The notes below the pieces were generated by a model. The model was not told where the DNA came from. It saw only the letters and a list, made by a program, of their open reading frames with translations, and made no database searches. A DNA stretch of 44,878 nucleotides from a virus (lineage: Duplodnaviria; Caudoviricetes). Where the stretch lies: IMG/VR virus record IMGVR_UViG_3300022173_000058, positions 1-44,878 of that record; one strand, written 5' to 3'. The position numbers were made by a program, and so were the translations under genes. Shown here in pieces: positions 1-44,878 of this stretch; position 1 is the first letter of the stretch; every line of letters starts with the position of its first letter.

Positions 1-3
1 AGA

Positions 4-129
4 TTTGCTCCATTCGTCGAGCTACTTGCTAATGAATGTAAGAATCTGCTTAAGTCAACAGATGAACTTTACCAAGAGGCTAAAGATCTAGGAATAGGTT
101 GGCATCAAGTTCAAACAGTTCTTTATATT
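4..129. repeat. Terminal direct repeat, left copy (126 bp); probably a circular-assembly overlap
   Basis: Identical to 44750-44875 (TTTGCTCCATTCG...CTTTATATT). Only the outermost 3 nt at each contig end differ. Confidence 0.95.
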
Positions 130-300
130 TTTTATAAACACCCTGAATCCGAGGAATCTTTAGACTATAAGGTGCCAATAGTGGGTAGCTTCGATGAAAC
201 TTTCCGTAAAGTTATTTCTGAAGCCATAGAGAATATTAAAAAACCTTATGTGCGGCTGGGCGGTATTGGCTTTACGGTTGATGATAGCAAATCTAAATGA
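4..300 (+). CDS. 3' part of a 136-aa hypothetical protein spanning the circular junction (starts at 44636)
   Basis: After joining through the repeat the frame is open: MKTMNDFEKQ...RRPEFAPFVELL...GFTVDDSKSK, with TGA at 298-300. Confidence 0.85.
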   Translation, partial: FAPFVELLANECKNLLKSTDELYQEAKDLGIGWHQVQTVLYIFYKHPESEESLDYKVPIVGSFDETFRKVISEAIENIKKPYVRLGGIGFTVDDSKSK

Positions 301-317
301 CTTCCTTGTCTGCACTT

Positions 318-346
318 CCCACAGTGTGTAGTCCTGTGGGTTTTTT
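318..346 (+). terminator. Intrinsic terminator at the convergence of the two transcription arms
   Basis: CCCACAG-N9-CTGTGGG followed by TTTTTT. Confidence 0.75.
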
Positions 347-2225
347 ACACCGTTCTAAAAGAAATTCCGCACAGAGAAAATTCAGTGTTTGCCCCAGCAT
401 CATAATAAACATTTCCGTCTGCATCTATAAAAACAGACCCAAATGCCCCGGCAGCTACGGTGGCAAATTTCTGTCTTGCGGCGGGTCTATATCCAGTAGG
501 CAATACAAAAAGTGATGTTGGGTTTACTGTTGCGCCATCTTTAATAACACCCTGCAAATGAACTAGCCCATACTTATCTTTGTAGTACCCTGCTACAGTT
601 CGCGATCCACCAAAATTAACCCACGAGTTGAGCAGAGTTGGCGCGACAGCTGCCTCAAGAGTAATCGCGTCAGGGTTAATCGTTAGTGTGCCTGCTCCCG
701 CAGAAGTGAATTCCAAAATCTCATTGGTGCTCGTACCCTCTAATGAGATTTCGTAATTGGTGACCCCTTCTTTAAACTCTAAATAGCCATTAAGCCCTGA
801 GCCAGCCAAGCCAACTTGAAGCGCGCTAGTCATTTGACGCGCAGTATAATTTTTGTAAATATCAACATAGCAGGTCTTGTTGATTGAGCTATCAGTCCAT
901 GATGCAGGGCCCAGGTTCATGAACATACCCCATACGTGCTGGTCATCAGCAGTAGGACCAAACTCAAGATCTATTACTGTGTTATTTTCAATGTACCCAC
1001 CCCACCAATAGCAGCTATTATTGTTGACGTAGATGCCGCGACCCGTGTTCCCTTCAGCCCCGATACCAAAATGTTTATTCGCAAAAGTAGAATCTACGCC
1101 GGTATAGTAGCCACCTAAACCTGCGGCTCCAGTACCGTTTGCACGGCAATCGATATCTTTAAAAGTGCAGGAATTCAAATCATTAGGGCGTGATGCGCCA
1201 GCTTTGTTAATATACCCTGTGCCGTCCTCCTTAAATCCCCAGCCTTTATTTCTAAGGCACACAATATCCTCAAAGCTCGAAGTGTTACCAAACTGTGCCC
1301 AGAATCCTGTACTGCGCCCATCCTGCGCTACAACATTCTTCCATTGCGCTCGTGAAGCACATGAAAGAATTAAAGAGTTTGTAGTGCTATAAGCGCCACC
1401 GTCACCTTCAATGGTGAAATCACGTCCGCCTGATCTATCTCCATCAATGCGTATACCTGTGATATTGCCAAGAACTTTAATTATTGTAGTGATGCCTGAA
1501 TTGTTCGGGTCTTCAGTTGCGCCGCAGCCAATGAGGGTAATGGTTTTACCTTGCAGTAAAACATCTTGATAGTCATCACGAAGGGTTTGTGAAATTATCG
1601 TGCGGCCTGCGCCAAGGTAGAGCTTTCCGCCATTATCGGAAAGAGCAAGAATTGCATTAAGGTGCGCCGTAGTATCGTCGGTTACTCCATTGTAAAGAGC
1701 GCCGAACCAGTAGGCCTTAACATAAGTCCCATCAAACTCAGACCTCCACCAGCGCACACCAGAAGTGGCACTATTAATATTTGTGCCGCCATCAGTTGCC
1801 CGGTGCGCTTCTGCACGCGCATCGAACCGACCACCCCCAAGCCCGCCAGAAGTATGCTGCAGCACCTCAACAATTTGGCCAACTTCACCAGGCAAATCCT
1901 CTAACGACTCAAACCCAAGAACTTTAGTTACTGTTTGAAGGTTTGATATTTGTGTAGATACGTTGTCGATAGTCCGTACTGTCGCGCCAGAAAAGTCTTT
2001 GACGACCATTCTCTTTTTTCCAATATATTTAATATTGGCCGATGTTCTGCCTGCAGCATCAAGTGTGTAGGGGTTATCCTGCGGAATTGTCAGCAGCTCA
2101 TCAGAATAAATAGTACTCAGTGTTGTTGATGCAAGATTTACATAAAATGTTAATGTTCCAGCTCCTAGAGGGTCGCCACTTGCGTCTAAAAATTGTTGAT
2201 CCGGGTTGATTACTTCGTTACTCAT
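345..2225 (-). CDS. Tailspike / receptor-binding protein (N-terminal virion-binding domain, pectin-lyase-like beta-helix, C-terminal beta-sandwich)
   Basis: Last gene of the tail module. Contains the WFGALYNGVTDDT beta-helix start motif and Asn/Gly-rich coils. The C-terminus has VHLQG..LFVLPTGYRP, typical of phage RBP head domains. Confidence 0.85.
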   Translation of the reverse strand: MSNEVINPDQQFLDASGDPLGAGTLTFYVNLASTTLSTIYSDELLTIPQDNPYTLDAAGRTSANIKYIGKKRMVVKDFSGATVRTIDNVSTQISNLQTVTKVLGFESLEDLPGEVGQIVEVLQHTSGGLGGGRFDARAEAHRATDGGTNINSATSGVRWWRSEFDGTYVKAYWFGALYNGVTDDTTAHLNAILALSDNGGKLYLGAGRTIISQTLRDDYQDVLLQGKTITLIGCGATEDPNNSGITTIIKVLGNITGIRIDGDRSGGRDFTIEGDGGAYSTTNSLILSCASRAQWKNVVAQDGRSTGFWAQFGNTSSFEDIVCLRNKGWGFKEDGTGYINKAGASRPNDLNSCTFKDIDCRANGTGAAGLGGYYTGVDSTFANKHFGIGAEGNTGRGIYVNNNSCYWWGGYIENNTVIDLEFGPTADDQHVWGMFMNLGPASWTDSSINKTCYVDIYKNYTARQMTSALQVGLAGSGLNGYLEFKEGVTNYEISLEGTSTNEILEFTSAGAGTLTINPDAITLEAAVAPTLLNSWVNFGGSRTVAGYYKDKYGLVHLQGVIKDGATVNPTSLFVLPTGYRPAARQKFATVAAGAFGSVFIDADGNVYYDAGANTEFSLCGISFRTV

Positions 2226-4153
2226 GGCTTGGCCCCATTTTGTTTTGTTGTCTTCGCTGAAGGTTTTTTTGCAGCCTGCCGCTGCAACAATGATTTTATT
2301 GATTTATATGCTTCATCGTCATTTATTCCGCGCAACTTATTAGCACCAGAAGCAGCTGCATCTATAGCCATAGCGGTTACCCCTTTACCGCCCTGAGTAG
2401 CCTCAATAGCATTTTTAACACCCTTTCCAACATCGCCTTGCAGCGACGTTTTCGCGGCTGCACCAAACATTGAATCAAGCTCGTCGGCAAATAAAACCTG
2501 CATCATGATGTCATTTTTATTTGCCATGCCATATTTTTTTGCTACATCATCAACTAGCTGAATAGCATCTATTTGCGCAGCCCTTGATTGAGCATTGCCA
2601 AGCAACCGTCTAGCTGCTGTCCCAAGTGCTGCTCCTGCGTTTTCTCCGAATAGATCTATCTTTCCAACAGAACCCTGAAATGCATCAAGCGCCCCTATAG
2701 TGTCTGCATAGGTTGTGTTGACTCGGTTATATTCTGGGAAATTAATATCCAGCTGATTATCTAAATCTTTACGCAATGACTTAATAACTCTTTCGGCATC
2801 GCCAGTTAGCCCCTCCGAAACCTTCCCATAGCTGACTTGATTGTCTATGTAGCGCTTTAGCCGATGAACGTCATAAGCATCAGGGACTTTTGTTTCTTTC
2901 ATTCTGGAAACAAGATTCCCGATGATTCGCTGCGCACCGTCGGCACCCTCAATATCTGAGTTTTTAAAAATTGGCTTATTGTTTTTAAACCCAATGCCCA
3001 TAGATGAAAGTGTTTCAATAAAATTATCTACAGGTTTTGATATATCAACCTGCTGCCCTTTTAGTGACGCAGCTACAGAATCAAGCTCTTTGCCTGCTGC
3101 GGCATTAACACGCTTAATATGAGTGACCCCTTCAAGTAATGACTTCCCAGCCACGTCTGAGGGGCGATTAGAAGCTGCATATCTTGCGTTTTTCTTCCCT
3201 TGTTGGGAAATATTGACCATTTCAAGCATTTTACGTGAGTTTTCGCTGTCACTAGCTTTTATTGCCGCCACGACCCCATGATCAAAACCCTGCCTTATGC
3301 TTGCTTTTGCGATATCATCACTAACTATTTTTTCACTACCTGATCCTATTAGCTTCTGTATTGATGGCTTAAATTCATCACTTGATATTTTCTCGGTTAG
3401 CTTTTGCACGAATGGCGATGGGTCTCTTTTTTTAATCATAATTTCGGCAAGATCTTTATCGGAACTCCCTGCATTTATCCTACTTATTAAATCTTCAGCT
3501 TTGTTCGCAGATCCTTTAGCTGCTGAGTTGGCGGCCATAAAAAGGCTTGGTGCCGCAAAAGAGCCAATAGCCTCGCCAATTTTTTTGCCAGTCTCGCCAC
3601 CAATAGCCTCGCCAGCTTTGCCGCCAGCAATACCGCCAGCGCCTGAAACTGCACCATAGCCTGCATCCGCAGCTATAGTGCCAGTTCCAATCTGACGCAA
3701 TACACCAGCCCCAACACCCTCAGCCCCGCTCACCAATGATGGAAGAGTTTGTGCTGCTGATCTAAATAGGCCGCCCATACCAACTGCTGATGGAACAACT
3801 TCACCAGCGCCCCTAACAACATCCTTTGTAAGCCCTTGAGGCATAAAATTACCTTCCACACTTGCTGGAGTATCGGCAAGTGCTTCGCGAATGGTCGGAA
3901 CTCTTTTTTCTGACCCGGATATTTGCAAGATATTATTAACTTGGTCGGTTGTCAGGAAGTCCGCAATATTCACAGCGCCACGATTGATTGCGGCTGTTAG
4001 CTCACCAGCTATATTAATTGGCGAAAAACTACCTTGCTCAGCCTGAGGAGCAGCGCCTGTTTGTGGTTGCTGCATAGGTTTAGCCGTAGACATGTCGAAG
4101 CCTTTTTTAACTGGCTGCTCCATAGGCTTTGCGGTTGACATATCAAATGCCAT
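2222..4153 (-). CDS. DNA ejection (internal virion) protein, P22 gp16-like position
   Basis: Ala/Gly-rich helical protein with a duplicated N-terminal FDMSTAKPM; third of three ejection-type genes. Confidence 0.65.
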   Translation of the reverse strand: MAFDMSTAKPMEQPVKKGFDMSTAKPMQQPQTGAAPQAEQGSFSPINIAGELTAAINRGAVNIADFLTTDQVNNILQISGSEKRVPTIREALADTPASVEGNFMPQGLTKDVVRGAGEVVPSAVGMGGLFRSAAQTLPSLVSGAEGVGAGVLRQIGTGTIAADAGYGAVSGAGGIAGGKAGEAIGGETGKKIGEAIGSFAAPSLFMAANSAAKGSANKAEDLISRINAGSSDKDLAEIMIKKRDPSPFVQKLTEKISSDEFKPSIQKLIGSGSEKIVSDDIAKASIRQGFDHGVVAAIKASDSENSRKMLEMVNISQQGKKNARYAASNRPSDVAGKSLLEGVTHIKRVNAAAGKELDSVAASLKGQQVDISKPVDNFIETLSSMGIGFKNNKPIFKNSDIEGADGAQRIIGNLVSRMKETKVPDAYDVHRLKRYIDNQVSYGKVSEGLTGDAERVIKSLRKDLDNQLDINFPEYNRVNTTYADTIGALDAFQGSVGKIDLFGENAGAALGTAARRLLGNAQSRAAQIDAIQLVDDVAKKYGMANKNDIMMQVLFADELDSMFGAAAKTSLQGDVGKGVKNAIEATQGGKGVTAMAIDAAASGANKLRGINDDEAYKSIKSLLQRQAAKKPSAKTTKQNGAKP

Positions 4154-5211
4154 TATTGGACTTCCTCAAATGACCCATCAGGGTAAACAATTGCCTTATT
4201 CCCGGCTGCATCAACATGCATAACACCGCCGGTTTTTTGTGTTGGCTTCGCGCTCATTGAAAACCGGTGCTTCTCTGGCACTTCTTGCAGCATTGAATTA
4301 GTTGCAAGAGCACGGTTTGCAGCCTTTTGCTTCATTACTGCTTCGCTGTCGCCAATGCTTGGGAAGTATTGTTTTTTAGCGTTATCGAATTCTGGAGCAC
4401 TAATAGATGCACCAGACTCCCGACGAAGAACGGCATTAATAAAATCCCGCTGTGATTGCTCTATTTGCTGCTGCTCGTCTGACTGAGCAGTATTCGCCAG
4501 CGCACCCAGTGCGCCGCCGAGCAGAGGAACACCTTCAGCAACAGTTTTTAAATCACTTTTACGCGTAATGCCTTTTGTTGCCATATCATTAATAATTTTA
4601 TCGGCCTCTTGCATCCTCGACCCAAACACAAGCGCCTTCGATTGCGAATCATTCAAAGGTTTTTCGGCGGGGTTTTCTAATTTATTAATCCGCGCATCAT
4701 TGATTTGTGATTGCTCATCAATTCGCCTATTTTGAATGTCGAGTTGCGCTTGTTGATATGGCGTTATTTCATTCCTGCTAGAGTCTTTATTGGCTAGTTG
4801 CGCCTCTTGGAATTTGGTTAGCTTATCGCCAAAAGCAGAAATAAACTGCGCATGAATTTCTGGCGTAAGCGGTGGAGCCTGAATGCCTAACTCTTGAGCG
4901 GTTCTTGCAGCATACGCCGCCGCCTGATCAAATGGCATTTTTGCCGCGTTCTTTGCAATTTCGGTAACTTGCTCTTGCTGCCGCTCTTTCATCTGCTGTT
5001 TCATTGCCTGACCCTGCAATTTTTGCTGCTCATCACGCGCCTTGCCTTGCTGGATTTGTTGCGCAAGCTGAGGGTTTAGTCCTGCAAGCTGACCCATTGC
5101 AGCTTCATCACCCATATAAGCGCTTTCGGCCAATTTTTTTTGCTGGCCGTCATTAATCGCATTGGCCAGCTTATCGATATTTCTTTCAATGAATGGGGTA
5201 TATAGGGCCAT
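4153..5211 (-). CDS. DNA ejection protein, P22 gp20-like position
   Basis: Gln-rich coiled coil with an FINAVLRRESGASIS..EF motif seen in podophage internal proteins; supported by gene order. Confidence 0.65.
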   Translation of the reverse strand: MALYTPFIERNIDKLANAINDGQQKKLAESAYMGDEAAMGQLAGLNPQLAQQIQQGKARDEQQKLQGQAMKQQMKERQQEQVTEIAKNAAKMPFDQAAAYAARTAQELGIQAPPLTPEIHAQFISAFGDKLTKFQEAQLANKDSSRNEITPYQQAQLDIQNRRIDEQSQINDARINKLENPAEKPLNDSQSKALVFGSRMQEADKIINDMATKGITRKSDLKTVAEGVPLLGGALGALANTAQSDEQQQIEQSQRDFINAVLRRESGASISAPEFDNAKKQYFPSIGDSEAVMKQKAANRALATNSMLQEVPEKHRFSMSAKPTQKTGGVMHVDAAGNKAIVYPDGSFEEVQ

Positions 5212-6281
5212 TACACTTGTCCTGACGCTGTTGGCAGCGTGTTATAAGCTTGATTGTTGGCTGGTGCAGCGGTGCCAACTTTAGATTGCTGCGGTCTATT
5301 CATGTAGGCTGTAAAAGCACTAGTTAGACCACCAACCATGTCGGCATTAGCCGCATTACTATCAGCTGTGCCCATCATATTTAATGCATTAATGCCCTGA
5401 GTTGCTGCGATGTTTTGCTGACCGATATTGCCAGCCTGACCAATCCCAATATTTGACAAATTAGTAGCAGTGGAGGGGTTGGCCATGTTTTGAAGCATGT
5501 TCATGTAGTTTGAATAGAAGCTTTGTTGGACGCCTTGCCCGACATCTTTTAAAGCGGTTCCGCGCGCGCCAGAATAAAGGCCGCCATCGTTCGCTGCGCC
5601 TTGGTTCACGGCATTAACGCCAGCATCAATAGCGCCTTTGTATGCCGGGGTATTCATATACGCAGTGCCTGGCTGGGTATCTTGCGCATTAGGCGAGTAG
5701 CCATCTATTGCGGCCTGCTCATCAGCGATTTGCTTTTGCAGGTTTGCAATAGCGGTGGCGTTATCAATTGGCTTGCCATCCGGGCCAAGCTGGGACTTGC
5801 CACCGCTCATTAAAAATTTAGTTCCAGATAGGCTGGCTTTGGCTCCGGTGATAGGGTTGGCTAAAGTGCTGAGATCTTCGACGCCGCTCACTTTTTGAAT
5901 TGCGCCAAGCAAACCACCTTTTTTCTTTTTCTTTTTCTTTGCGACTGCCGCCTGTGATTCTACTTCCTGGCTTTGAAGTGCTGCCAGCTGCTCTTGAAGC
6001 GAAGCAAGATTGCTTACTCTGTCTTTTTGCTCAGCTGCTGCCATTTGACCGCCGAGCCCCAATTCATTCATTAGTTGGCGATTGGCAACGCTTGAAGAAA
6101 GTAAGTAGGGTGATAACGTTTTTTGCGCATCGGCGTATCTCTGCTCGCTCAAGGCTTGCGCCTCCTGCTGCGCAGCAGATAATTTTTTACCGGCCTTGTC
6201 GGTTGCCTTTGATGCTTTATCTGCATTCACGGCGCCGCCTATAACCGTGACAGCAGCGGCGCCTACTGCATACCAAGTCAT
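5211..6281 (-). CDS. DNA ejection protein, P22 gp7-like
   Basis: Hydrophobic Gly/Ala N-terminus followed by KASKA...AQQEA...LSPYL, and a GGLYSG.RG.AL motif typical of gp7-like proteins. Confidence 0.75.
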   Translation of the reverse strand: MTWYAVGAAAVTVIGGAVNADKASKATDKAGKKLSAAQQEAQALSEQRYADAQKTLSPYLLSSSVANRQLMNELGLGGQMAAAEQKDRVSNLASLQEQLAALQSQEVESQAAVAKKKKKKKGGLLGAIQKVSGVEDLSTLANPITGAKASLSGTKFLMSGGKSQLGPDGKPIDNATAIANLQKQIADEQAAIDGYSPNAQDTQPGTAYMNTPAYKGAIDAGVNAVNQGAANDGGLYSGARGTALKDVGQGVQQSFYSNYMNMLQNMANPSTATNLSNIGIGQAGNIGQQNIAATQGINALNMMGTADSNAANADMVGGLTSAFTAYMNRPQQSKVGTAAPANNQAYNTLPTASGQV

Positions 6282-6724
6282 TGCACACCCCCGAGCGATT
6301 TACGAAACGAGGTTAAAAAATCCACATATTCAGAAAATGGCATGATTATTTCTTCCTCAATTTTCTGTAAATCGGTTTGATTGGTAAGGTGGTAGGTTGT
6401 CCAGCAAGTATCTTCAAGCGCATGCACAACTCGCTGAACTCCTGCGGGAGATACTAATGTTTTATGCCCTATATGCCGCTCAGCGCCAGCGAAGGTAGCA
6501 ACGCAAATATCGCCATAAGCAATAGTGTTTAAGTGTGAATGCTTATGAACCTTGCCAACTATAGTGGCACCTTTCGGGATAAACATTTCACGCGCGTACA
6601 TGCCGGGGGCGAAGTGGTGCTTAACTGGATATTCTGTTATTGATTCGGACGGGAAGGACATCATCTCAAGCATGAGACGAAGAATGTTATCGGCGCTGTT
6701 TATTTCATGAATTGCAATATTCAT
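6278..6724 (-). CDS. Cupin-fold phage protein
   Basis: HHFAPGMYAREMFIPKG..VGKVHKHSH and SPAGVQRVVHALEDT cupin-like motifs. Confidence 0.7.
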   Translation of the reverse strand: MNIAIHEINSADNILRLMLEMMSFPSESITEYPVKHHFAPGMYAREMFIPKGATIVGKVHKHSHLNTIAYGDICVATFAGAERHIGHKTLVSPAGVQRVVHALEDTCWTTYHLTNQTDLQKIEEEIIMPFSEYVDFLTSFRKSLGGVQ

Positions 6725-8136
6725 ATCATGTCGCTCATTGGCATTTCTATGCCGTAAATTTGCATTCTTACCGGATCAGTGACGACCAGTTCGAGTGCAA
6801 AATCTTTATGCCTAACCAGTCTGCCAAAATTCCTAAGCACTACGCGTTTACGATAATTACCCTGCGTGCCCAGCGAAATATCGGAGTGATTAATCCAATT
6901 ATACCCGCCATCCTTTGTATATCTTACCATTAATTGAGGCGACACTGTTGGGTCTTCAATCTGCCCAACTTCCATGTCAATCTCAATTAATGGGATAGTA
7001 ATATCATAAGCAAAACTTATTCCGGTCGTTCTGAGTGTGGATCTAAGTGTTAGCCCGCCTTCTGTTTTTGCGGCAGGGTCCAGGGTCCACAACGATGATG
7101 ATAATGAATCGCCAGCAATGATCTTCCCGTTAAAAATAGAGGCGGAATTGATGCGCCAAAACCCGAACCCGTCCGACTCTCGCACATGAGATAACCCGGT
7201 GCTTAAGTCGTATCCCCACGTATACCCTTCTGACGGAAATGAAATGTAGTAAATTTTATGCGTTGGAGAGTCAACGAAAAACCCGATAGCGTCACTTGTT
7301 GTTGTGAATCCTGGGCATGTTGCAGTTCCGTTGCCGCGCAACTTTAAATTAAAACTCAAATCAGAAATGATCGTATTGGTGTTGCCGCTAATCAATCTGA
7401 CGGTTAAGTCATCAGCAAGAAATGCAAAATATTCACCAGATTCGGCTAGTGAGCTTTTCGCCTGGATACCCCTTTCAATTGTTGACCCCCTCACTTTTCT
7501 AATCGGCAGGACAACATCATCAAAGCTTTGCCAAAACTCCATAGTTTGGCTTCCTATAATCCAGAGTGATGATTTTTTGGCTACGATTGATTTGCCAAAG
7601 TCTGGCGACTCTTCCGCGCTCGCGAAAGAAAGCGGGTTATAGCTAAATCCATCTGAGACATCTGATGCGAAAAACTCATTTGTACCGTCACGAATAAACC
7701 AAAACCTCTCGTTTAGCACTGTCCCTGATGTGGTGTAAAAAAAATCTGAATCTGTGATTTTTGTTAAACCAGAGTTGTTATAAATGTAGCCATCGCCAGC
7801 ACCATTCAAAAATAATATTTGGTTATTGTCTGGCACTGAGTTTGATAGAACTTGACCGAACCCTTCGCCACCAACAACCCCAAGGCTTTGACTTACGCCT
7901 ATGCCACTTACTCTGTAGGCCTTGTTCCCACTTATAAAATAGGCATACCCGCCATTGACAAGAATATTAGATCTTGCGGCACCAAATGCCTGAGAGAATA
8001 GAGTCAACCCGTCACACCGCTTAACGGTGCTGTAGTTTTGGTTTTGGTCAGCTTCGGCAATCATATTAATGATCATGCCTCGACTTTTCTTACTGTCGAA
8101 GTTGGCACCGCTGCCGCCCAATGGAATGCTAGCCAC
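6721..8136 (-). CDS. Tail hub / packaged-DNA stabilization protein, P22 gp10-like
   Basis: FASAEESPD, RYTKDGGYNW and G.QGNYRKRV motifs. Likely GTG start at 8136 rather than 8193, overlapping the upstream stop. Confidence 0.8.
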   Translation of the reverse strand: MASIPLGGSGANFDSKKSRGMIINMIAEADQNQNYSTVKRCDGLTLFSQAFGAARSNILVNGGYAYFISGNKAYRVSGIGVSQSLGVVGGEGFGQVLSNSVPDNNQILFLNGAGDGYIYNNSGLTKITDSDFFYTTSGTVLNERFWFIRDGTNEFFASDVSDGFSYNPLSFASAEESPDFGKSIVAKKSSLWIIGSQTMEFWQSFDDVVLPIRKVRGSTIERGIQAKSSLAESGEYFAFLADDLTVRLISGNTNTIISDLSFNLKLRGNGTATCPGFTTTSDAIGFFVDSPTHKIYYISFPSEGYTWGYDLSTGLSHVRESDGFGFWRINSASIFNGKIIAGDSLSSSLWTLDPAAKTEGGLTLRSTLRTTGISFAYDITIPLIEIDMEVGQIEDPTVSPQLMVRYTKDGGYNWINHSDISLGTQGNYRKRVVLRNFGRLVRHKDFALELVVTDPVRMQIYGIEMPMSDMI

Positions 8137-9058
8137 GATTAACCACCAGTCGAATAGGAAACATGTCTGTGTCAAAGCTAAGCGCCAGGTCAAGCGATTC
8201 TTTAGCCATTTGCTGAATCATTGCTGCACGACCTTGAGAGCAGCCGAATTTTGGGATTAGGCGCAATGCCAAGTTATAAATAAATGCCTCGAACCAATAA
8301 TCAGGAATATCAAATGAATCAGTGCCCAGATTAATAACTTGAATAGGGCGCTCATACGTGAAATTAATCACATATTCAGATGTCGATGGAACTGGCCACA
8401 AATACATGACGCCTGGGTCGCGCTGTCTTGAGAAATAGGCCTGTATTGGGCTGCCAGTGCTTGATTTATCAGGAAACTGGAAATAATCTTTTCTAGATTC
8501 GAACGCTATCGGAATTTCATATGTGCTGGAATCTCTGCGGCGAACATCTAAAATTCGCTCAACTGGAATAAATGATGCGGCCGCGTAAGTCCTGACATGA
8601 GAACCCGAAGCGGCTGCAGTTGGCAATGCATCGGTTATTGTCACAGTAGTTGGCGTTTTTGAAACAACAGTTGACCAGTGCGTCACGTCAGAATCCAAAA
8701 CAACGCCAATAATATTGGTTGCTGCCATGTTTGATGTGTCGGCACAACTTAAAATAGTTTGCCCGGCCGCCTCAGCTGCGGATAAGGTAGTTTCGTACCA
8801 TGTATTGGCCAGTTTGGCGGTCGAGAAATTGTACTCGGCCTGGCCTTTAACAGTAAAAAGCGCACCTTCTTGCATGGTCCACAAGTGAATTCCTTGCCCG
8901 GTCCACGCTTTTAACATAAAATTTGCGGTTTTCCTTGTTCTGACAAGTGAATCACCGGATAGCGTTTCACCATCCTGCCCAATTTGAAGAAGATCAAGCG
9001 CTTCTTCAGCGATGTCATTAAAGTTAACCGTTAGCCGGTATGTTCCTGAAGTTGTCAT
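8129..9058 (-). CDS. Head-tail adaptor, P22 gp4-like, with an inserted beta domain
   Basis: IAEEALDLLQIG..GETLS, YLWPVP and IPDYWFEAFIYNLALRL motifs. Confidence 0.75.
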   Translation of the reverse strand: MTTSGTYRLTVNFNDIAEEALDLLQIGQDGETLSGDSLVRTRKTANFMLKAWTGQGIHLWTMQEGALFTVKGQAEYNFSTAKLANTWYETTLSAAEAAGQTILSCADTSNMAATNIIGVVLDSDVTHWSTVVSKTPTTVTITDALPTAAASGSHVRTYAAASFIPVERILDVRRRDSSTYEIPIAFESRKDYFQFPDKSSTGSPIQAYFSRQRDPGVMYLWPVPSTSEYVINFTYERPIQVINLGTDSFDIPDYWFEAFIYNLALRLIPKFGCSQGRAAMIQQMAKESLDLALSFDTDMFPIRLVVNRG

Positions 9059-9291
9059 ACTGGCTCCGGTGGCGTGATCGTGCTTTCGTCGTAATATTGT
9101 TCTGTGCGTGACTCTTTATGCACAACAGGCTTGATAATGTTTGGCGCAAAGTCTTGTGGGTTACGCAATGAGTTTGCTTCCGGGATAACTCTAAACCCGT
9201 CCCATGTAGTGACGGTTTCACTTAGCTTTACCTTAAACCCGGTTCGGTCGCAAATCGTATTGCATGTGCCAGCTACAAAATGATTTTTCAT
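9055..9291 (-). CDS. Small conserved phage protein (CDRTGFK...RNPQDF)
   Basis: Translationally coupled within the structural operon; the motif is recurrent in podophages. Confidence 0.6.
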   Translation of the reverse strand: MKNHFVAGTCNTICDRTGFKVKLSETVTTWDGFRVIPEANSLRNPQDFAPNIIKPVVHKESRTEQYYDESTITPPEPV

Positions 9292-9623
9292 GATATTGCA
9301 TCCCCCGACACGTTAACGTGAATAACTCCATCAACAGAAGGTACGGCAAACAAGCTGCCAGAATTTCCTATGTTCTGCCCAGTAACCTCCAAGCAAATCC
9401 ATGTTGCACCGGGGGCTATTTGTTTTTTAGCCTTTAGTGCGCCGGGGCTGCTAGTGTTTTCTGCGCTTCTCAAATAATAAACAGTAACAGTAACCACAGC
9501 GCTGTGAGCATTATAAAAAGTGCAATGCGTAACCCTTGTTACTGCTGAGATGCTTGAAGAAGCTATTGACTCCCCAGCGATAGCGAGCGTGTCATGACCA
9601 ATATCAGATACAGTTAATGTCAT
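9288..9623 (-). CDS. Putative virion protein (beta-sandwich)
   Basis: Coupled start/stop, beta-rich composition, structural operon. Confidence 0.55.
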   Translation of the reverse strand: MTLTVSDIGHDTLAIAGESIASSSISAVTRVTHCTFYNAHSAVVTVTVYYLRSAENTSSPGALKAKKQIAPGATWICLEVTGQNIGNSGSLFAVPSVDGVIHVNVSGDAIS

Positions 9624-10795
9624 ACGTCCACCAATATTCCGCCGAAGTCAGCACTACCGTCAACATCGGCGGCGCTTGATACCGCCTGAATTTTTATAAT
9701 GCCAGGACCGTCTAATTTTACGTATGGATCAAAAGTTTCTTGGGCAGATGATTCGCCATTTGACTGCCTGCCTGTAACGCCAACCGAAATAAAATTAGCC
9801 GCTTGGGTGTTTGGAGTTGCATTAAATAGTAAGCTATAGACAGCATGAGCAGCTACTCCAGATGCTTTATTTAAGCTAGCCTTCCAATTTTTAACATAAA
9901 AGGTTTGAACAGATGGCCATCCGAACACGGCCATAGCCGCACTTCCATAAGACGCACTTATATACGCTGATATAGTTGTATCGGTTGCTGCAGTTGCGCT
10001 AATGTTACCAACATTTGGGCCTGATGAACCGCTTGTTAGTACATGCATTTTATTGATTATCACATACGAATTTACCGTATTAACTGGCGTGACACCATTC
10101 ATGGAAATGGTTTCCGATACCTCTTTTGAGGCCCATGATACAAGTCCAGAAATTTTAACTGTTCTGGCTCCAACTCCTGCAGCAGAATCGCTCGCGCTAC
10201 TAGAAACAACTCCGTGCACTCTTGCCGCTGTTGGAGCTAACCAAATTTGTTGGGTTGCTGCAGAATCGGCGCGATCCCAGATGTCAGTTGCAGTTGTTTG
10301 CATTCCGTCAGGTGCATGACCAAATCTATTTACAGTTGCAAAGCCAGATATCCTACCTGATGAAATATCAATCAGCGGGTCTGTCGATCTTACTACAATA
10401 GAGTCAGAATTTTGATTAAGGACTTGATTTAATGATGCGGTCGGCTGACGAAACACGCCATAATAAATATAAAGCTGAAACGTTGCCTGCGCCGAAACAC
10501 CATTAACAAATCTCACTCTAAAATAACGCGGACCTTTAACTACGGTATGAAATTCATGCACTCCGGCCGCAACAACAAACCCTGATGCTGGGAATGTTCT
10601 CCAATCCGTACCATTAACAGAAAAGTCAAAATAAAGAGTCCCTGCTACATCGGCATAGCACGATGCCATCACATCAGGGAATTGATTTAGCTCGCCTGAC
10701 CCAGTGAATGTAGCAGCTCCGGCCAATGGCGTAATCGTTGAATTTACAGCGATTGCGCTTTGTATTCCATATTGCGCATCAGATACATAACTCAT
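9620..10795 (-). CDS. Putative virion structural protein
   Basis: Ser/Ala/Thr-rich beta protein with a GARTVKISGL motif, in the structural operon. Confidence 0.6.
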   Translation of the reverse strand: MSYVSDAQYGIQSAIAVNSTITPLAGAATFTGSGELNQFPDVMASCYADVAGTLYFDFSVNGTDWRTFPASGFVVAAGVHEFHTVVKGPRYFRVRFVNGVSAQATFQLYIYYGVFRQPTASLNQVLNQNSDSIVVRSTDPLIDISSGRISGFATVNRFGHAPDGMQTTATDIWDRADSAATQQIWLAPTAARVHGVVSSSASDSAAGVGARTVKISGLVSWASKEVSETISMNGVTPVNTVNSYVIINKMHVLTSGSSGPNVGNISATAATDTTISAYISASYGSAAMAVFGWPSVQTFYVKNWKASLNKASGVAAHAVYSLLFNATPNTQAANFISVGVTGRQSNGESSAQETFDPYVKLDGPGIIKIQAVSSAADVDGSADFGGILVDV

Positions 10796-11226
10796 TTAAT
10801 TACCCATCCTAGTTCTGTATATTCAATCGTAATTAGGTCGTATGCGTGATGAATTATTGTTGTTGATTGGCCGTTAACAGAGCCTGCAACAGTTACAAAA
10901 AAATTACCCGTAGGCTGTATTGAAATTTTTTCTCTATACTTCGGCGTTGCATTCAGGGTAATAGTACAAGCTGCTGATACCTGAATTATTTCATTGCCAA
11001 TGGTCGTGTAGTTTGCTGAGATTGTATGCGTGTAAATTTCATCTTGTGCCGAATAAGGTAAGGCGGATGTCGGCAAATATGTTGTGTTTGTTGTGTCCGT
11101 GATTGGCGGCGCTCCCTCACCACCTATCGCATTAATCAGTTGATACCATGCTTCTTCAAAATAAGCTGTGGCGTTCCCATTTTTATCAACAATGGGCAGC
11201 GTTCTCAGCTCAAGGAGGTCGGCCAT
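10792..11226 (-). CDS. Putative virion/tail accessory protein
   Basis: Coupled ORF with an N-terminal PIVDKNG.AT.YF..W motif. Confidence 0.5.
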   Translation of the reverse strand: MADLLELRTLPIVDKNGNATAYFEEAWYQLINAIGGEGAPPITDTTNTTYLPTSALPYSAQDEIYTHTISANYTTIGNEIIQVSAACTITLNATPKYREKISIQPTGNFFVTVAGSVNGQSTTIIHHAYDLITIEYTELGWVIK

Positions 11227-11840
11227 TAATTATCAATCTGAGTATAATTAAATGTAATTGAAGCGCCAGAACTATACGAATTTGCTTTAATTCTAAGTGC
11301 GCGAGGGTGCGCAGAATAAAGAATTGTTTGCCCGGCAGTTTGTGATGATTGAGTAGTAGCATCATCAACTGACCACACCAAAGCAGACGTTTTGAATTGG
11401 ATATCATCAAAGCACTGCTCAAGATCGTAGTTGATTGTGCCAGTCACAACCAGGTTAAGCGCAGCAGGGCCAGCACGCCAATCCAAAGGAACCATTGGAG
11501 TGGCGAATTCATCAACCCAGCCTATATCAAACGTATCCGCGCCAATAGTTGCAGAAGGTGTTAGGCTTGTAAGGGTTGTCCAATACTTGGTACTTTCGAC
11601 TGTTGCGGATACCCCAGGAGCGGTTATTGTTTCTGTCTGCGGGCGGTTATTCTCATCAGTACCAACAGCTGCTAGCGTTTTTCCGCTGTGATCAGTTGCA
11701 GAATCATTACGAATGCTTAGCTGGTGAGCAAGAGAATCACCAGAACTAGTCGCGGTAAGCGTAAATGCTGCGCCGGTAACATTAGAGGCAAACCCTGTTA
11801 AATTCGCATCCGCAGGCGTATAGGTGAAATGTGCTTGCAT
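11226..11840 (-). CDS. Putative virion structural protein
   Basis: Thr/Ser-rich beta protein with an AGAGG RBS. Confidence 0.55.
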   Translation of the reverse strand: MQAHFTYTPADANLTGFASNVTGAAFTLTATSSGDSLAHQLSIRNDSATDHSGKTLAAVGTDENNRPQTETITAPGVSATVESTKYWTTLTSLTPSATIGADTFDIGWVDEFATPMVPLDWRAGPAALNLVVTGTINYDLEQCFDDIQFKTSALVWSVDDATTQSSQTAGQTILYSAHPRALRIKANSYSSGASITFNYTQIDN

Positions 11841-11855
11841 TGCTAATCCTCTGTA

Positions 11856-11876
11856 AAATAAAGGGGGCGAACCCCC
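11856..11876 (-). terminator. Intrinsic terminator (UUCG loop)
   Basis: Minus strand GGGGG-TTCG-CCCCC-TTTATTTT. Confidence 0.75.
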
Positions 11877-11881
11877 AAAAA

Positions 11882-12826
11882 TTAGGCGTCAGTTGATGCT
11901 GTCCAGTTGATTAACATAGCTTTTTCACCAGCCAAATTCACTACATACACAGGATCGACAACCACAAACGTAGCGCCTGTAATGGCCTCAGTAACGTTCG
12001 CGGCGTTATCTAACAAACGGATGTTGATATTAGGCCCAATCTGGCCAGTTGACGCGGTAATGGTGTCGACGAGAAAAATATCAGCAGCATTACGCGTGCG
12101 GAAATATTTAACATCATGCACGAACAAGTCAGTGGTTGCCGTGGTACGAACATCAATACCGCCGGTAGAAAAATTACCGTCCATCCGATCAATGGTGATT
12201 TCAATGCCATCACCACCAACGATTGCAATACCAGCTACAGTGCCCGCAGCTGAATCACCATCGTGGACATGGTTTAGGATCTTTAATCGATTGGCGCCAG
12301 CAGTAGTTAAAATTCCTGCAGTTACCTGACCTGTCACATCGCGTATTTCGTTCGACTGAATTAGGCAATCAGCAGCACTTACAACGATTGGCGATACAAC
12401 AGCGTCTATCCCGCCAGTGTGCAGAATATTTACCAGCATGCAATTAGCTGCAGACATCGTTAATGTTGATGCGGTAGCTGTGTAGTTAATCGTGGGTCGT
12501 AAGCTGCCGTAACCCAAACCGATAACAGCGACACCAGCGACATCCATTGCAATACCTGCAGCAGCGCTTACAGTTTCGGTGTGCCCTGGCATAACGGCTA
12601 TTACATCGCCACGACTTGCAGTACAGCGACCTATTGCGTAATCAATGGTAGCAAATGGGCGCTGATAACTACCAGCAGTCGGGGAGTCGGAACCAGCTAC
12701 GCCATCTCTAACTATAACGCTTGAGGAGTTAACCCAAAACACTTCGCCAGGATGAGTAACGGCCAAAGGAATGCCACGAATTGACACGCCATCTTTAAAG
12801 CCGTTTGGAAAGTTTGACATTGACAT
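11882..12826 (-). CDS. Head fibre/spike with a pectate-lyase-like beta-helix
   Basis: RPFATIDYAIGRCTASRGDVIAVMPGHTE motif; lies directly after the major capsid gene. Confidence 0.65.
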   Translation of the reverse strand: MSMSNFPNGFKDGVSIRGIPLAVTHPGEVFWVNSSSVIVRDGVAGSDSPTAGSYQRPFATIDYAIGRCTASRGDVIAVMPGHTETVSAAAGIAMDVAGVAVIGLGYGSLRPTINYTATASTLTMSAANCMLVNILHTGGIDAVVSPIVVSAADCLIQSNEIRDVTGQVTAGILTTAGANRLKILNHVHDGDSAAGTVAGIAIVGGDGIEITIDRMDGNFSTGGIDVRTTATTDLFVHDVKYFRTRNAADIFLVDTITASTGQIGPNINIRLLDNAANVTEAITGATFVVVDPVYVVNLAGEKAMLINWTASTDA

Positions 12827-12875
12827 TTGTTTCTCCTACTAACCCTATAGGGTCGTAATGAATTTTAATAGTTCG

Positions 12876-12895
12876 AAACAAGGGGCCGAAGCCCC
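12876..12895 (-). terminator. Terminator after the major capsid gene (cUUCGg loop)
   Basis: Minus strand GGGGC-TTCG-GCCCC-TTGTTT. Confidence 0.75.
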
Positions 12896-12901
12896 AAGAT
12901 C

Positions 12902-13804
12902 TTAGGTGCCGCTACCCCATGCACAGCGGGGATCTGTAAAGCCGTAAGACTTATAGAACATACCCTTGGTGCGGAAGTTTTCAGTACCAAAATCATTGTC
13001 TTGACTAAATGTGTAGCCCATACGTTCAAAGATTTTGAAACCATTATCTACGTCAGTTTTAATGAACCAGTTTGTAGAAGAGGTGAATCTGTGATTGACG
13101 TGAATGCCACCGCTGAAAATACCGGCAACCGGGTTAATGGTTGCGGTGTTCGCGCTGTTAGGCTCAAACGAACTCTTATCAATACGCTGAGCAACGAAGC
13201 GCAATTGGCGAGGAATATGAAGAGATACGCCTTTAGCATCAATCAACAATCCAGCGCCATCGCGGAAGTCCTCCAATGCAATCAACGCATCTTCAACAGC
13301 AGCCTGACTCAATGAGGTGAACACAGAGAAACGATTTGCAAACGTGCCGCCCTTGCCAAGTAAATGCGCAGTAGAGAAGAGTGGTACACCATCCATTGAA
13401 TCGTTGTTGGTGTAGCCTACGTTGATCACGTTAGCCGCTAACTGCTCGTCTGTGTGCACAAGAGATCGCTTAATCCACTTACCAGTAGTTTGAATCAAGT
13501 TCTCATACTTGTTGTTCATTTGGGCTTCCATCGTAATGATGCCGCCCAATGAATAAACAGAGTGGGTGTAATTCTTCACGAAGTCTTGCTTTGAAGAATC
13601 ATAAGTGGTTGCCGTGCCTTCTGGTTTCAAAGCTCCAAGGCCGCCATTGGAAGCGGCAACATCAAGCTCGTAAGCCTTATCGGATGATTCTGTTTTAAAT
13701 ATTTTGTCTTTTTCAGACGCATATTCTTTGTAATAATCAGTAGCAACGGCGTTAACACCCTCTTGGAGTAACCGAGCTTTTGAACCTTGTGTATTAATTG
13801 ACAT
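12902..13804 (-). CDS. Major capsid protein (Mu gpT-like family)
   Basis: KPEG...YD, DGVPLFSTAH, DFGTENFRTKG..YSYGFTDPR..WGS motifs; position after scaffold and decoration genes. Confidence 0.85.
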   Translation of the reverse strand: MSINTQGSKARLLQEGVNAVATDYYKEYASEKDKIFKTESSDKAYELDVAASNGGLGALKPEGTATTYDSSKQDFVKNYTHSVYSLGGIITMEAQMNNKYENLIQTTGKWIKRSLVHTDEQLAANVINVGYTNNDSMDGVPLFSTAHLLGKGGTFANRFSVFTSLSQAAVEDALIALEDFRDGAGLLIDAKGVSLHIPRQLRFVAQRIDKSSFEPNSANTATINPVAGIFSGGIHVNHRFTSSTNWFIKTDVDNGFKIFERMGYTFSQDNDFGTENFRTKGMFYKSYGFTDPRCAWGSGT

Positions 13805-13805
13805 C

Positions 13806-14408
13806 TTAACTTACTCCCAATGTAGCGCGATCATCGCTTAAGTTGATAGAAACAACCCAGTCAGCGTAATCACCGAGAGTATTGCCAACTTTAGGCTCGA
13901 TATAATGTAAGCGAAGGTGCAGGGTGTTTGTGGTTGCTGCAGTACTGGAATCAATTTCCATCCCAGACATTCCGGTTGTGGTATTGCCTGCCGCAACAAT
14001 TACGTTTGCGTTAGTGCCTGCGGCAGTGATTGGTATATTTCCTGCATCAGAATCTTCTTGAATCACATAAAGAATATCATCACCCCAAGCAACATAGCCG
14101 TAGCGTAATGTTGAAGCGCGGCGATAGTTTGAGCGGGACAATGAACCTTCATCTGTAGTGTCTGGTTCAAGCGATACAAGAGCGCCAACCATAATGTCGC
14201 CAGCTGCGGCTTGAGCTACGGCTGGGACTGTGCCGTCAGCAGATGCATTAGCTGCAAGCTTAACGAAGTCGCCAATAAAAGTTGCTGTGTTATCTGAAGC
14301 TGGGAAACATACGCGACGAAGCTGTGCATTCCAATCCGCACCAGACATGGTGCCAATTGGGCGTGCGCCTCTTACAATATCGCGATTTGCGGGGACTGCT
14401 GCGGTCAT
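13806..14408 (-). CDS. Capsid decoration/cement protein
   Basis: GARPIG, FIGDFV and GNTTTGMSG motifs; strong AGGAGG RBS; lies between scaffold and major capsid. Confidence 0.65.
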   Translation of the reverse strand: MTAAVPANRDIVRGARPIGTMSGADWNAQLRRVCFPASDNTATFIGDFVKLAANASADGTVPAVAQAAAGDIMVGALVSLEPDTTDEGSLSRSNYRRASTLRYGYVAWGDDILYVIQEDSDAGNIPITAAGTNANVIVAAGNTTTGMSGMEIDSSTAATTNTLHLRLHYIEPKVGNTLGDYADWVVSINLSDDRATLGVS

Positions 14409-14413
14409 GATAG

Positions 14414-14501
14414 ACCTCCTAAAAAGTTAGTTTAATTTTTAACGACACCTTTACGATGCTGCCAAAACCTGCCTAACTTCCTAGGGGGTTATGTCTGTTA
14501 A
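14414..14501 (-). promoter_or_regulatory. Structured 5' leader of the decoration/capsid genes that can sequester the SD
   Basis: ACCCCCUAGGAAGUUAG (14489-14473) pairs with CUAACUUUUUAGGAGGU (14430-14414), which includes AGGAGG. A competing helix forms between 14501-14491 and 14448-14439. Confidence 0.6.
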
Positions 14502-14519
14502 CTAGATTACGCTTTGAAC

Positions 14520-15041
14520 CTAGTTAGATTTGATCTGATTATAGCCTTTTCCGGTGCCAACTGGCAAGCTAGCTGCATATGACTGAATGCCGCCGCCGCC
14601 CTCTAACGAATCTGTCTCAACTTTGCCTCTAAATAAGGCGTTGTCGATATCCTCAAGACGCTGACGCTCGGGGCCGTGCTTATACTCGTCATACAATACC
14701 GGGTCCATCATTAAGCCAAACGCATAGTAAGTATCACCGCCTTCAGTTTGTCCGGCAACAAAGCGAACCCATTGACTGGCAGACTTATCATTTAGGCCCT
14801 CGTATGTTTTACGGCCTTCTATTTTCGCTGGGATAGGCTCGGCCCCAGCATCAAGCCAGCGCTGGACGTCACCATCAAGATCATTAATCAACATTAAAGA
14901 CTTGTTTGGATATGCATCAATGTAGGGCTGCATGTCCATTTTCATCTGAGCGCCAATATTCCGGCGAACTTTCTTTGCGTCATCAAGCTTTAAACCATTT
15001 TCTACAATAGGCTGGCGAATGTTGTTTCTATGGTGACTCAT
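14520..15041 (-). CDS. Hypothetical head-module protein
   Basis: Intact ORF between scaffold and decoration genes. Confidence 0.6.
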   Translation of the reverse strand: MSHHRNNIRQPIVENGLKLDDAKKVRRNIGAQMKMDMQPYIDAYPNKSLMLINDLDGDVQRWLDAGAEPIPAKIEGRKTYEGLNDKSASQWVRFVAGQTEGGDTYYAFGLMMDPVLYDEYKHGPERQRLEDIDNALFRGKVETDSLEGGGGIQSYAASLPVGTGKGYNQIKSN

Positions 15042-15042
15042 A

Positions 15043-15930
15043 TTAATCTCCGTTCAATAAGTTTTGGGCGAAGATCTTAGCTGCGCCCGGGCTTGTTTTC
15101 ATTAAGCTGTTGTAGATATCAAGTGCAGCCTGCTCATTCTGTTTTGATGCGCCAGCGACTTTGTACGATTTAAGTTGCTGCGTAACATCAACCGATTTCG
15201 AAACCGGCACAGTCTTGCTCCTTGGTGGAGCCTGCCTGTTTATTTTTTGTGACGAGAATTTTTCGGGGAATATTAACTTAACCTCATCCATAGCGGTTTT
15301 AAGGTAAACATTAATACGTTGCTCACTCAAAACTGTATTTGCACCAACCCCGCGAGCTCGCAATATTCCGTTGTATATATCTTGGAATTCTGCCTTTACT
15401 TCTGGGTTTTCGAGAATAGTGTTGTTTTCAATAAAATCCGAAATAACGGGGTGTTCGCGTCTTGCTTGTTGCTTGGGCGCGGAATTAAGCTCATGAAGCT
15501 GATTGGTTGCATCAAGCGCCGCATCAACATCACCAATCTCTTTAGCTTCGCTCAATGCGGCTTCAAGTTCGCGTCTGTGTCTTGCTTCTGCTTTGGTTTC
15601 GCGATCAGCAATAGCCTCAACGGTGGCCTTAAGTGTTTCAGCCATACCCTTAACGCTGGACTTTAATTCTTTTACTTCCTGAATGCGCTTGTACTCAGCC
15701 TCATAGGCTTTGCGGCCTTTGAATTTTTCAGGGTCTTTCCCAGCTGCAATCCACTCATCGTAAGTTTTAATTAACCCTGGCGGAGTATCGTCATGCTGTT
15801 CTTCTTGATCGTCGTCATCAAGATCACCTTCAATAACTTCGTTTTCGTCTTCTTGCTGCTCGTCAATCACTTCGTCTTGTTGATTATCAGCTTCGTACTG
15901 AGCCTTTAATGCTGCTAAATCGGTACTCAT
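15043..15930 (-). CDS. Capsid scaffolding protein
   Basis: Acidic N-terminus, long coiled coil, basic C-terminus; position downstream of portal. Confidence 0.7.
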   Translation of the reverse strand: MSTDLAALKAQYEADNQQDEVIDEQQEDENEVIEGDLDDDDQEEQHDDTPPGLIKTYDEWIAAGKDPEKFKGRKAYEAEYKRIQEVKELKSSVKGMAETLKATVEAIADRETKAEARHRRELEAALSEAKEIGDVDAALDATNQLHELNSAPKQQARREHPVISDFIENNTILENPEVKAEFQDIYNGILRARGVGANTVLSEQRINVYLKTAMDEVKLIFPEKFSSQKINRQAPPRSKTVPVSKSVDVTQQLKSYKVAGASKQNEQAALDIYNSLMKTSPGAAKIFAQNLLNGD

Positions 15931-16337
15931 ACTGTCACCCCATATTTGCCTAAAATGTCTTCGTCGTTGCAGAAGTGATAGAAATCACCAGAGCCAGGAG
16001 GAATGTCTACGCGCTGACCTGCGTACCTGTTGAACACAACCACATCACCAACGTTTGCCCATGCACCGCCAGCCAATGACTCACCTTTGTATGCGCCTTC
16101 GCCAACATGACACAGGATGCCGACATACGACCCCTTGTCTTCTCGTGCGGTTTGCGTTGATGACTGCGCAATAAAGCCAGACTGAGCAAGAGTGCCAAAT
16201 TTCTCAGCCTCGCCAGCTTTTAATCCATCAGACCACGGCAATGGTTTTACAATAAGGCGGTAACCTGCAGCTTGCGGCAACTGCGATGCAACAACATTCT
16301 GTGCATATTTGATTTGATCTTCATTTGGCTTCAGCAT
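15927..16337 (-). CDS. GroES-like co-chaperonin
   Basis: AGYRLIVKP, GILCHVGEGAY, VGDVVVFNRYAG and NDEDILG match GroES motifs. Start taken at MLKPNE (16337). Confidence 0.8.
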   Translation of the reverse strand: MLKPNEDQIKYAQNVVASQLPQAAGYRLIVKPLPWSDGLKAGEAEKFGTLAQSGFIAQSSTQTAREDKGSYVGILCHVGEGAYKGESLAGGAWANVGDVVVFNRYAGQRVDIPPGSGDFYHFCNDEDILGKYGVTV

Positions 16338-16611
16338 TTGACTTCTCCACCATTGCGTAACGATTAAACATAGCTTCGAATGCGCCAGCAGTAATGCAGC
16401 CATCTATCTGGCCCATTCTGCGTGATATTCGTGAAAGCGTTAGGTCTGCATTGGATTCGTCAAGACATGCGCCAGAATTGATTACGTCTTGGACGTCTTC
16501 AACCTGCCACTTGAGGCACTTGATTAATACTTGGGTCACTGGGTCCATTAACCATAGGTCCACTTGGACTTGGGTTACTGTTGGCTCCAGCTTGGAGTTG
16601 GCTTGCGGCAT
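16321..16611 (-). CDS. Hypothetical protein (W..DPVT motif) overlapping the portal 3' end
   Basis: AGGAGG RBS upstream of the ATG at 16611, inside the portal coding sequence. Confidence 0.6.
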   Translation of the reverse strand: MPQANSKLEPTVTQVQVDLWLMDPVTQVLIKCLKWQVEDVQDVINSGACLDESNADLTLSRISRRMGQIDGCITAGAFEAMFNRYAMVEKSNAEAK

Positions 16612-18625
16612 TGGTTCCTCCTTCGGAACGGATGAATGTACTTTCTACTAACTTAATGGCGTCCATTCCATTTAATCCCATCTCCACGGCTAACTGTAGA
16701 GACTCCATATAGAGCTTGGTGATTTCCGCCTCTTGCTTATCGGCATTCAATCCCATAGCGGTCATTTCTCTTGCTGCATCTAAAGCCAATCTTCTTGACT
16801 GGATTATTTGACCTTGCTCGCGTAAAGCCTGATCTTTCTGTTTTAGCTCGGCTTCATGAGCCTTCTCAGCCATGATCAATTGCTCTTGCTTTGATGGTGG
16901 TGCGTTAGGGTCAACTTCTGGAACCAACTTATCAATATTTTCGGTGCGGGTAGCTTTAAGTAGATCTAGCGTTGCCTCGCGGATGTTTATCACCTGCATT
17001 CCAGCGCCAGCCTGAGCCATAGCCATCTGCAAGTTTGCTTCTGCGCGCGCTACACGCTCAATCGTAGAGCCTTGAGTTGGGTTACCGGCGATAGCAACGT
17101 CACAATCTTCAGGGTTGAAATCATCCTGCATCACGTATTCTTTTTGCTCATCAATAACGCGGTTATATTTCTCGCTATCGTGGTACTTGTAGTTAAGGTG
17201 GTGAATCTTTTGGAATTCTTTGCGAGCTGCTGCATACACGCGCATGATGATGGCGTTAGAGCCCTGCAAAGCTTGCTGTAATCTTGCGAGGTATAGGCTT
17301 GCGGCCTCGCCTGGGTTCGCCTCTACATTCACGCTTGCGTTAGTCATTGAACGAGCCGAGTCAATCATGTAGCTCATTAGCTGGAATAGGACGGGTGAAG
17401 GCCCTGCGAAGGGCATTTGAACGATGTTGTCACGCAATGAGCCGTTGATACCGCCCATATTTACCGGGGTTAGCTGACCCATCATGACTTCGACAGGCCC
17501 GGTCTCTTGGCGATTTCCACGACCTTGACCAACACCAGCAGTTATTAAACCAGAGTTAGCGGCAGTGATTGACAATGTGCCAGCGTCAAGCAATTGGCGC
17601 ATGTTAGTGTTAATTGCGGTGAACATGGGCCCAAGCAATATTCCCCAGCCCATTCCCATCGGACCACCTTCTGGATCAGGCAAGAATCTATACTGGGTAA
17701 AGCACTCGTTAGCCTTAATCTTAACCACTTCATTTTTTTGATTAAAGACAATATTGTCTTCATCGTAACCAGGGTATAGGCAAACAATCTTTTGCGTATC
17801 TTCATGCAATATCGCGTAATAAGGCTCTGCTATTCCATCGTCATCAAGATCAATCCGCACATAAGCTTCGATGAAATCAAAGTCCAGCTTATCTTCCTCA
17901 AGATCTTTTTCTTCCATATCCCATTGCTGCTCGCCGCGAATGTAAGCGATTAGATCATTGCGAGTAATGTTGATGTTTTGAAATACACAAGGAGCCTCTT
18001 CGAAGTTCTGGACGCACATGTCGAATATAACTTTATCAGCGCATACCAACTCACTGCGAATTATTTTCTCTTCGTAATCCCAATAGGTCTTCTTGTACGC
18101 GGTGCCAACGCAAGGCAGCATCATCAAGCACTTGTCTTGGTTGTCGCGCCAGTGGGGGATATCTTCGGATAGTTGCCAGTTGGTATATTCAGATACGCGC
18201 TCGACTCGATTGGCCTTTGACTCTTGCATAGAGTCGTCAACCATTTGCTGCTCGCCGGGTGTTATGCCTGGCAGCTTAATATCTTTACCGTAGGTTTTGA
18301 ATGTGACGATATTGTCAGCCCAAACTAATTCAGGGGCTGCGCGCGAGTTGAAATCTAGCATCGCCTCAAGAATGTAAGGCATCATTGCGAGGCTTGCACC
18401 TTGGAATGGGAAGCTCTTTTCTTCAATGTCATGACCGCCAGATGTCGGCTGTAGTTTGGCAAGCTTGATTGCAGCGGTGTACTTCTTTAGCCAGTCAGAC
18501 ATAGAGGTAACGGCTTCGTCATATAGCTTTTTAACGCTGACGAATTCTTTAGCGTTATCGCCGAGCTGATCGACTATGTTCCCTTTGTCAAGATTCGCAA
18601 TCAAGTCAACGCTGTTCTTACTCAT
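16499..18625 (-). CDS. Portal protein
   Basis: 708 aa following terL. LPCVGTAYKKTYWD, DLDDDGIAEPY and MRQLLDAGTL motifs, with a C-terminal coiled-coil barrel. Start taken at MSKNSV (18625). Confidence 0.85.
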   Translation of the reverse strand: MSKNSVDLIANLDKGNIVDQLGDNAKEFVSVKKLYDEAVTSMSDWLKKYTAAIKLAKLQPTSGGHDIEEKSFPFQGASLAMMPYILEAMLDFNSRAAPELVWADNIVTFKTYGKDIKLPGITPGEQQMVDDSMQESKANRVERVSEYTNWQLSEDIPHWRDNQDKCLMMLPCVGTAYKKTYWDYEEKIIRSELVCADKVIFDMCVQNFEEAPCVFQNINITRNDLIAYIRGEQQWDMEEKDLEEDKLDFDFIEAYVRIDLDDDGIAEPYYAILHEDTQKIVCLYPGYDEDNIVFNQKNEVVKIKANECFTQYRFLPDPEGGPMGMGWGILLGPMFTAINTNMRQLLDAGTLSITAANSGLITAGVGQGRGNRQETGPVEVMMGQLTPVNMGGINGSLRDNIVQMPFAGPSPVLFQLMSYMIDSARSMTNASVNVEANPGEAASLYLARLQQALQGSNAIIMRVYAAARKEFQKIHHLNYKYHDSEKYNRVIDEQKEYVMQDDFNPEDCDVAIAGNPTQGSTIERVARAEANLQMAMAQAGAGMQVINIREATLDLLKATRTENIDKLVPEVDPNAPPSKQEQLIMAEKAHEAELKQKDQALREQGQIIQSRRLALDAAREMTAMGLNADKQEAEITKLYMESLQLAVEMGLNGMDAIKLVESTFIRSEGGTNAASQLQAGANSNPSPSGPMVNGPSDPSINQVPQVAG

Positions 18626-18747
18626 GCTGGCTTTCTCTTGTCGAGGATGGCTTTCTCTTTTGTGTTTGCGAGACGGTAACCGGAACACTTCTCGCACTTG
18701 ACGTAAGTTAGCGGCTTATCTTTAACTGCAATGCATGATGGGCACAT
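18622..18747 (-). CDS. 41-aa zinc-ribbon microprotein (not in the ORF track)
   Basis: MCPSCIAVKDKPLTYVKCEKCSGYRLANTKEKAILDKRKPA; its stop overlaps the portal ATG (ATGA). Confidence 0.55.
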   Translation of the reverse strand: MCPSCIAVKDKPLTYVKCEKCSGYRLANTKEKAILDKRKPA

Positions 18748-18748
18748 A

Positions 18749-18937
18749 TCACTGAACCGACATCTTGCGAGCGTATTGTGGGTCCAATTCAACAATTGAC
18801 ACCGAGTTTAGTTTTTCTTTCGGTGCCGCAATTTTAATCTTTTCGCTAATTAAACTGCCTTCCGCATCAAATCCAGTTAATTCTAAGCTCGACTTATCTT
18901 TATTTGCCTTAAGATCTTTCATGTCTGAAACTTTCAT
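18749..18937 (-). CDS. Hypothetical protein
   Basis: Tightly packed ORF directly after terL. Confidence 0.55.
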   Translation of the reverse strand: MKVSDMKDLKANKDKSSLELTGFDAEGSLISEKIKIAAPKEKLNSVSIVELDPQYARKMSVQ

Positions 18938-18938
18938 G

Positions 18939-20402
18939 TTAATACCCCGTTATTGTATCGCGACCAGTTCGTTCATTATTTCGACCATTATACACCATAT
19001 TTATATCCATGATACGTACAGCGAAACGGCGCATCATGTAGGCGTAGCGGATGGCATCGATCAAGTCATCTTTTACCTTAACGATGTGTGATTTTTGGTG
19101 TGCGTCCATAGTGGTGTGGTACTGACGAATCTCTTCAAACACTTCGAATAGGTTAGAGAATATTTTAAAGCGACCTGTTTTCATTGCATCGTTTAGCTCA
19201 GCTATACCAGCCCACACCCCGTTACCGCCATCCTCCCAGCACGCAGAGTCTGGTAGCATGTACCAGCCCTCATCCTCATAGTAGGACTTCTGCTGCTTAG
19301 CGCTACCCTTCTCATGCTGTAGTCCATCAGCAGGCCATGCGGTGGGGATATCTTCAGCCCAAGGCTTAACACAATGCCACGCTTCAAACGGTTGCTTCTT
19401 CGACATCTTCCACGCGTTAACCACATAGAAAACATCTGCGTCGCGATCCCACACTAATTGCACATGCGCCTGGGGGTGATCCCAGCCGAAGTCCATGCCA
19501 TTGATAACGAACCAATGCTTAGGCACGCTGAACGGCTCAATCTTCATCAACTCTTCGTCTATTTCAAAAATCAGCCCAGCGCCCATAAGTGGCAACCCCT
19601 TAGATCGCATGTCACGTTGATAGGCCGGATATTGCGAAAGTATCCGCTCTTGTGTTGCTAATGTGATGTGGGGGCACTCTGCCCACGTTGCGCCTTGAAG
19701 ATAATCACTGGCACCAGGGTTATCCATGAATCTAGTTACAAGCTCAGTTTTACCATTCTCAGGTGTGAAGGTCAGTATGCCCCTGCCTCCACGGCCTCTA
19801 TCGCCATTGATAGTTCGCGTTAATACTTGCGGGTATATCTCGTGGTCTTTTGGTTCTTCGTCAATGTGATACCAGTCAACAACGTCACCCATGAGGGCAT
19901 GCTGTCCTTGTGAATAGCTCCACAACTGAATGACACAGATGCCTAGGCGATGTTTAACCCTAACTTCTCGCACCGCACCAGATGTGCCAGCCATTGCACG
20001 GTAATCAAGGATGCGATCAGCCGGAACTAAGCCGCCCTCCATTACACCATCAAGCAAGCGTCCAAATAGTTTTTGTTGCAGTAGGTCGCGGGTCTTTTCG
20101 CCAGAGTAGCCAAGGAGCCAAACAAGAGGAGGAAAGTCAAACCTGTGGCCATCCCAGTCGTCAGGATAGTCGCCAGTGATATGGTAGGCATCAACGACTG
20201 TCCCGGTGCGCGTTTTGCCACACTGATTCGAAGCCATAAGGCAGCATGCGAAGAATTGTTTTGTTGCGGCTATGAACTTACATTGCCATTCGTATAGCGA
20301 TTCATACTGGCGCTTTAATTTATTGCGCTTGTTGCGGGATATCTTCTCATCCAGGAGGCGAGCTAGTTCTATCTTTTCGGCTTTGCTCAAATTACTGAAC
20401 AC
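18939..20402 (-). CDS. terL: Terminase large subunit (P22 gp2-like)
   Basis: Walker A ASNQCGKT, Walker B YHIDEE, LTFTPENG coupling motif, nuclease motifs GMDFGWDHP and DDLIDAIRYA. Confidence 0.95.
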   Translation of the reverse strand: MFSNLSKAEKIELARLLDEKISRNKRNKLKRQYESLYEWQCKFIAATKQFFACCLMASNQCGKTRTGTVVDAYHITGDYPDDWDGHRFDFPPLVWLLGYSGEKTRDLLQQKLFGRLLDGVMEGGLVPADRILDYRAMAGTSGAVREVRVKHRLGICVIQLWSYSQGQHALMGDVVDWYHIDEEPKDHEIYPQVLTRTINGDRGRGGRGILTFTPENGKTELVTRFMDNPGASDYLQGATWAECPHITLATQERILSQYPAYQRDMRSKGLPLMGAGLIFEIDEELMKIEPFSVPKHWFVINGMDFGWDHPQAHVQLVWDRDADVFYVVNAWKMSKKQPFEAWHCVKPWAEDIPTAWPADGLQHEKGSAKQQKSYYEDEGWYMLPDSACWEDGGNGVWAGIAELNDAMKTGRFKIFSNLFEVFEEIRQYHTTMDAHQKSHIVKVKDDLIDAIRYAYMMRRFAVRIMDINMVYNGRNNERTGRDTITGY

Positions 20403-20435
20403 CTTTTGAGTATAAACACGGTAAATTTGATCATT

Positions 20436-20633
20436 TTAATCTGCTTTGTGTTCAGAATTAACTACACAATATGAATCTTCAATCAAGCAAACAGTTGATT
20501 CGTGGGCCAAACCATCGGTTACAAGCTTTTCGGCGTGATAACATGCGGCTAATTTACTTGTGTGCGGCGATCCATCCTGAACACCATCATTTAGTACAAT
20601 GTAATATTTTTGCTTCTCTTCGATCACGGTCAA
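20436..20633 (-). CDS. Hypothetical protein
   Basis: TTGA-coupled to terS with a GGAGG RBS. Confidence 0.55.
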   Translation of the reverse strand: MTVIEEKQKYYIVLNDGVQDGSPHTSKLAACYHAEKLVTDGLAHESTVCLIEDSYCVVNSEHKAD

Positions 20634-21127
20634 TCCTCCGCCGATTGTTGTGCTGCACGTTGACGCTCAAGTATTAAACGATCCAATTCTTCTTCGTCCA
20701 TATCGGATAGCTCTTTAGTGTTAACTGCTATAGCAACACGCTCGCCATACTTCTTAGGCTTAAGCTTTGATGCGGCCCACTTGCGAGTGTCTACACGTAA
20801 CTTGGCATGATTGACCGATACCATATCCTTAATCATTACCATTTTCCCTTCAATCTGTAATGGAATTCCATCAACCAATAGCGGCTGTTCGACCTGATTG
20901 TCTGCGATATCAAGCATATCTTCCACTAACGCGTCAGCAGATTCCATCTTAGCCTTGTCGTACTGATTCGAAAATTCTGGGTGTTCCCGCATCCACTTGA
21001 AAATAGTTGACATCACTGGCATGCCATCATCACGCGATACTGACCTTAGCGATTCACCCGCTGATAGGCGTTCGCATATTAAATAGGTCAGCTCTGGCGT
21101 GTATGTTGTTGGTCTTCCTGCTGGCAT
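20630..21127 (-). CDS. terS: Terminase small subunit (Sf6 gp1-like)
   Basis: GRPTTYTPE..ICERLSAGESLR and AKLRVDTRKWAASKLKPKKYG motifs. Confidence 0.92.
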   Translation of the reverse strand: MPAGRPTTYTPELTYLICERLSAGESLRSVSRDDGMPVMSTIFKWMREHPEFSNQYDKAKMESADALVEDMLDIADNQVEQPLLVDGIPLQIEGKMVMIKDMVSVNHAKLRVDTRKWAASKLKPKKYGERVAIAVNTKELSDMDEEELDRLILERQRAAQQSAED

Positions 21128-21264
21128 TATTCACCACCCTTATAAAAACAGGCAGACTTAATTATCGCTAGAGCTGGGTCTGGACGAGGGAATAGGTATA
21201 CAAGGGTGCAGCTTATGATTAAGGCTGCTGATAGGCATAGAAATACAATAAGTGCTGCAGTCAT
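21127..21264 (-). CDS. 45-aa single-TM microprotein (not in the ORF track)
   Basis: MTAALIVFLCLSAALIISCTLVYLFPRPDPALAIIKSACFYKGGE; GAGG RBS; stop overlaps the terS start. Confidence 0.55.
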   Translation of the reverse strand: MTAALIVFLCLSAALIISCTLVYLFPRPDPALAIIKSACFYKGGE

Positions 21265-21297
21265 TTGATCCTCTCTTGTGATCATAATGTTGGGGGA

Positions 21298-22539
21298 TTA
21301 TATGCGACCTGTTATGCCGCGCTGAGATATTGAAGCATCGCTTATGCCTCGGGTGGTTATGCCGTTGTCTATACTCACACCACTCTCACTTACAGTAAGC
21401 TGGCTTGTGTACATTGTACCCGTTGCTGCTTCCCAGCGCCACATTTCGTAAACTCCGAAAACGTAATCACCGCCTGCGCCATCGCCTAGCGTGCCATCAG
21501 GGTTTAATACGCCTCCAGCAGTTGGCAGACTAACCACATCAGGATCCACGATTGCAGGATCTTTTGCTATTGACCATTCGTCAGTGTTTAGCGGATCCGT
21601 CATGGTCACAGCAGTGAAGGTGGCTAAGGTGCCTACAACCCTGTCTATTGTGGCCGACAGAGTGCCATCACTTGCGGTAAAAGTGTGCGATGCACCTGGC
21701 TGCGGGTGCGTCACAGCATTAGCAAATGTGGGTATTGAAAACGTGCATGACCCAACGCTTGCAGCTGTGATTGTGCAAGCCTTACCAGCAAAGCTGAGGC
21801 TTGTTATTGCGCCCATACCAGTAGTGGTTAGCGTGTAGCCAGTGCCGCCGACATAAACAGGGTTGGTTATTGAATCTACTGAATGGCTTGGCAGCGCCTT
21901 GACTGCTAATACAAAGAAGCCCGCTTTAGTGCTGGATGACGTGAAAGCCGTGTTGATTGCGCTGGTCCCGACATTTTCCTGATACATGACGCCGGAAGTT
22001 GGTTGGTCGCGTCCATCTGGGTTATATCCACCCACTGGCAGCGTAAGCGATGCGCCAGCGGTCCACGTGTCATTATTCTGGTTTGTTGATGCGTTGTTAT
22101 CGCCAAACAGCACCATGATATCTGTAGCCGTAACACCTGGCGTTATGGATGGGCCAGCATGCGATGTGACTGCAGTTCCCTCGGCGAGTGACTGCGTTCC
22201 GTCGATAGCGCTTGATGTAGCGCGACCAGATAGGCCGATTACTGAAAAAGAGTATGTAGCCAGCGTATCAACAGCAACGGTAAAGGTGTGCAAAGTTCCC
22301 GTGGTGGCATTTTCCGCGCGCCATGCATAAATGTTGGTATTTCCACCAACGGCCAATGGACTGCCAGTTACGGGCACCCAAGTGTTGCCCTTGCTATCAA
22401 CTGGAGTGGGCGGGACTACGCCGTTAAACACATTAACAGCGATGCCCAAAAAGTTACCGCTAGTCGTTACCGCTACGCTAGTTGCAGTGAGTACCGGCGT
22501 GCCAGCGGTTTTGTAGCTTGTCGAGAATGCGTATGCCAT
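21298..22539 (-). CDS. Thr/Ser/Gly-rich beta protein with an Ig/IPT-like domain (possible virion appendage or adhesin)
   Basis: Composition, DSKGNTW motif and an IPT-like segment (SITNPVYVGGTGYTLTTTG..FAGKACTI). Confidence 0.5.
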   Translation of the reverse strand: MAYAFSTSYKTAGTPVLTATSVAVTTSGNFLGIAVNVFNGVVPPTPVDSKGNTWVPVTGSPLAVGGNTNIYAWRAENATTGTLHTFTVAVDTLATYSFSVIGLSGRATSSAIDGTQSLAEGTAVTSHAGPSITPGVTATDIMVLFGDNNASTNQNNDTWTAGASLTLPVGGYNPDGRDQPTSGVMYQENVGTSAINTAFTSSSTKAGFFVLAVKALPSHSVDSITNPVYVGGTGYTLTTTGMGAITSLSFAGKACTITAASVGSCTFSIPTFANAVTHPQPGASHTFTASDGTLSATIDRVVGTLATFTAVTMTDPLNTDEWSIAKDPAIVDPDVVSLPTAGGVLNPDGTLGDGAGGDYVFGVYEMWRWEAATGTMYTSQLTVSESGVSIDNGITTRGISDASISQRGITGRI

Positions 22540-23624
22540 TAGGGTACCGTCACCATTGTGTAACCAAGAGAGGTATCATCAACCCCAACTAGAATATGTT
22601 GATAAGCAGTTTGGCCAGTCTCGAAAGTGCCGTAATTTGGCGCGTTATTATCAACCGTTGTATCAATCCAAATATCATCTTCATGCTCTAATGGTTGATT
22701 GAACCATTTCGTCGATAATGCGTAATTGGCATTGTCTGTAATCACACAGCGCTGAAAAGTTGTGTCTACAAAATACTGGTCGGCGGTTACGGCGTACCCA
22801 GTGCCCCAATAATAATCACAACCGTTAAAAAGATAGAGCCAGTCAAAATATTTACTGCTGGCAGGGCTAAGCAAATTTATGCCGGTTTGATTTATTTTGA
22901 TCTCACCGTTAACTTTTGTAATATATGTCCCATCGGCATTGCCTGGCGTGCCGAGGTCGCAGAAATACTCTGCCCAACCCCAAGTCCCACCGTTTATGCC
23001 GCCATCGGCACCCGGTGTCTTGTATTCTGTCCCACCTTCTGCGTGTGCAGTATAATCATGACCCTGAATAACCAAAGAGTTATCCATATTTTGCGTGTCA
23101 GCCAGCTGTGGTATCCCATCATATGGAGCACCTGAGCCAACTCGGAACTCTTTTAATATGCGAATCTCTTGATGAATTTCTGAATATGGCGCGCCGTAGT
23201 TGTTAGCGACAGCAAAGTGTGTCTGTTCTAAATACTGGTACTTGGCAACGTACATTTTTCTAACGGTTGTTGCTGGCAATCTGATCCCGAACTGCGCAAA
23301 GCACTCATAGTAATTTTCTACTGGTGGCGGCGCGGCGTTGTATGGGATAACCCATTGCATCGCTTTGGTGCCTGTTAGCTTGCGTGAGGTTTGCACAGTT
23401 GGGATTGACGAGTTATCAGATACGTAACCTTCGATTGCATTGCCAAGAGTGCCGTTCGCATAAGATTCGAAGTCATCGAATTTGTGAGCCGGAACGATTG
23501 GTTTAATACCGAAACCGGAACCGCTAGTTCTTATTCTGCCACCTACGGCAACCTGCGCAGCAGAGTTAAATTTGCCGGTCCCGCTTGCAAAGCCCGTTAT
23601 TGTTATGTCGCCCTGTGCGCTCAT
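22539..23624 (-). CDS. Polysaccharide-lyase / ConA-like jelly-roll protein
   Basis: FDDFESY start and W..EYFCDLGTPGNADG...VNG motif, characteristic of polysaccharide-lyase-like jelly rolls. Confidence 0.55.
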   Translation of the reverse strand: MSAQGDITITGFASGTGKFNSAAQVAVGGRIRTSGSGFGIKPIVPAHKFDDFESYANGTLGNAIEGYVSDNSSIPTVQTSRKLTGTKAMQWVIPYNAAPPPVENYYECFAQFGIRLPATTVRKMYVAKYQYLEQTHFAVANNYGAPYSEIHQEIRILKEFRVGSGAPYDGIPQLADTQNMDNSLVIQGHDYTAHAEGGTEYKTPGADGGINGGTWGWAEYFCDLGTPGNADGTYITKVNGEIKINQTGINLLSPASSKYFDWLYLFNGCDYYWGTGYAVTADQYFVDTTFQRCVITDNANYALSTKWFNQPLEHEDDIWIDTTVDNNAPNYGTFETGQTAYQHILVGVDDTSLGYTMVTVP

Positions 23625-23824
23625 TCTTCCTCAACTTTATCTATGTTGGTTTTGATCTTTTGAGCAACATTGCCGGTAATGTACGCCGCTACCGTAAAGC
23701 CTATTATGTCACGAAATACAACGTCAGTAATTTTACCATTCCAAACGAGAACTGTGCTGACTATGGCGCAACCCATGACCATTATGAATCTACGCCCGCC
23801 CCAATTTTCGATAGCATATTTCAT
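23621..23824 (-). CDS. Holin-like 2-TM protein
   Basis: GGRRFI start, two hydrophobic segments, AYITGNVAQK and a charged tail. Confidence 0.55.
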   Translation of the reverse strand: MKYAIENWGGRRFIMVMGCAIVSTVLVWNGKITDVVFRDIIGFTVAAYITGNVAQKIKTNIDKVEEE

Positions 23825-23922
23825 TTTTGCCCCACTACATGATCTTTAGCGCAGCTCCAGCACTTCCACATTGTGTAAGTTCCTATCCAGCTGCATTGGT
23901 CGCCACAGCATAAGCAAATCAA
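23821..23922 (-). CDS. 33-aa zinc-ribbon microprotein (not in the ORF track)
   Basis: TTG start; MICLCCGDQCSWIGTYTMWKCWSCAKDHVVGQK; coupled at both ends (TTGA and ATGA). Confidence 0.5.
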   Translation of the reverse strand: MICLCCGDQCSWIGTYTMWKCWSCAKDHVVGQK

Positions 23923-24143
23923 TTTGATGCAGCTATGGCAATTACAGCGATGATGATTAGGGTTACAACCATAACCGCTAGTGCAGCATAGATTTTAGAT
24001 TTCGATGATGGCTTTACCGGATCTTCAATAATGTAGCCGCCGTAAGTGCCTGCATATGGGCATTGCTCCGAAGGTTTGCGGCGTCCGGCTGACGAACTGC
24101 TTGACGAGCTTGAACCGTCATTAGGTCTTATGATTTGAGCCAT
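23919..24143 (-). CDS. C-terminally membrane-anchored small protein
   Basis: Start MAQIIRP at 24143; poly-Ser linker; C-terminal TM helix. Confidence 0.55.
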   Translation of the reverse strand: MAQIIRPNDGSSSSSSSSAGRRKPSEQCPYAGTYGGYIIEDPVKPSSKSKIYAALAVMVVTLIIIAVIAIAASN

Positions 24144-24480
24144 GATAGACACTCTTTGATTTAACCTTGATGGGCTGCCGCTTGAATCCACAGCAGTAAG
24201 TTGCGAATTTTCTAGTGGCAATTATGAGTTTTTTTGTTAAGTGTATGATTATTTCGATTAGCTTGTAGGTTATGTATATGCAGCCTATTGCCTGAAATAT
24301 CTCTATCCAGCTCAGGAAGAATAAGCCGTTTGTTGCGAAGTAATTGCCTATGATAGCGGGGTCTTTGGCTGTTGCGACAACCCCGCCAGCGGTTAGTGTG
24401 GTAGCTAACCCGCCAGTAGCGGCCTTACTGCTTGCCGCGTTGCTCAATGCGCTGGAAATGTTTTCTGCGTTGTCTTGCAT
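24121..24480 (-). CDS. Holin-like membrane protein
   Basis: Start MQDNAE at 24480; hydrophobic segments and a basic C-terminal tail. Confidence 0.5.
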   Translation of the reverse strand: MQDNAENISSALSNAASSKAATGGLATTLTAGGVVATAKDPAIIGNYFATNGLFFLSWIEIFQAIGCIYITYKLIEIIIHLTKKLIIATRKFATYCCGFKRQPIKVKSKSVYHGSNHKT

Positions 24481-24488
24481 AAAGCGCC

Positions 24489-24917
24489 CTAAGTACATAA
24501 ATGATCGCGATAACAACGTTTATCGCCAGATAAGCGAGGGATGCATACAAATAGTATTCTTCTAAATTCGGCACTATTTGTGATTCCAATGATTATAACG
24601 ACAATTTCCATCAAAAAACAGTACCCCATTATATGCTCATAATTAACCCAAAACCATTGGGATTCTGACGCCAAATATTGCTTAAGCAATTGAGGGGTAT
24701 GGTGCTGGAGGAATGCTATTAGCGAGGCGATCATTGCAGATGATTCAATGTAAATAATTACATCTCTTTCCCTGATGCATGAAAATGTAAAAACAAAAAA
24801 TATATATGCGATTGATATCGTGGAGCTGGCCGCCCATGCCGCATAACCTTCTAATTCAATCGGAGCAAATGCAACCCATACCGTGACCAATAAAATCAGG
24901 AAATACCGCTTAAGCAT
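24489..24917 (-). CDS. Multi-pass (about 4 TM) membrane protein
   Basis: About four hydrophobic stretches in 142 aa. Confidence 0.65.
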   Translation of the reverse strand: MLKRYFLILLVTVWVAFAPIELEGYAAWAASSTISIAYIFFVFTFSCIRERDVIIYIESSAMIASLIAFLQHHTPQLLKQYLASESQWFWVNYEHIMGYCFLMEIVVIIIGITNSAEFRRILFVCIPRLSGDKRCYRDHLCT

Positions 24918-24918
24918 C

Positions 24919-25026
24919 TCACCACCCGCAATATAAATAAATTGATACGCCCGGGCATTCGGTAGCCTTACCGTAAAGAATTGCCGCCGCCAGAACTAAC
25001 ACAAAACCTAAAGCAAACCATTTCAT
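24919..25026 (-). CDS. 35-aa protein: signal peptide or TM anchor plus a Cys-pair peptide (not in the ORF track)
   Basis: MKWFALGFVLVLAAAILYGKATECPGVSIYLYCGW; GAGG RBS; ATGA-coupled upstream and 1 nt before the next start. Confidence 0.6.
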   Translation of the reverse strand: MKWFALGFVLVLAAAILYGKATECPGVSIYLYCGW

Positions 25027-25184
25027 ATGCCGCCTCTCTGTCTGCGCTCTTTGCGCGATCTAGCCTTGTCGCCCTTAGATTTACGGGCATCACAACCATA
25101 ACCATAAAGATGGGCTTGTTGTTTTCTAGGCTTTGTAGGCCTATACATTCCATCTATATATGGACCGCATGCAACTCCAAACAT
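25023..25184 (-). CDS. 53-aa basic protein with an Arg-rich C-terminus (not in the ORF track)
   Basis: MFGVACGPYIDGMYRPTKPRKQQAHLYGYGCDARKSKGDKARSRKERRQRGGI; GAGGTG RBS. Confidence 0.6.
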   Translation of the reverse strand: MFGVACGPYIDGMYRPTKPRKQQAHLYGYGCDARKSKGDKARSRKERRQRGGI

Positions 25185-25205
25185 AATACACCTCTCGTTT
25201 TTCTG

Positions 25206-25214
25206 ATTTTACCA
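25206..25214 (-). promoter_or_regulatory. Extended -10 element of the putative late-operon promoter
   Basis: Minus strand TGG-TAAAAT about 22 nt upstream of the 25184 start; no consensus -35. Confidence 0.45.
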
Positions 25215-25230
25215 TGTTTCATGTGGAACG
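25215..25230. promoter_or_regulatory. parS-like palindrome (chromosomal ParB-type)
   Basis: TGTTTCATGTGGAACG matches 13/16 of TGTTTCACGTGAAACA, with a perfect GTTCCAC half-site on the minus strand; intergenic. Confidence 0.6.
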
Positions 25231-25233
25231 CAG

Positions 25234-25443
25234 CTATTCATCATCAAGATCAAGATCGTTTTTTATCTTATCCCTGTGCTTTTTGGTTCGGCATTTCGGG
25301 CTGCAAATAGTGTTATTGGCTTGGCCAGCCCTAAACCACCTATCACAAACAATGCATATCTTAAGCTGGCACCCGCAATAAATACACTTACCTGTCGCGC
25401 TAATATGAGCAAACACAAATCTTGTAACGGGAGTCTGTGACAT
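25234..25443 (-). CDS. Zinc-finger protein (putative DNA-binding regulator)
   Basis: CIYCGC, CIVC and CSPKCRTKKHR treble-clef-like motif. Confidence 0.65.
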   Translation of the reverse strand: MSQTPVTRFVFAHISATGKCIYCGCQLKICIVCDRWFRAGQANNTICSPKCRTKKHRDKIKNDLDLDDE

Positions 25444-25528
25444 TTGGGTTCACCCATATCTCTAGAAAATTCGCCGCATTATATTCTCATTTGTGCAATG
25501 TCGCACAACGTACATAGAGGAAATAATC

Positions 25529-26401
25529 ATGGCTTTTGTACAAGATACTCCAAGCGGTTTAAATTTTTTAGGTGGATCATCCGATAGCGGCCTTGGTGGC
25601 GCGGGACTCATCGCACTATTGGCAGCTACTGGCGCTTTAGGCAATAACCGCCGAAACGAAGAGAGTTGTATTCCCGCTCAACTGAATACTGTTGCAGACG
25701 GCATTAATCACAATATCAACACTTCAATGATAGGCCTGACAAATCAGTTAAATGCCGGTTTCGGCGGTCAGCGTGATTTGGATTTAATGCAGAAGCTCGG
25801 CAACATCGAAGGCGATATCTGGAAAGCCGAAGGCGAAGTGCAGCTTGCGGTTGCCGGTTCCACTGCTTCACTAACTAATGCGATTTCACAAGGCACTCTT
25901 AGCAATCTGGCCGGTCAAGCTGCTATCAACAAAAATATTACTGATGGCACTGCCGCTGTATTAGCTAGCAATTGTGGCATTAAAGAAGCTGTTGCAGCTT
26001 ATGGCGTGGCGAATCTTACCGCGACTAAGGACGCTCAGTATGCGATTACTACCGCAGTCCGTGACGATGGCGATAAAACTCGAGCCAAAATTGATTTCTA
26101 CCATGACCAGGATATGCAGCGTAAGTTGACTGTTGCTGATGGCATTATTGCCGAACGCAATGCAGCTCTGCGTGGTCGCGAGTCTGAAATTAATATCACT
26201 AACACAAACACCGCTACAGCTCAGCAATTCCAGGTTCAAGGCCAGCAACAACAACAATTGCAAATTTTGGCCAACTTGGCGGCTGAAATTCGTAATTTAG
26301 CTGGCGATATCCAAGCTGTGCGCCAGGGTCAAGTTGTATTTAACTCTGGGACCATGGCCGGTAGCGCTACACAGGCTGCTGCAAACACCAAAGTGGCATA
26401 G
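25529..26401 (+). CDS. Conserved phage protein with an N-terminal Gly-rich hydrophobic segment and a long Ala/Gln/Asn-rich coiled coil (moron)
   Basis: GAGG RBS before ATG 25529. The DGDKTRA.I and EINITNTNTATAQQ motifs are recalled from uncharacterised phage proteins. Opposite strand to its neighbours. Confidence 0.7.
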   Translation: MAFVQDTPSGLNFLGGSSDSGLGGAGLIALLAATGALGNNRRNEESCIPAQLNTVADGINHNINTSMIGLTNQLNAGFGGQRDLDLMQKLGNIEGDIWKAEGEVQLAVAGSTASLTNAISQGTLSNLAGQAAINKNITDGTAAVLASNCGIKEAVAAYGVANLTATKDAQYAITTAVRDDGDKTRAKIDFYHDQDMQRKLTVADGIIAERNAALRGRESEINITNTNTATAQQFQVQGQQQQQLQILANLAAEIRNLAGDIQAVRQGQVVFNSGTMAGSATQAAANTKVA

Positions 26402-26590
26402 GTGGCTATTATGCATCGTATTTGTGCCTACATTGATGACAATATGGTTTTGCATTTGTTTCCACGAAACCCACTGGAAGCTATGGGCCTGAAATATTTA
26501 GGCAAAGAACTGGCTACACACGGCCTGTCTTTGATAAGTATTGAAGATGCAGATGCTTACGCTAAGTTAATGGAAAAAGATGATGAGTGA
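26402..26590 (+). CDS. Hypothetical protein, second gene of the plus-strand moron
   Basis: Starts immediately after the upstream stop and is followed by a terminator. Confidence 0.55.
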   Translation: MAIMHRICAYIDDNMVLHLFPRNPLEAMGLKYLGKELATHGLSLISIEDADAYAKLMEKDDE

Positions 26591-26596
26591 TGTATT

Positions 26597-26620
26597 GGCC
26601 TCGTAAGGGGCCTTTACTTT
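26597..26620 (+). terminator. Intrinsic terminator of the moron
   Basis: GGCCTC-GTAA-GGGGCC-TTTACTTT. Confidence 0.7.
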
Positions 26621-26633
26621 ATGCATTGAAAAA

Positions 26634-26873
26634 TCACCAATTCCCCTGAAATTCCCCATTCCATTCTTTCCAGACCCCAGCACAAAATTTTTGTTTTCTG
26701 CCCACCAGTGGATCAAATGCATAAACCTGAAAGCTAGTCACCATCTGCCCGCCAATGCCGCCACGCGGGCCAGATGTTGAGCCGAAAGCTTGAGGCCACG
26801 AATACCATTGCACGTCATCTGGATAGCATCCTTCGCGTTTTGCAACATCGGCAAGCAAATTCTGTATATCCAT
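26634..26873 (-). CDS. Hypothetical protein (WPQ.FGSTSGPRGGIGGQ motif)
   Basis: GGAG RBS; ATG at 26873. Confidence 0.65.
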   Translation of the reverse strand: MDIQNLLADVAKREGCYPDDVQWYSWPQAFGSTSGPRGGIGGQMVTSFQVYAFDPLVGRKQKFCAGVWKEWNGEFQGNW

Positions 26874-26879
26874 CTTCAC

Positions 26880-26905
26880 CACTCCATAACATTAAATAAA
26901 AAAGC
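26880..26905. repeat. Direct repeat copy 1 (RBS/U-tract module)
   Basis: CACTCCATAACATTAAATAAAAAAGC; the 15-nt core is identical to 27128-27142. Confidence 0.7.
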
Positions 26906-26914
26906 GAAAGTTAA

Positions 26915-27109
26915 TTAGTTGTTATTAGTCCGACCTAATACACTTGTCGCGCCTTTGTATTTCTCGCAGAAATCAGGATTATAAAAACTTCCGCTTTCGC
27001 TCATTAGCCAGCCATCAGGGATAACTCTTGAACCTTTTGAAAACCCCGCAACAGTGAAAACAACATTGCGATTAATCACTTTAACTACATCATCACGCCT
27101 GAAAGCCAT
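26915..27109 (-). CDS. Hypothetical SH3-like small protein
   Basis: GGAG RBS; MAFRRDDVVKV start. Confidence 0.6.
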   Translation of the reverse strand: MAFRRDDVVKVINRNVVFTVAGFSKGSRVIPDGWLMSESGSFYNPDFCEKYKGATSVLGRTNNN

Positions 27110-27115
27110 CTCGAT

Positions 27116-27142
27116 CACTCCTTAGTTATTAAATAAAAAAGC
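27116..27142. repeat. Direct repeat copy 2
   Basis: CACTCCTTAGTTATTAAATAAAAAAGC. Confidence 0.7.
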
Positions 27143-27156
27143 CCTATTTCTAGGGC
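27135..27156 (-). terminator. Intrinsic terminator closing the ncRNA array
   Basis: Minus strand GCCCTA-GAAA-TAGGGC-TTTTTT. Confidence 0.8.
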
Positions 27157-27176
27157 AAGCGCTCTCGGAATTAGGC

Positions 27177-27243
27177 GACCGTCTTTCCGATCTGTCATTA
27201 GCGCACTCGCCAATCGATGAGCTCAAGATCGCCCAGAGCACGG
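27177..27243 (-). ncRNA. C4-like antisense RNA
   Basis: GTGCTC/GAGTGC-closed stem with a CUUG-loop hairpin, followed by TAATGACA-GATCG-GAAAGA-CGGTC. This resembles the TGACAGCCGGAAAGACGGC signature I recall for phage C4-type RNAs; no covariance model was run. Confidence 0.55.
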
Positions 27244-27271
27244 CATTGGCCTTTGTGCCTTTCGGCGAATA

Positions 27272-27350
27272 TGGACAAGGGGAACGGACTCGAACCGCTC
27301 AGCCAGCAAAATTGCCTAGGTAGTTGCTGGTTGTGGCCTAACACCCCTCA
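27272..27350 (-). ncRNA. tRNA-like RNA lacking a D-stem, with encoded CCA
   Basis: Acceptor TGAGGGG/CCCCTTG, discriminator T, then CCA. T-arm AGCGG-TTCGAGT-CCGTT. An 11-nt unpaired D region and a CCAGCAA/TTGCTGG stem with no canonical 7-nt anticodon loop. Confidence 0.65.
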
Positions 27351-27355
27351 TAGTT

Positions 27356-27722
27356 GCTCCCTGTTGCCAAGGAGCGGTGAAACATGCTGACCTTCCGTCA
27401 TAGGGGGTCAAAGCCCCCAAGAGTACCGGATCAGCAAGCGATTACGTCGCCACTCGTAAATATGCACAGGTTTCTGCTGTGCTCAGTAAAGATGTTGTGA
27501 GTGCCGCCTCTGCCGTACCTAACTGAAAAAGGTACAGGATTGCACAGTGAGATTTCGGCCATCGCAACAAGTGCTTACGGCACCAGCGGCTTTGATGTGT
27601 GCTCATTACCATGCTGTGTTGCGTACAGCCTGAAGAACTCTCGCTAACTCAATCAGTGGACTAGCACGTCATGGATGCTCACTCGCCAAGAGTTTTTCAG
27701 GCTGCCGCCTCTTTCGAAGCGG
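27356..27722 (-). ncRNA. Tandem structured non-coding RNA elements of unknown family
   Basis: Consecutive hairpins and multibranch stems, several with GNRA loops; no ORF of 60 aa or more. Confidence 0.55.
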
Positions 27723-27734
27723 TTCACGTTTAAA

Positions 27735-27929
27735 TTAAAACTTAGCTATTCTTTTGCCAAGAATTTTAGAATATTCATCCATTGCATTTAATTGGTCTAT
27801 TAAATAAATTCTTTCGTCTTCATCGCATAATACAAAAAAATCTTCGCTCTCTTGGAAAATAACAAGCTTTTGGCGCTTTTCATCAAGCTGCACTTTCTCA
27901 TCAATAACTCTCTGTTGGTGCGGCTTCAT
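27735..27929 (-). CDS. crAss001_48 / T4 DenB.1-like two-helix protein (candidate anti-defence sponge)
   Basis: MKPHQQRVIDEK.QLDEK..KL..F...Q..AM..YS.IL..RIAKF family motif. Confidence 0.7.
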   Translation of the reverse strand: MKPHQQRVIDEKVQLDEKRQKLVIFQESEDFFVLCDEDERIYLIDQLNAMDEYSKILGKRIAKF

Positions 27930-27930
27930 C

Positions 27931-28086
27931 TCACTTCCCCTTAATCATGATGATCTTTGCCTTACCCTGCAAAACTAAGTTGAATTTTTCATCAAGCTCT
28001 TTAGTGATGTAAGGTTTGAATTTAACTAGACCTGACTTTGTTCGTTCGTACCGGTCTTTGTTTATTTCTGCGCGACTTTTTGGCAT
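27931..28086 (-). CDS. 51-aa RHH-like DNA-binding microprotein (not in the ORF track)
   Basis: MPKSRAEINKDRYERTKSGLVKFKPYITKELDEKFNLVLQGKAKIIMIKGK; abuts both neighbours. Confidence 0.55.
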   Translation of the reverse strand: MPKSRAEINKDRYERTKSGLVKFKPYITKELDEKFNLVLQGKAKIIMIKGK

Positions 28087-28299
28087 TTACGCTGCCTTGT
28101 TGCGAGCTTTGTTAGCGGCACGACGAGCGCGAGCAACACCGCTGAAAGTGCGTGGAGTTTTACCGCGACCCTTGCCGCGACTTTGATATGATGGCATTGC
28201 GGCAACACGACCTTGGCGATCTGCAAAACTCATTGACGCATCTGACATGATTGCACTGATTGCAGCGAACATTGCGATTGAGCGAGAAAAATGTTTCAT
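28087..28299 (-). CDS. Basic small protein with an Arg/Lys-rich C-terminus
   Basis: YQSRGKGRG...GVARARRAANKARNK; AAGGA RBS. Confidence 0.65.
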   Translation of the reverse strand: MKHFSRSIAMFAAISAIMSDASMSFADRQGRVAAMPSYQSRGKGRGKTPRTFSGVARARRAANKARNKAA

Positions 28300-28367
28300 G
28301 GTTTTATCCTTTATCTGGGTTAGTTAGTGGATTTATGGCCTTGGATATTTCCTCAGCTCATGAATCC

Positions 28368-28396
28368 ATATTAATACCGTATTAACACCGTGTCAA
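28368..28396 (-). promoter_or_regulatory. Sigma70 promoter with tandem 11-bp operator repeats
   Basis: TTGACA-17-TAATAT on the minus strand; TATTAATACCG and TATTAACACCG at 28369-28390. Confidence 0.75.
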
Positions 28397-28399
28397 ACC

Positions 28400-28534
28400 T
28401 TATTGCATCATTTTATTAATTATTTCGTCAGCGCGGATCATTGCTGTCATGTACATTAAAATATTTCTGCTTGGTTCGTCGTAAATAAGCACTTCGCTGG
28501 GCGACCAGTCATGACGTAATCTGAAGTTGATCAT
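28400..28534 (-). CDS. 44-aa hypothetical protein (not in the ORF track)
   Basis: MINFRLRHDWSPSEVLIYDEPSRNILMYMTAMIRADEIINKMMQ; starts 1 nt after the upstream stop. Confidence 0.4.
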   Translation of the reverse strand: MINFRLRHDWSPSEVLIYDEPSRNILMYMTAMIRADEIINKMMQ

Positions 28535-28535
28535 G

Positions 28536-28739
28536 TCAAATCTGTAGCGCTTTTCCGTCTGCGTCATCACCTAACTCCGCGATTAGCTGCTGTTTCTCCA
28601 TTGCGCGCTCTTTGGCCAAGCTTAATCTTTTGCCAATTGCACTATACATGTAATGTCCGCCAGTGTTAGCGCGACGACTCCATAAATCCTCGCCACTATG
28701 TTGATTCTTTTGGGTGCGATGGTGTTTTGTTCTGCTCAT
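28536..28739 (-). CDS. Hypothetical basic protein
   Basis: Start MSRTKHH is ATGA-coupled to ninG. Confidence 0.6.
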   Translation of the reverse strand: MSRTKHHRTQKNQHSGEDLWSRRANTGGHYMYSAIGKRLSLAKERAMEKQQLIAELGDDADGKALQI

Positions 28740-29317
28740 GCCTTCACCGCCTTGATTTTTATATTCTGAGCTGAGTAGTAAGCAATATTTTCTAGATACC
28801 AAGTTGCATCCCGCTTTACGATGTCTTTGCCATGAGCTTTCATATCATTGAATTCGTCGAGGCCTATTTCTAATTTCAATTTTTCGCAAAAATCATAATG
28901 CTGACCGCCGAGATTTATATTGCAGTAGTAGCACTGGGGGCGCACTGCGCGCTCATCGAAGTATAAATTTTTGTAGGCTCCCTTAGGCAAGCAATGCCCG
29001 CCTTGGCAGTTAGTTGTACCTATCTGCAATGGCTTATCGCATGTGTAGCACTGGCACCATTCGCCATCCGAACTGTGCACAAGCTTTTGATGCAGGCTGA
29101 ATATTGGCCATAGCTGCACTTTAAGTTTTGCAGCTGTTTTAGGCGCTTTCTTTTTCGGCTTAGCCTTCGCCATTGGTTTCGGCAATTTCTGCGCAGCATC
29201 AAGCTCACACGCTGGCGAGCACTGCTTTATCAATACCAGCCCAACCCTCTTAGGCATAAATTGCTCTTTGCACTCAGTGCACCGGCGTTGCTTTGGTAGG
29301 CGGGATAGGCTACTCAT
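28736..29317 (-). CDS. ninG: NinG/Rap recombination endonuclease
   Basis: CTEC..F...CSPAC; CYTC..GGHCLPKGAY.NLYFDE.AVRPQCYYCN. Confidence 0.85.
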   Translation of the reverse strand: MSSLSRLPKQRRCTECKEQFMPKRVGLVLIKQCSPACELDAAQKLPKPMAKAKPKKKAPKTAAKLKVQLWPIFSLHQKLVHSSDGEWCQCYTCDKPLQIGTTNCQGGHCLPKGAYKNLYFDERAVRPQCYYCNINLGGQHYDFCEKLKLEIGLDEFNDMKAHGKDIVKRDATWYLENIAYYSAQNIKIKAVKA

Positions 29318-29588
29318 AAGGGTTTACCCAGTTGCCGCAATTGATGCAATAAATACCGTTGCGAGTAACGCTAAACACGAAGCTACTGCACTTGCATTTG
29401 AAGTGCTCCTCATCGGGCCTATTCACTGCATGCTTAAATACTGCTTTATTCCCAAGGCATTGCGGGCAATCTAGTTCATAAGTTCCGACCGGTGCGGATG
29501 CTACAAATTCATGCTTGCACCCAATACAAATAGCCTCGCCGCTTATGTGCTGACTGCCGAGCTTTTTAAACTCGATTACGTTACTCAT
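29310..29588 (-). CDS. Zinc-finger hypothetical protein
   Basis: CIGC, CPQC, CKC and CINCG motifs. Confidence 0.7.
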   Translation of the reverse strand: MSNVIEFKKLGSQHISGEAICIGCKHEFVASAPVGTYELDCPQCLGNKAVFKHAVNRPDEEHFKCKCSSFVFSVTRNGIYCINCGNWVNPYE

Positions 29589-29755
29589 ACCATTCCACGC
29601 TTACAATCAAAATACCCAGCACTCCACGCGCACATCTCCATCAATCTAATCTTTCCCCATGGGTTTATGTCGGGTAGATTATTTCTGTACGCGGCAACAC
29701 CAGCTTGGTAAGCGCGATTCATTTTTATCTCGCAAAATACTATTTTTCTGCTCAT
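29585..29755 (-). CDS. Rmf/CrpP-fold-like microprotein (not in the ORF track)
   Basis: MSRKIVFCEIKMNRAYQAGVAAYRNNLPDINPWGKIRLMEMCAWSAGYFDCKRGMV; ATGA-coupled at both ends. Confidence 0.55.
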   Translation of the reverse strand: MSRKIVFCEIKMNRAYQAGVAAYRNNLPDINPWGKIRLMEMCAWSAGYFDCKRGMV

Positions 29756-30219
29756 TGCTTTTCACCTGCGCATTCTTTTAATTGCTTGTCTCTGGCAGCA
29801 AACAATCTTTTGTTGTACTTGATTGAGTCTCTGAGATACAGAATATGTCGTTCCATATTTTCATCAAGTCGCGGGGAGGAAGGCTCGCTTCCGGCGATAT
29901 CGTCATCGGAGGCTTTTGGACAACTGGCCCCGAGCAATTTAATACGGCAAGTGCGACTAGCAACACAATCGCTAAGCTTTTTACTTTTTGCATTTTCAAT
30001 CTCCTGGATTTTCATGAATTCGGCGGTGTCTTTGGTTTGCTGGGCTGCATCTGCTATCTGTGAATCTTTGATAGCAATAGCGATATTCTTTGCCTTAACC
30101 TCTTCTCTTAGCTCTGTGCGCTCATCAAGCACGCCGTTGAACCAATACACAGCGCCAACGATTGCAGCGATAGCAGCTGCGTAGAAATACATTTTGAATG
30201 GAGCAAGGAAACTAAACAT
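29752..30219 (-). CDS. rz: Inner-membrane spanin (lambda Rz-like)
   Basis: N-terminal TM, periplasmic coiled coil with Cys residues, follows the endolysin. Start taken at MFSFLAP (30219). Confidence 0.8.
   Translation of the reverse strand: MFSFLAPFKMYFYAAAIAAIVGAVYWFNGVLDERTELREEVKAKNIAIAIKDSQIADAAQQTKDTAEFMKIQEIENAKSKKLSDCVASRTCRIKLLGASCPKASDDDIAGSEPSSPRLDENMERHILYLRDSIKYNKRLFAARDKQLKECAGEKQ
29778..29999 (-). CDS. rz1: Outer-membrane spanin lipoprotein embedded in rz
   Basis: Basic N-terminus, hydrophobic stretch, Cys (LAVLNC, an atypical lipobox), then a Pro-rich segment; shifted frame inside rz. Confidence 0.7.
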   Translation of the reverse strand: MKMQKVKSLAIVLLVALAVLNCSGPVVQKPPMTISPEASLPPRDLMKIWNDIFCISETQSSTTKDCLLPETSN

Positions 30220-30787
30220 GGGAAACCTCACTATATTTGTTGTAGGCTTTTTCCATACTGATATTGTAGGGTTCGCGTCCGATTCTTTTTGCAAGATTTT
30301 GATAATCAGAACCGTTGTAAATACTCGCCACTATATGCCAATCTTTTTTCAGCAGCGCATCATAAAGTTTTTTATTATTCAGTATAAAACATGCCAATGC
30401 TTGAACCTGGTTGTATTCGCTGACTTTGAAATCGTCCCACATATCACCAGCACTTGTGTAACCCAAACTCTTCCAGTGGAAGCCCATTATTTGCGGCAAT
30501 CCGATTGAAGTTGATTCCATAGCTGCATCAGGGTTTATTTTAAATGCATCACTGAACGCTACCCACTCTTGTGACTGTACGTCTATCATGTTGAGCGACC
30601 ACGATCCAAATGGCGAGTATGGAGCTTTACGCTTGAACCAAGATGGCTCGAACTGAATTATTAATCTCCCTGTTTTGCCATCAAACCCTTTGTTGCCGCT
30701 CTCGACCATCATGAACGCTTTTAGGTGGGCGTACTGCAATCCAATACTTTCAGCAATTTCTTTGATTTGCGAATCAGTAATTTTCAT
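30212..30787 (-). CDS. Endolysin, N-acetylmuramidase (DUF3380/Muraidase family)
   Basis: VESG, FEP, STSIGLPQIMGFH..LGY and W..VASIYNG motifs. Confidence 0.9.
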   Translation of the reverse strand: MKITDSQIKEIAESIGLQYAHLKAFMMVESGNKGFDGKTGRLIIQFEPSWFKRKAPYSPFGSWSLNMIDVQSQEWVAFSDAFKINPDAAMESTSIGLPQIMGFHWKSLGYTSAGDMWDDFKVSEYNQVQALACFILNNKKLYDALLKKDWHIVASIYNGSDYQNLAKRIGREPYNISMEKAYNKYSEVSHV

Positions 30788-30811
30788 CTCAATTCAACCC
30801 TGTTTTAGTTA

Positions 30812-30826
30812 GTTCCAAAATGGAAC
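30812..30826. promoter_or_regulatory. Intergenic palindrome TTCCA-AAA-TGGAA, copy 1
   Basis: GTTCCAAAATGGAAC; second copy at 36974-36988. Confidence 0.5.
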
Positions 30827-30841
30827 GTACTGAATTTAATT

Positions 30842-31363
30842 TTATTGCTGCGCTTCCCGATATGATTCATATTCTTTCAGAGCTTTCTCACTCCATTTTA
30901 CATTACCATCAGCACCAGTGGCGTATAACCACTCAGTAAAGTTTATAGTTTCTTTCTTAAGAAATTTAGTTGTACTGGCTCTAATGGTTATATGCTCACC
31001 ACTAAATGGATCGACAACAATTCTCGAACCGTGCCGCAATGGCTCACCAATCTGCGCGCATTCACGCTCAAACCAGCGAACTATTAACGCCTTAGCCTCT
31101 TCGATATCGTAATCGCTCATCGTCACAGTCATGCCAGGAGTTTTAAAAACTGCCTGCTTTGCTATATCGCCGATCATCGCATGAACTTTTTGGTTTTGTA
31201 GCCCGGTTATGTCTTCTTCGGTTTCTTCGCTCTCCTGGTCGTAACCCAGGATTAAGAATGGCACCTTCCCATGATTCAAGATAATGGTCGCCTGGGCATC
31301 AAGCCAACACATTGCCTTATCAATATGCGAAGGTGTTGCTATGATTTTCTTTAGGCTTGGCAT
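30842..31363 (-). CDS. ninB: NinB/Orf recombination mediator
   Basis: QNQKVHAMIGDIAKQ and STTKF.K.E...F.EWLYA.GA...V.WS motifs. Confidence 0.8.
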   Translation of the reverse strand: MPSLKKIIATPSHIDKAMCWLDAQATIILNHGKVPFLILGYDQESEETEEDITGLQNQKVHAMIGDIAKQAVFKTPGMTVTMSDYDIEEAKALIVRWFERECAQIGEPLRHGSRIVVDPFSGEHITIRASTTKFLKKETINFTEWLYATGADGNVKWSEKALKEYESYREAQQ

Positions 31364-31498
31364 TACCTGGACATCCTCTCATCAAAACTGGCGATACCAC
31401 CGAAGTGCATCATCTCCATCATAATGCGTGCGCCGCGACGAGTAGAGGCTACAGTGGTGTGCCCTCGGAAGTCGCAGCGGAAGCTATTACCGTATTTT

Positions 31499-31966
31499 TT
31501 AGTTAGCATCATGCAGCCCCGAATTGTTGAACCGGTGAGTAAATGGTTTCTGTAGCTTCGCGTTTTCTGCTGCTATCTGCTCTGCGTGAGCCTCTTGGTG
31601 TGCTTCGATTTGTGCGCGTAGGTTTGATATGGCTACTAGGTGGTGATCTTTTGGTGGATTTAAGAATTCAGATATTGGTTGCGTAGTAATTTCGCCTTGA
31701 CCATTGGTTACCCATTCTTCGCGACTATCCAGCTCAGCAAGCTTTGATTGCTGATGAATACAAATCTTAACCAGATGATCTTTATCAAGCTCTGGAAAGC
31801 CTTCTGGAGCTTTTGGTATTTCACGCTCAAACTGTGCAAGCTGTGATTCGGCGACCTGTATGCGACTCAATATCTCGTAGCATTTCGGCTTACCGTAAAG
31901 CTCATCCCACAAACCATTCCTTCTAAACAATTCAATTTCTACTTCTTCAATCATTATTTTTATCAT
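31499..31966 (-). CDS. Hypothetical protein
   Basis: GGGG RBS; intact ORF. Confidence 0.55.
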   Translation of the reverse strand: MIKIMIEEVEIELFRRNGLWDELYGKPKCYEILSRIQVAESQLAQFEREIPKAPEGFPELDKDHLVKICIHQQSKLAELDSREEWVTNGQGEITTQPISEFLNPPKDHHLVAISNLRAQIEAHQEAHAEQIAAENAKLQKPFTHRFNNSGLHDAN

Positions 31967-31968
31967 TT

Positions 31969-32252
31969 CTATTCCCCTTGTGATTTAACGTGGAAGCCTT
32001 GATCTACTAGGCTTTGCAATATATGTTCTCGATGTAAATATTTAACACCCGCATGGAAAATGTACTTTCTGGAAATTCTATTTCGTTATTGCTCTCGCTG
32101 GAGGCTAGCCAAACACGAAAATCTTGCTGCACCGAAAGAGTTAGATATCTCCCGCCAAACATTTCAAAACTAGATTCATGGTACATATTTTCAGTCATGT
32201 ACACTTCGAACTTCTTTCTCTCAATCTCTATCTGATCATTTGTGAGTTTCAT
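31969..32252 (-). pseudogene. Hypothetical protein (ERKKFE family) with an apparent 1-nt frameshift near 32057-32060
   Basis: Frame 0 stops at 32007. The -1 frame continues HAGVKYLHREHILQSLVDQGFHVKSQGE to 31969, resembling the C-terminus of paralog 43485-43763. Confidence 0.5.
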
Positions 32253-32494
32253 ACATTGCCATCCCGTAACCGCTGAGCCTCTGCGTAACACTTCACAGAG
32301 CCTAGATTTCTTTCTGGCACATCTTTGGTCGCCGGTAGTATCACGTCAAATAGGCAGCGCTCTGCACGCGGCTTGATGTACAAAGCTAAGTGCTTTCTAG
32401 CCTTATCTTTCCGGTCTTGATCGTATAGATCGCACTCGTAGGCGAACGCAAATAACTCTGCGCCTGTTCTAATGTGCTTGTGGCGTGCTTGCAT
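32249..32494 (-). CDS. Hypothetical protein
   Basis: RBS GGGG; coupled to the downstream gene. Confidence 0.55.
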   Translation of the reverse strand: MQARHKHIRTGAELFAFAYECDLYDQDRKDKARKHLALYIKPRAERCLFDVILPATKDVPERNLGSVKCYAEAQRLRDGNV

Positions 32495-32522
32495 TTCTAA
32501 TCCCCTTCCAGCATTGATAAAA

Positions 32523-32798
32523 TTAGTTATATTTACGAATTCGATACCTTAAATCTAACTCTTCAACTTTAAATTCACACGTTGCGCCATTTGCATGACG
32601 AAGCTCATATGACCATTCTCTTGATATTAATCCGCGAGGAATTACCCGAACAACTTCGCAGACTGAATTCAACCAATGCGAAAGCTCTTTAGGCATATTG
32701 CAATCAATCCTGGATATAACCCTGACATTCTGACCAACTTTAAAAAACTGCTCACCTGTTGGCGTACTGCACATATGCTTCAATATTTCACAAGTCAT
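32523..32798 (-). CDS. Hypothetical SH3-like protein
   Basis: FKVGQNVRV motif. Confidence 0.55.
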   Translation of the reverse strand: MTCEILKHMCSTPTGEQFFKVGQNVRVISRIDCNMPKELSHWLNSVCEVVRVIPRGLISREWSYELRHANGATCEFKVEELDLRYRIRKYN

Positions 32799-32831
32799 CT
32801 TCTATTCCTGCATTGATGTGGGGGTGGTTAG

Positions 32832-33215
32832 TTAAAATGGCCAATTATCTGGATTTTCAGGGTCAAATTTTACGGCAGGCGTTACCTCTTTTTCCCCTTC
32901 ATCATCGAAGCGTTCAATTTCCAATACCTTGAAATCAAATTCCCAATGTGGAGGAAAATCCCACTGCCCAGTTTCAGGGAATGTCATTTGACCTTCGCAA
33001 TAAGTAATATTGTTTATTTCAAAGTTCACACACCCTGTGCCAGAAAGATCAATCTCAATATTATTTACGTTAATATCTCTAATTGCTTCCTCAAAAATCT
33101 GTTCAACATGCCCCATGTGTACTCCATAGACCATGCCTATACCGCTGCACTCTTCGTCAATCTTGTGATCATCAAATAATATCCAGCCTTCCATTCTTCC
33201 TAATTCATTGCTCAT
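32832..33215 (-). CDS. Hypothetical acidic protein
   Basis: GAGG RBS; intact ORF. Confidence 0.6.
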   Translation of the reverse strand: MSNELGRMEGWILFDDHKIDEECSGIGMVYGVHMGHVEQIFEEAIRDINVNNIEIDLSGTGCVNFEINNITYCEGQMTFPETGQWDFPPHWEFDFKVLEIERFDDEGEKEVTPAVKFDPENPDNWPF

Positions 33216-33269
33216 TTTCTTATCCTCAAGTTAGTCGTAAAACTCATGGTTCAAATTAGCAGGTGATAG

Positions 33270-33599
33270 CTAATTAAGCTTCATGTCTTTAGCCCAAGAT
33301 CTATCAGTTAGATTTTCGTAAACCGGCATATCACGCGTGCTTCTTAATCCGTTAGCTGGATTTACAGCAACCATGCCGCGATTGTTTTTCATCGCTATTT
33401 TATTCCTGCCATTTAAACGAGCGTAGCACTCACTAAACCACTTTTTAAGCTTCTCGCCTTCGCGCAGCCTTATCGAAAACTCTTCGTCAATCTGGATAAG
33501 CTCAGCACTCAAATCAAGCGCAGGGTACATATTCCTCCACTTGGTGTAGTCCTTAAGGTTTAGCTTTACTACTTCGCCTTCAAATGCATATTCGCTCAT
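33270..33599 (-). CDS. Stand-alone domain resembling the C-terminus of phage replication initiators
   Basis: W...YPALDL.AEL..........KKW.......L pattern. Confidence 0.5.
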   Translation of the reverse strand: MSEYAFEGEVVKLNLKDYTKWRNMYPALDLSAELIQIDEEFSIRLREGEKLKKWFSECYARLNGRNKIAMKNNRGMVAVNPANGLRSTRDMPVYENLTDRSWAKDMKLN

Positions 33600-33835
33600 T
33601 TATTTTTGCTCCGAGAGAACATTAATTTGTTCACATCATTGCGCTGAAAAATTCCCTCAGCTTCGAGGCGATGAAGTCTTTCATTAACGCCATTCGGTGA
33701 AACATTAAAATGGTTTGCAATTGTTAAATATGGTGGAAACTGATCATTATCTTTTAAATATTTTTTAATGAATGCAATAAGTTCTGCATCGGAATATTTT
33801 TGAACGCTTAGCGTGTACTCGGTATTTCTTGTCAT
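33596..33835 (-). CDS. LexA-type winged HTH protein without a peptidase domain
   Basis: FIKKY...FPPYLTIANHFNVSPNGVNERLHRLEAEG, comparable to the LexA PPT..EIA...G..S..A...HL..L..KG motif. Confidence 0.75.
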   Translation of the reverse strand: MTRNTEYTLSVQKYSDAELIAFIKKYLKDNDQFPPYLTIANHFNVSPNGVNERLHRLEAEGIFQRNDVNKLMFSRSKNK

Positions 33836-33862
33836 CTTAATCTCCTGTTTGTTTATTCACTT

Positions 33863-33892
33863 AAATATAGACATACAGTGTAGATTTGTCCA
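33863..33892 (-). promoter_or_regulatory. Promoter of the wHTH gene with an overlapping inverted-repeat operator
   Basis: TGGACA-17-TATATT; AAATATAGAC-N5-GTGTAGATTT (8/10 symmetric). Confidence 0.6.
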
Positions 33893-33928
33893 ATATTATT
33901 TTATTTATTTAAGCGTCATATATTTTAC

Positions 33929-34135
33929 CCATAGAATTCACAGAGAGCTTTGGGGATACCCTAGAGAATATCTAACCCAAACTACATCTTTTACAACTAT
34001 TTACATACCGCGCCAATTTGTCACAAACCGTCTGCCATCCTGATAATACGGTCGAAGTCCCCTGTGTATCCCGCTAACTGTGTTTTTGCGCCGCTCTCAA
34101 AGCGCTTGGCTTACGTTATGTGGCGTTACCTATGG
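33929..34135 (-). ncRNA. Putative ~200-nt multibranch structured RNA (or origin element)
   Basis: Nested stems with G-U pairs on the minus strand: CCAUAGG/UCUAUGG, CACAGGGG/UCUCUGUG, GACCGU/ACGGUU, UUUGGG/CCCAAA, GAUAUUC/GGGUAUC. Confidence 0.5.
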
Positions 34136-34213
34136 TTTGCCTGTTATTTTTTAGTGGTGTCAATTGCATTGCGTTTTAACAGTGTCAATGCATTAGCGAA
34201 TGAACTGTTAAGG

Positions 34214-34591
34214 CTATTTAATAGGTTTTGGTTTTTCTAGAAATTTAATTCTTTCTTTTAAGATTTTATTTGTTCTTTCCAATTCATTTACTTTTGCATC
34301 AAATGCCGAAGTATTAAATGCTTCCACATTTTTTAATGCTTGCTCTGCTCCGCCAGATTCAGAAAATTTTACCCATAGCTCAAAGTGGCTAGGGCAATAG
34401 TGTATTTCTTGAGCGACTTCATAAGCATGGGATTGACATAGTGATAGATCGCAAGTCTTTCCATCGCCAACTGGATAATCACAAAGATAACCGCTAACAT
34501 CACTACACTTTTCGGCGGCGCAATGATCACCAAGATCACCACATAAAAATGCATGGCCTCCAGACTTCATAGGTACACGATAACAAGGCAT
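34214..34591 (-). CDS. Cys/His-rich conserved phage protein
   Basis: LCDYPVGDGKTCD..LC..HA......HYCPSH motif. Confidence 0.7.
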   Translation of the reverse strand: MPCYRVPMKSGGHAFLCGDLGDHCAAEKCSDVSGYLCDYPVGDGKTCDLSLCQSHAYEVAQEIHYCPSHFELWVKFSESGGAEQALKNVEAFNTSAFDAKVNELERTNKILKERIKFLEKPKPIK

Positions 34592-35256
34592 TATTTGTCA
34601 CTCCATAACTGGCTAACCCACGCAACACCTTTAGGCGTGAATTTTGCGCTATGAAATGCATGATCGTTTCTTGCGGTGCCGACCTTCATCACAAAGCGGC
34701 CTGAATTGATGTGCTGAGCGTATGGAGTCCACTCACCCCCAAGCATGTACATTATTTGGCTGTCTTGCAGAAATGCGCGGAAATCGTTTTCTTTGATTCT
34801 CAGTAATTTAGCTACTTGGCGAAAGCCCATGTTTCCAGCTGATTGAACGTATTTTTCTACAAACTCAATTGCAGGCTTAGCGGCTTCTAATTGGGCCGCC
34901 TGATTAGCTGCCAACATCAAAGCTTCTGAAAATGATTTCGGTAATTCAAATCCTGGATTTTGCTGATTCTCAAGTTCACGCAAACGCTTAATTATTTTCA
35001 TGCGAATAGGCACGCTATAACCGGCAATTAAACACTCGGTTTCTTCGCGGGTAAGACACATAAAATAATAGGTTTGCTTGTTTTGGGGGTTGGTCCAGTT
35101 TTGGTGACACCCATCAATGCGTTCGTTTGTGTAGTCGAGCTGTTCCATCATGCGAACAGCATCGCGCAAAACGTGCTTGTGTTCTTTACCGATTAGCTCC
35201 GCGATTTCTCGCGTTGACATTGTTGCAGCTTGCTTAATTACAGAAATTGCGGACAT
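34591..35256 (-). CDS. Rha-family / KilAC (ANT) antirepressor-like protein
   Basis: MSTREIAELIGKEHKHVLRD (Rha); LPKSFSEAL, KPAIEF, FRQVAKLL and FTPKG..W (ANT/KilAC). Confidence 0.9.
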   Translation of the reverse strand: MSAISVIKQAATMSTREIAELIGKEHKHVLRDAVRMMEQLDYTNERIDGCHQNWTNPQNKQTYYFMCLTREETECLIAGYSVPIRMKIIKRLRELENQQNPGFELPKSFSEALMLAANQAAQLEAAKPAIEFVEKYVQSAGNMGFRQVAKLLRIKENDFRAFLQDSQIMYMLGGEWTPYAQHINSGRFVMKVGTARNDHAFHSAKFTPKGVAWVSQLWSDK

Positions 35257-35390
35257 AAAAAAACGCCTTTAGTGTAGTCCTTGGTGACAATACCGGAGGG
35301 TACTGGCAAGAAGGATTAGCCATTGTTACGGTAACAAGGACTACACTAAAGGCGTCTATTGTTACCCTCTTTTCCACTTGTCACAGTGGT
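35257..35390 (-). promoter_or_regulatory. Attenuator-type leader: 21-bp perfect terminator stem abutting the ATG, with bipartite anti-terminator sites
   Basis: Inverted repeat 35263-35283/35335-35355 followed by a U-tract and ATG. GUGACAA/UUGUCAC and GAGGGUA/UACCCUC are complementary pairs. Confidence 0.75.
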
Positions 35391-35405
35391 CAAACACACA
35401 TAGCA

Positions 35406-35433
35406 ATTATGGCGCATTAGGCAACAAACGCAA
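35406..35433 (-). promoter_or_regulatory. Putative promoter of the antirepressor operon
   Basis: TTGCGT-16-CATAAT on the minus strand. Confidence 0.5.
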
Positions 35434-35508
35434 GTAATATTTTTAATTCTGTCAGTGCGATATACCACACAATGAAATATTTTGGCGCGGATCACAACTT
35501 GCAGATGT

Positions 35509-35531
35509 AAAAAAAGCCCGTAGTGAGCTTT
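35509..35531 (-). terminator. Intrinsic terminator
   Basis: Minus strand AAAGCTC-ACTAC-GGGCTTT-TTTT. Confidence 0.65.
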
Positions 35532-35569
35532 GGTGTTGATTTACACGCTAATTGCTGGAATGCAAGGGG

Positions 35570-35728
35570 CTAATTAATAATATCTTGCGGTGTTCTATTC
35601 GGTAATATTTGAAGCCTTTGCCATTTAGCGCCAGCAGCAAATATTTCTTTCACAAACTCCTCGTTAACCTCCAAACAGATTTGGCTATCGAGTATGAAAT
35701 CTTCAATTGCATCGTCAATATTTTGCAT
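35570..35728 (-). CDS. 52-aa hypothetical protein (not in the ORF track)
   Basis: MQNIDDAIEDF...FAAGAKWQR; TAATG-coupled. Confidence 0.5.
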   Translation of the reverse strand: MQNIDDAIEDFILDSQICLEVNEEFVKEIFAAGAKWQRLQILPNRTPQDIIN

Positions 35729-35997
35729 TAATCACCCCCACACATAGCAATTAAGCTATTAACCTTAGCTCCAAGCATATCGTATTTTTGATGCTGCATT
35801 TCTGGTACATCCTTAACTACATTTCTTAGCTCAATTAGAGTTGCCAATAACTCTTCGCACATGTCGCGATCATCAAGAGAGTTTCTTCTAGCCATGCCAA
35901 CAACTTCACCACCAAGCAATTCATTATGTATATTTGATGGGAAGTGCAATGGATCTAAATCGTCTTTGTACGAAATTACTATCGTTATATATTTCAT
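35728..35997 (-). CDS. Hypothetical protein
   Basis: Abuts both neighbours. Confidence 0.55.
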   Translation of the reverse strand: MKYITIVISYKDDLDPLHFPSNIHNELLGGEVVGMARRNSLDDRDMCEELLATLIELRNVVKDVPEMQHQKYDMLGAKVNSLIAMCGGD

Positions 35998-36423
35998 CTA
36001 TTTTTGCTCACATTTGGCTATTGCTGTCATAATTAATTCAGGTGTTTTAAGTGCTGAATCATTACTATCTACATCCGGCATGCGTATGTAGCCAAGATCA
36101 ATTCCGTTAGTTATAAATTCATTTGCTTTCTTCAGTGCTGCTAGCAGTTCGTCGCGCTGAGCCTGAAGTGATTCAATTTCAATTCCAGAATCAATGCCGG
36201 CAATAATCATCTTGTTTGACCAGTCGCCAATGTCCCTGCAATTCCCCTCTAATTGTTCGGTTGACAAGCTAGCGCAAGCATTAACGCAAGCAGCGAGGCG
36301 CATAGCGTTTTTTGCAGCATCAGGCCCAAAGCAATCAGCTATAAAAAAGGCATTATTTAGCTGGTCTTTCTGAGAAATAATTCTATCATTCTCTATTACT
36401 ATCCACGGTTCTGGTGTATGCAT
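35998..36423 (-). CDS. HTPGPW-motif phage protein
   Basis: MHTPEPW...NAMRLAACVNAC...QRDELLAALK; start at 36423. Confidence 0.7.
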   Translation of the reverse strand: MHTPEPWIVIENDRIISQKDQLNNAFFIADCFGPDAAKNAMRLAACVNACASLSTEQLEGNCRDIGDWSNKMIIAGIDSGIEIESLQAQRDELLAALKKANEFITNGIDLGYIRMPDVDSNDSALKTPELIMTAIAKCEQK

Positions 36424-36661
36424 CTCGCTTACCTCTGTTAATCGCCAAAATAATGGCATGGGGTGTATTAGGCAATGGGTGTGCCAGTTATTTTGTGATT
36501 GGTTTATTCAGCCCAGCAATCAAATGTTTTGCGTTATCCACGCCAAGCTCAAGAACCATCCAGCCAATTAATGTAGAAACTACAGTTTTCAGCCGTTCAA
36601 TTTCCAATCTTTGAAGTTCTAATTGTTCATTCATCTTCTTTCACCTGTGCTTATAGTGGGG

Positions 36662-36946
36662 TTAAACTAAAGTTGGCAGATATTGAAATTCCATCCCGCC
36701 AGTTTTTGAAACAACTTCATATCTTGTTGCGTAGCCAGAATCGACTAATTTTTTAAGCTGAACACTCGCGTTTTGAACGCTGATATTCAATATATCTGCA
36801 ATGTCAGTAGAGTAAATTGGCGTTGGCAGCTTATGAACAAGCCTTGCAATATCGATCTGGTTATCAGTTAGAATTGATTTACGAACAACATCAGGGCAAT
36901 CAAGCATTAGCTTTCTAAATTTTTTATCTATCATCTCACTCTCCAC
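36662..36946 (-). CDS. Winged HTH DNA-binding protein
   Basis: STDIADILNISVQNASVQLKKLVDSGY. Confidence 0.75.
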   Translation of the reverse strand: MESEMIDKKFRKLMLDCPDVVRKSILTDNQIDIARLVHKLPTPIYSTDIADILNISVQNASVQLKKLVDSGYATRYEVVSKTGGMEFQYLPTLV

Positions 36947-36973
36947 TAGTCTGTTAAGGGGTGTAACTGGTAC

Positions 36974-36988
36974 TTTCCAAAATGGAAA
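36974..36988. promoter_or_regulatory. Intergenic palindrome TTCCA-AAA-TGGAA, copy 2
   Basis: TTTCCAAAATGGAAA. Confidence 0.5.
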
Positions 36989-36994
36989 TAACCA

Positions 36995-37180
36995 CTATTC
37001 GCGATGCTGAGCATCAATGATTTCTATCTCTTCTTTGGCAAGAGGCTTTTTATGATCCTTACACCGCCCTTCAAGACCGCTTTTTACTTTCTCGATTTCG
37101 ATAAATCTATTGCCGCTTTGCTCTATGCAACATTGAGTATGATAGGCAAGATAATATCTACAGGTGCTGCATGTGCTCAT
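36995..37180 (-). CDS. Small Cys-rich protein
   Basis: CSTCRY...C...CKDH motif. Confidence 0.55.
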   Translation of the reverse strand: MSTCSTCRYYLAYHTQCCIEQSGNRFIEIEKVKSGLEGRCKDHKKPLAKEEIEIIDAQHRE

Positions 37181-37819
37181 CTATTTAGCCTCATCACTTG
37201 GCGGAGTAGGGGATAGCATTGCGACCTTGGCCATTGCTTTGTAAATCGTTTTGCATAAATCCCACGGAACATCAACCTCTCTATCTTCCATCTCGCCAGT
37301 CACTTCAAATTCATCGTTAAGCTCAGGCACTTCGATTTTGAAATTAAATTCTCCAATACATTCAGCCTTCATCCGATTAGTTATTTCTGGTTCGCCGCGC
37401 AGTATTGGAATTAAAGCTGTATTGTAAGGCACCTGCTGCGGTGGCACTGGCTCCAGGTAAATTGGCATAACGTGGTTGTAGCCGTATTGCGTTGTTTCTA
37501 CGTGATGTATTGCAGCTGCTTTATCGTCAAAACGCTTGCCTCCACCGTTTGGCCATGGGTTGTGTCGATCATGGCATACCCACTGCACAGGCTTCTGCGT
37601 CTTACATTTATCAAGCTCTGCGCGTAGGGTGGCGAGTTCGGATTCGCATACACTTAATTGATCGCCTATTTTAATTGCAGGAACAAAAATATCTTCCAAC
37701 TCCTTGCGAAGCCGCCTTACATATTCGTTAAGCTGTTCAACGCTAATAACGCCGGTATCAAAAAACTTACTCAATGATACTGTTGCAAAATCTTCCGGTC
37801 TATTCATAACCTTCCCCAA
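37181..37819 (-). CDS. Mosaic hypothetical protein (Ead/Ea22-like architecture)
   Basis: Coiled coil, QKPVQW...PIY module and a C-terminal GEF..V.VPW..K.IY domain. Confidence 0.6.
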   Translation of the reverse strand: MGKVMNRPEDFATVSLSKFFDTGVISVEQLNEYVRRLRKELEDIFVPAIKIGDQLSVCESELATLRAELDKCKTQKPVQWVCHDRHNPWPNGGGKRFDDKAAAIHHVETTQYGYNHVMPIYLEPVPPQQVPYNTALIPILRGEPEITNRMKAECIGEFNFKIEVPELNDEFEVTGEMEDREVDVPWDLCKTIYKAMAKVAMLSPTPPSDEAK

Positions 37820-37827
37820 TTAGTAAA

Positions 37828-38298
37828 TTAAATTCGCTTTAACTCATCAAAAAATGCATTTGCACTATCTCTTTTGGATATTGCATTTTCAAGTCTTGTC
37901 TTGGCGTTATCGCATTCTGTGGCGCATTCAGCCAAAAACACTTCAATTTCTTTGCTGTAATAATCAAGGAAAAATGCCTTGCCTTCATTGTTTAGTATTT
38001 CAAATAAATACAATGGGTTTACGTAATTGTTGTATGGATTATCTAGCTTAGTTTTGTATTGCAAATGATCCAAATATTCAACGCCACCAACTTTACCACC
38101 GCTAACAATAAGGCCATTATCGCCAGTTAGTTGCGTCCATCCAGTGCACTCCCCGAGAAAGCCTTTTGACCTTTCCGTTTCCACGGTAAGGAAGCTTAAA
38201 AACAAATCCATTCTTACTGGGTTTTTGTTCCAGTTTATTTTTATCTTGTCGTAAGAAAGCTTCTTAATAAAGCTATTAGTCATTTCTTCTCTCCACAT
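37828..38298 (-). CDS. Hypothetical protein
   Basis: Intact ORF. Confidence 0.6.
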   Translation of the reverse strand: MWREEMTNSFIKKLSYDKIKINWNKNPVRMDLFLSFLTVETERSKGFLGECTGWTQLTGDNGLIVSGGKVGGVEYLDHLQYKTKLDNPYNNYVNPLYLFEILNNEGKAFFLDYYSKEIEVFLAECATECDNAKTRLENAISKRDSANAFFDELKRI

Positions 38299-38304
38299 AA
38301 TTTA

Positions 38305-38559
38305 TTAAACGTGCGCCAGCTGTGAGACGCATAGATTTATGCCGCGCTTAAGCCTTCCTATCATCGCAGTGTCACGATCAGCAAAGCGGTGATTCTTCGG
38401 CTCAATTACGCATAACGTATCAGCGAAAAATAAGTTAACAGAAGCCTCGGGCTTAATATCAAGACCGCCGATAATGTTACGAACAATAACCATTTTTTCC
38501 TTGCGCACGTCAGCCTGTTGTTGCGCCCAGCGTACTTTTGGATCGTTGATGTCAATCAT
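38305..38559 (-). CDS. Hypothetical protein
   Basis: Start MIDINDP at 38559 avoids overlap with 38561-38878. Confidence 0.55.
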   Translation of the reverse strand: MIDINDPKVRWAQQQADVRKEKMVIVRNIIGGLDIKPEASVNLFFADTLCVIEPKNHRFADRDTAMIGRLKRGINLCVSQLAHV

Positions 38560-38560
38560 G

Positions 38561-38878
38561 TTATTGCTTCCTGTATCCGGCGTCATAAAACATTCTATAA
38601 ATATGAGATGGCTCAGCACGGAAATTACCTTTTCTGCACAGCGCGCCATTTTCCATATACAAACAGACATCTTCCTCCATTTGAGCGATGCCAATATCGC
38701 GCTCTGATCTGATTGGGCGGAATTTAATATCGTCAATTTGATAAGCGGCTTCAAATCTGCCAGTGCGAACTACCACGGTTTTTTCGCTAATGAAAAGTAT
38801 TGTTAATCGCTCAAAGGCAAACCCACTCGGAGCACCTTCGCAAACTTCGCCAACCTTAGGCTTATATTCTTCAGTCAT
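38561..38878 (-). CDS. Hypothetical protein (PKVGEVCE...FRPIRSE...YDAGYRK family)
   Basis: Recurrent phage motif. Confidence 0.65.
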   Translation of the reverse strand: MTEEYKPKVGEVCEGAPSGFAFERLTILFISEKTVVVRTGRFEAAYQIDDIKFRPIRSERDIGIAQMEEDVCLYMENGALCRKGNFRAEPSHIYRMFYDAGYRKQ

Positions 38879-38880
38879 GA

Positions 38881-39129
38881 TTAATTACTCGTAAATTGTG
38901 CGTGAAGATTAATTGCGTTTTCGTGATCCACCAAAGCTTTCCAGTAGTCATTGCTGGCACTATTTAGACCGGCTCTTATTCCGGTGTCGTGGAAGCGCTT
39001 TAGTGCGATTGAATAAGCAAGCTGTTTGTCCATAAGCTCAACTCTGGATGCCTTAACCTCAGCCAAGCAGTGCTGCTTAGACTGATGTATGTGCGCGCTT
39101 GTCATTCCGGTGAATAGGTTTGTGTTCAT
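38881..39129 (-). CDS. Hypothetical protein
   Basis: Coupled ORF. Confidence 0.55.
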   Translation of the reverse strand: MNTNLFTGMTSAHIHQSKQHCLAEVKASRVELMDKQLAYSIALKRFHDTGIRAGLNSASNDYWKALVDHENAINLHAQFTSN

Positions 39130-39500
39130 GATTTTTCTTCCTCAACAATTGTTACATCTTGTGAGAATTGCGTTTTTATCCACGAAAATCGAGAGATATG
39201 ATTTTCGCCATGGGTTTCGGCTATGCAAAGCATCGGCTTATTGAACTCCTGCGAATAATCACAACGCAAGCCGCCGAATCGCATAGACAGCTCTGTCCAG
39301 CGCTGATTGTTGTTTTCTTCGTGCGATAGTTTAATAAACTTAAGTGCAAGACCAAAAACATAATCACACTCAACAGAAAATAAGGCGTCACAACTAAGGT
39401 CATCGCCAAGGCCAAATTTGCATCGCAGCACATCGTTTATCTTTATTTCCTTGCCATTCTGATCGCATATGCCAATAGGCAAGCTATCGTTAATCTTCAT
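39126..39500 (-). CDS. YopX-like protein
   Basis: IGICDQNGKEIKINDVL resembles the YopX TGLKDKNGKEIYEGDI motif. Confidence 0.6.
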   Translation of the reverse strand: MKINDSLPIGICDQNGKEIKINDVLRCKFGLGDDLSCDALFSVECDYVFGLALKFIKLSHEENNNQRWTELSMRFGGLRCDYSQEFNKPMLCIAETHGENHISRFSWIKTQFSQDVTIVEEEKS

Positions 39501-39670
39501 GAATTCACCCCCATTTCAATAGTTACATTATTTATAGCAACTTCGATTAACTTGGACTTGCTCAAAGGAATGTTTTTGTCCTTCTTGCGAAGCTTGTTAA
39601 CCGCCTTAAGCTTTTCGTCTGCCAGCTCACCGGCTTTCTTGCTTGTTCGGATGTTCACTGTATTGGCCAT
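39497..39670 (-). CDS. Ribbon-helix-helix (Arc-like) regulator
   Basis: MANTVNIRTSKKA (beta) - helix - LSKSKLIEVAI; first gene of the leftward arm; start at 39670. Confidence 0.6.
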   Translation of the reverse strand: MANTVNIRTSKKAGELADEKLKAVNKLRKKDKNIPLSKSKLIEVAINNVTIEMGVNS

Positions 39671-39699
39671 AAGGTTTCTCTCTTGATTGATTTGATGTA

Positions 39700-39766
39700 A
39701 TGCTAACACCAAAATAATGTTAGCGCAACTGTTGACACGCTAACACAATGAGACTAATCTGTTAAT
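39700..39766. promoter_or_regulatory. Divergent early promoters with GCTAACA operator boxes
   Basis: Plus: TTGACA(39732)-17-TAATCT. Minus: TTGCGC(39728)-17-TAGCAT. GCTAACA at 39702 and 39739, TGTTAGC at 39718. Confidence 0.75.
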
Positions 39767-39878
39767 AACAAACACGCAGGGGAATCGAAATGTCTAAGTT
39801 AACCCAGGAAATAAACCAAGCAGTTAAAGACCGTGCGGCCGTGTTATATGCAGCGCACAAAGCTAAGAAGGTCGCGAA

Positions 39879-40262
39879 ATGATGCACCCTGATTTCATCA
39901 AAGACGACGAACGTTTTAGCGATAGAGAAACTACTGATCGCGAAGATTATTTATTATTTAACGAGGAAAATGTTATGAAAGAACCAAAAATGATAACTAA
40001 AACAATGTATGTTCATGCGCACGCGTCATGCTCGAAAGATGATGACGGAATCAGGCTACACAGTTGTGACATGTCTAGTGCTGGCTATGCGTTTCTTGGA
40101 GAGGTTGAGGTTACATTCCCAATGCCAGACAAAGACCCTGTTACAGCGCAAGTCGAATCGCTAGAAAGCTGCATTCAAAGCCTTCAGGCAGATACGCACG
40201 CAAAAGTCACAGCAATGAAAGAAAAAATTCAATCCTTATTGGCAATCGGCCACCAAGTTTAA
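39879..40262 (+). CDS. Hypothetical protein
   Basis: Intact ORF; the true start may be the internal MKEPK after GAGG. Confidence 0.6.
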   Translation: MMHPDFIKDDERFSDRETTDREDYLLFNEENVMKEPKMITKTMYVHAHASCSKDDDGIRLHSCDMSSAGYAFLGEVEVTFPMPDKDPVTAQVESLESCIQSLQADTHAKVTAMKEKIQSLLAIGHQV

Positions 40263-40291
40263 TCGCACTTAAGATAGATGAGGATGAGTAA

Positions 40292-40459
40292 ATGGCTTTA
40301 TATTTCGTGATGGTTATGGCTTTCTGGATAGTATTATTATTAATTCAAAACTTTAAACTTAATTTCAGGTGCGCTTATTTCAGGCAGAAATTAATAAATC
40401 GCAATGTTGATGTATCGCACGTTGATTCAATGACAATAATAGATATTATTAAAAGTTAA
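40292..40459 (+). CDS. 55-aa single-TM protein (not in the ORF track)
   Basis: MALYFVMVMAFWIVLLLIQNFK...; GAGG upstream. Confidence 0.45.
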   Translation: MALYFVMVMAFWIVLLLIQNFKLNFRCAYFRQKLINRNVDVSHVDSMTIIDIIKS

Positions 40460-40477
40460 TTTATAGGGGTAGAGTAA

Positions 40478-40624
40478 ATGAAAGATTACTTTCAATACGA
40501 AATGGGTAAGCGTGATTGCATTGAAGGTAATCCGGTCAAGGTAGGCATGGGCGATAAATATTACGAAGGATATAGCGATCAGTACGCTAAAGAACAACAA
40601 CAATCTCAAAGGGGATTTAATTAA
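40478..40624 (+). CDS. 48-aa hypothetical protein (not in the ORF track)
   Basis: MKDYFQYEMGKRDCIEGNPVKVGMGDKYYEGYSDQYAKEQQQSQRGFN; abuts the annealase start. Confidence 0.55.
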   Translation: MKDYFQYEMGKRDCIEGNPVKVGMGDKYYEGYSDQYAKEQQQSQRGFN

Positions 40625-41317
40625 ATGAAAGAGAATTTAGCATTACTTAGGGCGGCATTCCCCGATCATCATATTAGCAAATTGCCAAAGCCAACAAAGA
40701 AACAAACGGATGACGTTAAGGCTGATTATAAAGCTGGTATTCGCTGCACGGTTTGTGGTGGCTGGCACCACAAAGACGTCATTCATCTTGACTACGTTGG
40801 CCATGCTGCGCTGACTGATAGGCTGCTAACTGTTGATCCAGAATGGAACTGGGAGCCGCTAGCTGTAGGCGCTGACGGCTACCCTGTAATAGATCGCGAT
40901 GGCGGCATGTGGATAAAGCTAACCATTTGCGGGGTAACTCGTCTTGGTTACGGCGATGCACAGGGGAAGACTGGCGGCGATGCAATGAAAGAACGCATAG
41001 GCGACGCTCTCAGGAACGCAGGAATGCGATTTGGCGCAGCGCTGGACCTTTGGCATAAAGGCGATTTGCATTTGCCAGAAAGCGACTTAACCGAACCTGT
41101 TAAGAATGCTCAGCCATGCGAACCTGAAATAGCACTAGTTAACGCTACTGACATTTCCGCTATTCGCACTGCATTAGTCGCACGCGGAACTGATGAGTCT
41201 AAATTCTGTGAGCATTACAAAGTAGCTTCAATTGATTTATTACCTAAAAACTGGGTTGTCGGAATATTGGCAGCCTTAAACAAAAAACCAACACCATCAC
41301 AGGCTGTTCAACAATGA
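40625..41317 (+). CDS. Sak/Rad52-like single-strand annealing protein
   Basis: LDYVGHA..TDRL..VDP.W, LTICGVTR.GYG and K..IGDALRNAGMRFG.ALDLW motifs. Confidence 0.85.
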   Translation: MKENLALLRAAFPDHHISKLPKPTKKQTDDVKADYKAGIRCTVCGGWHHKDVIHLDYVGHAALTDRLLTVDPEWNWEPLAVGADGYPVIDRDGGMWIKLTICGVTRLGYGDAQGKTGGDAMKERIGDALRNAGMRFGAALDLWHKGDLHLPESDLTEPVKNAQPCEPEIALVNATDISAIRTALVARGTDESKFCEHYKVASIDLLPKNWVVGILAALNKKPTPSQAVQQ

Positions 41318-41808
41318 AACTTTACGAAATAGCGAGCGAATACAATCAGCTATTACAAATGGTTGACGATGGTGAATTAACAGCTGAAGACATCAAAGAT
41401 ACGCTCGAAGCAGTAGGTACAGAATTCGATGATAAGGCGCGCAATTGCGTGATGGTTGTTCGTCAACTTCAAAGCGAGAGCGCGGCAATAGAGATTGAAA
41501 TTGGGCGACTTAAAAATCTTCAGAAGAGAGTAGAGAATAACCACGATCGCCTCTTAGATTATATTAAGTTTGGAATGATATCAGTTAACAAAGATAAGTT
41601 GAATTTAGGTATATTTAGTTTAACTTTGCGCAAGCCTACAAAGGCTGTAGAAGTCACTGACGAATCGAAAATTCCAAAATTATATTTTCGTGAAGTGCCA
41701 GCAACAAAAGAAGTCGATAAAGCTTTAATCAAAAAAGCACTTACTGATGGATATAAAATAGAAGGCGCTAAACTTGTCGATGGCAAGCGCGCACTAATGA
41801 TTGATTAG
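41314..41808 (+). CDS. Siphovirus Gp157-family protein
   Basis: MKLYEI, IKDTLE, EI.RL, DESKIP..YF, DKALIK.AL..G..IEGA.L motifs. Confidence 0.85.
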   Translation: MKLYEIASEYNQLLQMVDDGELTAEDIKDTLEAVGTEFDDKARNCVMVVRQLQSESAAIEIEIGRLKNLQKRVENNHDRLLDYIKFGMISVNKDKLNLGIFSLTLRKPTKAVEVTDESKIPKLYFREVPATKEVDKALIKKALTDGYKIEGAKLVDGKRALMID

Positions 41809-41819
41809 TTGGGGGAATT

Positions 41820-42101
41820 ATGGAGCTTCCATCTAACTACGATGAAATGAGCTGGCAAGAGCGTAAAGCGTGCAGAGAACAATATGTTGTTGAGCAGAAA
41901 GGCATTTGTTGCCACTGTAAAAAAGATCTATCAGGAAAGCCAGATAGTAGTGTTTCAAGGCTTTCCGTTAACAGAGCGCTATTCCCTGATAGTTTTTTTA
42001 AGTGGCCGGTTCATTTACACCACTGTCATAAAACAGGAATTACAATAGGCGCCGTTCATAATTACTGCAATGCAGTACTTTGGCAATATCACAACGAGTA
42101 A
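41820..42101 (+). CDS. Recombination endonuclease VII-like HNH nuclease
   Basis: EQKGICCHC and HLHHCHKTG..IG.VHNYCN motifs. Confidence 0.8.
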   Translation: MELPSNYDEMSWQERKACREQYVVEQKGICCHCKKDLSGKPDSSVSRLSVNRALFPDSFFKWPVHLHHCHKTGITIGAVHNYCNAVLWQYHNE

Positions 42102-42129
42102 CTAATTTTTAACTACAGGAATAACTAAC

Positions 42130-42552
42130 ATGTCACATACCGTACCATTTCGACTAAATAAACCAGCATCAATATTTCAAACCGCTGATTCAACAGGCTT
42201 TAACATTCGTTGCGGCGTTAAGTGTAAAGATCCAAAAACTAAGGCAGAAAGCTGGACTAATTACAGTGCCACCATTTTTGCTAAATCAATACCGCAAATT
42301 GAGTTTTATACTAAGGCGCTTGTAGAGGGCGCTCTAGTGGTCGTATCAGCGCAATCAATCTTTGTGGATGTGTACCAAGGCAATAACGGCCAATCAATTA
42401 CGCTTAGCCTGCTGAACGCCAACATAGAAGCTATTTCGGCAACAGCTAATACGCAGGCACCAGCACCACGCAATCAGCAACAGGCTCCAGCTCATAGCGC
42501 ACCACAGCAGCCAGCTGGATTTGATGACTTCGACGATGATTTGATGTTTTAA
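42130..42552 (+). CDS. ssb: Single-stranded DNA-binding protein
   Basis: OB-fold-like N-terminus, Gln/Pro linker and acidic tail FDDFDDDLMF. Confidence 0.85.
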   Translation: MSHTVPFRLNKPASIFQTADSTGFNIRCGVKCKDPKTKAESWTNYSATIFAKSIPQIEFYTKALVEGALVVVSAQSIFVDVYQGNNGQSITLSLLNANIEAISATANTQAPAPRNQQQAPAHSAPQQPAGFDDFDDDLMF

Positions 42553-42561
42553 GGGTGCCCC

Positions 42562-42750
42562 ATGGGAGACGTTGACGATTTAATTTCAGCCCTGAGAAGA
42601 AAGCGAGAACTTGAAATGGTTTTACGCTCAGCAAAAACCGAACTTAAAACCATGAGCTACAAATCAATTGGCGAGAAGTTTGGCAGAACGGCAGATTCAA
42701 CCAGATACTTTGCCAGGAAATTAAAACTAACATCGAGTGATATTTTATGA
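42562..42750 (+). CDS. Small HTH protein
   Basis: MSYKSIGEKFGRTADSTRYFARKLKL. Confidence 0.6.
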   Translation: MGDVDDLISALRRKRELEMVLRSAKTELKTMSYKSIGEKFGRTADSTRYFARKLKLTSSDIL

Positions 42751-43016
42751 AATTTATTGTTTTAATAGTTTCTTTCTTGTTGCTGTCTTGCAATAAAGAT
42801 CCAGAAAGCATAAGTAGAACATCAAATCAAAATTTTAATGTTGAAAAGCTATTTGAACATGAGGGCTGCAAAATATATAGGTTCAGCGATGGACGCGACC
42901 ATTATTATTCTGTTTGCAGCGAGCCGTCAGAAATAATCACAGAATATAACTCTTCCTGTGGCAAAAGCTGTATAACAACGAATCCAGACAATGTGAAAAC
43001 TGAAATAGAATATTAA
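42747..43016 (+). CDS. Lipoprotein, DUF4884-like
   Basis: LLLSC lipobox; VEKLFEHEGCKIYRF.DG motif. Confidence 0.7.
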   Translation: MKFIVLIVSFLLLSCNKDPESISRTSNQNFNVEKLFEHEGCKIYRFSDGRDHYYSVCSEPSEIITEYNSSCGKSCITTNPDNVKTEIEY

Positions 43017-43233
43017 CAATTGAGCAAATTAAATGAAATTCATAAAAGTTAAATACCGCGAGCTTGATGCAAAATTTTGCTTAGCCAGGATGCGAATCAG
43101 AGTTGCGATAAAAGTAGCTCTATCGTGAGAGCCGCAATCATCGCGATTTGGGTTTGTGTCGTGATCTTTTTAGTCTGCCTTGCATTGATACACTTGCTTG
43201 GCGGTATGTTTTACCAGCCGACGATAGAGGAGT

Positions 43234-43482
43234 TTGATGATGAGTGAGACGCTAACGGTAATGATGCCGCGAGAATTAACGGCCGAGAATGGGGCTAAAG
43301 GTTTGTTGTCCGGGGAGTTTTACGAAGAAATTGAAATGACTTGCCCGGAATGCGCAGACGATTGCGAAGATGACGATTGCCACATATGTGACGGCAAATC
43401 TTCCTACCTTCAAAAAGTCCCCGTTGAATGGACAACAATTAAAGCCATTTACGCAATGGCAGTTAAGCATCTCGGAGAATAA
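43234..43482 (+). CDS. Zinc-binding hypothetical protein
   Basis: LTAENGAKGLLSGEF, CPEC, CHICDG and VPV.WTTIK.IY motifs. Confidence 0.7.
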   Translation: MMMSETLTVMMPRELTAENGAKGLLSGEFYEEIEMTCPECADDCEDDDCHICDGKSSYLQKVPVEWTTIKAIYAMAVKHLGE

Positions 43483-43484
43483 TC

Positions 43485-43763
43485 ATGAATAACCTAACCC
43501 CCGAACAAGAGCAAAAGTCTCGCGATGAATTCGAGGCGCATTACAAAACTTTTGGCTTGCGATTTGATCGGATGCGAGACGGCAGCTATGAGGCGCTAGG
43601 CACGCAATCAATGTGGGTGGCGTGGCGAGATAGGCATAGGACTATTTGCGTGGAGCCACTAAAAATTGAAACATGCTTTGGTAAAAATAAGTCATTTAAC
43701 TATGTGACTCTTGCGAATCTTAACGAAGTACTACAAGCCGCTGGCATTGGAGTTAAATCATGA
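43485..43763 (+). CDS. Hypothetical protein (RDEFEA family)
   Basis: SRDEFEAHY..GSY...TQSMW.AW...AAGIGVK; GGAG RBS. Confidence 0.65.
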   Translation: MNNLTPEQEQKSRDEFEAHYKTFGLRFDRMRDGSYEALGTQSMWVAWRDRHRTICVEPLKIETCFGKNKSFNYVTLANLNEVLQAAGIGVKS

Positions 43764-43927
43764 AATATTTGCCTTTGCTATTAGGATTAATTATTGCAAA
43801 CTTTGTTTACGATTGTGTGATTTATGATAATGGATGGGTAAAGCCAATGGATACATCGTTCAATCAGGCATGGGCTTTTTTGGTGGCTTGGATATGGGAT
43901 AGATTCGCAGGTGGAAATCATGAATAA
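43760..43927 (+). CDS. 55-aa 2-TM protein (not in the ORF track)
   Basis: MKYLPLLLGLIIANFVYD...NQAWAFLVAWIW; ATGA-coupled. Confidence 0.5.
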   Translation: MKYLPLLLGLIIANFVYDCVIYDNGWVKPMDTSFNQAWAFLVAWIWDRFAGGNHE

Positions 43928-44102
43928 AATTTGGATTGTGTTTGTCGTCGCTGTGCTGCTCTATATGGGCGCTAATGCTTGGGATGATCAATGGATAGGA
44001 CAGGATGCTTTGCGCGTGTTTACGTGCGTGCTGGCAATGATAATGGGCTTGATCGTTTGGTCATGCCTTGGAACTAAAAACAATGACGAGGAAAATTTAT
44101 GA
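43920..44102 (+). CDS. Small 2-TM membrane protein
   Basis: Two hydrophobic helices. Confidence 0.55.
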   Translation: MNKIWIVFVVAVLLYMGANAWDDQWIGQDALRVFTCVLAMIMGLIVWSCLGTKNNDEENL

Positions 44103-44311
44103 ATACTATCGCGCAACAAGTAGTGACGAGCAACGAAAAGGTTAACTACAAGCTTCACCTCGAAAATTTAGAGCTAAAGATTCAAAAAGACAAACTGATT
44201 TGCGAGATTGAAAAACTGATAAAACAGATTGATAAAGATCCTGGCGCTCAAGGCCTACCGCTAACGAGGGCCAGAGATAACGCACAGGCGCTTATAGAAA
44301 CAATGGTTTAA
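44099..44311 (+). CDS. Hypothetical coiled-coil protein
   Basis: GAGG RBS; coupled. Confidence 0.55.
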   Translation: MNTIAQQVVTSNEKVNYKLHLENLELKIQKDKLICEIEKLIKQIDKDPGAQGLPLTRARDNAQALIETMV

Positions 44312-44324
44312 CGAGGCGCATAAA

Positions 44325-44639
44325 ATGAAACGAATATCTAATTTTATTATTAAATTTCTTGGCGGGAAAACTGAAGAAGAGTTTGCAACAGAAGTAGACT
44401 TGGTGCGCGATATCCTGCGTGAGCTACTAAATGAGGAGTTGCTAGATTCTCACGAATCATTTGTCAATGAGCACATGGTCAGCAAGTATAAAGATGACGA
44501 GACTCTTTTGATAACGACATCTAGGGTCAGAATGACTATATATTCAGAATGTTTTATCATAGCTCCATGGGTAAGATTTGCTAGCATATATAATATGCGT
44601 GGACCGAACATTGGCGACTTTTTGGAGAAATCGAAATGA
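44325..44639 (+). CDS. Hypothetical protein
   Basis: GAGG RBS; intact ORF. Confidence 0.55.
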   Translation: MKRISNFIIKFLGGKTEEEFATEVDLVRDILRELLNEELLDSHESFVNEHMVSKYKDDETLLITTSRVRMTIYSECFIIAPWVRFASIYNMRGPNIGDFLEKSK

Positions 44640-44875
44640 AAACAATGAATGATTTTGAAAAACAAAAATTTGAGATAGATTTTAAATGTGATAATTGTGA
44701 ATATTTTTGGCTTGGCAGCGATGTAATTGAACTAATCCGCCGCCCTGAGTTTGCTCCATTCGTCGAGCTACTTGCTAATGAATGTAAGAATCTGCTTAAG
44801 TCAACAGATGAACTTTACCAAGAGGCTAAAGATCTAGGAATAGGTTGGCATCAAGTTCAAACAGTTCTTTATATT
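44636..44875 (+). CDS. 5' part of the junction-spanning 136-aa hypothetical protein
   Basis: ATGA-coupled start with GGAG RBS; continues at position 130 after circularisation. Confidence 0.8.
44750..44875. repeat. Terminal direct repeat, right copy
   Basis: Identical to 4-129. Confidence 0.95.
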
Positions 44876-44878
44876 CTC

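Follow-up and report, generated by a model that had tools for sequence, protein, structure and literature searches.

The minus strand of a 44.9-kb phage record carries a 79-nt element which, judged by comparison with related sequences, is a real and structurally conserved tRNA mimic that occupies an exchangeable slot within non-coding phage sequence; its function is a candidate only. Comparison of sequences reveals the fold, the slot and how varied its occupants are, that they are gained and lost, and that the anticodon arm is missing. The reading preferred here, at a probability of roughly 0.4, is that of an accessory, non-decoding tRNA mimic which would be excised by RNase P and 3' trimming and would serve as a decoy for defence enzymes that read the acceptor end.

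Fold of the element

The stretch of DNA analysed (the window) is the 44.9-kb virus record at its full length. The element is encoded by the minus strand, its 5' end at 27350 and its 3' end at 27272 (Table 1); a sequence-only reading made earlier had given no strand. The helices listed in that reading were recovered: 27350–27344 pairs with 27282–27276 in a 7-bp acceptor (U-G, G-U, A-U and four G-C pairs), the discriminator U, the CCA and a canonical T-arm with a 5-bp stem and the loop UUCGAGU are in place, and the 7-bp central stem bears the 14-nt loop that had been quoted. The third acceptor pair is A3-U70, in agreement with the stated lack of a G3-U70 pair, and the neighbouring wobble is G2-U71; together with U1-G72 it makes the two pairs at the start of the stem G-U in type. 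The A at 27351 could pair with the discriminator U to give an 8-bp acceptor. A plus-strand reading was rejected, though the central hairpin pairs better there, on the acceptor wobbles, the T-loop, the CCA and the terminator, all of which indicate the minus strand.

Folded in isolation, the acceptor, central and T helices form with probabilities near 0.9 per pair, save for the two terminal acceptor pairs. The canonical tRNA features present are the 7-bp acceptor, the 5-bp T-arm with a UUCRA loop and the N-CCA end; neither a canonical D stem of 3–4 bp (best 2 of 4 pairs) nor a 5-bp anticodon stem with a 7-nt loop, U33 and a purine at 37 was found in the element. The central arm of the window element is not a canonical anticodon arm, and two further pairs possible at its base (18-51 and 19-50) would extend it to the T-arm. 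The D region had been described as an unpaired, GG-containing 11-mer. The 11 nt are there, following positions 8–9 in a 13-nt linker, but are probably paired. A 2-bp mini-hairpin, giving a four-way junction overall, is suggested by the folding models because the MFE fold and the twin element in locus L297 both pair 8-17 and 9-16; both pairs are altered on both sides in the twin. The two alternatives for the D region are not told apart by folding energy (−19.7 against −20.1 kcal/mol, 0.4 kcal/mol apart).

A strict descriptor, which demands within 60–100 nt an acceptor of 7 bp, a single discriminator, a T-stem of 5 bp with a UUCRA loop, and CCA, had a single match in the window, the element itself, and none in 100 dinucleotide shuffles. 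The folding z-score of the element alone was unremarkable (−0.11). When 50–100 nt of flank were included the predicted acceptor pairing dropped to 0–0.13, an upstream segment outcompeting the acceptor in its own flanks by 1.6–4.1 kcal/mol relative to the predicted optimum. The same collapse occurred in 7 of 8 elements tested, and it says little about the window element because an intact Tyr-like tRNA in locus L086 collapses too (0.04–0.1).

Table 1. Positions in the window of the tRNA-like element and of the features around it.
Feature	Position	Strand	Remark
tRNA-like module, 79 nt: acceptor, mini D hairpin, long central arm, T-arm, U-CCA	27272..27350	-	
Acceptor 5' strand, positions 1-7	27344..27350	-	
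Acceptor 3' strand with discriminator U (27275) and encoded CCA (27274-27272)	27272..27282	-	
D-replacement segment: predicted 2-bp mini-hairpin 8-17, 9-16; 6-nt loop with GG at 13-14	27334..27343	-	
Central arm: 7-bp core 27330-27324 with 27309-27303, 14-nt loop	27300..27333	-	
T-arm, 5 bp, loop UUCGAGU	27283..27299	-	pair probabilities 0.8-0.98 with or without flanks
Structured non-coding region hosting the module, about 600 nt	27131..27730	-	z -2.97, 0/20 shuffles
Conserved 5' hairpin, then at once a long hairpin; opens the non-coding region	27626..27722	-	
Terminator-like hairpin with T-run, closes the region	27131..27156	-	stem changes compensated in L243
Upstream block with hairpin, 28 nt	27356..27383	-	identical in L243 directly before the slot occupant
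Conserved trailer, about 20 nt, GAAA-capped hairpin	27251..27271	-	marks the slot in related phages
Sigma-70-like promoter, 10/12, candidate transcript start	28368..28396	-	consensus match only
Three small ORFs between promoter and RNA region	27735..28299	-	

The surrounding non-coding region

The window carries P22-like head and tail genes, a terminase, NinG, NinB, an endolysin and an anti-repressor, and the nearest cultured terminases are those of Pseudomonas phages (58% identity). No RNA gene was found in the window by ARAGORN or Rfam. A pseudo or undetermined tRNA had been expected from ARAGORN; it called no tRNA, but it also gave no call of any kind on the window, and the 208 calls obtained across the window at a lowered threshold were dismissed as noise. 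No integrase family was found among the 71 window ORFs scanned, and an attP copy of a host tRNA 3' end was rejected on this ground and on the presence of the 5' acceptor strand.

The element lies in an undescribed, modular structured RNA region which spans 220–750 nt in the phages compared, has shuffled internal modules and is without an Rfam match. Its homolog in L243 (330–1035) is colinear over the whole length, and single modules recur in L005, L082 and L217. The hexamers of the promoter are repeated upstream in L082. The three small ORFs encode an Arg-rich protein of 70 aa, one of 51 aa, with homologs upstream of the RNA in L082, L217 and L276, and one of 64 aa (Pfam crAss001_48). We infer one transcript of about 1.25 kb from promoter to terminator, in which the RNA modules would lie towards the 3' end. 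Among the sequencing runs listed, none of RNA contained the sequence, and one DNA contig covered 27435–27593 only.

None of 20 shuffles folds as well as the region taken whole. Between L243 and the window, a comparison of two sequences only, both partners are altered in 19 of the 115 consensus pairs. Both results would suit an element that is one domain of an uncut, ornate RNA of 600–750 nt, and phage tRNAs do occur in the linker of GOLLD according to the accessible part of bioRxiv 2024.12.08.627333. Such an RNA is nevertheless very improbable: the region matched no GOLLD, ROOL or other Rfam model, the modules are shuffled, only about 220 nt remain in L272/L276, and nearly all predicted helices are local.

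Blastn of the window region gave no match among 50,697 phage records and none in cultured phages and plasmids, and the element alone returned only matches with an E of 4. With L190, L051, L005 and L297 as queries there was no match, or generic short tRNA matches. A literature search found no paper describing this locus. No copy of the trailer motif was found in the searched part of the PMC10690425 supplements, a catalogue which may contain it elsewhere.

Several further features of the locus were noted. The Arg-rich ORF (window 28087–28299, minus strand; L217 1954–2106) stands directly behind the promoter. Hairpins capped by GAAA and GAAAGA follow downstream, and in this setting the ORF could encode an RNA-binding protein like N; it matched only unnamed Atlas clusters below 0.9 and no family. 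The 5' double hairpin of the region may resemble put-type antiterminator RNAs. A second variable slot (window 27470–27560, minus strand) consists of a stem closed by conserved ends, the 5' strand of which could also pair upstream; in L082 it encloses a tRNA-like element (L082a), and different hairpins take that place in L005 (745–815), L243 and the window. Facing the RNA region is a pair of ORFs on the plus strand (25493–26590), one Gln/Ala-rich of 302 aa and one of 62 aa, which has homologs downstream of the RNA in L217, L243 and L276 and is without a Pfam match. An exact 15-nt direct repeat (26891–26905 and 27128–27142) flanks an ORF of 67 aa that follows the terminator; since L243 is without the stretch between the copies, sequence has presumably been inserted or deleted at the repeat. 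Differing small ORFs with a common basic peptide tail sit downstream of the RNA region (window 25023–25184, L082 1550–1783, L005 about 1590–1760).

An exchangeable slot in related phages

The first tRNA-like elements seen before a trailer of the window type were those of the terminase relatives L005 and L051. A trailer scan with CCA in the pattern gave 8 loci, 5 of them homologous, and scans of metagenomes and genomes, which gave 82 and at least 80 loci, added three new homologs, all with CCA, besides the window. The scan of viral records without CCA in the pattern gave 24 loci with 25 matches, of which 11 were judged homologous by a longer trailer and shared flanks. Among the genome matches listed, none of 80 was preceded by CCA, and prophage copies may exist outside that list; by eye, most metagenome and genome matches share a recurrent context that looks coding. 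The upstream hairpin, used as a scan pattern, yielded no homologs among 32 loci.

Fifteen homologous trailer copies were obtained. Eleven are preceded by a tRNA-like top half, mostly of unrelated sequence (the window, L243, L190, L217, L082b, L083, L051, L086, L005b, L294 and L297a), and four are empty (L283, L285, L286 and a second copy in L297), so that the trailer also occurs without a tRNA-like element. Nine of the occupants end in CCA, one in CAA and one in CUA, and two other look-alikes are without CCA. An acceptor and T-arm descriptor that ignores the CCA letters fitted 8 of the 15 homologous copies compared with 1 of 129 unrelated exact matches to the motif (Fisher p 1.5e-8), with near misses in L217, L083 and L297a. 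When the eight CCA-ended occupants were folded whole, the acceptor formed without constraints. Several occupants have 8-bp acceptors.

The slot-bearing phages are, to judge by their genes, mosaic relatives. A terminase is common to L005, L051 and L283 (59–86%) and small neighbouring ORFs to L082, L217 and L243, while L086 is a 43.7-kb record without a terminase match. In L283 and L286 the upstream hairpin runs directly into the trailer with no insert, and in L297, where the upstream flank is about 89% identical to these two, a 79-nt look-alike stands between the flanks. L272/L276, a close relative of L217, has the flanking genes in common and lacks the whole middle, about 220 nt lying between the 5' hairpins and the terminator. 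The module therefore appears to be accessory and not needed to mature its flanks, because the slot is empty in L283/L286 and in L272/L276. Two look-alikes are present per locus in L005, L082 and L297.

These observations bear on the possibility that the element is a processing mark acting in cis, like a t-element, whose cutting by RNase P and 3' nucleases would separate and stabilise the flanking modules while the released piece does nothing. Only the parts read by processing enzymes are kept, most occupants begin at a U-G junction after a U/A-rich leader, the element has conserved modules of the long structured RNA on either side, and imperfect CCA ends are tolerated, all of which would be expected of such a mark. 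Close relatives with the same flanks nevertheless do without it, some loci have two, and a cut site needs neither unrelated acceptors nor the exact architecture shared by the window and its twin. A function of the product is favoured over one of the cut because relatives do without the element, because there can be two per locus and because the acceptors differ at every position; a mark in cis is thus regarded as doubtful.

Conservation among the look-alikes

The 11 occupants and three elements from elsewhere in these regions (L082a, L005a and L297b) make up 14 look-alikes. Acceptor pairs are formed in 97 of their 98 cells, compared with 49% when strands were swapped, with 4–6 pair types at each position, and T-stems are complete in 12 of the 14; there is some circularity in these figures, since the stems themselves served to delimit the elements. 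A canonical anticodon arm is present in three (L086 GUA, L297a CGC and L217 GGA). Five have a full 4-bp D stem (L082a, L051, L005a, L294 and L297b) and none of these has a canonical anticodon arm, so the loss is concentrated in the anticodon arm. Four of the five score 35–50 bits as Rfam tRNA, and only these four look-alikes scored at all.

The sequence-only reading had named covariation as a check, and related occupants do carry compensated changes. L082b and L190 (about 78% identity) have 43 of 44 cells paired and 6 of 22 pairs altered on both sides, four of which belong to the central arm; the pairing of these two elements, scored on the structure of one of them, was reached in 5 of 500 shuffles. 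The window element and L297a, the two sequences on which this subtype rests, have identical segment lengths (7/10/34/17/7/1/3) with 23 of 79 letters identical (29%). Among the 20 model pairs both partners differ in 12 and one partner in 2; 4 pairs are unchanged, 2 cannot form in one of the sequences, and 15 pairs are common to independent MFE folds. When the middle 44 nt were shuffled, the observed pairing arose in 782 and 190 of 200,000 cases and the overlap of the MFE folds in 15 of 2,000. The long arm of L297a ends in an anticodon-shaped 7-nt loop with U33, and this element lacks CCA; the claimed absence of an anticodon loop accordingly describes the window copy but not its twin.

In L051 (686–795), which has a U discriminator, a hairpin is inserted into the anticodon arm. 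The insert pairs with a loop-like stretch that contains GCA, much as though it were masking a cysteine anticodon. Palindromes at the central-arm tip were rejected as a dimerisation signal (1 of 10 elements below p 0.05), as were hammerhead-like words downstream, in which the core G of the consensus is missing by eye.

The slot of L086 (1922–2003) contains an apparently intact Tyr-type tRNA with a GUA loop, G1-C72, A73 and a long variable arm, which was missed by ARAGORN and Rfam. Its elbow is altered, the T-loop beginning UGC and the D-loop being without GG. Homologs of 75–80% identity, none of them annotated, are present in the tRNA regions of Caulobacter and Brevundimonas phages (L278, about 1488–1575, Caulobacter phage CcrColossus; L279, Brevundimonas phage Marchewka), and the stems of this GUA family are compensated across distant phages. 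In the homolog in L083 (2041–2430, minus strand) a 129-aa ORF for a PDDEXK_5 nuclease (E 2.8e-11) replaces the anticodon arm; there is one T-stem mismatch, and no intron core was seen by eye. The slot is not reserved for non-decoders, since L086 has an intact-looking tRNA and L297a a 7-nt loop with U33. It draws on odd tRNAs, of which some may decode or simply be in decay.

The occupants might on this evidence be relics of a tRNA cluster which lost their anticodon arms, for example to attack by homing endonucleases, and which persist under weak selection until deleted. The L086 tRNA, the L083 homolog with its nuclease ORF and T-stem mismatch, the loss of the slot in several relatives and the two G-U-type pairs that start the window acceptor would be natural outcomes of such a history. 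Neutral decay should, however, break acceptor and T stems, and the acceptors are intact at 97 of 98 pairs, a count that is partly circular; compensated changes also reach into central arms that are not those of tRNAs. A normal tRNA at this position in relatives, with non-compensated decay, had been set beforehand as the sign of a pseudogene, and ARAGORN called no tRNA in any of these loci, missing all 14 look-alikes. Since no canonical tRNA was called there and 11 of the 14 are without a normal anticodon arm, simple decay is unlikely, and relics are rated as rather improbable. These comparisons mark the element as a tRNA mimic, neither a chance fold nor simply a decayed tRNA, and partly support the interpretation given in the sequence-only reading. 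Phage RNAs of this kind are likely to be under-annotated, because ARAGORN misses all 14 and Rfam scores only 4.

Proposed function

In the preferred reading of an excised decoy, transcription would run from the upstream promoter through the three small ORFs to the terminator, host RNase P would cleave 12–13 bp from the T-loop, and 3'-trimming enzymes would leave a small, CCA-ended RNA. U1-G72, G2-U71 and U73 presumably match no standard identity set, being neither alanine nor glycine, and cysteine identity needs its anticodon; the product is probably uncharged because its acceptor identity fits no standard set. It would titrate toxSAS/CapRel-like or MenT-like toxins, the specificity of which would lie in the acceptor stem. 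MenT toxins reportedly extend acceptor stems, and because toxSAS and MenT act on acceptor ends an abundant uncharged mimic could titrate them.

An acceptor, T-arm and RCCA suffice for bacterial RNase P, which measures about 12 bp from the T-loop (PMC11143913, part available); excision is likely if the RNA folds as predicted, because these are what RNase P needs. In the available part of bioRxiv 2024.07.05.602228, toxSAS binds CCA in a conserved groove and reads pairs 1, 2, 4 and 5, the reading of the acceptor uses a variable region, and specificity varies. Published cases of tRNA counter-defence supply a functional tRNA: changes to the anticodon or stem-loop abolished rescue in one (PMC11555353), and the second likewise needed a functional tRNA (PMC13096335), as far as the accessible sections of both papers go. 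The imperfect ends (CAA and CUA), the intact tRNA of L086 and the cost of forming the acceptor in its own flanks all speak against an excised decoy. The earlier suggestion of a decoy for anticodon nucleases fits poorly, because no anticodon loop is on offer, and a decoy for acceptor-end readers fits better.

A more far-reaching form, considered unlikely, is a hypervariable decoy cassette: remodelled tRNA top halves would be swapped in a fixed slot of an accessory non-coding transcript, each acceptor identity being matched to a tRNA-end-targeting toxin of the host. If this were true, the 79-nt four-way junction of the window and L297 would represent a minimal tRNA-mimic fold of a new kind, and the locus an RNA-only counter-defence system. 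Known phage tRNA counter-defence replaces destroyed tRNAs, and a non-decoding mimic with a changing acceptor would be a different strategy. Such a mimic is easy to test against acceptor-reading toxins and would offer a handle on the long-open function of RNAs like T4 RNA C.

Comparison with known RNAs

The geometry of the element matches exactly that of the tRNA-like domain of tmRNA (E. coli ssrA, locus L281), a likeness already remarked on in the sequence-only reading. The two have in common a 7-bp acceptor, a 13-nt linker with GG at 13–14 and no D stem, a long central helix, a 3-nt linker before the T-arm, and N-CCA. The differences are that the element is without alanine identity (A3-U70 and U73), an mRNA-like domain and a match to RF00023, and that tmRNA has an open D loop whereas the window element is probably a closed four-way junction. 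Identity with tmRNA was rejected on alanine identity, the tag frame, which is absent as had been stated, and the model score.

A derived D-armless tRNA or mimic of the tmRNA domain, engaging SmpB, EF-Tu, RelA or the ribosome, would account for the exact agreement in linker length, GG position and 3-nt linker and for the U33-bearing loop of L297a, and D-armless tRNAs work in mitochondria (PMC7609411, in the part accessible). There is, however, no G3-U70, A73, tag frame or phage SmpB, no match to the tmRNA model at E up to 10, and the sequences flanking the elbow differ from those of tmRNA; the window loop is moreover 14 nt long and the twin lacks CCA. The proposed SmpB mimicry keeps its geometric basis but is weakly supported, because alanine identity, tag frame, tmRNA score and phage SmpB are all absent, and a role of this kind in translation is judged highly unlikely.

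Irregular tRNA polycistrons and 8/4 allo-tRNAs occur near toxin-antitoxin systems and some are apparently not translational (Mukai et al. 2017, PMC5389517). As far as the accessible part of that study goes, they resemble the present RNAs in being odd tRNA-like RNAs in clusters, several slot occupants having 8-bp acceptors too, and they are mostly acidobacterial cloverleaves which keep their anticodons. The window element is instead 7/5 and without a D arm or anticodon loop. YrlA is a non-coding RNA with a tRNA-like module, which in M. smegmatis is cut by RNase P and gains CCA; it adjoins Ro60, and its acceptor stem is closed between the T and D arms (PMC4201824, accessible part). A YrlA Y RNA was rejected, as no TROVE/Ro60 gene was found in this genome (the control was positive in 2 of 14 genomes) and no Rfam match was obtained.

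The closest known RNA is T4 RNA C (rnaC, species 1 RNA; NC_000866.4 70908–71046), for which the accessible parts of PMC3014915 and PMC9697503 give no known role. It is not homologous: blastn of the window region and of the element gave no significant match in phages, and the window has no tRNA cluster, being without tRNA genes. T4 RNA C is 139 nt long, has an imperfect acceptor followed in the genome by CAA, and belongs to a cluster of eight real tRNAs, whereas the window element has 79 nt, an encoded CCA and a locus without canonical tRNAs, in a slot whose occupant changes. In both RNAs long hairpins replace the D and anticodon arms, and a canonical T-arm stands beside the acceptor-like end.
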